Below, piece by piece: positions 1-64,000 of a stretch of DNA of 64,000 bases. Each line of letters begins with the position of its first letter. The stretch's first letter is position 1. This stretch comes from Candidatus Entotheonellaceae bacterium (GTDB lineage: Bacteria > Tectomicrobia > Entotheonellia > Entotheonellales > Entotheonellaceae): NCBI GenBank assembly GCA_965238075.1, contig OZ250173.1:2880001-2944000 (forward strand). Reading direction: 5' to 3'. The notes beneath the pieces were generated by a model. That model was not told where the DNA came from. It ran no database searches and saw nothing but the letters and a program-made list of their open reading frames with translations. The translations under genes and the position numbers were made by a program.

Positions 1-481
1 TTTCGAGCCATTGCATCTCGCCGTGCGACAGCGCCCCGGCTTTGTTTTGGGCTTTCTGTTCCAACCCCAGGGTCTGCAAAGTCGAATTAATTTTGTCGGT
101 ATGGCTGCGGGTCAGGGCACCGAACAGGGTTGCCATCACGTCGCGGCGGAAGCGCAGGGCGAGGGTGAGATTGTCGATGAGCGTGAGATTCTTGAAAACG
201 GTGGGAGTCTGGAATTTACGCCCGATGCCCAGCAAGGTGATCTCGTGTTCCTCAAGTTTGCTGAGGTCGGTTCGCTGGCCGAAGACGACGCGCCCGGTAT
301 CCGGCTTGGCTCTGCCGCAGATGACGTCTAGCAAGGTCGTTTTGCCGGCCCCGTTGGGACCGATCAAGGCGCGCAGCTCGCCGTGGTCCACGTAAAAATC
401 GACCTCTTTCAGCGCCTGGAAGCCGTCGAACGTGACGGTGATGTCCTCGAGGTACATGATGGTGCCGCGTTGTTGTTCCAT
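1..481 (-). CDS. urtD: Urea/amide ABC transporter ATP-binding subunit (runs off the window edge)
   Basis: Manual translation from ATG 481: MEQQRGTIMYLEDITVTFDGF...LIGPNGAGKTT (Walker A)...GIGRKFQTP...LSHGEMQWLE; follows urtC. Confidence 0.9.
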   Translation of the reverse strand, partial: MEQQRGTIMYLEDITVTFDGFQALKEVDFYVDHGELRALIGPNGAGKTTLLDVICGRAKPDTGRVVFGQRTDLSKLEEHEITLLGIGRKFQTPTVFKNLTLIDNLTLALRFRRDVMATLFGALTRSHTDKINSTLQTLGLEQKAQNKAGALSHGEMQWLE

Positions 482-494
482 GTGTCGCTCCCTG

Positions 495-1658
495 TCAGTC
501 GTCGGACCGGCTAACGGTTGACGCCGGCTGCTCGCTCGGGCGTGGCACCGGTTCTGGGCGACGGGCCGGAGCGCCGGCAAGCCGAGCGCGCAGCCGCCGG
601 ATGCCCCGGCGGCACTGGCTGGGGATGCCGACGATGCCATCGGGGAAGAACAAGACGACGGCCACGAACAGACCGCCCAGGATCACCGGCCACCATTCCG
701 GAAAGCGAGTCGTCAGAACGCTGCGTGCCGCATTGATGCCCACCGCACCGATGATCGCACCGATGAGGCTGTTACGCCCGCCGGTTGCGACCCAGACGAC
801 GATTTCCAGCGACGGCAACACCCCGATCTGACTGGGCGTGATAATACCGACTTGCGGCACATACAAAGCGCCCGCCAAGCCGCCCAACGCCGCGGCCACG
901 GCAAAAATGAAGATCTTGTACGAGGCGACCGGATAGCCCAGAAACCGCAGGCGCTGTTCCTGGTCGCGCATGGCGGTCAGCACCAGCCCCATTTTCGAGC
1001 CCACCAGCCAGCGGCAGATGAAAAAACTGACGACGAGCAGAAGCGCGGTGCACAGGTACAACCCGCGTTGTGTGCTCGGCTCGCTCAGCGGATAACCCAG
1101 CACGCTCTTGAAATCCGTGAGACCGTTCGTGCCGCCGAGGTTGAGTTCGTTGCGGTTGAACATCAGCCACGTGGCGAAAGCCATGGCCTGGGTCAGAATG
1201 GCGAAGTAGGTGCCGCCGACGCGCCGCCGAAACGTCAGAAAGCCGATAATGGTGGCGGCTACGACCGGCAACAGCAGGGCCGCGGCCAGGGCGAAGGGCA
1301 GGGAGTGGAAGGGTTTCCAGTACAACGGCAGCTGGGTCACCTGGTTCCACACCATGAAGTCGGGAACGGCCTCTCCGTACACGCCTTTGCCGCTCGATTC
1401 GAGCATCAGGTACATGCCGAATGAGTAGGCGCCAATGCCGAAGAAGATGGCTTGCCCCAGACTCAAGATGCCGGAGAACCCCCAGATGAGGGCCATGCCC
1501 ATGGCCAGTATGGACAGCGACAGGTATTTACCGAACAGGTTGAGGTAGTAGTCGGAGATGTGCCCGGAGGCGTTCAGCAGCGGCAAGCCGATAAGCAGAA
1601 TAACTGCGAGCAGGGTGCCTGGCAGCAGCGCTTCTTTCCAAGCTGAGGTGGGTTTCAT
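495..1658 (-). CDS. urtC: Urea ABC transporter permease
   Basis: LivM-type permease, WG.SG.LSLGQ..FFG.GAY, VPDFM.W, GGTNG motifs; operon position. Confidence 0.9.
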   Translation of the reverse strand: MKPTSAWKEALLPGTLLAVILLIGLPLLNASGHISDYYLNLFGKYLSLSILAMGMALIWGFSGILSLGQAIFFGIGAYSFGMYLMLESSGKGVYGEAVPDFMVWNQVTQLPLYWKPFHSLPFALAAALLLPVVAATIIGFLTFRRRVGGTYFAILTQAMAFATWLMFNRNELNLGGTNGLTDFKSVLGYPLSEPSTQRGLYLCTALLLVVSFFICRWLVGSKMGLVLTAMRDQEQRLRFLGYPVASYKIFIFAVAAALGGLAGALYVPQVGIITPSQIGVLPSLEIVVWVATGGRNSLIGAIIGAVGINAARSVLTTRFPEWWPVILGGLFVAVVLFFPDGIVGIPSQCRRGIRRLRARLAGAPARRPEPVPRPSEQPASTVSRSDD

Positions 1659-1676
1659 GGTCGCGGTTGACCTTCC

Positions 1677-3350
1677 TTATCGCAGCGCCCCTGCGGCCGT
1701 GCGTTCCTTGGCCGGGAAGAGACCCGTGGGTCTGATCTGCAGGAAAATGATGACCAGCACGAGAATGCTGACCTTGGCGTAAACGGCGGCGGCGGTGCCG
1801 GCGATCAGCGGCTCCAGAAGTTTGTTCGACATGCCGATGACGCCGGACGCCAGGACCGTGCCGAACAGTTTGCCGACCCCGCCCAGCACCACGACCATGA
1901 ATGAATCGACAATATAGGTCTTGCCTACCTCCGGGTCCACAGTGCCGATGAGGCTCAAAGCGCAACCCGCCAGCCCCGCCAAAGCGGTACCGAGCGCGAA
2001 GGTGAAGGCGTCAACTTTGCGTGTGGAAATGCCGATGCAGGCGGCCATGTCGCGATTCTGCATCACCGAACGGATGCGCAGGCCGACGTTGGAGCGATAC
2101 AGCAGCAGATACACCATGGCAAGGGCGAACACCGACAGGGCAATGATGAAGAGCCGGCTATAGGGGAAAATGAGCCCTGGCATGACCTCCCAGCCACCGC
2201 GAAACCAGGTGGGCGGACTGACGCTCGTTTGATCACCGAAATAAAGACGCGCGCCCTGTTGCAGCACCATGCCGATACCCCACGTGATGAGTAGGCTTTC
2301 GAGCGGGCGGCCATACAGGAAACGCAGGATGCCGCGTTCCATCAACAGGCCGACACAGCCCGCCGTTAGGATGGATAAGGGCAGAGCAAAGATGAAGTAA
2401 TAGTCAAGATAATCCGGCAGGTGTGAGGTGAAGAATTCTTGCAGCACGTAGGCGGTGTACGAGCCGATCATCAGCATTTCGCCATGCGCCATGTTGATGA
2501 TGCCCATCAGTCCGAAGGTAATCGCGAGTCCCAGGCTCATGATCAGCAGGACGGAGGCAAGACTCACGCCGTTGAAGATGTAGCCGACGCTGTTGCGAAC
2601 AAGCAGAAAATTCTCAATGGTTTCGACGGCTCCGATGACCGCGGCCCGTACTTGGGGGTCGGGCTCCTGCTGGCGCATTTCGCGTAAGCGGCTCAGCGCG
2701 GCTTCCGAGCGCCTGTCACCGAAGTAGTTGACGGCCGCGCGCCGTGCCTGCGCTTCCGGCGCGAACAATTGCAATTTGTTGACGGCCTCGATGAGGACGT
2801 TACGCACCACGGTATCCGGTTCCGCGTCGCGCGCCTTTGTCAGGATGGGAATGAGGGATACGTCGCGCATATTCCCCAGGCGCAGAGCGGTCGAGCGCCG
2901 CGCACCCGGATCCGATGCAAAAAGTGCGATAACGTCAAGAGCGCGTTGCACTAGCGGGATGTTTTCTTCCTCTAAGGGGACCTGCTCAAGACCCTCCTCG
3001 GGGAAAATGGCCTCACCGGCGTCGTCGAGCAGCGGGGTGCCGGCGAGGTCTACAAAAACCCCATCGTCGGTGAAGATGAGGAAGCCTTCCGGCCAGCGAT
3101 ACAGGGCGCCTTCCTTCAGGGCCTGGAGCAGGCCCCGGAAGGCCGGGTCGGCGAGGTCACGGATGTGCTCGAGGGTGGCCCGCTGGGTAGCGAGCGTGGC
3201 GAGGTCCTGGGCATAGTCGGCGGGCGTGTCCGCCGCGACCGACGCGTTGGGCAACGCGCCGCCGGCACAGCACACGACCAGCAGGAAGGTCAGGATGCGT
3301 AACAATTCAGGTCTCCGCGTGCTTGAAATAGTTACGGGGGAATCCCTCAA
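1677..3350 (-). CDS. urtB: Urea ABC transporter permease with N-terminal HEAT-like extension
   Basis: GLAITFGLMGIINMAHGE, YGRPLESLL.TWG, IVDSFMVVVLGGVG motifs. Confidence 0.9.
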   Translation of the reverse strand: MRDSPVTISSTRRPELLRILTFLLVVCCAGGALPNASVAADTPADYAQDLATLATQRATLEHIRDLADPAFRGLLQALKEGALYRWPEGFLIFTDDGVFVDLAGTPLLDDAGEAIFPEEGLEQVPLEEENIPLVQRALDVIALFASDPGARRSTALRLGNMRDVSLIPILTKARDAEPDTVVRNVLIEAVNKLQLFAPEAQARRAAVNYFGDRRSEAALSRLREMRQQEPDPQVRAAVIGAVETIENFLLVRNSVGYIFNGVSLASVLLIMSLGLAITFGLMGIINMAHGEMLMIGSYTAYVLQEFFTSHLPDYLDYYFIFALPLSILTAGCVGLLMERGILRFLYGRPLESLLITWGIGMVLQQGARLYFGDQTSVSPPTWFRGGWEVMPGLIFPYSRLFIIALSVFALAMVYLLLYRSNVGLRIRSVMQNRDMAACIGISTRKVDAFTFALGTALAGLAGCALSLIGTVDPEVGKTYIVDSFMVVVLGGVGKLFGTVLASGVIGMSNKLLEPLIAGTAAAVYAKVSILVLVIIFLQIRPTGLFPAKERTAAGALR

Positions 3351-3377
3351 GGAACTCCCCCGCGCACAGATCTTTAT

Positions 3378-4730
3378 TTATCGCTGAGACAGCCAGGCGC
3401 GGTCGCCATTCACCATATCATAGGTTCCCAGGCCGTCGCCGCTCCAATCGCAGGCCCGACCGGGATAGGTCAACTCGCTCCACGGCAGGGGCCGCACCCA
3501 CTCCTTGCTCTTCCACACGACGTCGAACTGACCATCTTCGCGGATTTTGCCGATGTAGACCGGCTTCCAGGTGTGATGGTTCTTCTCGTCGACCTTGTAA
3601 TTGCCGACGGGGCTGCTGACCGTCAGACCTTCCAGCGCCTTCAGAACCGGTTCGACGTCCGTGCTGCCGGCCTTCTCGACGGCCTGGGCCCACAGTTTGA
3701 CGTGCGTGTAGGCGTGCATCATCGGATCATCGGTCACGCACTGTTTGTCGGGGATGCCGCGCTTTTCGCACCATTTCTTGTACGCTTTCACCCACTTGAA
3801 GTTCTGCGGGGACTTCAGCGACATGTAGTAGTTCCAGGAAGCGAGATGGCCGGCCAGGGGCTTGACGTCCAGGGTCTGCAATTCGACCTCGGCAAAGCTG
3901 AACGAAATCACCGGACAGGTGTCGGCCGTGATGCCCTGATTGGCCAGTTCCTTGAAGAACGGCACATTGCTGTCGCCGTTGATGGTGTTGATCACAGCGC
4001 CATCACCGCCGGCACAGAAGCTTTTGATCTTGCCAACGATGGTCTGGTAATCCTGATGGTGAAACGGCGTGTATTCCTCAGCGATGCCGTCCTCCATGAC
4101 GCCCTTGGCCTTGGTGAGGTAGAGCCGCAGGATTTTGTTCGTGGTGCGCGGATAGACGTAGTCCGTACCTATAAGGTAGAAGCGCTTTTTGCCGCCGCCT
4201 TCCGGGCTCATCAGGTAATCCACCGCGGGAGAGGCTTGCTGGTTGATGGTCGCACCGGTATAGATGACGTTCTTGGAGCACTCTTCACCCTCGTACTGGA
4301 CAGGGTAGAAAAGGAGGCCGTTGTACTGCTCAAACACCGGCAGCACGGACTTGCGGCTGACCGAGGTCCAACAGCCAAAAACCGTCGCCACCTCATCTTG
4401 CGTTAGGAGCTTTTTGGCCTTTTCGGCAAAGAGGTCCCAATTCGAGGCGGGATCTTCCACGATCGGCTCGACAGGGCGCCCCAACACCCCACCAGCCTCG
4501 TTAATTTCCTCGATGGCCATGAGGATAATTTCCTTGAGGGGTCCCTCGCTGATGGCCATGGTGCCGCTCAGCGAATGCAACACGCCTACTTTGATGGGCT
4601 CCTGTGCCATGGCGCCGGTGCCCATCAGTCCCGCCAACAGGATAAGCGAGAGCCCGAGGGTGCAGGCCGTGCGTTTCACGGCCTGCCATTTGTGCGTGCG
4701 GGCCCAGCCCGCGGTGTGCAAGTTGGTCAC
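3378..4730 (-). CDS. urtA: Urea ABC transporter substrate-binding protein
   Basis: Signal peptide; IKVGVLHSLSGTMAISE, FGCWTSVSRKSVLP, LFYPVQYEG, GTDYVYPRTTN motifs. Confidence 0.92.
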   Translation of the reverse strand: MTNLHTAGWARTHKWQAVKRTACTLGLSLILLAGLMGTGAMAQEPIKVGVLHSLSGTMAISEGPLKEIILMAIEEINEAGGVLGRPVEPIVEDPASNWDLFAEKAKKLLTQDEVATVFGCWTSVSRKSVLPVFEQYNGLLFYPVQYEGEECSKNVIYTGATINQQASPAVDYLMSPEGGGKKRFYLIGTDYVYPRTTNKILRLYLTKAKGVMEDGIAEEYTPFHHQDYQTIVGKIKSFCAGGDGAVINTINGDSNVPFFKELANQGITADTCPVISFSFAEVELQTLDVKPLAGHLASWNYYMSLKSPQNFKWVKAYKKWCEKRGIPDKQCVTDDPMMHAYTHVKLWAQAVEKAGSTDVEPVLKALEGLTVSSPVGNYKVDEKNHHTWKPVYIGKIREDGQFDVVWKSKEWVRPLPWSELTYPGRACDWSGDGLGTYDMVNGDRAWLSQR

Positions 4731-4792
4731 GATGTTCTCCTTAGTAGCTTGAACGAGACAATGCTGCGGACTTTCGATGCTTGTCTAATGAC

Positions 4793-4809
4793 AGCAATTT
4801 GCATGCCAA
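4793..4809 (-). promoter_or_regulatory. Sigma-54 (-24/-12) promoter of the urt operon
   Basis: Minus strand TTGGCATGCAAATTGCT, exact GG-N10-GC spacing, about 60 bp upstream of urtA. Confidence 0.8.
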
Positions 4810-4907
4810 CTGCGGATGGGGATGCCAAAGCCGTTGTCTGGGGCTGTCCGCCTTGGGTGCGAGACGCGGTAAGGAGTGACCAGCACTCTCTAAGGATGGC
4901 ATTAAAG

Positions 4908-4924
4908 TAACAACGGGATTGTTA
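4908..4924. promoter_or_regulatory. Palindromic candidate activator site TAACAA-N5-TTGTTA
   Basis: Perfect 6-bp inverted repeat about 100 bp upstream of the sigma-54 motif. Confidence 0.4.
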
Positions 4925-5015
4925 GGCGAGGGACCATTTTTGTACGAATCGACATCTTTGTAAGTTTTGGTTTCCTTAAGGTGAGGCCCCGTGGATTGGG
5001 AGGCACCTCAGGGTG

Positions 5016-6287
5016 TCAAAGCAAGTCGAGGCTGGGCGTGATGACCAGATGCAGGCGTCGATGGGCCTCGCGCAGGGTCTGTTCGACCGCCTGTGGGGTT
5101 TCACCGCGGGCAAAAATGAACCCGGGGTAACTGGCGCCCTCGGGGAAGGGCTGGAGTTTCTCATGCGGCTTGGCGGTGATCACAACATCTTCGATGCCGG
5201 GAAGGCTGAGTGCCGCGTCCAGGCCCGTCACATGTTTGAAAAAACCAGCGCGGGGAATGGGTAGCATCATAGTTCCGGCAGCAGCCTGCTCGCGTTTCAG
5301 AGAGGGCAGAGGGAGGCCGCACGCGTGACGGATGAGCAGCTCTTCAAGGGACATCCCGGTCCCAAAGCGCAGCGAGCGGCTTCACAAGCCGCCGATGGGC
5401 CGGGCGGCGAGTTCGAGGAGCCAGGGGCCTTGGCCGTTGACCCGAAATTCGGCGTGCAAAGGACCGTGGCAGAGACCCAGGGTAAGGGCTGCCTGTTCGG
5501 CGCAGCGGACGATCTCGGCCTGCAGGTCCGCACTGAGACGGGAAGGGGTGATGTAGAGGGTTTCTTCAAAAAAAGGACCGTTCAGCGGGTCGGGCTTATC
5601 AAACAGGGCCAACGGTTGCAGACGGCCCGCGGTTAACAGACCTTCCAGGGCGACCTCGGCACCGGGAATGAAACTTTCGATGAGGATCCCTTCGTTGGCT
5701 TCATCTTGTTTCTGGCGTATTTCATGCCGTTCCAGCAAGGCGCGCAACCGAAGGAAGGCGGCAATAAATTCGGCCGGGGTATTGGCCCGCATGACACCGC
5801 GACTCGCCGACAGGGCGAGCGGCTTAACGACACATGGGTACGGAACCTCGTGTTGCACGAGACGGGGGTCGGTTTGCATCGGGAAACACATAAAAGCCGG
5901 CACTTGCGCAAAAGTCGCCTGCAGGCGCTGGCGCATGAGGTATTTGTTGTGGCTGGACAGCACGGCGTCCGGTGGATTGTGCAGCAAACCCAACTCGCGG
6001 CTCGCTTTCGCGGCGCTGAGAAGAGGGGTGTCACCCACGGGGAGAATGGCGGCGACGGGTTGCTGCCCAGCAACATCGACGATGCGCCGTGCGGCTTCCT
6101 GTGGGCGCTCAAACCGTAGCGGCACGGCATCGTCTTCCCAGGGATCGTCCAGAACATCACAGCGGTCGCTGCCGAGCACCGTTTCCACGCCGAGTTGCTG
6201 AGCCGTCCGTATGAATTCTCGTGCCTCATACCCTGTCGTCGTATACAGGAGCATGAGCCGGGAACGGCCGACGTCGGGTGTTGTCAT
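5016..6287 (-). CDS. ATP-grasp (L-amino-acid-ligase-like) protein, probable selenoprotein, 423 aa, UGA 5382-5384 read as Sec
   Basis: Track ORFs 5382..6656 and 5016..5354 share a frame and are separated by one TGA (ELAARPIGGL-U-SRSLRFG); NKYLMR, YPCVVKP..LSASRGV, ESFIPG.E, HAEFR motifs; SECIS-like hairpin follows. Confidence 0.8.
5348..5363 (-). promoter_or_regulatory. Candidate bacterial SECIS for the ATP-grasp UGA
   Basis: GGGAC-CGGGAU-GUCCC upper stem-loop, loop 23 nt after UGA, with an extendable lower stem (GCUGCGCUUU/GAAGAGCUGC). Confidence 0.6.
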
Positions 6288-6339
6288 CCTGATTTCCCCA
6301 GACTGTGCGCATGGCCAGAGTACCAAGAAGACCTTGGTT

Positions 6340-7740
6340 CTAGAACGGAGCAACCTGCTCCTCGGTGGGTTCCGCTCAACAATACCACGGTTCATCAAGG
6401 TAAGGAACGGGCCCACGGGCTGGCGGGGCAACGGGGGCAGGCACCAGCGGAGCGGGAATTTGGGCGGCCTTGTGGGCGGCGTGCCAGAGGCGTTCAAATA
6501 TCTCATAGCGGCCGGCGCCTTCCGTCTCACCGCTTTGGACCAATTGGAGCGCCTCCGTGCAGAGGCCATCCATCCGTACGTCGGGATGTTCCCAGCGGTA
6601 CGACAGGGCGTCGGCGTCGAATTCCCGCAGCGACAGACCCATTTCGGGCAGGTCAAGCAGTTTGGAGCCGTCAGGGATCAGCAAGCGCATGGCGAGTTGG
6701 ATGGGTGCGACGTGTTCGATCAGACCTTGCGTGGCGATTACGGTCAGTAAGTCGATATAGTCGGGCAAAAAGGTCCAGGGCATGAAGGCGACAAAGGTCG
6801 GATTGAGGCAAATTTCGGCTTGCCTGCACCGGGCCAGAGCCTGGAGAAAATCCTGTCGGGTGTGGCCTTTATCGAGCAGACGCAGAACGCCATCCTGGAC
6901 GGACTCCACGGCGCTCGTCACCATCAGGCAGCCGGTTTGGCGGAGGGTGGGCAGATGCTCGTCATACCGCAACAGGTGTTCTATCTTGATGGTGACGTCG
7001 TAGGTGAGGCTGGGGAACTCCCGGTGCAGGTCATGCACCAACGGCACGGCGTGGCCGATACCGTTGAAAAAATCGGGGTCGCCAAAGGTCACGTGCTCGG
7101 CGCCGGCCGCGACCTGGCGCCGGATATCTTCCAGGACGACGTCCCTCTGCACGATGCGAAAACGGCCCTCATAGACCGGCACGATCGGACAATGGCGACA
7201 GAAGTGTTTGCAGCCGCGGCTGGCTTCCGTGTAGCCGACGACGTGTGACCGCTCGCCTATTTTGAGTTGGGCGTAAACTGGCAGGGGGGGTAAATCGCGC
7301 CGATCAGGTACCTGAAACTGTTGGCGATCCAGGGAAGTGACGACTTCCGGCTGTTGGGCAGGGGGTGTGGAATCTGTCTGAAGGCGTTGCACGAGTCGTA
7401 ACAGCCCAGATTCAAATTCCCCACCGAGCAGGGTGGCGGCCCCCAGTTCGCGTAACAATCGGTCATTCATGGGGGCGTAAAGGCCATAGAAGCAGAGGTG
7501 AGCTTGCGGGTTAAGGGTCTTGACATGTTTCGCAACCTGGATGGCAATCCGCGTTGCGGTGTGCATGGGGATGTAGAAGGCCACAAGGTCGGCCGCCAGA
7601 ATGGCCTCACGGTCCAGGCGACTGCGTGACAAATCCTGGCACCGAACCGTCGCTCCTGCCTGTCGTAGCCAAGCGGCAGGGGAAGCCAGGCCAAAAGGCT
7701 GCCGTCCCAATTCATAGGTTGCGAGGAGTACAACACGCAC
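6340..7740 (-). CDS. CUAEP-tail B12-binding-like/radical SAM selenoprotein, 466 aa, UGA 6376-6378 read as Sec
   Basis: GTG start MRVVLLATYELGRQP; CxxxCxxC motif (GCKHFCRHC); C-terminus reads EPWYC-U-AEPTEEQVAPF-TAG, matching the CUAEP/CCAEP-tail family name. Confidence 0.88.
6347..6361 (-). promoter_or_regulatory. Candidate bacterial SECIS for the radical SAM UGA
   Basis: GGAGCA-GGU-UGCUCC 6-bp hairpin, G-starting loop 20 nt after UGA; GAAC/GUUC lower stem. Confidence 0.7.
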
Positions 7741-7771
7741 CGTGGCCACCCTAACGGATGCCGCTCTCAAG

Positions 7772-8092
7772 CTAGCCCTTGCCCATTGGCGGAACGTACC
7801 CTGGCGGCAGGGCAGCGCCTTCGCCGAAAAAGAATTCTTCCATTTGCTGACGGATGAACTCGTCGGCTTGTGGGTCCATGACATTCAGACGGTATTCATT
7901 TAGAATCATCGTCAGGAAGCCTTTCCACAATTCCCAAGCCTCCATGGAGATGTTTTCATAGATACGTTGACGTAATTCAGCCCCTCCCATCGATTCAGTC
8001 ATTTCCAAGGCAATGCCGCCCTGAAGATCGTCCTCATCAATACCAGGAGCCTCTTTTTGAAGCTTTGTGCAGTAGACGAATCGTTGCGTCAT
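7772..8092 (-). CDS. yggX: Fe(II)-trafficking / oxidative damage protection protein (YggX family)
   Basis: N-terminal V.C.KL.KEA.G, RIYENIS.EAW..W...TM.LNEYRL, MEEFFFG. Confidence 0.85.
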   Translation of the reverse strand: MTQRFVYCTKLQKEAPGIDEDDLQGGIALEMTESMGGAELRQRIYENISMEAWELWKGFLTMILNEYRLNVMDPQADEFIRQQMEEFFFGEGAALPPGYVPPMGKG

Positions 8093-8112
8093 GGTTGAAC
8101 CTTTTCTCCCTG

Positions 8113-8421
8113 TCAGGCACCATCGTCTGCCGTTTCAGACGTTTCCACCGCTTTACTGTCACCCTTGAGGGTGCCGTTGCCGGAAATTGCGGTGGGGACA
8201 GGAGGGGCGCTCTCAGGCGGAGGGGCAGACTCAAAAGAGAGATGGCCAGCGGCAATTTCACGAACCGCGATGGTAAAAAAGCTGTCTGCCTCCTCAGGTG
8301 GTACCTGCGGCCGGGCGCCGTGCTGGAGTTGACGGATGCGTTTGGCGATCAGCATGGTCGTATGGTAGCGGTTTCCTACCACTTTAATGGCGGCATCAAG
8401 AAGAGCGTGCTGCTGTCTCAA
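8113..8421 (-). CDS. rpoZ: RNA polymerase omega subunit
   Basis: GNRY...MLIAKR.RQL..GA.P...TIAVREIA.G motif; TTG start at 8421 after GGAGGA is an estimate. Confidence 0.8.
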   Translation of the reverse strand: MRQQHALLDAAIKVVGNRYHTTMLIAKRIRQLQHGARPQVPPEEADSFFTIAVREIAAGHLSFESAPPPESAPPVPTAISGNGTLKGDSKAVETSETADDGA

Positions 8422-8569
8422 GAGATTCCTCCCGGAGCGTGCTCCGCGAACTAAGAGACCAATTGTGGTGATCAAGGCTCCACTATAACATGCGCATTGA
8501 AATTCTTGCCACCTGTACGGGCAATCCTTTTGAGCGGCATTTTACATTGAGCGGGTGCTGCAGGGACAC

Positions 8570-9289
8570 ATGAACGTGAAAGCAACGCTGACTCAAAAAC
8601 GTGTCGCGGGGCTTATTCCGGCTGCCGGCAGTGGCGTCCGGATGGGTGGGGACATTGCGAAGCCGTTTTTGCAACTCGGCGGGCGAGAGATATTGGCCCG
8701 CACGTTGGACGTTTTTGAACGTTCTGCGGTTATCGATGAGTTATGGGTTGTCGTTGCGGCCAAAAATGTTTCTGCTTGCCAACAGGGAATCATCAAACGT
8801 TATGGATTCCGTAAAGTGCGCGACGTCGTGGCAGGGGGAGCGAGTCGCCAGGAATCGGTTTGGCGTGGTCTGCAGCGGATCGATGCGGCGGTTGACCTCG
8901 TGGTGGTTCATGATGGCGTGCGCCCTTTTGTAACGGAGGCGGTTTTGCAAGAAACGCTGGGTTGTGCCGCACAGCACGGTGCCGCCGTGGCAGCCGTGCC
9001 GCTGCGAGATACGCTGAAGCGCATCTCCGAAGGGGGAGTAGTTGAAGCAACGATCCCGCGGGAAAATTTGTGGCGTACGCAGACGCCGCAGGCATTTCAG
9101 CGGCATCTCCTGATGTCGGCGTATCGTCAGGCTTGGGAGCGAGGCGTGTGTGCGACAGATGACGCCGGTCTGCTCGAATCGATAGGACATCCGGTGAAAG
9201 TGGTCTCGGGGCTGGAAAGCAACATCAAGATTACGACCCCGGAAGACTTGATTTTCAGCGAAGGGTTGCTGCGCACCCCGCGTCAGTGA
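8570..9289 (+). CDS. ispD: 2-C-methyl-D-erythritol 4-phosphate cytidylyltransferase
   Basis: IPAAGSGVRMG, GG.SRQESV, VHDGVRP, QTPQAF, TDDA, NIKITTPEDL. Confidence 0.95.
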   Translation: MNVKATLTQKRVAGLIPAAGSGVRMGGDIAKPFLQLGGREILARTLDVFERSAVIDELWVVVAAKNVSACQQGIIKRYGFRKVRDVVAGGASRQESVWRGLQRIDAAVDLVVVHDGVRPFVTEAVLQETLGCAAQHGAAVAAVPLRDTLKRISEGGVVEATIPRENLWRTQTPQAFQRHLLMSAYRQAWERGVCATDDAGLLESIGHPVKVVSGLESNIKITTPEDLIFSEGLLRTPRQ

Positions 9290-9298
9290 GGGAGGGGC

Positions 9299-9790
9299 AT
9301 GCGAATAGGGTTCGGCTACGATGCGCACCGGCTGGTCCCTGACGCCGCCTTGGTGTTGGGCGGCGTGCCCATTCATCATGAATTTGGCCTGCAAGGACAC
9401 TCTGACGCGGACGTTGTTGTGCATGCGCTGTGCGACGCCATGCTTGGAGCAGCCGCACTTGGCGATATAGGCCAACATTTCCCAAGCACGGACGAACGTT
9501 GGCGAGGAGTTTCCAGTCTCACTATCCTGAAAGCCGTAACACGATTGCTGGCGGAAAACCACCACACGCTGGGGAACGCCGATATCACGATTGTGGCCCA
9601 ACGTCCTCGACTGGCTCCCTACCTTCCGCGCATGGCGGCAACGCTCGCTGCCACCGTACATGCCGAGCCTGCGCAACTGAGCGTCAAGGCTACCACGACG
9701 GACGGACTGGGTTTTCCCGGAATGGAGATGGGCATAGCGGCATACGCGGTTTGTCTTGTATGGCCGTTACAGGCTGCTGCATCCTCTTAA
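9299..9790 (+). CDS. ispF: 2-C-methyl-D-erythritol 2,4-cyclodiphosphate synthase
   Basis: RIGFGYDAH, GHSDADV..HA.CDA.LGA..LGDIG.HFP, VKATT. Confidence 0.95.
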   Translation: MRIGFGYDAHRLVPDAALVLGGVPIHHEFGLQGHSDADVVVHALCDAMLGAAALGDIGQHFPSTDERWRGVSSLTILKAVTRLLAENHHTLGNADITIVAQRPRLAPYLPRMAATLAATVHAEPAQLSVKATTTDGLGFPGMEMGIAAYAVCLVWPLQAAASS

Positions 9791-9806
9791 TGTGGACGAC
9801 GGGACG

Positions 9807-10562
9807 ATGGCGGAAGAGACTTTGTACGGTTTCCATGCCGTTATCGGAGCCCTGAAAAATGAGCAGCGGCATGTATCGAAAGTTGTGGTCGATGAACGCC
9901 GCCGCGGTGGCGCAGTGCATCAGATCCTGGCACTGACTGAACAGCGTGGCATCGCCCTTGAGCTCGCCAACCGGGCGCAATTGAACCACTTACTTGGGCA
10001 TACGAGACATCAAGGGGTTGCCGCCCTTGCCGAGTCGTTGGGGTATGATTCTTTCAGGCAGGTAAGTGAACGCGTCGAAGATATCGCAGGGCCTCAAACG
10101 CTTCTGGTGCTTGACGGCGTGACAGATGTCGGCAATTTCGCGTCTCTCATACGGTCGGCCGTTGCTTTTGGTGTGGCTACGATTGTAATACCGAGTAATC
10201 GCTCCGTTGCTTTGACATCCGCAGTCGCCAAGCGGTCGTCCGGCGCGATTGAACGGGTATCAATAGTCCGAGTGGTCAACATTGCAAATACGCTCGACGA
10301 ACTGAAACAGCGAGGCTTCTGGATTTATGGTGCCGGGATGACAGCAGAACTACGGGTCGCTCAGGTTCAGTGGCCGGAACGCCTTGCAATTGTTCTGGGC
10401 GCTGAGGGAAGCGGTATGCGCCGGCTCGTGCGTAAACGCTGTGATGCCTTGATACGCATACCGATGCACCCAGGCAGCAACTCGCTCAACGTCGCCGTAG
10501 CAGGCGCCATCGTTCTTGCTTATGCTTGGGAACAACGTTGCGCTGTCGGTTCGGTACCTTGA
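9807..10562 (+). CDS. rlmB: 23S rRNA Gm2251 methyltransferase (SpoU family)
   Basis: LYG.HAV, HQGV, LD.VTD.GN...IRSA, LGAEG.G, IPM....SLNVAVA. Confidence 0.9.
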   Translation: MAEETLYGFHAVIGALKNEQRHVSKVVVDERRRGGAVHQILALTEQRGIALELANRAQLNHLLGHTRHQGVAALAESLGYDSFRQVSERVEDIAGPQTLLVLDGVTDVGNFASLIRSAVAFGVATIVIPSNRSVALTSAVAKRSSGAIERVSIVRVVNIANTLDELKQRGFWIYGAGMTAELRVAQVQWPERLAIVLGAEGSGMRRLVRKRCDALIRIPMHPGSNSLNVAVAGAIVLAYAWEQRCAVGSVP

Positions 10563-10685
10563 CGGCGCGGAGCTGACCAACGGGGATTCTTGGTGTTGCG
10601 AGGTTACCTGCCTCCGTCAGAAATTGGTTTGCGCGGCTCTTGTGTTAGGATTGACGCAATATCCGAAAGCTGCGCCATACCTCCA

Positions 10686-10714
10686 TTGACACAAGGGACC
10701 ATTTTGTTTATCTT
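10686..10714 (+). promoter_or_regulatory. Sigma-70 promoter of the tRNA-tuf operon
   Basis: TTGACA-17 bp-TATCTT, about 45 bp before tRNA-Thr. Confidence 0.65.
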
Positions 10715-10758
10715 ACCTCTTCGCTCTTTCCTGGCTGTCGCATGAGGATGCCCTCTCC

Positions 10759-10830
10759 GCCGATGTAGCTCAATGGCAGAGCAGCCGATTTGTAATCGGC
10801 AGGTTGGAGGTTCAACTCCTCTCATCGGCT
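10759..10830 (+). tRNA. tRNA-Thr(TGT)
   Basis: Cloverleaf; GCCGATG/CATCGGC acceptor stem, anticodon loop TTTGTAA; CCA not encoded. Confidence 0.95.
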
Positions 10831-10882
10831 CCTGTTTGTACCCATCTTCACATATTGCATATTGTTCAACGCATGCGTTCTT

Positions 10883-10965
10883 GGGGAGGTTCCCGAGCGG
10901 TCAAAGGGGACAGACTGTAAATCTGTTGGCTGATGTCTTCGGAGGTTCGAATCCTCCCCTCCCCA
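10883..10965 (+). tRNA. tRNA-Tyr(GTA)
   Basis: GGGGAGG/CCTCCCC acceptor stem, loop CTGTAAA, long variable arm, TTCGAAT. Confidence 0.95.
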
Positions 10966-10994
10966 TTGGATGATGTGGGTGTTGGCGACACGTT

Positions 10995-11068
10995 GCGGGA
11001 ATAGCTCAGTTGGCTAGAGCATCAGCCTTCCAAGCTGAGGGTCGCGGGTTCGAGTCCCGTTTCCCGCT
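10995..11068 (+). tRNA. tRNA-Gly(TCC)
   Basis: GCGGGAA/TTCCCGC acceptor stem, loop CTTCCAA. Confidence 0.95.
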
Positions 11069-11098
11069 TTCTTATTGTGTGATGTCGTTTCGGTGAAC

Positions 11099-11171
<73 letters not shown>

Positions 11172-11253
11172 CCTTTTCGCAGCCACTGTAGATTATTTTC
11201 TGCATTGTAATTTCTGGAACACAGCATATTCGACACAGAGGGGGATTGAGTTA

Positions 11254-12447
11254 ATGTCGAAGGCGAAATTCAAGCGTAGCAAGCCGCACGTCAACGTCGG
11301 GACGATCGGTCACGTAGACCACGGCAAGACGACGCTCACGTCTGCCATAACGCAGGTACTGGCAGCGCAAGGCAAGGCGGACTATGTGCCCTTTGACCAG
11401 ATCGACAAGGCGCCCGAGGAAAAAGCCCGCGGCATCACCATTGCTACTGCACACGTGGAATACGAAAGCGAGAACCGCCACTACGCCCACGTCGATTGTC
11501 CGGGTCACGCCGACTACGTGAAGAACATGATCACGGGTGCAGCGCAGATGGACGGGGCGATCTTGGTGGTGAGTGCCGCCGATGGCGCGATGCCGCAGAC
11601 GCGCGAGCATATCCTGTTGGCGCGTCAGGTTGGGGTGCCCTACATCGTGGTGTTCATGAACAAAGTGGACATGGTGGACGATGAAGAGTTGCTGGACTTG
11701 GTGGAGTTGGAGTTGCGGGAGTTGCTTAGCAAGTACGAATTTCCTGGCGACGACATTCCGATTATCCGGGGCAGTGCACTGCAGGCCTTGGAGAGTGGCG
11801 ATCCGAGTGCTTCGGAGAGCGCTTGCGTCTTTGAGTTAATGGGTGCGATTGATGAATACGTGCCGACGCCGCAGCGCGCCATAGACCGGCCGTTTCTGAT
11901 GCCCGTGGAGGACGTATTCACGATATCGGGTCGAGGGACGGTGGCGACGGGTCGTATTGAGCGTGGCGTGGTGACGGTAGGCGACGATGTGGAGATCGTG
12001 GGGATGAAGGAGACGCACAAGACGGTGGCGACGGGCGTGGAGATGTTTCGGAAGATATTGGACCGTGGCGAGGCAGGTGATAACATAGGGGTATTGTTGC
12101 GCGGTGTGAAGCGCGATGAGATAGAGCGTGGTCAGGTATTGGCGAAGCCGGGTTCGATTACGCCACACACGCGTTTTCAGGCAGAGGTGTACGTGTTGTC
12201 GAAAGACGAGGGAGGTCGTCACACGCCGTTTTTCAATGGCTACCGGCCGCAGTTTTACTTTCGCACGACGGATGTGACGGGTGTGGTGACATTGCCCTCG
12301 GGTACGGAGATGGTGATGCCTGGGGACAACGTTGGCGTGGAGGTGGAGTTAATCACGCCGATTGCTTTGGAGAAAGAGTTGCGCTTTGCGATCCGTGAGG
12401 GCGGCCGGACGGTAGGGGCGGGCGTCGTTAGTGAAATACTGGCGTAG
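11254..12447 (+). CDS. tuf: Elongation factor Tu (copy 1)
   Basis: [28 protein letters not shown]. Confidence 0.99.
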
Positions 12448-12528
12448 CTTTCTTCTAGCTTTGTGATCACGTTGGTGAGTAATCGCCTCTTGGTGTGGAT
12501 GTGCCTGGAGATAACGTAAGGAGTACCC

Positions 12529-12678
12529 GTGCGAGATTTGGCTACTTTGGCGTGTGTCGAATGCAGGCGCCGCAACTACACGACGACGAAAAATAAGCGA
12601 CGCACTCCTCAGAGATTCGAGTTCAAAAAATACTGCCGCTTTTGTCGTCAGCATCAGCTCCATAGGGAAACGAGGTAA
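12529..12678 (+). CDS. rpmG: 50S ribosomal protein L33 (four-Cys type; absent from the ORF track)
   Basis: Manual translation [49 protein letters not shown]. Confidence 0.95.
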
Positions 12679-12721
12679 GCTGAACGTCAAGTTGCGGGGA
12701 AATTGGGAATCTCAAAACTGT

Positions 12722-12794
12722 AGGCCAGTAGCTCGAACGGTAGAGCACCGGACTCCAAATCCGGGTGATGGGGGTTCGAATCCCTCCTGGCCTG
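12722..12794 (+). tRNA. tRNA-Trp(CCA)
   Basis: AGGCCAG/CTGGCCT acceptor stem, loop CTCCAAA; usual position before secE. Confidence 0.95.
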
Positions 12795-12922
12795 CTTGAA
12801 TTAAAGAAACAGTGTGTGGTTCCCTGTAGCAAACAAATCGCACAGGCGACCAAAGAAAACGCGTCCGCCCTTACTATTTTCGCTGGCTAAGATACCCTCG
12901 TGCTACACTAAAGGTTGCTGCT

Positions 12923-13144
12923 GTGTTTGAGGCCTACATTCAGCGGTACGTTCGAGATGTATATGGCAAAAGTTTCCAATTCTTTCGGGATGTGCGCTCT
13001 GAACTGAGAAAAGTCACATTCCCTAATCGAAAAGAGACAATCGCATCCACGTTGGTTGTTATTACGGTTGTTTTCATCATTGCCCTATACCTCGGCATAG
13101 TAGATTTCATCCTTTCAATGGCTTTAGGCAATCTTCTCAATTAG
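12923..13144 (+). CDS. secE: Preprotein translocase subunit SecE
   Basis: ELRKVTFP.RKE motif plus one TM helix; precedes nusG. Confidence 0.92.
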   Translation: MFEAYIQRYVRDVYGKSFQFFRDVRSELRKVTFPNRKETIASTLVVITVVFIIALYLGIVDFILSMALGNLLN

Positions 13145-13164
13145 TCCATGTAGGACGAGCCGCT

Positions 13165-13695
13165 ATGAGCAAGCACTGGTATGTTATCCATACATATTCC
13201 GGCCACGAGAATAAAGTTAAGGCTAGTCTTGAAGAACGTCTGAATTCGAGAGGATTGCTTGAACGAGTTGGACAGATTCTGGTGCCAGCAGAGGATGTTG
13301 TTGAAATCAAAGGCGGCAAACGCAAAATATCGTCACGGAAATTCTTTCCAGGATACGTGCTGATTGAGGCGGAGATAGATGACGAAGTTTGGTACGCAAT
13401 CAAAGATACCCCAAAGGTCACCGGATTTCTGGGGGGCGGAAAAGACCCAACGCCTTTGTCGGAGGAAGAAGTAGCTTACATTTGGAATCAGATCAGCAGC
13501 GAAACTTCAGAACCAAAGCCCAAAGTGATTTTTGGGTTGGGTGAGAATGTGCGCGTGACCGATGGGCCATTCACAAACTTTACCGGCGTGATCGGAGAGG
13601 TGCATCCTGAGCGTGGCAAGCTCAAAGTGATGGTCAGTATATTCGGACGTTCTACGCCGGTTGAGTTGGAATTCTTACAGGTGGAATCGATCTGA
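13165..13695 (+). CDS. nusG: Transcription termination/antitermination factor NusG
   Basis: WYVIHTYSGHE, FFPGYVL, KOW motif. Confidence 0.98.
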   Translation: MSKHWYVIHTYSGHENKVKASLEERLNSRGLLERVGQILVPAEDVVEIKGGKRKISSRKFFPGYVLIEAEIDDEVWYAIKDTPKVTGFLGGGKDPTPLSEEEVAYIWNQISSETSEPKPKVIFGLGENVRVTDGPFTNFTGVIGEVHPERGKLKVMVSIFGRSTPVELEFLQVESI

Positions 13696-13717
13696 GATAA
13701 ATACAGATTTTAACCAA

Positions 13718-13781
13718 TATGCTTGATGGCGCATGAACGTTGCCACGGTTATGCTTGATGGCGCATGAACGTTGCCACGGT
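13718..13781 (+). repeat. Exact 32-bp tandem duplication in the nusG-rplK spacer
   Basis: TATGCTTGATGGCGCATGAACGTTGCCACGGT at 13718-13749 and 13750-13781. Confidence 0.95.
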
Positions 13782-13794
13782 AAGGAAATAGTAG

Positions 13795-14220
13795 ATGGCG
13801 AAACAGGTTGTAACGAAAATAAAACTGCAGGTGCCCGCTGGCCAAGCCAACCCTTCCCCTCCAGTGGGCCCCGCATTGGGTCAGCATGGTGTGAATATCA
13901 TGGAGTTTTGCAAGGCATTCAACGCCCACACTCAGGCCCAGGCCGGCATGATTACTCCGGTGGTTGTGACCGTGTACGCCGATCGTTCGTTTTCGTTCAT
14001 TACAAAGTCTCCTCCCGCCGCTGAATTGATAAAGCAGGCGGCCGGGCTTGCCAAGGGAGCGTCGACACCGAATCGGGAAAAGATTGGACAAGTGACAACA
14101 ATGCAGCTGCAGCAGATCGCTGAAACCAAGCAAGCTGACCTTAATGCGAATACTGTTGAGGCCGCAATACAGATTATCGCTGGGACAGCGCGCAGCATGG
14201 GCGTTGAGGTCGTCGATTGA
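13795..14220 (+). CDS. rplK: 50S ribosomal protein L11
   Basis: [23 protein letters not shown]. Confidence 0.98.
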
Positions 14221-14243
14221 CATTTAATGAGGGGACACGTCGC

Positions 14244-14948
14244 ATGGCGCAGCGGAGCAAGAATCTCGATAATGCACGGAAGAAGCTTGACAAAACGCAA
14301 AAATATGAGTTGCGGGAAGCGTTGGGTTTGGTGCAGGACATGGCTTTCGCCAAGTTTGATGAAACCATCGAGATAGCGGTGCGACTTGGTGTGAACCCTC
14401 GCCATGCGGATCAGATGGTGCGGGGCGGGGTTGTGTTGCCTCATGGCGTTGGCAAGGTTCCACGCGTTGTGGTGTTTGCCAAAGGCGACAAGGAGCGAGA
14501 GGCGGTAGAGGCAGGCGGCGACTTCGTTGGCGGGGAAGACCTTGCCCAGAAAATAGCCGGTGGTTGGCTGGATTTTGATCGCACGGCAGCAACCCCTGAC
14601 ATGATGGCGGTTGTTGGCAAATTAGGCAAAATTTTGGGTCCGCGCGGACTGATGCCTAACCCAAGGACAGGTACGGTTGACCTCGACATCGGCCGCGTGG
14701 TTCGAGAGATCAAATCGGGCAAAGTGGAATTCCGTGTTGATCGTGCCGGTATTATTCACGTGGGCATTGGGAAGGTCAGTTTTTCTCTTGATTCCTTGGA
14801 GGAAAACGCCCGCACGCTTCTGGACACCCTGGTGCGGGTGAAACCGAACACCAGCAAGGGCAAATACATGCGCACCATTTCTTTGTCATCGACGATGGGT
14901 CCAGGCGTCAAGGTGGATGAGGTCGCTATGGGCAATGCGCTACGGTAG
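14244..14948 (+). CDS. rplA: 50S ribosomal protein L1
   Basis: [21 protein letters not shown]. Confidence 0.98.
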
Positions 14949-14997
14949 GTTGCATGCAGTAGAAGGCGAACTAGCAAAGTGACGTGGAGAGGGTTGC

Positions 14998-15537
14998 GTG
15001 GCTGAGAAAACGATAAGCGAAACAAAGATAGAGAAAGTAAAGTTCTTGCAGGCCAAGCTTGCCGATGCCAAGGCAGCAATTTTATCCGATTACTGCGGAT
15101 TGAACGTTCAAGAGATGTCAGAGCTCCGCGGCATGTTGCGAAAGGCCGATGTCGAACTGTACGTCGTGAAGAATACTCTGGCACGGCGCGCAGTTGAATC
15201 CACGCATCTTAAGCCGCTGGCTGAGTATATTAAAGGCCCGACCGCTGTCGCCTTAACGATTGACGATGCTGTGGGCATGGCCAAGATCCTAACCGAATAC
15301 ACCAAGAAAGAGCCTAAACTAGACATTCGGGTTGGGATTATGGAAGGGCGAGTGCTGACAGCGGAACAGCTTACTCAGGTGGCGGAGTTGCCGCCGCGGG
15401 AAGTACTTTTAGCTCAAATGCTTGGTGCCATGCAGAATCCCCTATCCGGTTTTGTTGGGGTGCTGCACGGGGTGCTGCGACAATTGCTTTATGCCCTCGT
15501 TGCGATTAAGGACGCGAAAGGGCAGACGGGCGATTGA
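14998..15537 (+). CDS. rplJ: 50S ribosomal protein L10
   Basis: VVKNTLARRA, GPTA, LP.REVLLAQ; synteny. Confidence 0.95.
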   Translation: MAEKTISETKIEKVKFLQAKLADAKAAILSDYCGLNVQEMSELRGMLRKADVELYVVKNTLARRAVESTHLKPLAEYIKGPTAVALTIDDAVGMAKILTEYTKKEPKLDIRVGIMEGRVLTAEQLTQVAELPPREVLLAQMLGAMQNPLSGFVGVLHGVLRQLLYALVAIKDAKGQTGD

Positions 15538-15582
15538 GGCGGCTTTATATAGTGACTTTGGAATGTGATCACGGAGGAAAAG

Positions 15583-15963
15583 ATGGCTGTCACGAAAGAA
15601 GAAGTGCTTGATTACATAGACAACATGACCGTTCTTGAGATGTCGGAATTAGTGAAGGAGTTGGAAGAGAAATTTGGGGTGTCAGCGGCGGCCCCAATGT
15701 TTGCCATGCCCGCTGCGGGTGGCGCGGCGGTCGAAGAGGCCGCGGCCGAGAAGACCGAATTCGACGTCGTCCTTATCGGTATTGGGGACAAGAAAATCCA
15801 AGTCATCAAGGAGGTTCGGTCAATCACCGGTCTCGGTTTGAAGGAGGCTAAGGCTTTGGTGGATGAAGCCCCCAAACCCGTTAAGGAAGGGATTACGAAA
15901 GAAGAAGCCGAAACCGTCAAATCACAGTTGGAAGAAGTGGGTGCGCAAGTTGAGGTGAAGTGA
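15583..15963 (+). CDS. rplL: 50S ribosomal protein L7/L12
   Basis: [29 protein letters not shown]. Confidence 0.98.
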
Positions 15964-16036
15964 GATTTCGCAGGCTGAGGGCTTTGATTGAGAAGTTCTA
16001 CGGATTTGTTTCATTTTCACCTGTGAGGGGAGACCT

Positions 16037-19000
16037 GTGACCGTACGAGATAAATCGAAGGCTAACGGAAATAGCCGTCGGGAGCGACGGGATTTCGCAC
16101 GCATTCCCACGATTATCGATCTTCCCAACCTCATAGAGGTGCAGCAGAAATCCTACTCGCGCTTTCTGCAGCAGGAGCGCCCTCCCATGGATCGAGAAGA
16201 TCGTGGTTTGGAAGCGGTCTTCAGAAGCGTATTTCCCATTGAGGACTTCAACGGCACCTCCACACTGGAATACGTGGGTTATGAAATTGGGATGTGGGAG
16301 TCTAAGGAGGGCGAATACAAAGGGCTTGGTGGCAGTGGCGTGGTGAGTCAGAGCACCCGTCAGCCCCTCTCCTATCATTCCAAGTACGATTTAGGGGAAT
16401 GTCGGCAGAAGGGCATAACCTATGCAGACCCCTTACGTGTTTTGGTGCGTTTGGTGGTGCGTGAAAAAGGCAACAGTAGCGAACCCGCGGTCATTCGTGA
16501 TGTGAAGGAGCAGAAAGTATATCTCGGGGAAGTGCCGCTGATGACGGAACATGGCACTTTCGTCATCAATGGCACGGAGCGTGTCATTGTGAGCCAATTG
16601 CATCGTTCGCCCGGTGTGTTTTTTGCGCAGGAAAAGGGGCGCAGCAGTGGCAGCGGCAAACCGCTATACGTGGCGCGGATCATTCCCTACCGCGGTTCGT
16701 GGCTTGACTTTGAGTTTGATCTCAAAGATCACTTGTACGTTCGTATCGATCGACGTCGGAAACTGCCTGTTACTATTCTTCTGCGAGCCCTAGGCCTGTC
16801 TTCAAGAGAAATTCTCCAAACTTTCTATCAGCATGAATCCGTACGTTACGACCCTGGGCGCGATGTTTTCTACAAAGAGGTGTCGGAGTTGACACTGCAG
16901 CAGCAGAGTCCAGAGGACGTGTTGGATCCGAATTCCGGTGAAGTAATCATTCGTGCCGGGCGGCGTATTTCACGTAGCGCCTTACGCCGATTGCAAAATA
17001 GTGAGGTTGAGGAGATTCCGACCATTGAAGAATGGCTCGTAAATCGGGTCGCGGCAGAAGACATCATCGATCCAGTCACGGGCGAAGTTTTGTATGAACT
17101 GAATCACGAGCTGACCTCGGACGATTTGGCGCAATTGAAGGCGAAGGGCGTCACGGATTTCCGGCTACTTTTTCTGGAGCCGTTGTCCGCTGATGTCTCG
17201 CTCCGTCTCACGCTTATGGCAGACCGCCTTGAGACGAAAGAGGAGGCGCTACTAGAAATTTATAAACGCTTGCGACCTGGTGACATCCCAACGAAGGACA
17301 CCGCGCGCCTATTTTTTAACAACCTCTTCTTTAACGCCAAACGTTACGACCTCTCGAGAATAGGCCGTTTGAAGCTAAATACGAAGCTAGGTCTTGATTT
17401 GTCGCTTGAGACGCGCATGTTGACGCAGCAAGATGTGATTGAGGTGGTTAGATACCTCCTGGCGTTGCGCCAAGGTAGCGGTACGGTTGACGATATCGAT
17501 CATTTAGGTAATCGTCGCGTGCGTTCCGTCGGTGAATTGCTTGAAAACCAGTTGCGGATAGGTCTAGTACGAATGGAACGCGCCGTTCGTGAACGGATGA
17601 GTATCCAGGATCTTGAGACAGCGATGCCGCATGACCTGATCAACTCAAAGCCAGTGACGGCGGCAGTAAAGGAGTTTTTTGGTAGTAGCCAGTTGTCTCA
17701 ATTCATGGATCAGACCAACCCGTTGTCAGAAATTACCCACAAGCGTCGCTTGTCGGCTTTGGGGCCGGGAGGCCTGACGAGAGACCGAGCAGGTTTTGAA
17801 GTTCGAGATGTCCACCCAACACATTACGGACGCATTTGTCCCATTGAAACTCCCGAGGGGCCCAATATCGGACTGATCGCCTCACTCAGCACGTATGCAC
17901 GGGTGAATCGTTTCGGTTTCATCGAGACACCGTACCGTAAGGTGGAACAAGGCCGTGTGACGGATGAAATTAAATACTTATCGGCCATTGAGGAGGATCA
18001 GTACGTAATCGCTCAGGCGAATGCAGAAGTAACGGAAAAGGGAGAATTTGTTCAAGATCTGATATCGGCGCGCAGAGGGGGCGAGTTCGTTCTAACTCCA
18101 CCGAGCAAAATCAATTTTATGGATGTGTCGCCGAAACAGCTCGTCAGCGTCGCGGCTTCTTTGATCCCCTTTCTGGAAAACGACGATGCGAACCGGGCCT
18201 TGATGGGCTCTAACATGCAACGTCAGGCCGTCCCCCTTTTGCAGACCGAGTCTCCAATTGTTGGGACGGGAATGGAAACAATTGCCGCGCGTGATTCGGG
18301 TGCTGTCGTTTTGGCGAAGGCGGCGGGCGAGGTGGTCAACGTTGATGCGACGCGCATCGTCGTACGGGTGGATGAGGATGATGAAGGAGGAAATACCCGA
18401 GTCGACATCTACTCCCTGGTGAAATACCAACGGTCCAACCAAAGCACCTGTATCAACCAACGCCCCATTGTGGATTTAGGACAACGCGTCAGCAAGGGCG
18501 AAGTGCTGGCCGATGGCCCGTCAACTGAATTCGGTGAATTGGCGCTTGGCCGCAACGTGCTGGTAGCCTTCATGCCTTGGGGCGGGTACAACTTCGAAGA
18601 TGCGATTGTCATCAGCGAACGCGTTGTCAAAGAAGACGTTTTTACTTCGATACATATTGAAGAGTTTGACGTTGAAGCGTGTGACACCAAGCAGGGCAAA
18701 GAGGAGATCACCCGAGACATCCCAAACGTAGGCGAGGAGGCGCTGGCGAATCTCGATGAGAGCGGCATCGTTCGGATTGGCGCCACCGTTACGCCCGGAG
18801 ACATATTGGTTGGAAAGATTACTCCGAAGGGTGAGACGCAACTGAGTCCTGAGGAGAAACTTCTTAAGGCCATCTTCGGCGAGAAGGCTGGAGATGTGCG
18901 GGATACGTCGCTGACCGTGCCCCCAGGCGTGGAGGGCACGATAGTTGGGGTGCGAGTGTTTTCACGCCGTGGGGCCGACAAAGACGAACGCATGCAATTT

Positions 19001-20131
19001 ATTGAAGATGAAGACGTGGTCCGTATCGAAAAGGATATTTACGACGAAATCAAAATCGTCGCGGAAGAGCGGGACAAGAAAATTCGCCGTCTCCTTTTAG
19101 GCAAGACGGCCATCATCGCTGATGTGTCTAATGGCAAGGCAAATCGGCGGGCCTCCAAAGGTACGAAACTCACGGAGAAGGCGTTGGCCAAATTGTCCGG
19201 CAAAGCGCTTTTGGACGTCCGAGTCAAGGAGTCAGATCTTGTTCATGAACGGATGCTTGAGGTAACTGAAGCGGCGGAGCGGCAACTTGATGATCTGAAG
19301 AGGACGGCAGAAGAAAAAATCGTCAAACTCCGCCGGGGTGATGAATTGCCGCCGGGCGTTATCAAGATGGTCAAGGTCTACGTCGCCATGAAGCGCAAGT
19401 TAAGCGTCGGGGACAAGATGGCCGGTCGGCACGGAAACAAGGGTGTGGTGTCAATTATTGTGCCCGAAGAAGATATGCCTTACATGGCCGATGGCACCCC
19501 GATTGATCTCATTCTGAATCCCCTTGGCGTGCCGTCGCGCATGAATGTTGGGCAAATTCTTGAAACCCATTTGGGATGGGCCGTACAGAAATTGGATGTG
19601 GCAGTGTCAACGCCGGTATTCGACGGAGCAACGGAAAAGAACATCAAAGACGCGTTGGTACAGGCTGATTTACCGGAAAACGGCCGTGTAGAATTGTTTG
19701 ACGGGAAGTCTGGCGTTCCATTCGATCAGAAAGTTGTCGTCGGTCAGATTTATATGATGAAGCTTCATCACCTCGTTGACGATAAAATTCATGCCCGCTC
19801 GACCGGACCATACTCCCTGGTAACGCAACAACCATTAGGTGGCAAGGCGCAGTTCGGCGGACAGCGTTTGGGTGAAATGGAAGTATGGGCGCTCGAAGCT
19901 TATGGCGCTGCCCGTACCTTGCAGGAGATGCTTACTGTCAAGTCGGATGACGTTGCCGGGCGTACACGAATGTATGAAGCTATTGTTAAGGGTGAAAATA
20001 CCCTAGAAGCAAGTTTGCCCGAATCGTTTAATGTTCTTGTGAAGGAATTGCAGAGTTTGGCTCTTGATGTCGAGTTACTTGAGGCTAGCGAGGTACCGCA
20101 GGACGACCAGTGGGAAGAAATGTCTGAGTAA
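16037..20131 (+). CDS. rpoB: RNA polymerase beta subunit
   Basis: [31 protein letters not shown]. Confidence 0.99.
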
Positions 20132-20235
20132 CCGCTTCACCATCACGTGCCAATCTGCCTCAATTTGTTGAGACGTTACGTCGTCCAGTTGCTGTATGGA
20201 CGCAAATTCTGACACCTGCTGAAGGAGGCCCGCCT

Positions 20236-23200
20236 TTGGATAGCATATTTAATTTGTATGAGAAACCCAAAGACCCCACTTCTTTCAGTGCGATCCGCAT
20301 TCGTCTCGCGTCGCCACAAAAGATCCGCTCTTGGTCACACGGCGAGGTCAAAAAGCCAGAAACCATTAACTATCGCACCTTCAAGCCTGAGCGCGACGGG
20401 TTGTTCTGCGCCAAGATTTTTGGCCCAGCGAAGGACTGGGAATGCAACTGTGGCAAATACAAACGCATGAAGCACCGCGGCGTCGTCTGCGAAAAATGCG
20501 GTGTGGAGGTTATCCAGTCCAAAGTGCGGCGTGAGCGACTTGGACACATTGAACTGGCGTGCCCGGTGTCCCATGTTTGGTTTTTCAAAGGTATTCCAAG
20601 TCGTATTGGAATCCTGCTGGACATGTCTTTGCGGGAGTTGGAGCGCATTCTTTATTTCGAAAACTACGTGGTTATAGACCCTGGTGTAACAGGGTTGAAA
20701 AAGCAAGAACTCCTCATGGAGGAACGTCATCGCGAACTAGTCAAGGAGCACGGCAGCAAGGTCGTAACGTATGGCGTCAAGCCGTATGAGGAATCTCGTC
20801 GTCTCGAACCTAGCGCCGATGTTGTAACTGGCATGGGGGCCGAAGCGATCCGCGAGTTGCTGCGTCGTTTGGACCTTGACGAGCTAGCTGAGTCCCTGCG
20901 GTCAGAGATGCATGAGTCGGCGTCGCTGCAAAAACGCAAGAAAATCATCAAACGGCTAAAGGTCGTTGAAGCCTTCCGCAAATCGGACAACCGACCCGAA
21001 TGGATGATTCTTGAAGTAATACCCGTGATTCCGCCAGAGCTGCGCCCATTGGTGCCATTAGACGGAGGGCGTTTTGCCACCTCGGACTTGAACGACTTGT
21101 ACCGCAGGGTCATCAACCGAAATAATCGGCTGATCCGTTTGCAGGAGTTGCGCGCTCCGGAAATCATCATTCGTAATGAGAAACGCATGTTACAAGAAGC
21201 CGTGGACGCGCTGTTCGACAATGGGCGACGCGGCCGTGCCTTGCGGGGGCCGAACAAGCGTCCGCTGAAATCCTTGAGTGACATGCTTAAAGGTAAGCAA
21301 GGACGTTTTCGCCAGAACCTGCTGGGAAAACGAGTCGACTACTCTGGACGTTCTGTTATTGTCGTGGGGCCGGAACTCAAGTTGCACCAGTGCGGGCTGC
21401 CAAAAATAATGGCTTTGGAGCTCTTCAAGCCCTTCATCTATCACAAACTCGAAGAACGTGGACACGTTAACACCATCAAGAGCGCCAAGAGGATGGTGGA
21501 AAAGGGTCTGCCGGAAGTATGGGATGCCCTTGACGAGATCATCCACGAGTACACGGTATTACTGAACCGGGCGCCCACCCTTCATCGCCTTGGCATTCAG
21601 GCCTTTGAACCTGTGCTGGTAGAGGGCAAGGCAATCCGTATTCACCCGCTGGTATGTGCGGCATTCAACGCCGATTTCGACGGCGATCAAATGGCAGTTC
21701 ACGTGCCTCTCTCTGTCGAAGCTCAAGTAGAAGCCAAGACCCTCATGCTATCCGTGAATAATATCCTGTCGGCTGCCCACGGTAAGCCCTTGGCAGTGCC
21801 CAGCCAAGATATCATTATGGGCTGCTACTATATGACCAAGGAGCGGGGTGGAAGTCTCGGAGAGGGCAAACTGTTTACGAGTCCCGAGGAAGTTCGCATT
21901 GCATATGATGCCGAGGAGATTGGATTACAGGCTCGTATCCGTGTGCGGATGGGCAAGGATGTTGTGCCCACCACGGTCGGCCGTATTCTCCTCCGTGAGG
22001 TTTTGCCGCCGGAATTGGAATTCGAGCGGGTGAATCGGCACATGGATAAGGCTTCCCTTACGGACTTGGTGGCGGAATGCTATCAGCGTGTTGGGAAGGA
22101 ACGGACCGTACAACTCTTGGAAGACCTCAAGACACTTGGGTTCCAATATGCAACTCAGTCCGGGCTCTCCATCGGAATAGATGATATGCACATCCCGATG
22201 ATGAAGGAGTCTTTGATCGAAGAAGCCCAAACTCAAGTTGTAGATGTCGAGAGTCAGTATCGAGAGGGCCTCATCACGAACGGCGAGCGCTACAACAAAA
22301 TCGTCGACATTTGGGCAAAGGTCACTGAGCAGGTGTCCAACGAAATGTTCAAGGAATTGGAGCGGGAAGACCTTGAGGTTATGCATAGTCGTGGCGCCAA
22401 CGGGGCTCGGCACGACTTTAATCCCATCTATGCAATGGCCAACTCGGGAGCACGCGGTGGTTTGCAGCAGATTCGACAACTGGCAGGCATGCGAGGGTTA
22501 ATGGCTAAGCCAAGCGGGGAAATCATGGAGACGCCGATTACGGCGAATTTCCGCGAAGGGCTTAGTGTGCTCCAGTATTTCATTTCTACACACGGAGCGA
22601 GGAAAGGGCTTGCAGATACGGCCCTGAAGACGGCTAATTCCGGCTATTTGACCCGTCGTTTGGTAGATGTGGCCCAGGATGTGATCGTCCTGACCCAAGA
22701 CTGCGGTACTCTTGGCGGCGTTACGGTGACTGCTCTTGTTCAAAGCGGTGAGATCATCGAATCGCTCGGAGAGCGAATCCTGGGTCGTGTCACTGCCGAA
22801 GATGTGCTGGATCCTTATAGCGGCGAGATGTTGGTTGTCCGCAATACGCTTGTCGATGAGGAAGCTGCGGAGCGCATCGAAAACGCTGGGCTTGAGCATG
22901 TTGTCATGCGATCTGTACTTACCTGTGAGTTGAAAAGTGGCATCTGTGCAATGTGTTACGGGCGCAATTTGGCTTCTGGTTCTTTAGCCGAAATCGGCGA
23001 GGCTGTGGGCGTTATTGCTGCCCAGTCGATTGGCGAGCCAGGCACGCAGCTCACCATGCGAACGTTTCACATCGGAGGGGCTGCGAGCTTACAGGTAGAC
23101 CAGAGCACCTTGCAGGCCAAGAACAATGGGGTGGTGCGCTACCAGAATCTTCGCACGGTAAATAATCGCGAAGGTGCGATGGTGGTTATGAACCGTAACG

Positions 23201-24453
23201 GCGTCCTGGTTATCCAGGACAAGGAGGAACGCGAGAAAGAGCGTTACCCAATTGAGTACGGAGCACGTCTAAGGGTGAGGGACGGCCAGAAGATCGAACG
23301 CGGTGAAAACCTGGTCGAGTGGGATCCTTACACTCGTTCGATTCTTGCAGAGGTTTCCGGTCGCGTCGCCTACGGCGATATTGTGGAAGGTGTTACAGTT
23401 CAGGAAGAACTAGACGAACAGACCGGATTGTCGCAGAAAGTGATCCTCGACCACCACGATGAAAAGCGTCAACCGCGCGTGTCCATCAAGGATGAACAGA
23501 ATACGACATTAGGACGCCATCAACTCCCTGCTGGTGCGCACATTTCCGTGACGGATGGAGAAATGGTTTCCGCTGGCGACGTTTTGGTAAAGATCCCGCG
23601 CGAAACGGCAAAGACAAAAGATATCACCGGTGGGTTGCCGCGTGTTGCTGAGCTCTTTGAAGCCCGGAAACCGAAGGAACAAGCGATCATTTCCGAGATC
23701 GATGGTGTTGTGAGGTTCGGAGGATTTCAGCGAGGAGCCCGCAAGGTTATTGTCGCGGCGGATAGCGGCGAAGAACGGGAATACCTGGTGCCACGAGGTA
23801 AATACGTCAATGTGCATGAGGGCGATCGGGTTCGCGCCAGTGAGCCATTGATGGATGGAGCGGTTAATCCTCATGATATTCTTGACATCCGGGGCGAGCA
23901 GGAACTGCAAAAATATCTCGTGAACGAAATCCAGGAGGTATATCGCCTTCAGGGGGTACAGATCAATGACAAGCACATTGAGGTGATTGTCAAGCAGATG
24001 CTGAAACGTGTGGTCGTTGAGGAGCCTGGAGACACCGAATTCTTGGTTGGTGAGCAAGTGGCCAAAACAATTTTCTCTCGCCGCAATCAGGCCGTTGTAG
24101 CCGAGGGGGGTGGACCAGCCCTTGGCAAGCCCATCCTCTTGGGAATCACCAAATCCTCATTAAGCACGGAGAGTTTCATTTCTGCAGCTTCTTTCCAGGA
24201 AACGACGCGTGTGCTGACGCAGGCCGCAGTGAGTGGCATGGTTGACCGGCTCCGCGGCTTGAAAGAGAACGTCATCATGGGTCGCGTCATTCCGGCTGGC
24301 ACAGGTATCGCTCAACACCAGGACAATCTGGCCGAACCGGATGTGAATGGGGTGGACGAATACGTCGATGAAACACAGACTTTCCCGGCTGCTGGTGATG
24401 AATCCAATGCGGATGTCATGCTTGCCGCTGAGAGTCAAGAAGGGAGCAATTAG
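20236..24453 (+). CDS. rpoC: RNA polymerase beta' subunit
   Basis: NADFDGD catalytic motif, N-terminal zinc finger. Confidence 0.99.
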
Positions 24454-24525
24454 AAGCGTGGTAATTCTTGACAATCCATAGAGTTGTGTTGTACACACAT
24501 ATCAGTTCCTGATAGAAGGTTTCTT

Positions 24526-24894
24526 ATGCCTACGATTCATCAGTTGGTTCAAAAGGGACGGAAGCGAGCGAAGAAAAAAACCTCGAGTCCCGCGTTGCGT
24601 TCAAACCCTCAAAAACGAGGGGTTTGCATGAGAGTCTATACTTCGACTCCAAAGAAGCCGAACTCCGCCCTGCGTAAGGTGGCACGTGTACGGCTTACCA
24701 ACGGTGTCGAAGTGACGGCATACATTCCGGGTGTCGGCCACAATTTGCAGGAACATGCAATCGTTTTAATCCGGGGTGGGCGCGTGAAGGATTTGCCGGG
24801 CGTGCGGTATCATATTGTGCGCGGTACTTTGGACACGATGGGGGTTCAAAACCGCAAAAAGGGCAGGTCGAAATACGGGGCTAAGAGGTCGTAA
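24526..24894 (+). CDS. rpsL: 30S ribosomal protein S12
   Basis: [27 protein letters not shown]. Confidence 0.99.
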
Positions 24895-24958
24895 TTTAGT
24901 TCGAGGGAGGTGGTAGTGATTTTTCATACCACCACCTCTTTATTTTTGGAGAGGCTGT

Positions 24959-25429
24959 ATGCCACGAAGAAAAGTTGTGACGAAGCGGCCGGTTTTGCCG
25001 GATCCTAGATACGGTGACGCATTCGTCACGCGTTGTGTCAATGTCTTGATGAAGCGCGGGAAGAAGAGTATTGCTGAACGGATCATGTACGGTGCAATGG
25101 ACGTGCTTGGCGAACAAACTGGCGAAGAACCACTGAAGGTATTCCGACAAGCCGTGGACAACGTACGACCTGTCATCGAAGTGCGGTCACGCAGAGTGGG
25201 AGGGTCCACCTATCAGATTCCAGTGGACGTCCCGCCCGAACGACGAATCGCTTTGAGCATGCGTTGGATTGTCGCGAGCGCTCGCGCTCGTAGCGAGCGA
25301 GGGATGTTAAGGCGTTTGGCGGCAGAGCTATTTGATGCGTATCGTAATACGGGGAACGCGGTAAAGAGAAAGGAAGACACACATCGTATGGCGGAAGCCA
25401 ATAAAGCTTTCGCTCATTATCGTTGGTGA
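24959..25429 (+). CDS. rpsG: 30S ribosomal protein S7
   Basis: [24 protein letters not shown]. Confidence 0.99.
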
Positions 25430-25466
25430 TCACTATCCATATTACTTTCCAGTAGAAATTCCTTGC

Positions 25467-25517
25467 CCAACACCCTTGGGTGCTTTCTGCGAGTTGTGAC
25501 GAGAGCAAGGGTGTTGG
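25467..25517. repeat. 12-bp perfect inverted repeat in the rpsG-fusA spacer
   Basis: CCAACACCCTTG (25467-25478) / CAAGGGTGTTGG (25506-25517). Confidence 0.85.
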
Positions 25518-25645
25518 CTCACCGCCTGGCATGCTTTTCTGAAGCCAAATTGTAGCGTCTTCGATTGTGCTCAACAATTACAGTGAGCACCAACTGGGCT
25601 CACTTACGTGGTATTGCGCGTTGCAGAAAGAGAAATGAGGTTCCT

Positions 25646-27712
25646 GTGCCCCGGCTAGTCCCGTTGGAAAGAACACGTAACATCGGCATCATTGCGCACA
25701 TTGACGCGGGGAAGACGACAACGACTGAACGTATCCTCTATTACACGGGTAGGTCACATCGCCTGGGTGAAGTCCACGAAGGTTCTGCCACGATGGATTG
25801 GATGGTTCAGGAGCAGGAGCGAGGGATCACGATCACCTCCGCTGCCACGACGTGTTCCTGGGGTGATCACGTCATCAACATCATTGACACACCGGGGCAC
25901 GTGGACTTTACGGCCGAAGTGGAACGGAGCTTGCGCGTGCTTGATGGCGCGGTGGGCCTTTTCTGCGCGGTAGGAGGTGTGGAGCCGCAATCGGAGACCG
26001 TGTGGCGTCAGGCGGAGAAGTATCGTGTGCCACGCATAGCATTCGTGAATAAGTTGGACCGCGCAGGGGCCGATTTTTTTCGCACGATAAGGGCGATGAA
26101 AGATCGATTGGGGACCTCTCCAGTGGTTTTACAACTGCCATTGGGCAGTGAGGAGAAGTTCTGCGGGGTGATCGACCTACTACGAATGCAAGCACTCGTT
26201 TACGACGAGGACAACCTGGGAGTTGGGTACCGTACGACGGACATTCCTGATTCTTACCACGAGCAGGCGAGACAATACCAAGCGCGTCTGGTCGAAGATG
26301 TGGCAGAATTGGACGATGCTCTCATGGAGCGGTATTTAGCCGAGGAGGTTGTTACTCCTGGAGACCTCGCCAAGGTAATCCGTCAAGGTACAATCAACAA
26401 TCAAATCACACCGGTTTTCTGTGGTGCTGCATTCCGGAATAAAGGCGTCCAACCCCTGCTGGATGGCATTGTCGATTACTTACCCTCACCTGTCGATGTC
26501 CCCCCCATGGTTGGCATAGAATCCAAAACAGGAGAAAGAATTTTCCGTGCGGCCGACGACAATGCCCTAGCGGCGTTAGCGTTCAAAGTCATGGTTGACC
26601 CTTATGTGGGACAATTAGTCTTCGTGCGGGTTTACTCCGGGGTGTTAGAGGCAGGTTCTTACGTGTACAACTCCACTAAGGGTAAACAAGAACGCATCGG
26701 GCGCCTGATGAAAATGCATGCCAACAAGAGAGAGGACGTGAAGGTAATTCAGGCTGGAGACATCGGTGCGGTAATCGGTCTGAAGACTACAGCAACCGGC
26801 GATACGTTGTGCGACACCTCTCAGCCAGTCGTCTTGGAAGCGATAACGTTCCCTGAGCCAGTGATGGCGATCGCTATTGAACCAAAGACCAAAGCTGACA
26901 GCGATAAACTGGGCATGTCGCTCAGTAAAATCTCTCGAGAGGACCCGACCTTCCGGGTGCGGATTGACAAAGAAACCGGTCAAACCATCATTTCCGGTAT
27001 GGGCGAGTTACACCTCGAAATTCTCGTGGACCGTCTAGCACGGGAATTTCAGGTTGCTGCTCACGTGTCCCGCCCTCAGGTGGCATACAGGGAATCGATT
27101 CAGCGTGCCGCAGAATCCGAAGGACGCTTTGTGAGACAGAGCGGTGGCCGAGGGCAATATGGTCACGTTAAGATGCGCTTTGAGCCCTTGGAACGCGGCG
27201 TTGGGTATGTTTTTGAAGACGACATTGTTGGCGGGGCGGTGCCCAAGGAATACATCTCGGCCGTAGAGGCGGGTGTCGCCGAGGCAATGCGGCATGGTAT
27301 TCTCATGGGACACCCGGTAGTCGATCTGAAAGCTACTCTCTACGATGGGTCGTATCACGATGTTGATTCTTCGGAACTGGCTTTTAAGGTAGCAGCGTCC
27401 ATGGCATTTAAGGAAGCCGTAAAAAAAGCTGATCCAGTGATTCTGGAGCCTATCGTGAGTGTTGAAGTCGTGGTTCCAAATGAATACCTGGGTGATATTA
27501 TTGGCGATCTGAATAGCCGTCGAGGCAAAGTGCGAGGCATGGAAGATCGGGCTGGTGCTAAAGTTGTGTCGGGCCATGTGCCGTTAGCAGAGATGTTTGG
27601 CTACGCTACAGACCTGCGTTCCCGGACGCAGGGACGGGCGACATTTACGATGCAGTTTGCGCTCTACGAGACCGTTCCATCCCATAAGCAAACGGAGTTG
27701 TGTGCCTTGTAG
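25646..27712 (+). CDS. fusA: Elongation factor G
   Basis: [33 protein letters not shown] start after GAGG. Confidence 0.98.
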
Positions 27713-27785
27713 AGGCCGTTTGGATAGAGGTCTGGCAAGGCTGCATAGTGTTCAGGAAGTTATAACACAGAGGGGGATTGAGTTA

Positions 27786-28979
27786 ATGTCGAAGGCGAAA
27801 TTCAAGCGTAGCAAGCCGCACGTCAACGTCGGGACGATCGGTCACGTAGACCACGGCAAGACGACGCTCACGTCTGCCATAACGCAGGTACTGGCAGCGC
27901 AAGGCAAGGCGGACTATGTGCCCTTTGACCAGATCGACAAGGCGCCCGAGGAAAAAGCCCGCGGCATCACCATTGCTACTGCACACGTGGAATACGAAAG
28001 CGAGAACCGCCACTACGCCCACGTCGATTGTCCGGGTCACGCCGACTACGTGAAGAACATGATCACGGGTGCAGCGCAGATGGACGGGGCGATCTTGGTG
28101 GTGAGTGCCGCCGATGGCGCGATGCCGCAGACGCGCGAGCATATCCTGTTGGCGCGTCAGGTTGGGGTGCCCTACATCGTGGTGTTCATGAACAAAGTGG
28201 ACATGGTGGACGATGAAGAGTTGCTGGACTTGGTGGAGTTGGAGTTGCGGGAGTTGCTTAGCAAGTACGAATTTCCTGGCGACGACATTCCGATTATCCG
28301 GGGCAGTGCACTGCAGGCCTTGGAGAGTGGCGATCCGAGTGCTTCGGAGAGCGCTTGCGTCTTTGAGTTAATGGGTGCGATTGATGAATACGTGCCGACG
28401 CCGCAGCGCGCCATAGACCGGCCGTTTCTGATGCCCGTGGAGGACGTATTCACGATATCGGGTCGAGGGACGGTGGCGACGGGTCGTATTGAGCGTGGCG
28501 TGGTGACGGTAGGCGACGATGTGGAGATCGTGGGGATGAAGGAGACGCACAAGACGGTGGCGACGGGCGTGGAGATGTTTCGGAAGATATTGGACCGTGG
28601 CGAGGCAGGTGATAACATAGGGGTATTGTTGCGCGGTGTGAAGCGCGATGAGATAGAGCGTGGTCAGGTATTGGCGAAGCCGGGTTCGATTACGCCACAC
28701 ACGCGTTTTCAGGCAGAGGTGTACGTGTTGTCGAAAGACGAGGGAGGTCGTCACACGCCGTTTTTCAATGGCTACCGGCCGCAGTTTTACTTTCGCACGA
28801 CGGATGTGACGGGTGTGGTGACATTGCCCTCGGGTACGGAGATGGTGATGCCTGGGGACAACGTTGGCGTGGAGGTGGAGTTAATCACGCCGATTGCTTT
28901 GGAGAAAGAGTTGCGCTTTGCGATCCGTGAGGGCGGCCGGACGGTAGGGGCGGGCGTCGTTAGTGAAATACTGGCGTAG
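27786..28979 (+). CDS. tuf: Elongation factor Tu (copy 2)
   Basis: Protein identical to copy 1; true ATG at 27786. Confidence 0.99.
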
Positions 28980-29014
28980 GGTGGCCACAAATCACATAAA
29001 GGCTTGATGGAGCG

Positions 29015-29323
29015 ATGGCTGGACAAAAGATTCGTATACGTCTTAAGGCGTATGATCATCGGATTCTCGATCAATCGGTGGGCGAAATTGTAGAAACGGC
29101 TAAACGAACCGGGGCTAGAATTGTGGGTCCCATTCCTTTGCCGACAGTGTTGAATAAATATACGGTTTTGCGCTCGCCACATGTTGACAAGAAATCCCGT
29201 GAACAGTTTGAGATTCGGACGCATAAGCGCCTTTTGGACATTGTTGAGCCAACTCCGCAGACCGTGGAGGCCCTGATGAAACTAGACTTGTCCGCAGGGA
29301 TTGATGTGGAAATCAAGCTGTAG
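29015..29323 (+). CDS. rpsJ: 30S ribosomal protein S10
   Basis: [25 protein letters not shown]. Confidence 0.99.
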
Positions 29324-29336
29324 GAGAACCGGGCGC

Positions 29337-29996
29337 ATGTTGCGGGGATTGATTGGACGGAAAGTGGGAATGACTCAGATCTTCTCTGACGAAGGGGAGG
29401 TTATTCCTGTCACTGCTATCGAAACCGGTCCGTGCTGGGTCATCCAGAAGAAAAATCAAACACGTGATGGTTATACGGCGGTTCAACTTGGTTTCGGGGC
29501 CGGCAAAGTCAAACGTACCACTAAGCCACTAAGAGGGCACTTCCAACGCAGCAATGTGCCCCCAACACGCTGGCTTCGGGAGTTTCGTGTTGACGAGCAA
29601 ACGCTCGAAGAACTCGAGGAAGGCCAGCAGATTTCGGGCGAAATTTTTGCCAATTGGCGTTATGTAGACGTGACCGGCACCTCAAAAGGGCGGGGATTTA
29701 CGGGTGTAATGAAACGTCATAACTTTGCCGGTAAAAACCGATCCCACGGCACACACGAACATTTCCGACATGGGGGATCAATCGGAGCCTCCGCAACCCC
29801 TTCCAGAGTGTTTAAGAACAGGGGCATGCCTGGGCAATACGGCAACGAGCGGGTGACAGTGCAGAAGCTTGAAGTGGTTAGGTTTCTGGAAGAGCGTCAC
29901 CTGTTGTTGGTTAAGGGGGCGGTACCGGGACCGAACGGGGGCATGATATTGGTTCAGGTTAGCAAAAAGCACCCGCAGGAAACGGGGGAACGTTGA
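29337..29996 (+). CDS. rplC: 50S ribosomal protein L3
   Basis: [29 protein letters not shown]. Confidence 0.98.
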
Positions 29997-30616
29997 TGAA
30001 CATTGACGTATATGATTCTCAAGGTCAGGTCCTCCGTCAAGCCGAATTGCCGGATGGTGTATTCGGGGTCGAGGTGAGGGACCACTTGCTTTACGAGGTT
30101 GTGCGTTATCAACTTGCACGCCGGCGGCAGGGAACGGCGCATGCCAAGAATCGCTCCGCTGTGCGTGGTGGTGGGCGCAAGCCATGGCGTCAAAAGGGCA
30201 CTGGACGTGCACGTGCGGGCTCCCTACGTTCGCCATTGTGGCGTGGTGGAGGGGCGATTTTTGGCCCTATGCCGCGCTCTTATGCTTACAGCATGCCGAA
30301 GAAGAAACGCCGTGCGGCACTCTGTGGCGCCTTAAGCCTAAAGCTACGCGAAAATGCCTTTCGTGTTATTGAACGCTTTGACGTTGTTCAACCGAAAACC
30401 CGCCAGATCGTGCAGATGATTAGAATTTTCACAGATGAGCCCAAGGTGCTCTTGCTTGTTGGAGAGCCGAACGAGACGTTACATCTCTCTGCACGAAACA
30501 TTCAACAGGTCAAGGTGTTGCCCGTTGCGGGGTTAAATGTATACGACTTGCTGCATTACACTACGGTAATTTGTGCCGAGGAAGCTCTGGACGAAATTGC
30601 AGGGAGGCTTGCCTAA
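29993..30616 (+). CDS. rplD: 50S ribosomal protein L4
   Basis: KPWRQKGTGRARAG. Confidence 0.98.
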   Translation: MMNIDVYDSQGQVLRQAELPDGVFGVEVRDHLLYEVVRYQLARRRQGTAHAKNRSAVRGGGRKPWRQKGTGRARAGSLRSPLWRGGGAIFGPMPRSYAYSMPKKKRRAALCGALSLKLRENAFRVIERFDVVQPKTRQIVQMIRIFTDEPKVLLLVGEPNETLHLSARNIQQVKVLPVAGLNVYDLLHYTTVICAEEALDEIAGRLA

Positions 30617-30617
30617 C

Positions 30618-30905
30618 ATGGAGTATCATCAAATTGTTAGACGGCCCTTGATCACTGAAAAAGGCATGCGCTACAACGAGCAGCAAAACACAGTGATATT
30701 TCAGGTGGATCCCGGGGCTAACAAGCTGCAAATCAAACAAGCTCTTGAAGGCCTGTTTCAAGTTAAGGTTTTGCGCATAAACACCCTCAATATCCAAGGT
30801 AAGAAAAAGCGGATTCGGGGGCGAGAAGGCAAGAGACCTGATTGGAAAAAAGCCTATGTGACTTTGCGGGAAGGCGATAGTATCACCTTCTTCGAAGGGG
30901 TCTAA
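30618..30905 (+). CDS. rplW: 50S ribosomal protein L23
   Basis: [21 protein letters not shown]. Confidence 0.97.
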
Positions 30906-30919
30906 CGAGGGACGGGAAA

Positions 30920-31744
30920 ATGGCAATTCGCCGCTACAAGCCGACATCTCCAGGAAGGCGTTTTCAAACCGTAAGTACGTTCGAAGAGATTACTTCTTCG
31001 AACCCTGAACGGAGCTTGCTTCGTTCTGTGAGGAAATCCGGCGGACGTAACAGCAATGGGCGTATTACCAGTAGGCGTCGTGGAGGGGGGCATAAGCGGC
31101 GTTACCGCGTAGTCGATTTTAAACGTACGAAGGATGAAGTTCCGGCTCGCGTCGTCTCCATTGAATATGACCCCAATCGATCCGCACGTGTGGCGCTTTT
31201 GCACTATCTGGATGGGGAAAAGCGGTATATCCTGGCCCCAGCAAGTATTCAAGTTGGCGAAACCGTTATGTCCGGACCGCAGGCGGACATCCGGCCCGGA
31301 AATGCAATGGCGTTGAGCGATATGCCTCTCGGAATGACAATTCACAACATTGAACTTTCCCCAGGGAAAGGTGGGCAACTCGCCAGGAGTGCAGGGTCTT
31401 CCGCCCAACTCATGGCGCGCGAAGGCAAATATGCACAGTTGCGATTGACGTCAGGAGAGATGCGCCTGGTATTGGTAACGTGCCGGGCAACCATTGGACA
31501 AGTTGGCAATGCCGACCATGAAAATATTTCCGTTGGAAAGGCAGGGAGGTCGCGATGGTTGGGAAGGCGTCCTCGCGTGCGTGGCGTTGCAATGAATCCA
31601 GTTGATCACCCCCACGGCGGCGGTGAAGGGAAAACTTCGGGTGGTCGTCACCCGGTGACTCCGTGGGGTGTGCCAACGAAAGGTTACAAGACACGTCGGA
31701 ATAAGCGCACAGATAAATTCATCGTTCGGCGGCGTAAGCGGTGA
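30920..31744 (+). CDS. rplB: 50S ribosomal protein L2
   Basis: [21 protein letters not shown]. Confidence 0.99.
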
Positions 31745-31775
31745 GGAATTATAGCTTAGGGCTGGGGAGGTAGAT

Positions 31776-32060
31776 GTGGGTCGTTCGATAAAGAAGGGGC
31801 CGTTTCTTGACGACCATTTGCTGAAAAAAGTTCAGTTGATGGAGCAGGCTCAGGAAAAGCGTATTATCCGGACATGGTCGCGACGTTCGACGATTATCCC
31901 AGAAATGGTAGGGCATACTATCGCCGTGCATAATGGAAAAAGGTTCATCCCGGTTTATATAACCGAGAATATGGTAGGGCATAAGCTTGGGGAGTTTTCG
32001 CCGACTCGCACTTTTCGTTCGCATAGTGGCATGACGAAGCGCACCACTGGTTTGAAATAA
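31776..32060 (+). CDS. rpsS: 30S ribosomal protein S19
   Basis: RS.KKGPF, TWSRRS, GHKLGEF. Confidence 0.99.
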
Positions 32061-32106
32061 CAAAGTGCGTCGACCTTGCATCGGTGCATAAGGAAAGCGT
32101 CGTAAT

Positions 32107-32442
32107 ATGAAAGCAAGCGTGACACATCTTCGGATTTCCCCGCGCAAGGTAAGGATGGTTGTTGATACCGTGCGTGGTAAGAGTGCCAGCCAAGCCATGG
32201 ACATCTTGCGCTTCGCTCGTAAGAAGGCAGCCATGCCAGTGCAAAAGCTGCTTAAATCGGCTGTTGCAAATGCGGCGGAATATAACGGGGTCAGCAATGT
32301 AGATGATCTGTTTATTGAACGTATCACTGTTGATGAAGGACCAACCATAAAGCGACATATGCCGAGGGCACGTGGCAGGGCCACTCCGATTCGCAAGCGT
32401 ACGAGCCATGTACGGCTTGTTTTGCGCGAACGAGGCACTTGA
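32107..32442 (+). CDS. rplV: 50S ribosomal protein L22
   Basis: RISPRK, PRARGRA..IRKRTSH. Confidence 0.98.
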   Translation: MKASVTHLRISPRKVRMVVDTVRGKSASQAMDILRFARKKAAMPVQKLLKSAVANAAEYNGVSNVDDLFIERITVDEGPTIKRHMPRARGRATPIRKRTSHVRLVLRERGT

Positions 32443-32461
32443 TTCTTGAAAGGGGGGTATT

Positions 32462-33139
32462 GTGGGGCAAAAGGTTCATCCAATTGGCTTTCGATTGGGC
32501 ATAAATAAAACCTGGCAGTCAAATTGGTATGCCCGAAAGAATTATGCTGATTTGTTGCACGAAGATTTTATGGTCAGGGGCTACATCAAGAAGCGCTTGT
32601 ACCATGCTGGGATTTCGCGGGTGGAAATTGAGCGGGCGGCTAACCGTTCCAAGATCAATATTCACACTGCTCGCCCCGGAATTGTTATTGGCAAGCGGGG
32701 CGCGGAAGTCGATAAGTTAAAAAACGAGCTGCAAAACCTGACGCAGAAACAGGTGTCTATAAACATCCGAGAAATTCGGAAGGCAGAAATTGACGCACAG
32801 CTTATCGCAGAAAATATTGCCTTACAGTTGGAGCGCAGAGTGGCCTTTCGACGTGCAATGAAGAAGGCGATCACCTCTGCATTGCGTTTTGGAGCCAAAG
32901 GCATTCGGGTTGAGTCTTCAGGACGGCTGGCTGGCGCTGAGATGGCTCGCCGTGAATGGTATCGTGAGGGAGGGGTACCTCTTCATACTTTGCGTGCCGA
33001 TATTGATTACGGTTTTGCTGAAGCAAAAACGACTTACGGCCAGGTGGGTGTGAAGGTGTGGGTGTACAAGGGGGTGTTCGTGACACCTGAACAAGACGGG
33101 CAAGCTCTTGATGGCCCGCGCCCACGTCGGCGCCGCTAG
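32462..33139 (+). CDS. rpsC: 30S ribosomal protein S3
   Basis: [24 protein letters not shown]. Confidence 0.99.
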
Positions 33140-33156
33140 CGGAGGTAATTTAACTT

Positions 33157-33564
33157 ATGTTAATGCCACGAAAGACAAAATTCCGGAAGCAGCACCGTGG
33201 ACGCAGAACAGGTCAGGCGAGTCGCGGCAGTACGATCAGTTTCGGTCAATATGCCTTGCAGGCCCTTGAGCCAGCTTGGATAACAAGCCGACATATCGAA
33301 GCAGGTCGTATTGCCATGACACGGCACGTCCGGCGTGGCGGCAATGTATGGATTCGCATTTTCCCCGATAAGCCAGTCTCAAAAAAACCCGCTGAAACGC
33401 GCATGGGTAAAGGTAAGGGGGGGCCGGAATTTTGGGTGGCTGTTGTGAAACCTGGACGTATCCTCTACGAAATGGATGGTGTGGCTGAAGACGTAGCAAG
33501 AGAGGCTATGCGTCTGGCATCCCACAAGCTCCCCATCGCCACTCGTTTTCTCACAAAAGACTAA
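33157..33564 (+). CDS. rplP: 50S ribosomal protein L16
   Basis: [16 protein letters not shown]. Confidence 0.99.
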
Positions 33565-33621
33565 CCTGCGGGCGTCGTGGTGGATGTATTGTCCGAGAGC
33601 GCATGGTCGCGATAAAACTTG

Positions 33622-33652
33622 CCCCTCGCCGTTCACAGGCGGGAGGGGTTTT
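33622..33652 (+). terminator. Terminator-like hairpin in the rplP-rpmC spacer
   Basis: CCCCTCGCC-GTTCACA-GGCGGGAGGGG (bulged stem) followed by TTTT. Confidence 0.45.
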
Positions 33653-33767
33653 CTGAGGTCGGTGGCTGCTGACGCAAGTCAGTCAGGAGCAACGCAAGCA
33701 AAGTGCAACATTTGGTTGATTAACGCGTCTAGTTAGAGATCAGAGGCACCACTATGAGGGTAGCGCG

Positions 33768-33974
33768 GTGAAAGCATCGGTTTTGCGTGAGCTTACCGAA
33801 GACGAGCTGGACCAGAAATACAAAGAGTTGACCGAAGAACTATTTAATCTTCGCTTTCAACTGGCGACAAGCCAAATCGAAAATGTTGGCCGTATGCGGG
33901 TTGTACGGCGAGATATTGCTCGCATGAAGACCATTCAGCGTGAGCGCCAATTGGCCTCTGCAAAGCACGGTTAG
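33768..33974 (+). CDS. rpmC: 50S ribosomal protein L29
   Basis: [18 protein letters not shown]. Confidence 0.97.
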
Positions 33975-33987
33975 AGGGACATCGGAA

Positions 33988-34287
33988 ATGGTAGCGCACA
34001 AGAGGAAAATCCTACTCGGAGAAGTGGTGAGTGACCGTATGCATAAAACCATCACGGTCGTGGTCGAGCGACGGGTTCGCCACCCAATATACGAACGAGT
34101 TATCAGGCGTAGTAAGAAATATCATGCTCACGATGAGCGGAATCAATGCCAGATAGGCGATGTGGTGCGGATTGTCGAAACGCGCCCACTTAGTCGGACG
34201 AAGCGTTGGCGTTTACAAGAAATCGTGCGTCGTCGTATAGACGCTACGTCGGCGTCGGCCACCGTGTCTGAGGGACAAGACGAGTGA
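33988..34287 (+). CDS. rpsQ: 30S ribosomal protein S17
   Basis: G.VVSD.M.KT, HAHDE.N, ETRPLS.TKRW. Confidence 0.97.
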
Positions 34288-34652
34288 TACAGAAAGAGAC
34301 GGTTCTCAATGTGGCCGATAATTCCGGCGCTCGTAAGGTGAAGTGTTTCCATGTGCTTGGGGGGACAAGGAGACGCTACGCGCATGTGGGAGATGTGGTT
34401 GTCGTTTCTGTGAAGGAGGCCCTACCCAATGCCGCCGTCAGGAAGGGCGATGTGCGCCGGGCAGTTGTAGTCCGCACAAGGAAAGAGATTCGCAGAATTG
34501 ATGGTACCTACATCCGTTTTGACGACAATGCGGCAGTGATCATAAATGATGCGGGAGAACCTATTGGGACGCGCATTTTTGGACCTGTGCCGCGTGAGTT
34601 GCGTGCTAAAGGCTATATGAAAATCATCTCTTTGGCGCCGGAAGTGCTTTGA
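34284..34652 (+). CDS. rplN: 50S ribosomal protein L14
   Basis: VADNSGA, FDDNAAV, SLAPEVL. Confidence 0.99.
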
Positions 34653-34674
34653 TGGCATAGTGAAGGAGCAGTGT

Positions 34675-35025
34675 ATGGCGCGGGCAGGACATGTTGCTTC
34701 CCAGGGGCGGGGGCATGTCAGGAAAGACGATATCGTTAAAGTGATCGCCGGCAAAGACCGCGGTAAACAGGGCAAAGTTTTGCGGGTCTTTCCCAAGGAA
34801 GGGCGTTTGACTGTAGAGCGTGTGAACATGATAAAGCGCCATACTCGCCCAACTCGACAGACGCAGCAAGGTGGCATTATTGAACGCGAGGGGAAACTAC
34901 ACATTTCCAACGTGATGCTTGTATGTAGCCGATGCAGTCGCGGCGTCCGAGTCGGTCGCCGGTTCCTTGAGGACGGCAATAAGGTGCGTATTTGCCGTGC
35001 GTGTAGCGAGGTTCTTGACAAGTAG
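34675..35025 (+). CDS. rplX: 50S ribosomal protein L24
   Basis: VIAGKDRGKQGKV, HISNVM. Confidence 0.97.
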   Translation: MARAGHVASQGRGHVRKDDIVKVIAGKDRGKQGKVLRVFPKEGRLTVERVNMIKRHTRPTRQTQQGGIIEREGKLHISNVMLVCSRCSRGVRVGRRFLEDGNKVRICRACSEVLDK

Positions 35026-35052
35026 CGAAATCAGGAAGTGAGGTCGTAAAGT

Positions 35053-35601
35053 ATGGCCTATGTGTCGCGAATACATCAGTACTATCTTGGTGAAGTCGTG
35101 CCTGCGTTACAGCAACGGTTTGGCTACGGCAATGTCATGGAAGTTCCAAGGCTTAATAAAATTGTGTTGAACATGGGGCTTGGAGAGGCAATTCAAAATG
35201 CAAAGCTGCTGGACGGCGGAATGGAGCAGCTTGCTACCATCTCAGGTCAAAAACCAATTATCACCAAGGCACGGAAATCGATCGCCGTATACAAGTTGCG
35301 CGAGGGTATGTCCATAGGCGTGAAAGTAACCCTGCGGCGAGACCGAATGTATGATTTTTTTGATCGCTTGGTCAATGTCGCGCTACCCCGTGTGCGCGAC
35401 TTTCGGGGCGTTACCGCCAATGCTTTTGATGGTCGTGGTAACTTCACGCTGGGAGTCGAGGAGCAAGTAATTTTCCCGGAGATTGACTACGATAAGATCG
35501 AGAAGATCAAAGGCTTCGCCGTTACAATAGTTAGCTCGGCTCGGACCGATGCGGAGGGTCGTGAGCTTCTTCGATTACTCGGGATGCCCTTCCGAACTTA
35601 A
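35053..35601 (+). CDS. rplE: 50S ribosomal protein L5
   Basis: [24 protein letters not shown]. Confidence 0.99.
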
Positions 35602-35631
35602 AGGGTCTGGCATCAGGAACGAGAGGTAGGC

Positions 35632-35817
35632 ATGGCCAAGAAAGCATTGATTAACAAAGCAAACAGGACACCGAAGTTCAAAGTGCGAAAATACTCACGT
35701 TGTCGTCTGTGTGGAAGGTCCCGTGGTTACTTGCGCAAGTTTGCCTTATGCCGGATTCATTTTCGTGATCTGGCCTTGCGGGGTGAGATTCCCGGCGTTG
35801 TAAAGTCTAGTTGGTAA
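35632..35817 (+). CDS. rpsN: 30S ribosomal protein S14 (short zinc type)
   Basis: 61 aa, CRLC...CRIH, GEIPGV.KSSW. Confidence 0.97.
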
Positions 35818-35856
35818 TGTGTTCCTTCAAGCTGATTGGTTGGAGTGGCCTGTCAT

Positions 35857-36255
35857 ATGATGACTGATCCTATTGCTGACATGCTGACGCGGATGCGCAA
35901 TGCCATAGCGGTGCAGCACGAACGGGTTCCTATGCCTTCATCCCGAATGAAGTTGGCGATCGCACAGCTTCTGAAACAGGAAGGTTATATCCAAGATTTC
36001 AACATGCAGAAGGAGTCGCGTCCGCAGGGTCTTTTGGAGATTGTGCTCAAGTACGATTCGACGAGCAGAAGTGTTATTCGTGGTTTACGAAAAATGAGTA
36101 CACCAGGAAAACGTCGTTATGTTTCGTGCAAGGCAATGCCAAGGGTCTTGGAGGGCTTAGGTATTGCCATTGTTTCAACATCTCGAGGGCTTTTGACTGA
36201 CCGGCAGTGCATTGCGGAAAATGTGGGCGGAGAAGTTGTTTGCTTCGTTTGGTAG
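35857..36255 (+). CDS. rpsH: 30S ribosomal protein S8
   Basis: MTDPIADMLTR.RNA, STSRG, GGEV. Confidence 0.98.
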   Translation: MMTDPIADMLTRMRNAIAVQHERVPMPSSRMKLAIAQLLKQEGYIQDFNMQKESRPQGLLEIVLKYDSTSRSVIRGLRKMSTPGKRRYVSCKAMPRVLEGLGIAIVSTSRGLLTDRQCIAENVGGEVVCFVW

Positions 36256-36276
36256 TGGATCGAAGGGGTTGATACG

Positions 36277-36807
36277 ATGTCACGGATTGGCCGGATGCCC
36301 GTAGTTATTCCTACAGACGTAGATGTGCGGCTTGGTGAAGACAATTTTGTGGAGGTCAAGGGGCCTAGGGGAACCTTAGCCCGTACGCTGCATCCACGCG
36401 TTGTGTTGCGGCAGGAGGGTAATCAAATCACGGTGTTGCGGCAAAGTGATGCCAAATTGGATAAGTCCCTTCACGGTCTTAGTCGAACATTGTTGGACAA
36501 CATGATAGTAGGAGTGACAACCGGATATGAAAAACAACTGGAGATTGTTTGGGGTGGATTTCGGGCGCAGTTGCAAAATCGCACTCTGACATTGCAATTG
36601 GGGCATTCCCACCCGATTATCTATGACGCGCCTGAAGGTGTCGAATTTGAGTTGAATCGGTCTCTTATTACAGTCCGGGGAATCAGCAAGGAATTGGTGG
36701 GGCAGACAGCAGCCAATATACGCGCTATACGAAAGCCGGAACCTTATAAGGGAAAGGGAATCAAATACACCACGGAGATTATCCGTCGCAAGGAGGGTAA
36801 GTCATAG
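36277..36807 (+). CDS. rplF: 50S ribosomal protein L6
   Basis: [14 protein letters not shown]. Confidence 0.98.
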
Positions 36808-36811
36808 CATC

Positions 36812-37180
36812 ATGGGTAATCCGGCAAATAGACTGCGCGCACGGGAGCGACGGAGAAGACGGGTACGGGTTAAAGTCCGAGGCACGCCACAAAGACCACG
36901 TCTTTCGGTGTTCCGAAGTGCAAAGCATGTTTACGCACAAATCATAGATGATGTATCAAATCGTGTTTTGGCTTCCGCGTCGAGCATGACTGGAGAGTTC
37001 CGCGCTACGGGTGTGAATGGTGGTAATGTTGCGGGAGCAACCCTTGTCGGTGAGCTGGTTGCAGGAAAGGCCAAAGAGAAGGGTATCCAGCGTGTCGTGT
37101 TTGACCGTAATGGTTTTCTCTATCATGGGCGTGTGAAGGCTGTGGCGACGGCAGCACGTGAGAACGGCTTGGAATTTTAG
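36812..37180 (+). CDS. rplR: 50S ribosomal protein L18
   Basis: [20 protein letters not shown]. Confidence 0.98.
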
Positions 37181-37217
37181 CCATCGTAAGTGCGAATATC
37201 AGGGCGAAGGAGAGTGG

Positions 37218-37721
37218 GTGGTCGAAACAGGTGCTGCACAAACCGAATACGTCGATAAAATTGTGCACGTGAATCGGGTGGCGAAGGTCGTAAAGGGCGG
37301 CAGGCGTTTCAGTTTCAGTGCCCTTGTAGTGGTAGGCAACCGTGCTGGCCGGGTTGGTGTTGGGCTTGGCAAAGCGAATGAGGTGCCAGAAGCCATTCGG
37401 AAAGCCGTAGACAAAGCCAAAAAGAATCTGTACGCCGTCCCGTTAGCCGACACAACCATCCCGCACAGCGTTTTGGGCCACTATGGAGCAGGTCGTGTGC
37501 TGCTCAAGCCTGCTGCTCGTGGCACCGGGATTACGGCGGGTGGTCCTGTTCGCGCTGTCCTGGAGGCTGTCGGGATAGGTGACATCCTGACCAAATCCCT
37601 CGGGACGAATAATCCCCACAACGTCGTTAAGGCCACGATGGAAGGACTGCTGCAGTTACGGAGCAGTCGCGAGATTGCCCGGGTGCGCAATATTAAACAT
37701 GAAGAGTTACGAGTTCGATAG
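37218..37721 (+). CDS. rpsE: 30S ribosomal protein S5
   Basis: [22 protein letters not shown]. Confidence 0.98.
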
Positions 37722-37732
37722 AGGTCTTAACA

Positions 37733-37918
37733 ATGGCAAGCAGCAAGAAGATCGCAATACGGTTGACACGAAGTGCAATTGGACGGCCTGCGAAACAGCG
37801 GTGTGTGCTGCGCGGGATGGGATTAACCAAGTTGCACAAGGTGGTTGAATTGCCGGACACGCCTCAGACTCAAGGCATGATCGATAAAGTGAGGCATTTG
37901 GTTCGCATTGAGTCATAA
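37733..37918 (+). CDS. rpmD: 50S ribosomal protein L30
   Basis: RS.IGR, GL.K, GMI.KV.HLV. Confidence 0.95.
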   Translation: MASSKKIAIRLTRSAIGRPAKQRCVLRGMGLTKLHKVVELPDTPQTQGMIDKVRHLVRIES

Positions 37919-37948
37919 GAGCACGACACGAGCCTTCTCGGAGACAAT

Positions 37949-38398
37949 ATGGCAACACTCAGTTCTCTTCATCCTTCGGTCGGTGCCCGTAGGGCGCCTA
38001 AGCGTGTAGGCCGTGGTCCTGGTTCGGGTCACGGCAAGACGGCTTCGCGTGGGCACAAAGGGCTGAACGCGCGTTCTGGAGGTGGCCGTGGCCCCGGATT
38101 CGAAGGTGGCCAAATGCCTTTACAGAGACGCCTCCCAAAACGGGGTTTCACCAATATCTTTAAGGTTGAATATCAGATTGTTAATGTGGGCGATCTGAAT
38201 TCCTTTGAGAGCCAGACTGTGGTAACGCCTTCAGTGCTGCAAGAAGCTGGGAAGATCAGATCCCTAAGGAAACCGGTTAAGATATTGGGAGAAGGTGATC
38301 TAGCTGTTTCTTTGACCATAAAGGCGGATAAACTCAGTCAAACTGCCAAGCAAAAAATTGTAGATGCCGGTGGGAATGTGGAGGAGGGGCCTGCGTGA
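37949..38398 (+). CDS. rplO: 50S ribosomal protein L15
   Basis: GRGPGSGHGKT, FEGGQMPL.RRLPKRGF. Confidence 0.98.
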   Translation: MATLSSLHPSVGARRAPKRVGRGPGSGHGKTASRGHKGLNARSGGGRGPGFEGGQMPLQRRLPKRGFTNIFKVEYQIVNVGDLNSFESQTVVTPSVLQEAGKIRSLRKPVKILGEGDLAVSLTIKADKLSQTAKQKIVDAGGNVEEGPA

Positions 38399-39711
38399 TC
38401 GACGGGGTTCAAAACGTATTCAAGATTCCAGAATTGAGAAGACGAATCCTCTACACCTTTGCGTTGTTGGCGGTTTATCGTGTGGGAGCCTTCATTCCAA
38501 CGCCAGGTATTGACGGCCAGGCTTTGACTCGGTATTTCGAAAGCGTGCAAGGTACCATCCTGGGATTCTTTAACATGTTTTCAGGTGGCGCCTTGCGACA
38601 GATGGCAGTGTTCGCACTAGGCATTATGCCATACATTAGTGCATCCATTATTCTTGAATTGCTTACTGTTGTTGTACCTCACCTTGAAAGACTGAAGAAA
38701 GAGGGTGAGCAAGGACGAAAGAAGATCAGTCAATATACCCGCTATGGTACTGTGGTACTTAGTTTGGTTCAAGGCTTGGGTATTTCCATTGGCCTTGAAA
38801 ATATGGAAATGGGCGGGGCATCAGTCGTACCGGTTTCTGGCTGGGGATTTAGGGTGATGACGATGCTCACGTTGACTGCGGGTACGACATTCCTTATGTG
38901 GTTAGGGGAGCAGATTACAGAGCGTGGCATTGGTAATGGCATATCGCTTCTGATTTTTGCCGGGATCGTTTCTGGGATGCCATCCGCCGCAGGTTCTACT
39001 TGGACGCAATTGCGTTTGGGAGAGATGAGTCCTTTTCTCTTTCTTCTTCTCGTAGCCGTGATGGTTATCGTAGTGGCTGCAATCGTTTTTATGGAAGCTG
39101 GCCATCGGAAGATCCCAATTCAATACGCGAAGCGTGTGGTTGGACGGCGTATGTATGGTGGGCAGAATACCCATTTGCCACTGAAGATTAACACTTCGGG
39201 TGTCATCCCGCCGATTTTTGCCTCTTCTATCATGGTTTTCCCTGCGACCATTGCCCAGTTCGCCGGCGGTCAGAACGCCGGTGGCATATTGGACAACATT
39301 GTTCAACAACTGTCGCCGGGAACCCTGCTTTACTCTGTCTTGACCGTAGTTTTGATCATCTTTTTCGCCTATTTTTATACAGCCATCATTTTTAACCCTG
39401 TTGATGTCGCCGACAACATGCGGAAATATGGAGGGTACGTGCCGGGTATCCGTCCAGGCAGGAGGACAGCGGAGTTTATTGACCGTACGTTATCGCGCCT
39501 AACCCTGGCGGGCGCGCTTTACTTGTCTTGCATCGTTATTCTTCCCACTTACTTAGTGTTATTTCTTCAAGTGCCCTTTTTTTTCGGCGGCACAGGGCTC
39601 CTCATCGTGGTTGGTGTAGCTATGGACACAATGCAGCAAGTGGAATCCCATTTGGTCATGCGCCACTACGATACATTCATGAAAAAAGGGCGGCTGAAAG
39701 GCCGCCGGTAG
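38395..39711 (+). CDS. secY: Preprotein translocase subunit SecY
   Basis: LGIMPYISASII, GIGNGISL, PGIRPG. Confidence 0.99.
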   Translation: MIDGVQNVFKIPELRRRILYTFALLAVYRVGAFIPTPGIDGQALTRYFESVQGTILGFFNMFSGGALRQMAVFALGIMPYISASIILELLTVVVPHLERLKKEGEQGRKKISQYTRYGTVVLSLVQGLGISIGLENMEMGGASVVPVSGWGFRVMTMLTLTAGTTFLMWLGEQITERGIGNGISLLIFAGIVSGMPSAAGSTWTQLRLGEMSPFLFLLLVAVMVIVVAAIVFMEAGHRKIPIQYAKRVVGRRMYGGQNTHLPLKINTSGVIPPIFASSIMVFPATIAQFAGGQNAGGILDNIVQQLSPGTLLYSVLTVVLIIFFAYFYTAIIFNPVDVADNMRKYGGYVPGIRPGRRTAEFIDRTLSRLTLAGALYLSCIVILPTYLVLFLQVPFFFGGTGLLIVVGVAMDTMQQVESHLVMRHYDTFMKKGRLKGRR

Positions 39712-39745
39712 AATCGTATAACAACAAACAGCGCTGTAACGGATC

Positions 39746-40495
39746 ATGATTACCTATCGGTCGCCACGCGAAATTGAAAGGATTAGGGAAAGTTGCCAGT
39801 TAGTAGCAGAGACACTGCAACGCTTGCAGCCAATGATTGAGCCTGGGAGAACCACGGACGAGCTTGATCGTACTGCCGAGGCTTTCATTCGTAAACAGGG
39901 AGGCCTCTCGGCATTTAAGGGTTATCGAGGATTTCCTGCAACATTGTGCACCTCCATCAACTCCGAGGTTGTACATGGCATTCCATCTAAGAAACGGAAA
40001 CTGAGAGAGGGCGATATCATCGGAGTCGACTGCGGTGCAATTGTCGATGGCTATTATGGAGACCACGCCATCACTTTCCCTGTTGGCACTATCGATCAGG
40101 ACTTGCAGTCCCTTATCGAGGACACCCGCGGTGCTCTGAATGCAGGAATTACTCAAGCCCGAATCGGCAATTACCTGTCCGATATTTCGCACACAATTCA
40201 AACTTTCGCTGAACAGCGAGGTTATGGGGTCGTAAAGGATTTTGTTGGACACGGTATTGGCACGGAGTTGCACGAAGAACCACAGGTTCCCAACTTTGGC
40301 CCACCGAGGCGTGGGCCACGCTTACGTGAAGGCATGGTGTTGGCACTGGAACCCATGTTGAATCTGGGTACTTGTGACGTGCATATTCTGAAGGATAATT
40401 GGACTGTCATTACCGACGACGGCAAGCCGTCGGCTCATTTTGAGCACACCATTACGGTAGCTGAAGGGGGCGGCATCATCCTCAGTCAGCTTTGA
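39746..40495 (+). CDS. map: Type I methionine aminopeptidase
   Basis: VVHGIP, GHGIG..LHEEP, EPM, SAHFEHT. Confidence 0.97.
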
Positions 40496-40526
40496 CAAGC
40501 GACACTATTGCGGCACATTGGAGATT

Positions 40527-40745
40527 ATGGAAAAGGAAGAAATTATAGCTGTTGAAGGCACGGTGGTCGAGCCTTTACCTAATGCTATGTTTAAGGTAGA
40601 GCTTGAGAACAAGCATGTAGTCTTGGCACATATTTCGGGCCGGATGCGGATGCATTTCATCCGTATTCTTCCTGGAGATAAGGTGAAATTGGAATTGTCA
40701 CCCTATGACCTGACTCGGGGGCGAATTGTTTATCGCTTCAAGTGA
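40527..40745 (+). CDS. infA: Translation initiation factor IF-1
   Basis: [17 protein letters not shown]. Confidence 0.98.
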
Positions 40746-40804
40746 TGTCGCGTCGCGATGGTGTGAGTAAAACTCAAAGAGACGTTGAGTGCGAGGGTAA
40801 CAAC

Positions 40805-40918
40805 ATGAAAGTTCGTGCTTCGGTGAAGCCGATCTGTGCGAAGTGCAAGGTCGTCCGTCGTAAGGGTATTGTGCGGATTCTTTGCGAAAACTCGCGCCAT
40901 AAGCAACGGCAGGGCTAA
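40805..40918 (+). CDS. rpmJ: 50S ribosomal protein L36 (absent from the ORF track)
   Basis: Manual translation [37 protein letters not shown]. Confidence 0.97.
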
Positions 40919-40937
40919 ACAGGAAAGGGAACAGAAG

Positions 40938-41309
40938 ATGGCTCGTATAGCTGGAGCTGACATTCCAAACGAAAAACGAGTCGAAGTCGCTTTGACATAC
41001 ATCTACGGCATTGGTCCTACTTCTGCGAAGAAGATATTGCAAGCTACGGCGGTTGATCCCGACACACGCGTGAAGGCACTGACCGAGAGTGATATTACCC
41101 GACTCCGTGAGGTGATCGAGGAGCAATACTCCGTAGAAGGCGACTTGCGTCGGGAAGTGGCAATGAATATCAAGCGACTCATGGACGTGGGAGCTTATCG
41201 TGGCTTGAGACATCGTCGTGGATTGCCGGTCCGAGGCCAACGGACCCGGACCAACTCTCGCACACGTAAGGGCCCACGGCGTATGATTGGTCGCAAGGGC
41301 AAGAAATAG
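40938..41309 (+). CDS. rpsM: 30S ribosomal protein S13
   Basis: [17 protein letters not shown]. Confidence 0.98.
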
Positions 41310-41318
41310 AGGGCATAC

Positions 41319-41714
41319 ATGGCAGAGTCAAGGCGTAAAGAGGGGAAACGTCGCCGTGAACGGCGTACGGTTGCAGAAGGTGTGGTGCACGTTAAATCGA
41401 CCTTCAACAACACGATTATTACCATAACCGACGGCGGGGGCAACGCGTTGGCTTGGGCCAGTGCGGGAGGACAGGGTTTCCGAGGCTCGCGTAAGAGCAC
41501 ACCTTTTGCGGCCCAAACTGCCGCCGAGCAAGTCGCTCGCAAGGTGATTGATCAAGGCATGAGAAAAGTGGATGTATTGGTTAAAGGACCTGGTTCGGGA
41601 CGCGAGGCTGCTATTCGTGCATTGCAAGCAGCCGGTCTTGAGGTAAGTGTTATTCGCGATGTAACGCCGATACCGCACAATGGCCCGCGCCCACCGAAAA
41701 AACGGCGCGTTTAG
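41319..41714 (+). CDS. rpsK: 30S ribosomal protein S11
   Basis: [15 protein letters not shown]. Confidence 0.98.
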
Positions 41715-41737
41715 AGAAGAGGGAGGTTAGAACAAGC

Positions 41738-42364
41738 GTGGCAAGATACACGGATGCTGTCTGCCGATTGTGTCGTCGGGAAAACATGAAACTTTATCTC
41801 AAAGGCGATCGCTGTTTGAGCGATAAATGCGCCATTAACCGGCGCAACTACGTTCCAGGTCAGCATGGACAGAGGCGGACAAAACTTTCGGAATACGGCT
41901 TGCAATTGCGTGAAAAGCAAAAGGTCAAACGGACGTATGGCGTATTGGAATCTCAGTTCAGACGTTATTTTGCACGGGCATCACGTTCGAAGGAAGTAAC
42001 GGGTTCGGAGCTTTTGGTACTTTTGGAACGTCGATTGGATAATGTCCTCTATGTCATGGGCTTTGCTGAGTCTCGCGCCCAAGCACGGCAGCTTGTTCGC
42101 CACGGCCATTTCCGCGTCAACGGCCGTAAAACAAACATCCCGTCGTTTCTTGTCAAACAGGGTGACGTTATAGAACCTCGAGAAAAGAGTCGTGAAATAG
42201 AAGTGCTCCGTAGCGGCATGCAGCGTCACGACCAAAGACAAATTCCTGAATGGGTTCATGTCGATACGGAGAACATGCGTGGTGTGGTGCAGGCGCTGCC
42301 GAAACGAGACGACATCACGCTGTCATTCCAAGAACAGCTTGTAGTTGAACTCTACTCGAAATAA
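41738..42364 (+). CDS. rpsD: 30S ribosomal protein S4
   Basis: LERRLDN, ARQLV.HGH, VELYSK. Confidence 0.98.
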
Positions 42365-42460
42365 AGGGCTGACCTACCAACAATGTCCTCGTGCAGTCGT
42401 ACTCGCCCCGTGTCTTTTTAACACAACAAGTTTCGGGAAACGTAGAAGGAGCGTTGTAGC

Positions 42461-43450
42461 ATGGAGACAACGTCGATTGGCTTTCAAAAACCCAAGCGTA
42501 TCGAAAGCGATCGAGATTCGCTGACCAATACATACGGGCGTTTCACGGCCGAGCCACTTGAACGTGGTTTTGGTGTGACGATTGGTAACGCTCTGCGCCG
42601 TGTGCTGCTCTCCTCTTTGACGGGAGCTGCAGTGACCGCCCTAAAAATCCAGGGTGTGTACCACGAATTTTCGACAATCCCGGGCGTCTTGGAAGACACT
42701 ACGGAAATTATTCTCAACATTAAAGAATTGCTCTTGAAGATGCATGTGGACAAGCCAAAGCAACTCTTGCTACGAGCTACCGGGCCAGGCGAGGTGCTAG
42801 CCAGTCAAGTCGTCACGGATGCGGATGTCGAAATTCTGAACCCTGATCTTCATATCGCCACTTTGAATAAAGATGCGACATTGGAAATCGCCATGGATGT
42901 TCAGAGGGGGCGAGGATATGTCCCCGCCGAGAGGCACGCCGCATCAATCGTCGATCCACAAGTCATCCCCGTGGACGCGGTTTTTTCCCCTGTCCGCCGA
43001 GTAGGTCTGCACGTTGAAAAAACACGCGTTGGCTACGCAACCGATTATGATCGGCTGATATTCGAAATCCGCACAAACGGGAGCATTCACCCGGAGGATG
43101 CCATTGCGCAAGCTGCCGCCATCCTTGAGGATCATTTGAAAATCTTCGTTAACTTTCGGGAAGACCCTGTCCAGGACGCCCCGGAAGTGGATGAGGTGCG
43201 GCAGAAGTTGATTGAGAACCTCAGCCGTAGTGTTGATGAATTGGAGTTGTCGGTTCGTTCCTACAACTGTCTGAAGAATGCCAATATCAAGACCATCGGC
43301 GAACTCGTGCAACGAAATGAGCCGGAGATGCTGAAGACCCGAAATTTTGGTCGCAAATCTCTTAACGAAATCAAGGAGATCTTGACCAGCATGGGCTTGG
43401 GCCTCGGCATGAGTCTGGATGGAGTGGATTGGCAAGGGAAGACAAACTGA
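42461..43450 (+). CDS. rpoA: RNA polymerase alpha subunit
   Basis: [26 protein letters not shown]. Confidence 0.99.
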
Positions 43451-43478
43451 GTCGCTTCGCAAGGAAAGTGAGCAGATT

Positions 43479-43847
43479 ATGCGCCATCTGAAAAAAGGAA
43501 AAAGTCTGCACCGCCGGAGCAGCCATCGTAAGGCGCTGCTTTGTAATTTAGCGGTGGCGGTGCTCACTCACGAACGGATTCGTACAACCGAGGTGAAAGC
43601 CAAAGAGGTGCGTGGCTTGGTAGATCGGATCATTACGTGGGGCAAACGTGGCGACTTGCATGCCCGGCGTCTGGCGTTCAAAAGGGTCCGTAGTCGGACG
43701 GTTGTGAAAAAGGTGTTCGATGAATTAGGTCCTCGCTATCGACAACGGCCGGGTGGTTATACGCGCATCATGAAGGCCGGCCGGCGCCAGGGGGATAACG
43801 CACCGTTGGTATTGATGGAATTGGTGGATCGTCCTTCAGAATCGTAG
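43479..43847 (+). CDS. rplQ: 50S ribosomal protein L17
   Basis: MRH, I.TT..KAKE, R.GGYTRI, GDNA. Confidence 0.98.
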   Translation: MRHLKKGKSLHRRSSHRKALLCNLAVAVLTHERIRTTEVKAKEVRGLVDRIITWGKRGDLHARRLAFKRVRSRTVVKKVFDELGPRYRQRPGGYTRIMKAGRRQGDNAPLVLMELVDRPSES

Positions 43848-43860
43848 GCCCAATCGGATT

Positions 43861-43892
43861 CCGAAGGTCCTCGCTGCCGGCGAGGCCTTCGG
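43861..43892 (+). terminator. GC-rich hairpin after rplQ (end of the alpha operon)
   Basis: CCGAAGG-T-CCTCGC...GCGAGG-CCTTCGG; no clear U-tract. Confidence 0.5.
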
Positions 43893-45909
43893 TGGATGGT
43901 AACGAAATTGACCTCCCAATTCTCGTGTGAAGGTATCCGTACGATGCCGATTGTACTTATGCGCGCCGTTATAGCCCCATAAATGCTGCCCGCGAACCAC
44001 CCCGTCTCACAAATGGCTGAGCGCTCCCGCTATTGCTACTTGATCATGATTCAGCGCCTCTACAATCCCCACAACGAATAACCCGTTCAGAACAAAAGCA
44101 AGCAACGCGTCCCCTTGGCGTCCAACATATAACTGCCCGCTCCCCGGTAAAGTGGCCGATAAAACGCCAGCTAGAGCATATCCGGTTCTAACTGTATAAT
44201 TCCGGTCCTGCCTATCCCAAGTCGTCTTTCCCCCAGCATCATCGGCAGGAGACCATCAGCCATGGCCGCTTACCTGTCCCAAGACCTCCGTATCCGCGTC
44301 ATCCGAGCCATCGAAGGCGGCATGTCACGCAACGCCGCCGCCAAACGATTCGGTATCAGCTCCGCTAGCGCCGTAAGGTGGATGCAGACCTACCTCCGGA
44401 CCGGACGCACCCAGGCAAAACCCTGTGGCGGTGACCGCCGATCCGGGCGTATCGAAGCGCATGCCGACTTTCTCATGGGCACCCTACAGGAGACACCCGA
44501 CATCACCCTGGCCGAACTCCGACAGCGCCTTTTCAGCGAGCGTGGCGAGACCTTCGCCATCAGCACCGTCCACGAGTTCTTGCGGCGACATGGCATCACG
44601 TTCAAAAAAAGACGGCACCTGCCCGTGAACAGGACCGTGATGACGTAGCCTGCCCAGCGGCAAGCCTGGATCGCCCAGCAGCCGCATCTTGACCCAGAGA
44701 AGCTCGTCTTCATTGACGAGACCGGAGCCAACACGAAGATGGCCAGGCGGCACGGACGCTCGCCGCGCGGCAAGCGCTGCCGGGCATCGGTGCCACACGG
44801 CCATTGGAAGACCACCCCATGGGTGTGTGGACTTCGCTTGCGTGGTCTGACGGCGCCCATGGTCATTGATGGTGCCCTGGATGGCGCAGCCTTCGGCACC
44901 TATGCCGACTCGTTTCTGGGTCCAAGTCTTCGCGCGGGCGACGTGGTTGTGCTCGATAATTTTGCGGCGCACAAAGTTAAGGGGGTGCGCGAGGCCATCG
45001 GCAAGTCGGGCGCAACGCTCTTGTACCTGCCGCCGTACTCGCCGGATTTCAATCCGATAGAGCAGGCCTTTGCGAAGCCTCAAGGCGTTGCTTCGCAAGG
45101 CGGCAGCATGGACTGTTGACGCTCTGGAGTCGGCCATTGTTACGGCACTGGAGGCATTTTCCCCTGAGGAAGGCGCCAACTATTTCACTCATGCAGGATA
45201 TAAACAGTATGATCCGAAAATGCTCTAGAAGGGGGATTTCCGAGACAGGTCTCCCTTGTTCAGAATTACTTCGACAATTTGTTGGGCTGTCTCGCGAAAC
45301 GAATTATGGGTGGGGATGCTTTGAAATTGTTCCGTGGCCTTCTGCCATTCTTACTGATGCAGCAGCGCCCAAGCATCCCGGTAAGTAGCATGTTCTCCGA
45401 ACGCCGTCCAGGTGAGTGGCGCCTGACAGCATCGTAAAAGTCTTCCGCTGTCTCATATTTGCCCTGTCGCATCAGACACTTACCTTGCCAAAGCCATGCC
45501 TGTTTGCCGTAAGGCGTATCCGGATACAGCTTGGCTACCTCGTCAAAGACCTTCAGAGCCTTGCCATAAGTCCATGCCGCGATAAGAAAGCTAGGCCCAC
45601 GCGAAAGTGGGCCATAGAGCGCCGTATGTCATGCGGGAAGGTGAAGAGAAATCGCCTGTATTCCGTGATGGCACGGTAGTACTCTCTTTTTCGCATCAAC
45701 TCTGCTGCGAAGGCCAACATCGGATCCGGAGAGAACGCCTGTTCTGACGACGATGGCGCGGGCGAGACAGGTTCGGCGTTTAGCCGGAAACCGGGGGCTT
45801 GGAACAGGCAGGGAAGGTGCACAAAACAAAGCATCATGGCGGTCCAAAACCGAAGCAAGCCAGAACTCCACCTTGTGTGTTGAAAGTCTGTTGAATCACG
45901 GCACGACAA
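43880..45909 (-). pseudogene. TPR-repeat / TM2-like membrane protein pseudogene interrupted by IS630 (ends approximate)
   Basis: Frameshifted TPR fragments (EYYRAITEYRRF; YGKALKVFDEVAKLYP...QGKYETA) right of the IS; ...RKSP continues across the IS as LAGVLSATLPGSGQLYVGR. Confidence 0.7.
44172..45227 (+). mobile_element. IS630-family insertion sequence, degenerate
   Basis: TA at both ends; imperfect terminal IRs TAGAGCATATCCGGTTCTAACTGTATA vs TAGAGCATTTTCGGATCATACTGTTTA; HTH orfA (YLSQDLRIRV), A7G slippery site 44604-44611, DDE motifs VFIDETG, VVLDN..AH, LPPYSPDFNPIE. Confidence 0.92.
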
Positions 45910-47875
45910 TTTGTTTGACTGCTTCGAGCTGGCTTACGATTGTGGTGACAGCTCGAAAATCCTGACCCTTCCAGTGCAAGTCGCCCCGGTCGGAATAAAT
46001 GGCAAACAACGGTAGGAACGGCTGGCCTCCAACACCACCCAGTTCCGGGTAGTTTTCGTCCCGTTGAAAGGTCCCAAAGATTTCATCGCTGTCGTAGATT
46101 TTTACAAGCACGGCTTGCTGCAAGGCATTGTTCAATTGGCCGTTGCTTTCTGCCAATCGCTGAAAGGCTTTGCAGTTCGCGCACCAAGTCGCATAGAAGT
46201 CTACAAAAAGAGCCTTGCCTTCGACCCTGGCTCGCTCTTGGGCTAGCGAAAAGTCTCGCAACCAGCGAAGATTCCCGGAAAATTCCACTTGCGAGGCAGT
46301 GGAATCCCCGATTTCCCCTCCCTCGGGCAGCGTAAGCCCCCCCGCGACCATTTGTTGGCCCGTTCCCGATACCGGGATCAGAATCCCCGATTGACCTAAG
46401 CCATTGTAGAGAAAATGCCCCCCCAGAATAAGCAGGATGATTCCCAGAATGCGACGGACTAACTGGCCTTGTTCTGGGGCGTCTCCCAAGGAATGAAACA
46501 AGCCTAGAAAAACGGCGAGCGCGATTGCCAGTATCCCGACAAGGATGGCATGAGCTATGTTCGGCGGCACGGCCGCGGTTTCCATGCCCTTGAGATAATA
46601 AACATAAGCGAAGTAAAGAATTGGAATGCCGAGGAGAAATTTGACCTTTGTAAGCCACGGGCCCGATTGTGGCAGTCCGTTACTGAGCATCCCAACCACG
46701 AGAAAAGGAACCCCCAGTCCCATGCCAAAACTTGCCATCAGGCCAATGCCTCGCAACGCAGTTTCGGCCGGACTGGTACTTCCGGACAACTGGGTACCCG
46801 CCGCTTGGCCAGTAATGTCAAGTAGAATGGCTCCCGCAATCGGACCTACACATGGAGAAATGACGAGACCCGCAGTCGCTCCCATCAAGAAGGTGCCGAA
46901 GAATCCATCCCATCGGCCTGCCGTGTTGTCCAATTTGGCTATGAGTGGTGTAAGAAACTGAAATTCATAGAACCCAATCATGCTCAAGCCGAAATAGGCG
47001 AATATTCCGGCAAAGGCCAGATTCACCCATGCGCTGGTCATAAGGGCTGAAAGGGCTGTGCCTGTGGTGGCCGCAAAAGTCCCGAGCAGAGTAAAGAAAA
47101 AGGTAATGCCCAAGAAATAGACCAGAGCGTTCAGTTGTCCCAGGCGTCGGGCTCCCCCGCCTCGTGCCAAGAGTATCGCCGAGGTGATCGGAATGACGGG
47201 ATACACGCATGGTGTTGCCGAAGCGATGAGGCCGGCTAGGAACACCAAAAGAAGTGCCATGGGGAAATTAGCGAAATGACGTCGAAATAGTGCTGTCAGG
47301 CGTTCGCTCAATGTGAGAGCGGGGGCAGATTGTTGCGTGATGTTCGCCAAGGCGGGGGTGTTTTCGTCAACTGTCCCTTTTGCAAAGCGTATTGGAAAGA
47401 TCGTGATCTTCGGAGGGTAGCAGATATTTGTGACGTCGTTGCAGATTTGGTGGCGCAGCGTTGCAGAGAAGGTGCCTGATGGAAACGTGTCGTCGGAAGT
47501 TTCCAATCGGAATTCGAACGCACCGCTGTCTCGCAACACCGTAGCGTGAACAATGTCGTCCCTGGTGCCCGATGGACGTGAAATCTCAGTGACTCGAAAT
47601 CCGTGTTCCTCCAATGAATCGAAGACAAAAGCCAATGGGATGAAGAACCCCTCATCGCCCCTGTCAAGATACCCATGATGGTCCGCGGGCACACGCACAT
47701 CAACCCGGAATGTCGCTAGACCGGCCTGTTCGTCAACCGTGAAGTCCCGTCCTTGGACTACGACCTCCGGGATGCCAGGGAGCGTATCCTCCAAGGAAAG
47801 CTGGGCCTCAACAGACGTAACCAACGGGGAAGCGAAGATAAGGCCCAGCATGAAAAAACGCAGCAGCAAAGGCAC
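45896..47875 (-). CDS. dsbD: DsbD/CcdA-like thiol:disulfide interchange protein with thioredoxin domain
   Basis: N-terminal QIC.....CYPP, TPCVYP and SPC TM motifs, DFYATWCANC. Confidence 0.82.
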   Translation of the reverse strand: MPLLLRFFMLGLIFASPLVTSVEAQLSLEDTLPGIPEVVVQGRDFTVDEQAGLATFRVDVRVPADHHGYLDRGDEGFFIPLAFVFDSLEEHGFRVTEISRPSGTRDDIVHATVLRDSGAFEFRLETSDDTFPSGTFSATLRHQICNDVTNICYPPKITIFPIRFAKGTVDENTPALANITQQSAPALTLSERLTALFRRHFANFPMALLLVFLAGLIASATPCVYPVIPITSAILLARGGGARRLGQLNALVYFLGITFFFTLLGTFAATTGTALSALMTSAWVNLAFAGIFAYFGLSMIGFYEFQFLTPLIAKLDNTAGRWDGFFGTFLMGATAGLVISPCVGPIAGAILLDITGQAAGTQLSGSTSPAETALRGIGLMASFGMGLGVPFLVVGMLSNGLPQSGPWLTKVKFLLGIPILYFAYVYYLKGMETAAVPPNIAHAILVGILAIALAVFLGLFHSLGDAPEQGQLVRRILGIILLILGGHFLYNGLGQSGILIPVSGTGQQMVAGGLTLPEGGEIGDSTASQVEFSGNLRWLRDFSLAQERARVEGKALFVDFYATWCANCKAFQRLAESNGQLNNALQQAVLVKIYDSDEIFGTFQRDENYPELGGVGGQPFLPLFAIYSDRGDLHWKGQDFRAVTTIVSQLEAVKQIVVP

Positions 47876-48006
47876 AAATGATCCCCCTGGAAACCAATAC
47901 AGATCGTTGCTTTACACCATATCTTGCATAACTCTTGAAAATGGCGGGAAATTTCGGGGAACTCTGAATCCGGGTTTTGTCTCTACCGCCTTAAATTTAC
48001 AGGGCT

Positions 48007-48513
48007 CTAGATGTCTTGCAACTCTTTGCGAACACGACTCAGATATGGGTCTGAAACGGCTGTCGCCGTCTGTGTTGAATGATCCGGACAAGACGCAGGC
48101 AATGCATCTTGCTCACGGGAATGAGGTCGTCTCACCCACCTTGTGGTAAGCAGGATAATCAAACCGGCACCGTTCAGGAGTGCGAAAACAGGCAAAAGCC
48201 ACACCGCCAAAGTGAAGCCACGTTTAGGAGGGGAGGCGAGTACTTCTTCACCACCGATATTGATGAAATACTGCATGATTTCATCCTTGGGCACTCCTCG
48301 CGCTATTTTTTGCCGTATCAACTCTTGCCATTGGCCAGCATGCTCACTCGTGCAATTTAACAACGTGCGTCCCGGACAGGCAGGGCTCATCAACTCTCCG
48401 GCAATGTCTTGCCACGCCGGCTCTTGTGCCGAAACGGGTGTGTACAGTGCGGTCAACGCCACAACCACTGCGATGAGGTGAGCAAAGGAACGGAGCGTTG
48501 CCAAATGCCTCAT
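48007..48513 (-). CDS. ccmH: CcmH/CycL-like cytochrome c biogenesis protein
   Basis: ELMSPACPG.TL..C.S, IRQKI..G...EI..YF...G..VLASP...GF...VW.LP. Confidence 0.65.
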   Translation of the reverse strand: MRHLATLRSFAHLIAVVVALTALYTPVSAQEPAWQDIAGELMSPACPGRTLLNCTSEHAGQWQELIRQKIARGVPKDEIMQYFINIGGEEVLASPPKRGFTLAVWLLPVFALLNGAGLIILLTTRWVRRPHSREQDALPASCPDHSTQTATAVSDPYLSRVRKELQDI

Positions 48514-48605
48514 TGATTCCTCCTGATACCGCTCAAACCGGCTCCCGAAATTGGTATAGACCAAAACCGATGATGAATTCCTGACAGCCTCGGCGGTTAT
48601 GTGGA

Positions 48606-49352
48606 TCATCCCTCTAATTCAGGGCACTCGGCGGGCCAAAGTAGGATCAGACGGCAATAGGGACAGGTATGGAGAGATTCCTGCAACCGAATTTCGGAAA
48701 TCAATTGTGGCTGAACTTTCAGATGACAGCCACCACAGACAGCATCATTGAGATGCACGACAACGGAACCGTCGTTCTGAGCCGTCAACTTTTTATAGAC
48801 CTCCAACAAGTCCGCATTTAGTCCGACGGCCGTCTGGCGCCGTTTCTCTCGTTCGACCAGAATTTTCTGGTTCAGGAGTTCCGAAGCCTGTTCCACCGCA
48901 TGCCCTTGTTCTTGCAGGACATCACGTGCTGCCCGCAGCCGTTGTTCTTGCACCCCCTTCGCCTGGCGCTTCTGCTCCGCCTGCTCCATGAGTTGCAGTA
49001 GCTGATCCTCTATGCACGTCATCTGCTGCTTGCCAGCATCGATTTCCGCAAGCACGGCGCTGTATTCCCTATTGGTCTTTACCTCGCGGAGCTTACGCTG
49101 GACCTTGTCGAGAGCGTCCTGGGTACTTTGCAGTTCCATCTCCAGGTCGCGCTGCTGGCGTTCATTGCGGTCGATTTCGACCTGCACCGATTCCAACTCC
49201 TCGCGCGCCTCATTATGGGCACGCTTGGGCGCCTCGAGTTGCCGTGGAAGCGCCTGCTGCTCCCTGCGTAGTGAACGCAATTGGTCATCGACCTTTTGTA
49301 AAGCCGTCAAGAGTGTCAACTGTCCACGCATCGTCCACCTTTCCTTATTCAT
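48606..49352 (-). CDS. Coiled-coil protein with C-terminal C4 zinc ribbon (DUF164/CT398-like)
   Basis: LQKVD, coiled coil, CGGC...CPYC; usual position after rpoD-tRNA. Confidence 0.85.
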   Translation of the reverse strand: MNKERWTMRGQLTLLTALQKVDDQLRSLRREQQALPRQLEAPKRAHNEAREELESVQVEIDRNERQQRDLEMELQSTQDALDKVQRKLREVKTNREYSAVLAEIDAGKQQMTCIEDQLLQLMEQAEQKRQAKGVQEQRLRAARDVLQEQGHAVEQASELLNQKILVEREKRRQTAVGLNADLLEVYKKLTAQNDGSVVVHLNDAVCGGCHLKVQPQLISEIRLQESLHTCPYCRLILLWPAECPELEG

Positions 49353-49380
49353 GGACGAATCAAACCACCTTGTGGTCAGG

Positions 49381-49453
49381 TGGGCCCACCTGGCCTCGAA
49401 CCAGGGACCTACCGGTTATGAGCCGGGGGCTCTTCCAACTGAGCTATGGGCCC
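49381..49453 (-). tRNA. tRNA with CAT anticodon, probably tRNA-Ile2
   Basis: GGGCCCA/TGGGCCC acceptor stem, loop CTCATAA; no initiator C1:A72 mismatch; position after rpoD. Confidence 0.88.
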
Positions 49454-49542
49454 ACTTGTCCTGGGAGCGTTTGCTCCCGGAGCCTGGGTTGTCGTATTCC
49501 CACGACCAACACCGCCGGGTATCAACGGAATTCCTGCCAGCA

Positions 49543-51303
49543 TCATGCATGTTCGGCGAAGTGTCGCAGCATCCTGCTTCGACTTGGATGGCGCAGCTTG
49601 CGAAGTGCCTTGGCCTCGATCTGTCGAACCCGCTCACGGGTGACGTCGAAATCATGTCCCACTTCTTCGAGGGTGTGCGCCATATCCACACCAATGCCGA
49701 ATCGCTTGCGCAGAACCCGCTCTTCGCGCGGTGTCAGCGTTTGCAGCACCTTGAGTGTCTGTTCCTTCAAATTCGTGCGAATCACCGATTCAGCAGGCGA
49801 GGTGATTTTCTTGTCTTCGATGAAATCACCCAAATGGCTGTCCTTTTCCTCACCGATGGGCGTTTCCAGCGATATGGGTTCTTTGGCAATCTTCAACACC
49901 TTTCGCACTTTGTCCACTGGCAAGTCGAGGCGCTGGGCAATCTCCTCCGGCAGCGGTTCACGGCCATTTTCCTGCACCAACTGACGCGTCGTACGAACGA
50001 GCTTGTTGATTGTCTCAATCATGTGAACCGGAATACGAATCGTCCGTGCCTGGTCCGCGATTGCCCGCGTGATTGCCTGACGAATCCACCAAGTGGCGTA
50101 GGTGCTGAATTTATAGCCGCGGCGGTATTCGAATTTGTCCACCGCCTTCATGAGGCCAATGTTGCCTTCCTGAATGAGATCAAGGAAATGCAAGCCGCGG
50201 TTGGTGTATTTCTTGGCGATGCTGACCACCAATCGAAGGTTCGCCTCCGCCAATTCGCGTTTCGCGTCGCGGTCCTTTTGCTGACAGTGATAGACGCGCT
50301 GCAGCATGTCCACGAACTCTTGGCAGGTGAGACCAACTTCGGACTCCTGCCGATGCGCAATACAAAAGGCCTCCTGCACACAGTATTCGAGACTCGAACA
50401 TTCCGGCTGTGGGTGGTCCGCGGAGGAGCCGTTACGGGCCATCCGCACATGGTGTTCGTGCATACAGCGGTGGAACACCCTCGCATCACCATTGGCTTGC
50501 TGCACGCAAGAAGCAACGTTACGCTCGCAGGCACGGAGACGCTGTAACAGGCCATTGCTTTCGTTCACGATAATGTCGATGAGATCGGCGGTGAGATTGA
50601 GCTCCTTGGTCAACTTGGTGATGACATTGCCCAAAGTCTTCTCTTGCTTGAGCAATTCCTTGCGTTGTCCGGCAGTAAGCGTCTCGGATCGTGTTTGCGC
50701 TCGCAAATTACTGTTTTTGACATAGAGTTCACGCAAGCGGTTAACAATCTTATTCATCCTGGAATCGGGCGTCATCCATGGCTCTTCCGTGGCGTCGCTT
50801 TCTTCCAAGTTAAGATCGTCTTCCTCACTCGCAACGCCTTGGCCGACATATCCCTTCAAACCGAGCTCTAATAGCCCCCGTCCGACAAACTTATTGGACA
50901 CAATCGCCTGCACAACTTCATTGTGCGCGTCCTCAATGCGCTTGGCTATTTCGACCTCGCCCTCGCGTGTCAGCAAGGGAATAGAGCCCATTTCGCGAAG
51001 ATACAAGCGTACCGGGTCGTCGGTTTTCCCCAGCACGTCAGCCGATAAATCGATCAGCCGGCCCTCGTCAAGATAGTCCACCGACAGGCCATTGTCGTGT
51101 GTACCGGAAGCCCTTTCGGACACCCTTTCAGGCTCAATGAGGTCCAGGTCCAAATCGCCAAACGTGATCAACTCGTCAATCTGCTCTGAAGACACAGCCT
51201 CGCGAGGCAGAATGCTGCGCACCTCCTCGTAGGGAAGATGCCCCTCCTCCTTACCCAGGGAAATCAACTGTTTGAGTTCACCGCGCCTATCTTTCTTTAC
51301 CAT
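49543..51303 (-). CDS. rpoD: Primary sigma factor sigma-70
   Basis: [43 protein letters not shown]. Confidence 0.97.
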
Positions 51304-51383
51304 AGTTGATTGGACCTCCCTCCCTCCTGGATTGCGCTTCTTACCGGCTAGCGGGTAACGGTATCTGTGGAATAATTCATAAT

Positions 51384-53177
51384 CTACAAAACCGCGGGCT
51401 GCCTCTCCTTTGCCAACAACGTTGCCCGCTCCAAAAGCCGCTGCCGCTCAGCCTCGTTGCTTTCAGACTCGAGCCGCTGTTTGACTTGTCGCAACTGGAG
51501 TTTGTAGCGACGTTGACGCATCTTCTCGAGGCAATCTCGCATGACCTGAGCATCTCCCGTAGATGCGGGGGGCAGTGATTGCACGGCTATCTGGGTGAGA
51601 AGTACGTCTTGCTTGTCGCTAGCCTCGTCATGCAGCCTCTGGGACCAGCGTTCGTCCTCACCATGCGGGGCAAATTGCAACAAGAGCGAATAAACACTGC
51701 CGAGGTCGGCGTCCATGAAATCGGTGGGGGCTATATGGGAATCGACCTTGGACAACAATTCCGGCCGGTGATACAGCAAATGCACCAAGTCGTACTCCTC
51801 AGGAAACCGCCTCGTCACTGAACGCGACGGGAGGGGGTTAGCCTGCCGCTGTGCAGCAGGGGAAAAGCGCCCGGACGCTCGCGCAAAAAGTTGCCGCTTC
51901 AAATCCTGTGGCGGAACCCCGAGTTTCTCGGCCAGGAACACCAGATGGCCCCACCGCTCCACTTCGTTGTCCAGCTTCCGCAGGAGAGGCGCAATGCGTT
52001 CAACAAAATCCCCACGACCGGCGGGCGTTTGCAGGTCAAAGCCATGTTGCGCGCGGGCCACGAGATAGGCCGGGAATGTCATGGCGTTCTTAACGCAATC
52101 CAGAAATTCTTCCCCCGTGTGGTTCCGTAGGAAGCTGTCAGGGTCCTCCGAGGCGGGGAGCGTCGCAATGCGCACTCGAACCCCCGCGTCCAGAAACAGC
52201 GCAATACTGCGCTCCGCGGCCTTGCCGCCCGCCTCATCGCTATCAAAAACCAGAACGGCCTCCTTGACGACGCCCCTCAGTTGCCCGACGTGACGGTCGG
52301 TCAGAGCCGTGCCCAACGTGCCCACCACGTGCGTCACACCCTGCCTGTGGCAAGCCAGGACATCCGTATAGCCTTCAACGACGATCACCTGTTCATGCTG
52401 ACGTATTGCTTGCCGAGCCAAGTGCAGGCCATAGAGCGTTTGCCCCTTGTGGAAAATGGGTGTCTCCGGCGAATTCAGATATTTCGGCACATTACCATCA
52501 GCAGACTCGTCAAGCGCGCGTGCACCGAATGCCACTGGACGACCCAACCGGTCGTGAATCGGAAATACGATACGATTGCGGAAACGGTCGTACACGCGCC
52601 GCTGCGGTTCGTGGCGGGCAACCACAAGGCCGCCCTCGATTAACAACTCCTCCGCGAACCCCTGTTGCAGCATCGTCTGCCTTAAGGCCTCCCAAGCCTG
52701 CGGGGCATAACCCAACTCGAAACGGGCCGCCAGGTCACTGGAAATCTGGCGTTGACGACAAAAGGCGCGTCCAGCCTCAGCGACCGGGTCGCGCCGCAGG
52801 CCATCATGAAAGAAGGTAACAGCGGCTCGAAGCAGATCATACAATGGCTTGTGCTTGTCCGGCTTTTGGGCTGTGCGCATCTCCGGGATATGCACGCCAT
52901 AGCGCGACGCCAACATCTGAATCGCATCGGGAAACGTCAGCGACGCCTGTTGCATGAGAAAGCCCACCGCGTTTCCTTTGGCTTGGCAACCGAAACAATA
53001 AAAAAACCCCTTCGCCGGACTCACCGTGAACGAAGGGGTTCTCTCGTTGTGAAAAGGGCACAACCCCTTATAGTTTTCACCCGCCTTCTTGAGCAGAACA
53101 TAGTCACCGACGACGTCGGCAATATCAGCCCTCAGCAGGACTTCCTGAACGATCTCTTCAGGAATGCGCTGGCTCAC
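51384..53177 (-). CDS. dnaG: DNA primase
   Basis: [34 protein letters not shown]. Confidence 0.97.
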
Positions 53178-53181
53178 CTTT

Positions 53182-55506
53182 TTATCCTTCAAGCTCAACG
53201 ACCGTTACGCCGCCGCCCGCATCACCGACCTGAAAGCGTCGGACTAGGGGGTGGCGTTCGAGCACGGCGGCGATGCCAGCACGCAACCGTCCGCTGCCAA
53301 TGCCATGAATAAGCCGTACACGGGGAAAGCCTTGCAACGAGGCCTCGTCAAGGTATTTCTCGACGGCGGGAACTGCCTCGGATAACGTGGCACCGCGCAG
53401 ATGCAATTCGGGAGCCAGCGATGCAGGCGGCGGCCCCTTGGTGCCATTGGAAGCGTGGTTTGAAGCTTTCACATCCTCATCGGCACGCTCGAGTTCCGAA
53501 GCAGCCACGATGACGGTCTTGTTCCCGATTTCGACCGTTACGCTGCCCGCACCCGTGACGGGCGTGCGTAACCGACCCTTGATGTTGAGACCTCGCACGC
53601 GCACGTCGTCTCCCACCTGCAAAGACGGCGCAGGCTGAGGTGATGCCGGGGTAGGGGCCAATGATTCAATTGTCTCCACGACGCGCTGCCATTCGTCACG
53701 CGGAAAGGCAGCGGGCGTGCCGTTCCCCGATAACTGACGGAGGGAGCCCAAAAGCGTGTCGAGCTCCTGCCTAGCCGTCTTGAGTAGTGCTTGGCCTTCA
53801 CGAAAGAACAGCTCACGAATACGTCGCTCTTCGGTCGAAGCGTCAGACAAAATTTGCTGCGCCTCAGCATGCAGCCGCTCTGTTTCCTCCTGCTTCCGCC
53901 GTATGCGCTGCTGCTCGTCATCCATGGTCTGACGTTTTGCTTCCAACCGAGCCAACAGAGACTCGCTGCGCATCTGGGTCGCACCAGCCTCTTGCTCAGC
54001 GCGGGTGATGATCTCCGCTGGAAATCCCAGTTTCTGGGCAATGGCGAAGGCTTTGCTGCGGCCCGGTAGACCATAAACAAGTTGGTAGCGCGGCTGCAAC
54101 GTATCAAGATCAAAATCGACCGCCGCACAGACAATATCCGGAGTCGCCATGGCAAAAGCTTTGATGGCGCTGTGGTGTGTCGTAACCAACGTCAGCGCCT
54201 CACTGGCATGGAAGTATTCCAGAATTGCCGTTCCCAGCGGTCCCCCTTCCAACGGGTCCGTGCCAGCGCCCAGTTCGTCCAGGAGCACCAGAGAGTCGGC
54301 AGACACCTGCTTTGTCATGGTGTGAATATTCTTCAGATGGGCGGAAAACGTACTGAGGTTCTGCTGCAGGTTTTGTTCGTCTCCCATGTCGACGAAAATC
54401 TCTCTGCACAGGGGCAGTTCACTTTCGCCGTGCGCGGGAATGTGCAAGCCAGACTGAGCCATCGCGCTGAGCAATCCCACCGTCTTGAGCACTGCCGTCT
54501 TACCGCCAGTGTTGGGTCCGGTAATAACCAAGGTCCGTTCCTGCGGCCCCAAATGAACGTCGATCGGTACCGGATCGGTTAGCAGAGGGTGGCGTGCCGC
54601 GACAAGCCGCAAGCGTTTCTCCGTGGTGGTAATACGGGGCGCGATACCATGCATGCGTTGGCTCAGTCGCCCCTTGGCAACGATCAAGTCGACCTCACCT
54701 AGGAGTTGCAGTGCCTGTTCAACGGCGACACGCTGGATGGCCAATCTCTCGGTGAGTTCACGCAAGACCTCTCGTACGGCTCGTTCGTCTTTGGCGCGGG
54801 TCTGCAACAAATGATTGTTGAGGCCCACCACGATGTCCGGTTCGACGTACACGGTGGCACCGCTGGCCGATTCCCCATGCACTATACCTCGTAGGGTTCG
54901 ACGGAAATCCGTTTTCAGCGGCACAACAAAGCGGTCGTTGCGGATCGTCACGACAGCGTCCTGTACCACCGAACTGTGCGTGGCCATCAACCTCAGCAAC
55001 GTACGGTGAATGCGCTCGCTGGTGTGGTTCAACGTTTTCCGGATTTCTTGCAGAAGCGGGCTGGCGCTATCACGCACCGCGCCTCTTTCATCGATGGCGC
55101 TGCGAATCTGACGTAGGAAAATGCTGAAGTCTGAGAGGGAAGCCGACCGACGTGCGAGGAGGGGAATGCGCTGAGAGTTATGCTGGGTAAACCGTCGAAG
55201 TTGTTGAAGAACCTCGAGACAATCAGCCACTTCCAGAAACTGCTGGCCTTCCAGGTGATACCCGGCGAGTTGCGCCGCCTCCACATGGATGCGGAGATCA
55301 GTGACCGGCGCTAAAGGCGGATCATCGCCGGTGGCCAGCAAGTCCGTCATTTCGGAAGTTTCGCGTAACTGGATATCCAGCAAGGCCAAATCCGTATGAG
55401 GTTGTAACTGCTGAGCGAGGGTTTTGCCCATGGGCGTGACGGTGTAGGTTCGCAGTTCGTCTCGAATGAGATCGTAATCCAGCACCTTAACCGTATGTTC
55501 ATTCAT
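53182..55506 (-). CDS. mutS2: MutS2 with C-terminal Smr domain
   Basis: SASGATV..EP, ITGPNTGGKT, LSTFS.H, DELGAGTDP, IHG.GSG.LR. Confidence 0.95.
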   Translation of the reverse strand: MNEHTVKVLDYDLIRDELRTYTVTPMGKTLAQQLQPHTDLALLDIQLRETSEMTDLLATGDDPPLAPVTDLRIHVEAAQLAGYHLEGQQFLEVADCLEVLQQLRRFTQHNSQRIPLLARRSASLSDFSIFLRQIRSAIDERGAVRDSASPLLQEIRKTLNHTSERIHRTLLRLMATHSSVVQDAVVTIRNDRFVVPLKTDFRRTLRGIVHGESASGATVYVEPDIVVGLNNHLLQTRAKDERAVREVLRELTERLAIQRVAVEQALQLLGEVDLIVAKGRLSQRMHGIAPRITTTEKRLRLVAARHPLLTDPVPIDVHLGPQERTLVITGPNTGGKTAVLKTVGLLSAMAQSGLHIPAHGESELPLCREIFVDMGDEQNLQQNLSTFSAHLKNIHTMTKQVSADSLVLLDELGAGTDPLEGGPLGTAILEYFHASEALTLVTTHHSAIKAFAMATPDIVCAAVDFDLDTLQPRYQLVYGLPGRSKAFAIAQKLGFPAEIITRAEQEAGATQMRSESLLARLEAKRQTMDDEQQRIRRKQEETERLHAEAQQILSDASTEERRIRELFFREGQALLKTARQELDTLLGSLRQLSGNGTPAAFPRDEWQRVVETIESLAPTPASPQPAPSLQVGDDVRVRGLNIKGRLRTPVTGAGSVTVEIGNKTVIVAASELERADEDVKASNHASNGTKGPPPASLAPELHLRGATLSEAVPAVEKYLDEASLQGFPRVRLIHGIGSGRLRAGIAAVLERHPLVRRFQVGDAGGGVTVVELEG

Positions 55507-55550
55507 GCATGCACCTACGTAAGGCATGGAAAACAGAGATCAAGGTGCTC

Positions 55551-64000: not shown

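Follow-up and report, generated by a model that had tools for sequence, protein, structure and literature searches.

A three-gene module in a Candidatus Entotheonellaceae genome with selenoprotein genes for a CUAEP-tail radical SAM enzyme and an ATP-grasp ligase

Two neighbouring genes of a Candidatus Entotheonellaceae bacterium, each interrupted by one in-frame UGA, raise the question of whether these codons are read as selenocysteine (Sec), and of what a radical SAM enzyme and an ATP-grasp ligase encoded side by side might make. The window is the whole 64,000-nucleotide stretch analysed (positions 2,880,001 to 2,944,000 of contig OZ250173.1, assembly GCA_965238075.1). A sequence-only reading of the two genes had proposed that both encode selenoproteins of one pathway, perhaps leading to an organoarsenic amino acid or peptide; as a whole, that interpretation is partly supported by the comparisons described here.

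Layout of the locus

On the minus strand, a yggX-like gene is followed by a gene of a radical SAM protein with a CUAEP tail and by a gene of an ATP-grasp ligase of the L-amino-acid-ligase type, with gaps of 31 and 52 nt. The features, in window coordinates, are:

7772..8092, minus strand: yggX-like gene of an Fe(2+)-trafficking protein (PF04362), first gene of the module, 106 aa, stop TAG 7772-7774
6340..7740, minus strand: gene of the CUAEP-tail radical SAM selenoprotein (NF040546), 466 aa, GTG start 7740, stop TAG 6340-6342
6376..6378, minus strand: UGA of the radical SAM gene, decoded as Sec455 in the Cys454-Sec455 tail, in a column with U or C among homologues
6347..6361, minus strand: SECIS-like hairpin of the radical SAM gene, GGAGC-AGGUU-GCUCC, stem beginning 15 nt past the UGA
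5016..6287, minus strand: gene of the L-amino-acid-ligase-type ATP-grasp selenoprotein, 423 aa, ATG 6287, stop TGA 5016-5018
5382..5384, minus strand: UGA read as Sec302 of the ligase, motif AARPIGG-L-U-S-R, in a column with Cys or TGA among homologues
5348..5363, minus strand: SECIS-like hairpin of the ligase gene, GGGAC-CGGGAU-GUCCC, stem beginning 19 nt past the UGA

These genes form a three-gene module, of which, in this lineage, both the radical SAM enzyme and the ligase are selenoproteins. The sequence-only reading had correctly placed the two co-oriented neighbours, with 52 nt between the radical SAM stop codon and the ligase ATG. It had also noted that ordinary ORF calling cuts the first gene short and splits the second, and the table-11 ORFs agree: the radical SAM ORF (6376..7884) ends at TGA 6376-6378, and the ligase is broken into ORFs 5382..6656 and 5016..5354. 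When TGA is read as U, the radical SAM protein continues as PWYC-U-AEPTEEQVAPF up to its TAG, and the ligase as ARPIGGL-U-SRSLRFG through to its terminal TGA. The GTG start of the radical SAM gene agrees with the N-termini of homologues. The product of the yggX-like gene is an ordinary member of PF04362 (Iron_traffic; 95.9 bits against a gathering cut-off of 27); this third conserved gene, as well as the cataloguing of the radical SAM family as NF040546, was absent from the earlier reading. The surroundings of the module are made up of housekeeping genes.

Assembled contigs from four RNA-library runs (two studies) span the locus, one contig (5897-6438) joins the end of the radical SAM gene to the start of the ligase gene, and positions 4774-4910 are uncovered in two of the runs; RNA libraries can hold DNA, and these contigs do not show transcripts.

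In-frame UGA codons and selenocysteine

Comparative evidence confirms, at the level of sequence, that both UGA codons genuinely encode selenocysteine, through Cys at the homologous positions, conserved hairpins and Sec machinery in the genome. Column 455 of the radical SAM alignment holds U in 36 of 52 rows and C in 16, and column 302 of the ligase alignment (87 rows) holds Cys in 79 rows and TGA in eight. A hairpin of the radical SAM type, with its loop starting 20-23 nt past the UGA, was found in 34 of the 38 distinct UGA forms, among which the stems vary in a compensatory fashion (at least eight different stem sequences). At the same place just two of 17 Cys-Cys radical SAM forms carry a hairpin, which is lost in the other 15. 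The ligase hairpin is retained in all nine distinct Sec-form sequences, with the third positions of codons +6 to +11 unchanged and the sole change, A>G, preserving a G.U pair; only three of 79 Cys-form ligases pair at all five hairpin columns. Folding of single sequences gave energies no better than those of shuffles for both hairpin regions (z -0.71 and 0.03), and the mean folding energies of the UGA and Cys forms of the radical SAM gene (-16.1 versus -13.5 kcal/mol) show a small difference. Since the single-sequence energies are unremarkable, the case for the hairpins is built on covariation and on synonymous-site conservation. The host genome encodes tRNA-Sec (73.9 bits, cut-off 47), SelB (357.7), SelA (606.7) and SelD (318.8), all above cut-offs. 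The view of the sequence-only reading that both are genuine selenoprotein genes is upheld by the UGA/Cys columns and the hairpins, and the search for Sec machinery that it had suggested found all four components.

The alternative that the ligase TGA is a true stop, with a split or decaying gene whose products would be 301 aa and, perhaps, 112 aa long, agrees with public gene calls, which list Sec-form ligases as 301-aa proteins (some of 290-312 aa), and with single-sequence folding of no special stability, but is extremely improbable, as the TGA is aligned to an invariant Cys and retained with the frame kept in nine distinct sequences down to 67% identity, the part after the UGA is as conserved (66-98% identity) as the part before it (67-98%), synonymous sites within the hairpin are conserved, and the genome has Sec machinery. 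With the ligase called at about 301 aa and the radical SAM ORF ending short of its Sec, the two Sec forms are misannotated.

The Sec-form ligase is confined to nine related genomes of one small phylum. Locus L064 was not counted as a tenth, its compared stretches being identical to those of L117 (from genome G013), and an apparently independent acidobacterial Sec ligase in G157 (recorded as '1 TGA') was rejected, since a tblastn alignment covers residues 10-416 without an in-frame stop. Outside these nine genomes, the Sec radical SAM enzyme partners a Cys ligase. Thus, the presence of Sec in both partners, which had been taken as a sign of shared chemistry, goes back to one lineage-specific event, and the Sec/Cys co-variation that was to be looked for cannot be claimed. 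A literature search found no published description of an ATP-grasp selenoprotein.

Protein families and gene neighbourhood

With 632.3 bits over positions 1-467 of 468 (cut-off 500; 625.7 bits on the genome), the radical SAM protein belongs fully to NF040546 (rSAM_CUAEP), a selenoprotein family that is already catalogued and was termed uncharacterised in Haft's 2022 preprint; the window protein shows no difference from it, with a full-length match, the C-terminal CUAEP and the CxxxCxxC cluster motif, and also contains the Pfam Radical_SAM domain. The cluster cysteines (C177/C181/C184) and C454 are invariant in all 52 rows. Beyond CxxxCxxC, the only invariant Cys positions are C454 and C/U455, and C271 is present in 50 of 52 rows, so a second-cluster motif is absent. 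The idea, taken from the Nfu neighbour found at other loci, that sulfur might come from an auxiliary Fe-S cluster was rejected on the same grounds. In the structural model the last ~25 residues have a pLDDT of about 50 and hardly any regular structure. A search for solved structures gave no close relative (best E 3.4e-5); the nearest solved fold to the model is that of AprD4, a canonical radical SAM dehydratase (TM 0.61-0.62), followed by MgmA, OxsB, TsrM and MiaB.

Judged by HMM scores in place of a tree, ArsL is the closest named relative, in line with the likeness noticed earlier, yet the window protein is not an ArsL: its match to the ArsL model NF040542 covers positions 2-414 of 423 and scores 276.4 bits, short of the ArsL cut-off of 450, and the next family gives 50.5 bits. 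Homology extends over nearly the whole length and includes the same CxxxCxxC and a soft-ligand tail at the C-terminus. However, the three-Cys tail of ArsL, RCCLKC, is not present, and the tail found instead, YCUAEPTEEQVAPF, offers two soft ligands in Cys-Sec-Ala-Glu-Pro. The partner of ArsL is the methyltransferase ArsM in arsQML, whereas the window protein is accompanied by an ATP-grasp ligase outside any ars operon; no ars gene was detected in the 42 larger ORFs scanned in the window, nor does any recur as a neighbour at the 80 loci compared. ArsL splits SAM to a 3-amino-3-carboxypropyl (ACP) radical, holds As(III) with its C-terminal Cys motif and keeps its product protein-bound until oxidation (10.1101/2024.02.01.577332). 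The sequence-only reading had cited the proposal that this Cys tail holds As(III); arsenite binding is reported in both 10.1101/2024.02.01.577332 and 10.64898/2026.04.29.721666, the latter describing As as bound by all three tail Cys.

The ligase contains ATP-grasp_4 (105.5 bits), LAL_C2 (61.1) and ATPgrasp_N (30.0) domains, all above cut-offs, and reaches none of the NCBIfam equivalog cut-offs (BacD, 40.5 against 850). Its family, represented by at least 593 relatives in a one-genome-per-species collection, has a profile that matches the closest solved relative, ligase BL00235 (3VOT), with E 1e-63 over profile positions 48-412, and BacD (3VMM) with E 1e-27; both share the three-domain ATP-grasp architecture and the E-x-A-A-R-x-x-G motif. 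Sec302 stands in for the sole invariant Cys of the family (87 rows), whereas this residue is Ser in BL00235 and Met in BacD. Such a replacement marks residue 302 as one with a chemical role, an uncommon trait among ATP-grasp ligases. The residue aligns two positions past Trp332 of BacD, a pocket residue according to the review PMC6920838, suggesting, by alignment rather than by coordinates, that residue 302 also lies in the pocket. The same review gives Met-Gly and Met-Met as products of BL00235. Cys43 of the DRC motif was considered as a second soft ligand and rejected, as it is Cys in just 57 of 87 rows.

A check of neighbourhood conservation, proposed with the sequence-only reading, shows strong co-occurrence of the pair across phyla. 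The radical SAM gene lies within 8 kb of its partner in 49 of 80 ligase loci, in at least eight phyla and in varied arrangements, although such counts overstate the support, kin not being independent. Of the 80 loci, 48 have a yggX homologue no more than 8 kb from the ligase; Nfu replaces YggX in other phyla, and at some loci Nfu or DUF169 genes separate the pair. Where ligase loci have no radical SAM gene, four of four genomes checked carry one elsewhere. Among 201 Acidobacteriota genomes, 30 have both genes (adjacent in 16), one has the radical SAM gene only, five the ligase only and 165 neither; the exception among the 31 genomes with the radical SAM gene was counted as ligase-free at E 1e-60. 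In the phylum of the window itself, the pair is adjacent in nine of the 15 genomes with the radical SAM gene. The other six have no linked ligase beside it: G003-G006 and G015 possess only a paralogue-type ligase elsewhere, and no ligase was found in G002 (62% complete). The ligase family is also present without the radical SAM gene. No conserved ars, selenium-metabolism or transporter neighbour was detected in the 80 loci or the 42 larger window ORFs, and no short ORFs besides YggX, Nfu and DUF169 recur among the loci. A literature search turned up no characterisation of the pair, as the sequence-only reading had supposed.

Possible chemistry of the module

The explanation preferred here, which in our estimate stands an even chance of being correct, is that the radical SAM enzyme, by analogy with ArsL, transfers an ACP group to a soft atom on its Cys-Sec tail, with the ligase taking over the product afterwards. 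SAM would be cleaved non-canonically to an ACP radical, which would join a soft atom (a metalloid or a chalcogen) held on the flexible Cys454-Sec455 tail, possibly with the assistance of the near-invariant Cys271. The outcome of the radical step would be a protein-bound 2-amino-4-X-butanoate, a type of amino acid to which methionine belongs. The ligase might receive this amino acid, its invariant pocket Cys/Sec302 binding the soft atom through thiol/selenol exchange, and might then activate a carboxylate with ATP and make an amide bond, giving a dipeptide-like product. YggX, or Nfu elsewhere, may serve in the supply or repair of the [4Fe-4S] cluster. Most other lineages have Sec455 yet Cys302, and the ligase described here would have been upgraded by a single Cys-to-Sec change. 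Several observations weigh against this explanation: the non-canonical cleavage of SAM is inferred from ArsL, whose family cut-off is missed (276 versus 450 bits); the tail provides two soft ligands against three in ArsL; the surroundings are housekeeping genes, free of conserved ars, selenium-metabolism or transporter neighbours; and 6/15 radical-SAM genomes of the phylum lack the linked ligase beside the gene, 1/31 such Acidobacteriota genomes has no ligase at E 1e-60, and the ligase family also occurs without the radical SAM gene.

Another possible explanation, although an unlikely one, is that the Cys-Sec tail works as a redox swinging arm (selenenylsulfide) of a canonical 5'-deoxyadenosyl radical enzyme that has an amino acid or a small metabolite as its substrate, with Cys/Sec302 of the ligase being redox-active or thioester-forming and no metalloid involved. 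Thioredoxin reductases show just such an exchange of Sec for Cys within a vicinal pair of a flexible C-terminal tail; the large enzymes of this type end in Gly-Cys-Sec-Gly, likewise flexible and Cys-Cys in other lineages, but their fold and chemistry are unrelated to those of the radical SAM protein, and the likeness concerns the tail alone. Fe-S helper genes would suit any oxygen-exposed radical SAM enzyme, and the nearest solved fold, AprD4, is canonical, although a likeness of TM 0.6 tells little about the mode of SAM cleavage. By sequence, ArsL is far nearer than the canonical families (276 versus <=50 bits), and Haft's preprint ties CU motifs to heavy-metal handling.

A special case of the preferred explanation, raised by the sequence-only reading, is unlikely: As(III) would serve as the soft atom, and the module would make an organoarsenical amino acid or dipeptide resembling arsinothricin. 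ArsL, the sole characterised relative, binds As(III) via its C-terminal Cys, and the vicinal Cys-Sec together with Cys271 could supply three soft ligands. Sponge-dwelling relatives of the organism are, moreover, reported to accumulate arsenic. Nevertheless, the ArsL cut-off is missed and RCCLKC is absent, neither arsM, arsQ, arsR nor other ars genes were detected among recurring neighbours in the 80 loci or in the 42 larger window ORFs scanned, and an arsenic-specific antibiotic fits the wide spread of the ligase family less well than a general function does.

It is very improbable that the target of the pair is a protein or a ribosomal peptide (RiPP-like, or YggX itself) rather than free amino acids: radical SAM and ATP-grasp pairs are frequent in RiPP clusters and a small conserved protein, YggX, is near in 48/80 loci, but the ligase has the L-amino-acid-ligase architecture (ATP-grasp_4 and LAL_C2) and matches a free-amino-acid ligase with E 1e-63, recurring short ORFs are limited to YggX, Nfu and DUF169, and YggX is a plain PF04362 member that is swapped for Nfu in other phyla.

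Within its radical SAM branch, ArsL alone has been characterised, and its chemistry, an ACP radical from a canonical CxxxCxxC enzyme, is so far unique. NF040546, the sister family of ArsL, is far more widespread and has firm links to an amino-acid ligase and Fe-S helper genes, and the Sec at the one invariant Cys of the ligase provides a functional clue without counterpart in other copies. In its broadest form, which is unlikely, ArsL-like ACP transfer in this module would give nature a second way of building a carbon-heteroatom amino acid by radical chemistry, either a new C-As or C-Sb pathway or the first radical formation of a C-Se or C-S bond by ACP transfer. The nascent 2-amino-4-X-butanoate would stay on protein Se/S, passing from the Cys-Sec tail to the ligase Sec and into a dipeptide, and such a route may be widespread in soil and sponge bacteria.

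Gene layout and selenocysteine insertion

The module comprises three genes, listed here with a second ligase gene of the same genome (G000).

7772-8092, minus strand: yggX-like gene (PF04362, 95.9 bits)
6340-7740, minus strand: CUAEP-tail radical SAM protein, 466 aa, ending ...EPWYC-U-AEPTEEQVAPF, stop TAG 6340-6342; TGA translated as U
5016-6287, minus strand: ATP-grasp ligase, 423 aa, containing ...AARPIGGL-U-SRSLRFG..., stop TGA 5016-5018; TGA translated as U
G000:C1:2400419-2401654 (locus L105:8417-9673, plus strand), outside the window: ligase paralogue

ORF calling and translation agree with the sequence-only reading on the extent of the radical SAM and ligase genes, both on the minus strand, and on the 52-nt gap between them. 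As it also claimed, standard ORF calling (table 11) cuts the first short, at TGA 6376-6378, and splits the second, into ORFs 5382..6656 and 5016..5354. The radical SAM gene starts with GTG at 7740, in agreement with homologue N-termini, 31 nt from the yggX-like stop. Just 3' of the ligase stop, at position 5003, a 3-base GGA insertion is present in contigs from three of four RNA-library runs; it is non-coding strain variation.

The genome encodes the complete machinery looked for, namely tRNA-Sec (73.9 bits, cut-off 47), selA (606.7 bits), selB (357.7 bits) and selD (318.8 bits), all above cut-off. Weaker matches to the tRNA-Sec model (36.9-40.6 bits, sub-threshold) flank tuf in the window (10883-10964, 10995-11067 and 12720-12795) and probably mark ordinary tRNA genes in the tuf/nusG region.

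Of the 52 sequences in the radical SAM alignment, 36 have U at column 455 and 16 have C. A hairpin of 5-8 bp lies 3' of the UGA in 34 of 38 distinct UGA-form sequences, its loop (AGGUU, AGUU, AGUUG etc.) starting 20-23 nt past the UGA, and three further UGA forms, read by eye, have it with one mismatch. At least 8 distinct stem sequences occur among the UGA forms, and therefore compensatory change maintains the pairing; among Cys-Cys forms the hairpin is retained in only 2 of 17. Ligase column 302 is Cys in 79 of 87 rows and TGA in the other 8. All nine distinct Sec forms, whose proteins are 67-98% identical to the window's ligase, have the hairpin GGGAC-CGGGAU-GUCCC, the sole change being A to G with a G.U pair preserved. 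Codons +6 to +11 show zero third-position changes in Sec forms, while adjacent degenerate codons vary freely, and just 3 of 79 Cys forms pair 5/5 at the same columns. Single-sequence folding gave energies no better than shuffles for either hairpin region (z -0.71 and 0.03). The split into two ORFs could also be read as a broken or decaying ligase gene, which is very unlikely; conservation is equal on both sides of the UGA (121 residues after, 301 before). On balance, with a Cys-aligned in-frame UGA and a SECIS-like hairpin in each, both are true selenoprotein genes.

Conservation of the gene pair

A ligase scan with one genome per species gave at least 593 relatives, of which the best 80 loci were analysed; they belong to Acidobacteriota, Methylomirabilota/Rokubacteria, Nitrospirota, Chloroflexota, Poribacteria, Entotheonellaceae, Dormiibacterota and others. 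Within 8 kb of the ligase, a CUAEP-family gene is found at 49 of these 80 loci and a yggX-like gene at 48 (both partners 36, radical SAM alone 13, yggX alone 12, neither 19). Of the 31 loci lacking the radical SAM gene, 10 have less than 1 kb of DNA on one flank. Four of those that have full flanks come from genomes that each encode exactly one radical SAM homologue elsewhere, above the family cut-off. The pair may be co-oriented, convergent or separated by another gene, and this variety therefore favours selection over inherited synteny. The intervening gene is of the Nfu type in L045, L046, L059 and L077 (Pfam on L046, the rest read from sequence) and DUF169 in L032, L034, L063 and L073 (Pfam on L034 and L073, the rest likewise).

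Both searches of 201 Acidobacteriota genomes found the two genes together in 30, the radical SAM gene alone in one (G054), the ligase alone in five (a count that depends in part on G044, flagged as an unpublished genome) and neither in 165; in 16 of the 30 the matches are at most 1.1 kb apart. Co-occurrence beyond this genome, on which the proposed two-enzyme pathway depended, is confirmed by these counts (49/80 and 30/201), which overstate its statistical weight since related genomes are not independent.

In the window's phylum, a small one, 15 of 17 genomes carry the radical SAM gene, with one TGA in each. A Sec-form ligase directly adjoins it in nine (G000, G001, G007-G013); in five (G003-G006, G015) the only ligase is a Cys form of the paralogue type, located elsewhere, and no ligase was found in G002 (62% complete). 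The large-genome relatives L106 (G006), L108 (G003), L109 (G005) and L107 (G015) have a Sec-form radical SAM gene to which neither ligase nor yggX is linked; in G015, NifU-like and DUF169-like ORFs, identified by eye, come after it instead. The distribution of Sec in the two partners does not amount to co-variation: the Sec-form radical SAM is common (32 of the 49 paired loci among the best 80 of at least 593), whereas the Sec-form ligase is confined to one clade of the window's phylum and arose in a single event; wherever it occurs, the radical SAM protein has Sec too. The compared stretches of L064 are identical to the G013 locus (L117), so that it is no separate case.

The ligase paralogue (48% identity) has Cys at the Sec position and the same three Pfam domains; none of the module's other genes (radical SAM, yggX, Nfu, DUF169) lies close to it. 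ORFs beside it, read by eye, resemble a PQQ-type dehydrogenase and purA, and its nearest relatives are in Entotheonella, Poribacteria and Methylomirabilales. A quick tree joins the window's ligase to L064 (support 100), whereas the paralogue belongs to another group.

Families of the two proteins

The radical SAM protein scores 632.3 bits with NCBIfam NF040546, 'CUAEP/CCAEP-tail radical SAM (seleno)protein' (cut-off 500), which makes it a full member. Second comes the model of ArsL, the arsinothricin enzyme (NF040542; 276.4 bits, under the cut-off of 450, positions 2-414 of 423), and all others score at most 50.5 bits. The likeness to ArsL noted earlier is therefore borne out, and by profile scores the protein is placed as an ArsL sister, itself no ArsL. 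Across 52 aligned rows C177/C181/C184 (CxxxCxxC), C454 and C/U455 are invariant and C271 is conserved in 50; the conserved Cys include no second-cluster motif. The AlphaFold model (mean pLDDT 79.8, pTM 0.81) has a Rossmann-like N-terminal domain and a radical SAM core, the last ~25 residues having pLDDT near 50. Its closest solved folds are AprD4, MgmA, OxsB, TsrM and MiaB (TM about 0.55-0.66); by sequence, none of its close relatives has a solved structure. Among open PMC papers and bioRxiv, NF040546/CUAEP was found only in the preprint 10.1101/2022.07.06.499078, where it is an uncharacterised CU selenoprotein.

The C-terminal extension is longer in most Cys-Cys forms (16 loci, including L076:6523-7974) than in the window's Sec form: about 17-30 residues past CC in 15 loci and 12 in L055, against 11 after U in the window. 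The last two residues of the Cys-Cys extensions are mostly an aromatic or aliphatic pair, such as FV, YV, QV or FF; the window's protein, like several further Sec forms, has F as its final residue.

The ligase contains ATP-grasp_4, LAL_C2 and ATPgrasp_N domains and meets no NCBIfam cut-off. Compared with the profile of this ligase family, the L-amino-acid ligase BL00235 (3VOT) gives E 1e-63 and BacD about 1e-27. According to a review (PMC6920838), BL00235 produces Met-Gly and Met-Met, and Trp332 is a key pocket residue of BacD. Residue 302 aligns two residues past this Trp and is the sole invariant Cys of the family (87 rows). Sec takes the place of Cys where a residue performs chemistry, and its presence at this sole invariant Cys position is informative. 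Selenoprotein, ATP-grasp and selenocysteine were not found together in open PMC papers or bioRxiv; the single paper that combines selenoproteins with ATP-grasp is, judging by title and abstract, unrelated.

Possible chemistry and setting

ArsL splits SAM into methylthioadenosine and an ACP radical, and its product stays on the protein until oxidised (10.1101/2024.02.01.577332). Its C-terminal Cys motif holds As(III), and the next enzyme, ArsM, receives the product (10.1101/2024.02.01.577332; 10.64898/2026.04.29.721666). By analogy with ArsL, we infer that the CUAEP enzyme would transfer an ACP radical onto a soft atom X carried by its Cys-Sec tail, that 2-amino-4-X-butanoate would pass to the ligase via Cys/Sec302 and be ligated, and that YggX or Nfu might service the Fe-S cluster. 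A serious rival to such a transfer is that the Cys-Sec tail would act as a redox swinging arm, with canonical radical chemistry.

An arsenic product, as the sequence-only reading proposed, is speculative. Recurring neighbours at the best 80 of at least 593 loci are only radical SAM, YggX, Nfu, DUF169 and lineage-specific housekeeping genes, and the 42 larger window ORFs scanned are urea/branched-chain-type ABC transporter genes, ispD, ispF, translation/transcription genes and a few without Pfam match; neither set supports the arsenic reading. Long ORFs without Pfam match at E 1e-5 are 8744-9676, 13678-14223, 27786-29224, 44487-45179 and 62946-63803 (minus strand) and 58339-59406 (plus strand). 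Several run antisense to known genes (e.g. 8744-9676 to ispD and ispF) and are unlikely to be real genes.

The stretch is present in 20 runs from 8 studies, some labelled sponge metagenome; eight are RNA libraries, and contigs of four of these cover the locus, which is no proof of transcription.

Family assignment and conserved linkage are solid, and the chemistry is proposed by analogy. The two-selenoprotein module is real and well supported, a version of an ArsL-sister pathway that is widespread and uncharacterised.

Follow-up and report, generated by a model that had tools for sequence, protein, structure and literature searches.

A probable selenocysteine residue in an ATP-grasp ligase encoded beside a radical SAM selenoprotein in an Entotheonellaceae genome

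The DNA analysed here, hereafter the window, is a stretch of 64,000 nucleotides from the genome of a Candidatus Entotheonellaceae bacterium. It carries on its minus strand, at 5016..6287, an ATP-grasp, L-amino-acid-ligase-like gene of 423 codons and a stop, when one internal UGA is read through. The reading frame starts with the ATG at 6287..6285 and terminates with the TGA at 5018..5016; the in-frame UGA, proposed to specify selenocysteine (Sec) as residue 302, lies at 5382..5384 (minus strand) in a column that holds Cys or TGA across loci. The first-pass annotation, made from the letters alone, had read the minus-strand codons here as GCC CGG CCC ATC GGC GGC TTG TGA AGC CGC TCG, and this text was found exactly, with the TGA at 5384..5382. 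It had also described a frame continuing for 121 codons to 5016 with a plausible C-terminal domain. The frame past the TGA does hold 121 more codons, giving a protein of 423 amino acids with U302, and Pfam recognizes LAL_C2 (PF18603) at residues 341-416 of this read-through product (61.1 bits against a cut-off of 29.4). Two other Pfam domains are found in the same product, ATP-grasp_4 (PF13535) at residues 149-303 (105.5 bits, cut-off 27) and ATPgrasp_N (PF18130; 30 bits, cut-off 27). With ATP-grasp_4 extending to residue 303 and LAL_C2 lying after codon 302, the domain architecture spans the TGA, which consequently splits a normal arrangement of domains. In public records, gene callers give the ligase as a protein of 301 amino acids; one source labels a truncated member just 'ATP-grasp domain-containing protein'.

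Directly upstream of the ligase gene lies a gene for a B12-binding/radical SAM protein (6340..7740, minus strand), which matches the CUAEP-tail radical SAM selenoprotein family NF040546 with 631.8 bits against a cut-off of 500. Its start near 7740 was taken from the profile alignment, and the long open reading frame extends to 7884. The encoded tail (...PWYCUAEPTEEQVAPF) contains the Sec codon of the CU motif, a UGA at 6376..6378 of the minus strand, and is accompanied by a SECIS hairpin, GGAGC-AGGUU-GCUCC, at 6347..6361 of the same strand, 14 nt after that UGA. This hairpin is kept in relatives, and its stems covary in other phyla (GGGC/GCCC, AGAGC/GCUCU and GGACC/GGUCC). A gene for a YggX-type Fe(2+)-trafficking protein (PF04362, 95.9 bits) lies at 7772..8092, again on the minus strand.

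The genome to which the window belongs encodes the selenocysteine system, with a tRNA-Sec of anticodon TCA (73.9 bits) and the genes selB (357.7 bits), selA (606.7 bits) and selD (318.8 bits), all scoring over curated cut-offs. At the same time, TGA is the commonest terminator in this genome, ending 1294 of the 2719 open frames of at least 300 codons, which indicates that there is no general recoding of TGA. These observations bear on the possibility that the UGA of the ligase is read as Cys, Trp or Gly, either by near-cognate or suppressor decoding or through a lineage-wide change of the code. Read-through alone would account for the coding constraint downstream of the UGA that is described below, and the homologues have Cys at that position. 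However, TGA terminates the long frames just counted and the ligase's own frame as well, and the genome combines a full set of Sec machinery with genuine selenoprotein genes (GrdA, GrdB). Furthermore, simple suppression needs no conserved hairpin at SECIS distance, and a single mutation would yield TGC or TGT if Cys were the residue needed. We therefore regard this type of decoding as highly improbable.

A crude scan of the genome for in-frame TGA codons followed by a hairpin with GG in the loop, and with coding signal on both sides, returned 510 candidates, among which the UGA of the ligase ranked 7th and that of the radical SAM gene 8th. The top 25 also held GrdB (twice), GrdA, a rhodanese (Y-U-QGGIR) and a DsbA-like protein (U-PHC), and this recovery of textbook selenoproteins indicates that the filter suits the organism. 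Of the 17 candidates passed through Pfam, one was a clear false positive made of two adjacent genes. In the same genome, the hairpins of GrdA, GrdB and the radical SAM gene are similar to that of the ligase; note that the hairpins recovered by the scan are alike partly by construction, GG in the loop having been a demand of the filter. FdhA, examined as a second selenoprotein, is encoded by a gene without an internal stop.

The taxonomic spread of the two states at codon 302 was followed in a set of 185 loci, of which 80 came from species genomes, 25 from relatives of the window's genome and 80 from metagenomes, a set that contains duplicates, with a few contigs counted twice (e.g., L045 is the same as L087). 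The column was covered in all 185 loci, and the aligned codon was Cys in 173 (105 TGC and 68 TGT) and TGA in the other 12, with no other codon present. Cys had been expected in homologues by the first-pass annotation, and the loci bear this out, as do the proteins described below; a Trp, an Arg, a Gly or a variable residue, any of which it held would speak against Sec, occurs in none of the 185 loci. The TGA forms belong to nine species-representative genomes (three genera of one family) and to two metagenome contigs, so that the codon does recur in other genomes. The nine genome orthologues are 100-67% identical, and each has exactly one internal stop, a TGA at codon 302. In a FastTree phylogeny of 184 rows, from which the duplicate L045 was left out, the 11 TGA rows formed one clade with a support of 100, a topology that involves one change of state. 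The TGA, its position and the hairpin that follows it are repeated in 12 of 12 loci of the TGA type, a pattern that lies beyond chance. The ligase family itself occurs in metagenome-assembled genomes labelled Acidobacteriota, Methylomirabilia/NC10, Rokubacteria, Chloroflexota, Poribacteria and Entotheonellaceae. A Cys paralogue of the ligase is present in the window's genome (L101), and its neighbours are uninformative.

A search of protein databases for relatives of the ligase gave at least 8000 matches. Among the 120 relatives listed, 30 were truncated clusters of about 301 amino acids, 73-100% identical to the protein of the window, and every one of the 30 terminated exactly at ...IGGL. The other 90 listed relatives were full-length, and 89 of them have Cys after the IGGL-type segment. 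The exception, a relative that is 67% identical (P0036), reads GGF-EAAR in place of GGL-USR, with Glu in the column; this sequence, which has neither Cys nor Sec, implies either that residue 302 may be dispensable or that the record holds compensating indels. Two cysteines, C302 and C43, are invariant in the 89 full-length homologues aligned with the window's protein.

The TGA is also carried by independent assemblies. The stretch is contained in 20 public runs from 7 studies, and positions 5348-5384 are covered without a difference by contigs of four runs from four studies. Two of these runs are RNA libraries, whose contigs over this region are long and offer no proof of transcription. The contigs of the same four runs differ from the window elsewhere, mostly at synonymous sites, and the identity of the TGA region in them excludes the sequencing error that the first-pass annotation had asked to be checked. 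A nonsense mutation, a pseudogene or an error of sequencing would produce a similar picture if only one genome with one internal stop were at hand, and the plain RNA fold around the site is not special (see below). Against this explanation, the same TGA is found in nine species genomes and two metagenome contigs as well as in the contigs of the four runs, 30 protein clusters end there, and the ratio of nonsynonymous to synonymous substitution (dN/dS) downstream of it is 0.09-0.26. The TGA records are moreover 67-98% identical to the window, which excludes a common origin from one faulty assembly. We consequently assign a negligible probability to a defect of the gene or of its sequence.

Bacterial SECIS elements are stem-loops located shortly after the UGA with G in the apical loop. 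A SECIS-like hairpin of the form GGGAC-CGGGAU-GUCCC lies on the minus strand at 5348..5363, its stem beginning 18 nt after the UGA of the ligase; the 5' arm GGGAC occupies 5363..5359, the loop CGGGAU 5358..5353 and the 3' arm GUCCC 5352..5348. The hairpin had been placed 23 nt after the UGA in the first-pass annotation; it is real, but the 23 nt separate the UGA from its loop. The sequence TTT GGG ACC GGG ATG TCC is identical across the 12 TGA loci, except for a change of ACC to GCC in L086 that turns an A-U pair into a G-U pair. Among the nine genome orthologues, degenerate codons that conserve their residue were nucleotide-invariant in 4 of 4 cases within the hairpin, compared with 18 of 199 throughout the gene. 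In the 26 Cys homologues that encode a similar F-G-T/A-G-x-S peptide (exactly FGTGMS in 12 of them), third positions vary and the 16-mer of the hairpin is absent from all. Of the 12 TGA forms, all pair completely (5 of 5 pairs) in the register of the hairpin, as against only 4 of 138 Cys forms, a count that took in the 150 loci fitting a stricter pattern and left out the 35 of 185 that did not match it. Conservation at synonymous sites is thus confined to the TGA forms, which strengthens the proposal of a SECIS-like element. Other lines of evidence are less favorable to it. An RNA fold computed over 76 nt around the UGA did not exceed shuffled sequence in stability (z = +0.63) and counts against a naive hairpin reading, although a plain fold of this length is uninformative because the element has just 5 bp. 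A search of Rfam at E <= 10 over positions 4900-6500 matched no family and gave a chance mir-132 hit alone, and no compensatory double change was seen in the 5-bp hairpin among the TGA forms. Note also that a GGGA precedes the in-frame Met312 codon, ATG, by 5 nt, and a ribosome-binding site could be a further reason for some of the nucleotide invariance.

This last feature introduces an explanation in which the gene is split: the TGA would be a true stop releasing a fragment of 301 amino acids, the last 112 codons would be translated from the ATG at 5354..5352 by means of the GGGA, and the two pieces would assemble. The in-frame ATG lies 27 nt after the TGA with the GGGA 5 nt upstream of it, the invariant block covers exactly the segment from GGGA to ATG, and a 301-aa protein is what gene callers report. 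The coding pattern around the TGA speaks otherwise. Pairwise dN/dS values among the TGA forms were 0.09-0.26 downstream of the TGA and 0.06-0.20 upstream, and by this measure the TGA-form ligases are under purifying selection on both sides of the codon. The nine codons from the TGA to the next ATG (Met312) retain the residues S-R-x-L-R-F-G-T/A-G, in agreement with the Cys homologues at every residue, while codons 303, 304, 306 and 307 vary synonymously (AGC/AGT, CGC/CGT, CTG/TTG/CTA/TTA and CGC/CGT, respectively). All 12 loci have TGA as the internal stop, whereas the true terminator of the ligase is TGA, TAG or TAA depending on the genome. These dN/dS values, the synonymous change before Met312 and the constancy of the internal TGA argue against both a pseudogene and a split gene that restarts at Met312. 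In addition, the TGA aligns to an invariant Cys, the TCC and the next C after the ATG are likewise invariant and complete the stem of the hairpin, and a break at this point would land inside the C-domain, straight after the catalytic loop. Translation in two pieces is therefore very unlikely.

The association of the ligase with the radical SAM gene extends well beyond the window. A radical SAM gene with a CU or CC tail was found within the fetched flanks of 97 of the 185 ligase loci. Ligase loci of the TGA type had a CU neighbour in 10 of 12 cases, the remaining two being short contigs, and beside Cys-type ligases there were 44 CU and 43 CC tails. A YggX homologue, present in 48 of 80 ligase loci, was the third recurrent member of the neighbourhood, and NifU/NfuA-type genes recurred in 14 loci. 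Clustering of flanking open reading frames was noisy because of antisense frames in GC-rich DNA, and the YggX, radical SAM and NifU/NfuA genes alone stood out from it. Pfam analysis of 57 of 101 selected flanking frames (20 of the 80 loci) revealed DUF169 in three loci, SufB in one and otherwise varied genes, and an ArsM-type methyltransferase was no regular neighbour in the loci sampled. A complex prediction for one pair, a Cys-type ligase and its CC-tail radical SAM neighbour (L018), gave a score of 0.00, which speaks neither for nor against binding. Two apparent fusions of a radical SAM protein with the ligase (P0124 and P0125) were rejected as evidence of fusion, being without the CC/CU tail and showing apparent frame changes near the end of the radical SAM part. 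Single fusions of the ligase to a sulfite reductase (P0127), a sulfotransferase (P0128) and FIST (P0129) are leads only. The accessible text of a preprint calls NF040546 uncharacterised and makes no mention there of an ATP-grasp partner (Haft 2022, 10.1101/2022.07.06.499078).

An AF2 model of the ligase (pLDDT 92.3, pTM 0.90) provides a structural setting for residue 302. Its best fold match was BL00235 (3VOT; E 6e-33, TM 0.81/0.83), followed by BacD/YwfE and RizA. Residues E280 and R296 are invariant in 90 aligned sequences, the consensus at 292-296 is E-V-A-A-R, and residue 302 lies six positions after R296, past the E292-x3-R296-x2-G299-G300 loop. A helix of the model begins at residue 300, so that Sec302 would fall in its first turn. 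A HMMER alignment with BacD entry 3wo1 puts C302 two positions beyond the W332A site; the aligned position of BacD is presumably Met334, a pocket residue. Related enzymes offer a functional reading of the loop. The accessible part of a study of RhiC and RhiM describes RhiC residues E258, E271 and R275, the latter two in an E-x3-R motif, in terms of Mg-binding Glu and an Arg that positions the first substrate, and places L291 of RhiM, the residue at R+6, at the entrance of the first-substrate pocket (PMC13579937). By motif correspondence, E292-x3-R296 of the ligase would then supply the counterparts of the Glu that binds Mg and the Arg that positions the substrate in RhiC and RhiM, and the spacing from the Arg suggests that residue 302 is the equivalent of L291 in RhiM.

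We observed a conserved UGA in a column of invariant Cys with coding sequence on both sides of it, a conserved hairpin, the Sec machinery in the genome and the pairing of the ligase with a selenoprotein gene. Judged from these sequence patterns, it is very probable that Sec302 is inserted in SelB-dependent manner into a full-length ligase of 423 amino acids. The hairpin 18 nt downstream of the UGA would recruit SelB with Sec-tRNA(Sec), and the ribosome would make an ATP-grasp enzyme of L-amino-acid-ligase fold, 423 amino acids long, in which Sec302 is included and stands in for the Cys that is invariant across a large ligase family. The tree would be explained by a single switch from Cys to Sec in a lineage related to Entotheonellaceae. 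Within the enzyme, Sec302 is predicted to occupy the first turn of a helix, six residues past the Arg that in solved ligases positions the carboxylate substrate beside the Mg/ATP site.

What this residue does may be tied to the genes next door. The ligase may cooperate with its CUAEP-tail radical SAM neighbour, which is related to ArsL, an enzyme of arsinothricin biosynthesis that forms a C-As bond, and with the YggX iron-handling protein. Sec302 would line or guard the substrate pocket, as a soft nucleophile or as a ligand for a heteroatom-bearing amino acid delivered by the radical SAM enzyme, and the ligase would then join that amino acid to a second amine. We propose with modest confidence that the ligase takes the product of the ArsL-like enzyme and that the thiol or selenol at position 302 binds or reacts with that substrate. 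A more specific and rather doubtful proposal is that Cys/Sec302 is a working part of the chemistry rather than a bystander in the pocket, the thiol or selenol beside the acyl-phosphate site acting in one of two ways: it might hold a soft heteroatom, be it As, Se, S or a metal, within the amino acid that the ArsL-like CU-tail enzyme builds, or it might form a covalent intermediate, a thio- or seleno-ester or a persulfide or selenosulfide, perhaps with Cys43. If residue 302 were indeed chemically active, the cassette would represent a pathway, boosted by selenium, that leads to an amino acid or dipeptide of organo-chalcogen or organometalloid type, and the catalytic mode would be one not described for ATP-grasp enzymes.

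Cells pay a high price to insert selenocysteine, and the residue almost always persists where its chemistry matters. The presence of Sec at position 302 would consequently mark this residue as functionally central in a ligase family that is widespread, very large and uncharacterised. NCBIfam contains no model specific for the ligase, the best match reaching 100.9 bits against a cut-off of 625, and no selenoprotein of the ATP-grasp or amino acid ligase type was found in the searchable full-text literature, though an earlier listing elsewhere is possible. Both results agree with the remark of the first-pass annotation that ATP-grasp ligases were not among the selenoprotein families it knew. The ligase thus appears to be a type of selenoprotein not yet listed, one that follows the ordinary logic of Sec and Cys forms in a fold and a reaction class for which no such description was found. 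If so, an ATP-dependent ligase fold joins the list of selenoproteins, and a systematic error of annotation can be corrected, given that 30 of 30 such clusters among the 120 listed relatives are stored as fragments of about 301 amino acids. A single conserved cassette would moreover link two selenoproteins and feature a radical SAM enzyme of ArsL-like type, and experimenters would gain a specific residue to mutate and a pair of enzymes to reconstitute in the search for the product.

Comparison with known systems places the ligase among the L-amino acid ligases BL00235 (3VOT), BacD/YwfE (3VMM, 3WNZ and 3WO1) and RizA/RhiM (4WD3), with which it shares the same three-domain fold. The fold match to BacD has a TM of 0.75-0.76, and the sequence match to 3VOT reaches 128 bits alone and 225 bits with a family profile at 26% identity. 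The E-x3-R-x2-GG loop is common to the solved enzymes and the window's ligase, which carries ATP-grasp_4 and LAL_C2. Nevertheless, the ligase scores 40.5 bits against the 850 bits of the BacD equivalog (NF053745) and 29.1 against the 840 of DdaF (NF041595), and with scores so far under these cut-offs it was filed as neither. Cys or Sec at R+6 and Cys43 are invariant in the window's ligase family, whereas at the position of C302 none of the solved ligases has Cys: BL00235 has Ser or Val next to a gap of one residue, 30vh has His and BacD has Met. We know of no solved or described ligase of the L-amino acid ligase type with Sec.

The NF040546 radical SAM protein is similar to the ligase in that it belongs to the same cassette in the same genomes and occurs with either Cys or Sec, its UGA being followed by a short, GC-rich hairpin whose loop contains GG. 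It is different in fold and is already listed as a selenoprotein family, and its Sec form is widespread while that of the ligase is limited to one clade. The closest named relative of this neighbour is ArsL (NF040542), matched with 275.9 bits, below the ArsL cut-off of 450, and the tails differ, being CU/CC-AEP in the neighbour and RCCLKC in ArsL. According to the accessible part of a recent preprint, ArsL uses a CCxxC motif at its C-terminus to bind As(III), and the group it transfers from SAM is 3-amino-3-carboxypropyl (bioRxiv 10.64898/2026.04.29.721666). It is this relationship, together with the chemistry of ArsL, that suggests a cassette making a heteroatom-bearing amino acid; the arsQML cluster, as described in the accessible text of its report, has no ligase part (PMC8552651). 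Finally, GrdA, GrdB and the Sec-rhodanese resemble the ligase in their in-frame UGA, their Cys homologues, the hairpin soon after the UGA and a dependence, predicted in the case of the ligase, on selA, selB, selD and tRNA-Sec. They are, however, redox or sulfur-transfer proteins, whereas the ligase has the fold of an ATP-dependent carboxylate-amine ligase.

The radical SAM gene that lies upstream of the ATP-grasp ligase (about 7740..6340, minus strand) is a member of NF040546 and carries an in-frame TGA of its own at 6376-6378, within a ...PWYC-U-AEP tail, and therefore two selenoprotein genes, encoding the ligase and the radical SAM protein, are adjacent to each other. The genome in addition holds a second, Cys-type ligase paralogue that is 48% identical (L101, G000:C1:2400419-2401654). 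No radical SAM neighbour of this paralogue was found within its 1.5-kb flanks, and related genomes (L098-L105) showed the same picture.

Among the ligase relatives listed, the only one with neither Cys nor Sec was P0036, a protein of 366 aa that is 67% identical to the ligase of the window. It reads GGF-EAAR-LRF where ligase loci with TGA at the Cys column read GGL-USR(S/T)-LRF, a difference that resembles a one-base frame shift spanning about 12 nt. The protein has either truly lost the Cys/Sec residue or is the product of compensating indels within the record. Three long relatives, each a single case of domain fusion, join the ligase to PSP1 and sulfite reductase domains (P0127), to a sulfotransferase domain (P0128) and to FIST domains (P0129), and in two loci from Poribacteria (L032 and L033) the ligase is followed by a FIST gene. 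Together, these fusions and FIST neighbours hint at a tie to sulfur metabolism or sensing.

The genome of the window harbours many selenoprotein genes. Outside the window, an in-frame TGA and a hairpin were present in all five of two GrdB-type genes (L209 and L217) and the genes for GrdA (L214), a rhodanese (L213; Y-U-QGGIR) and a DsbA-like protein (L222; T-U-PHC), and the FdhA gene of the same genome had no internal stop. A Linalool dehydratase/isomerase-type ORF (L212, G000:C1:3256183-3257814, plus strand) may be a further selenoprotein candidate: it matches PF18566 at 57.8 bits over residues 181-403, and its in-frame TGA (genome position 3256960; ...IWPV-U-LSAAG...) falls within the span of this domain and is followed by a hairpin.

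Immediately downstream of the ligase, a minus-strand operon for a urea/branched-chain-type ABC importer (2-4730) encodes a binding protein (3378-4730), an ATPase and two permeases, one of which contains HEAT repeats; other genomes showed no association of this operon with the ligase cassette. On the plus strand, tRNA-like matches, known solely as weak hits to the tRNA-Sec model, flank an EF-Tu gene (11254-12447) over about 10883-12795, and gene and matches together constitute the usual tRNA-tuf cluster.
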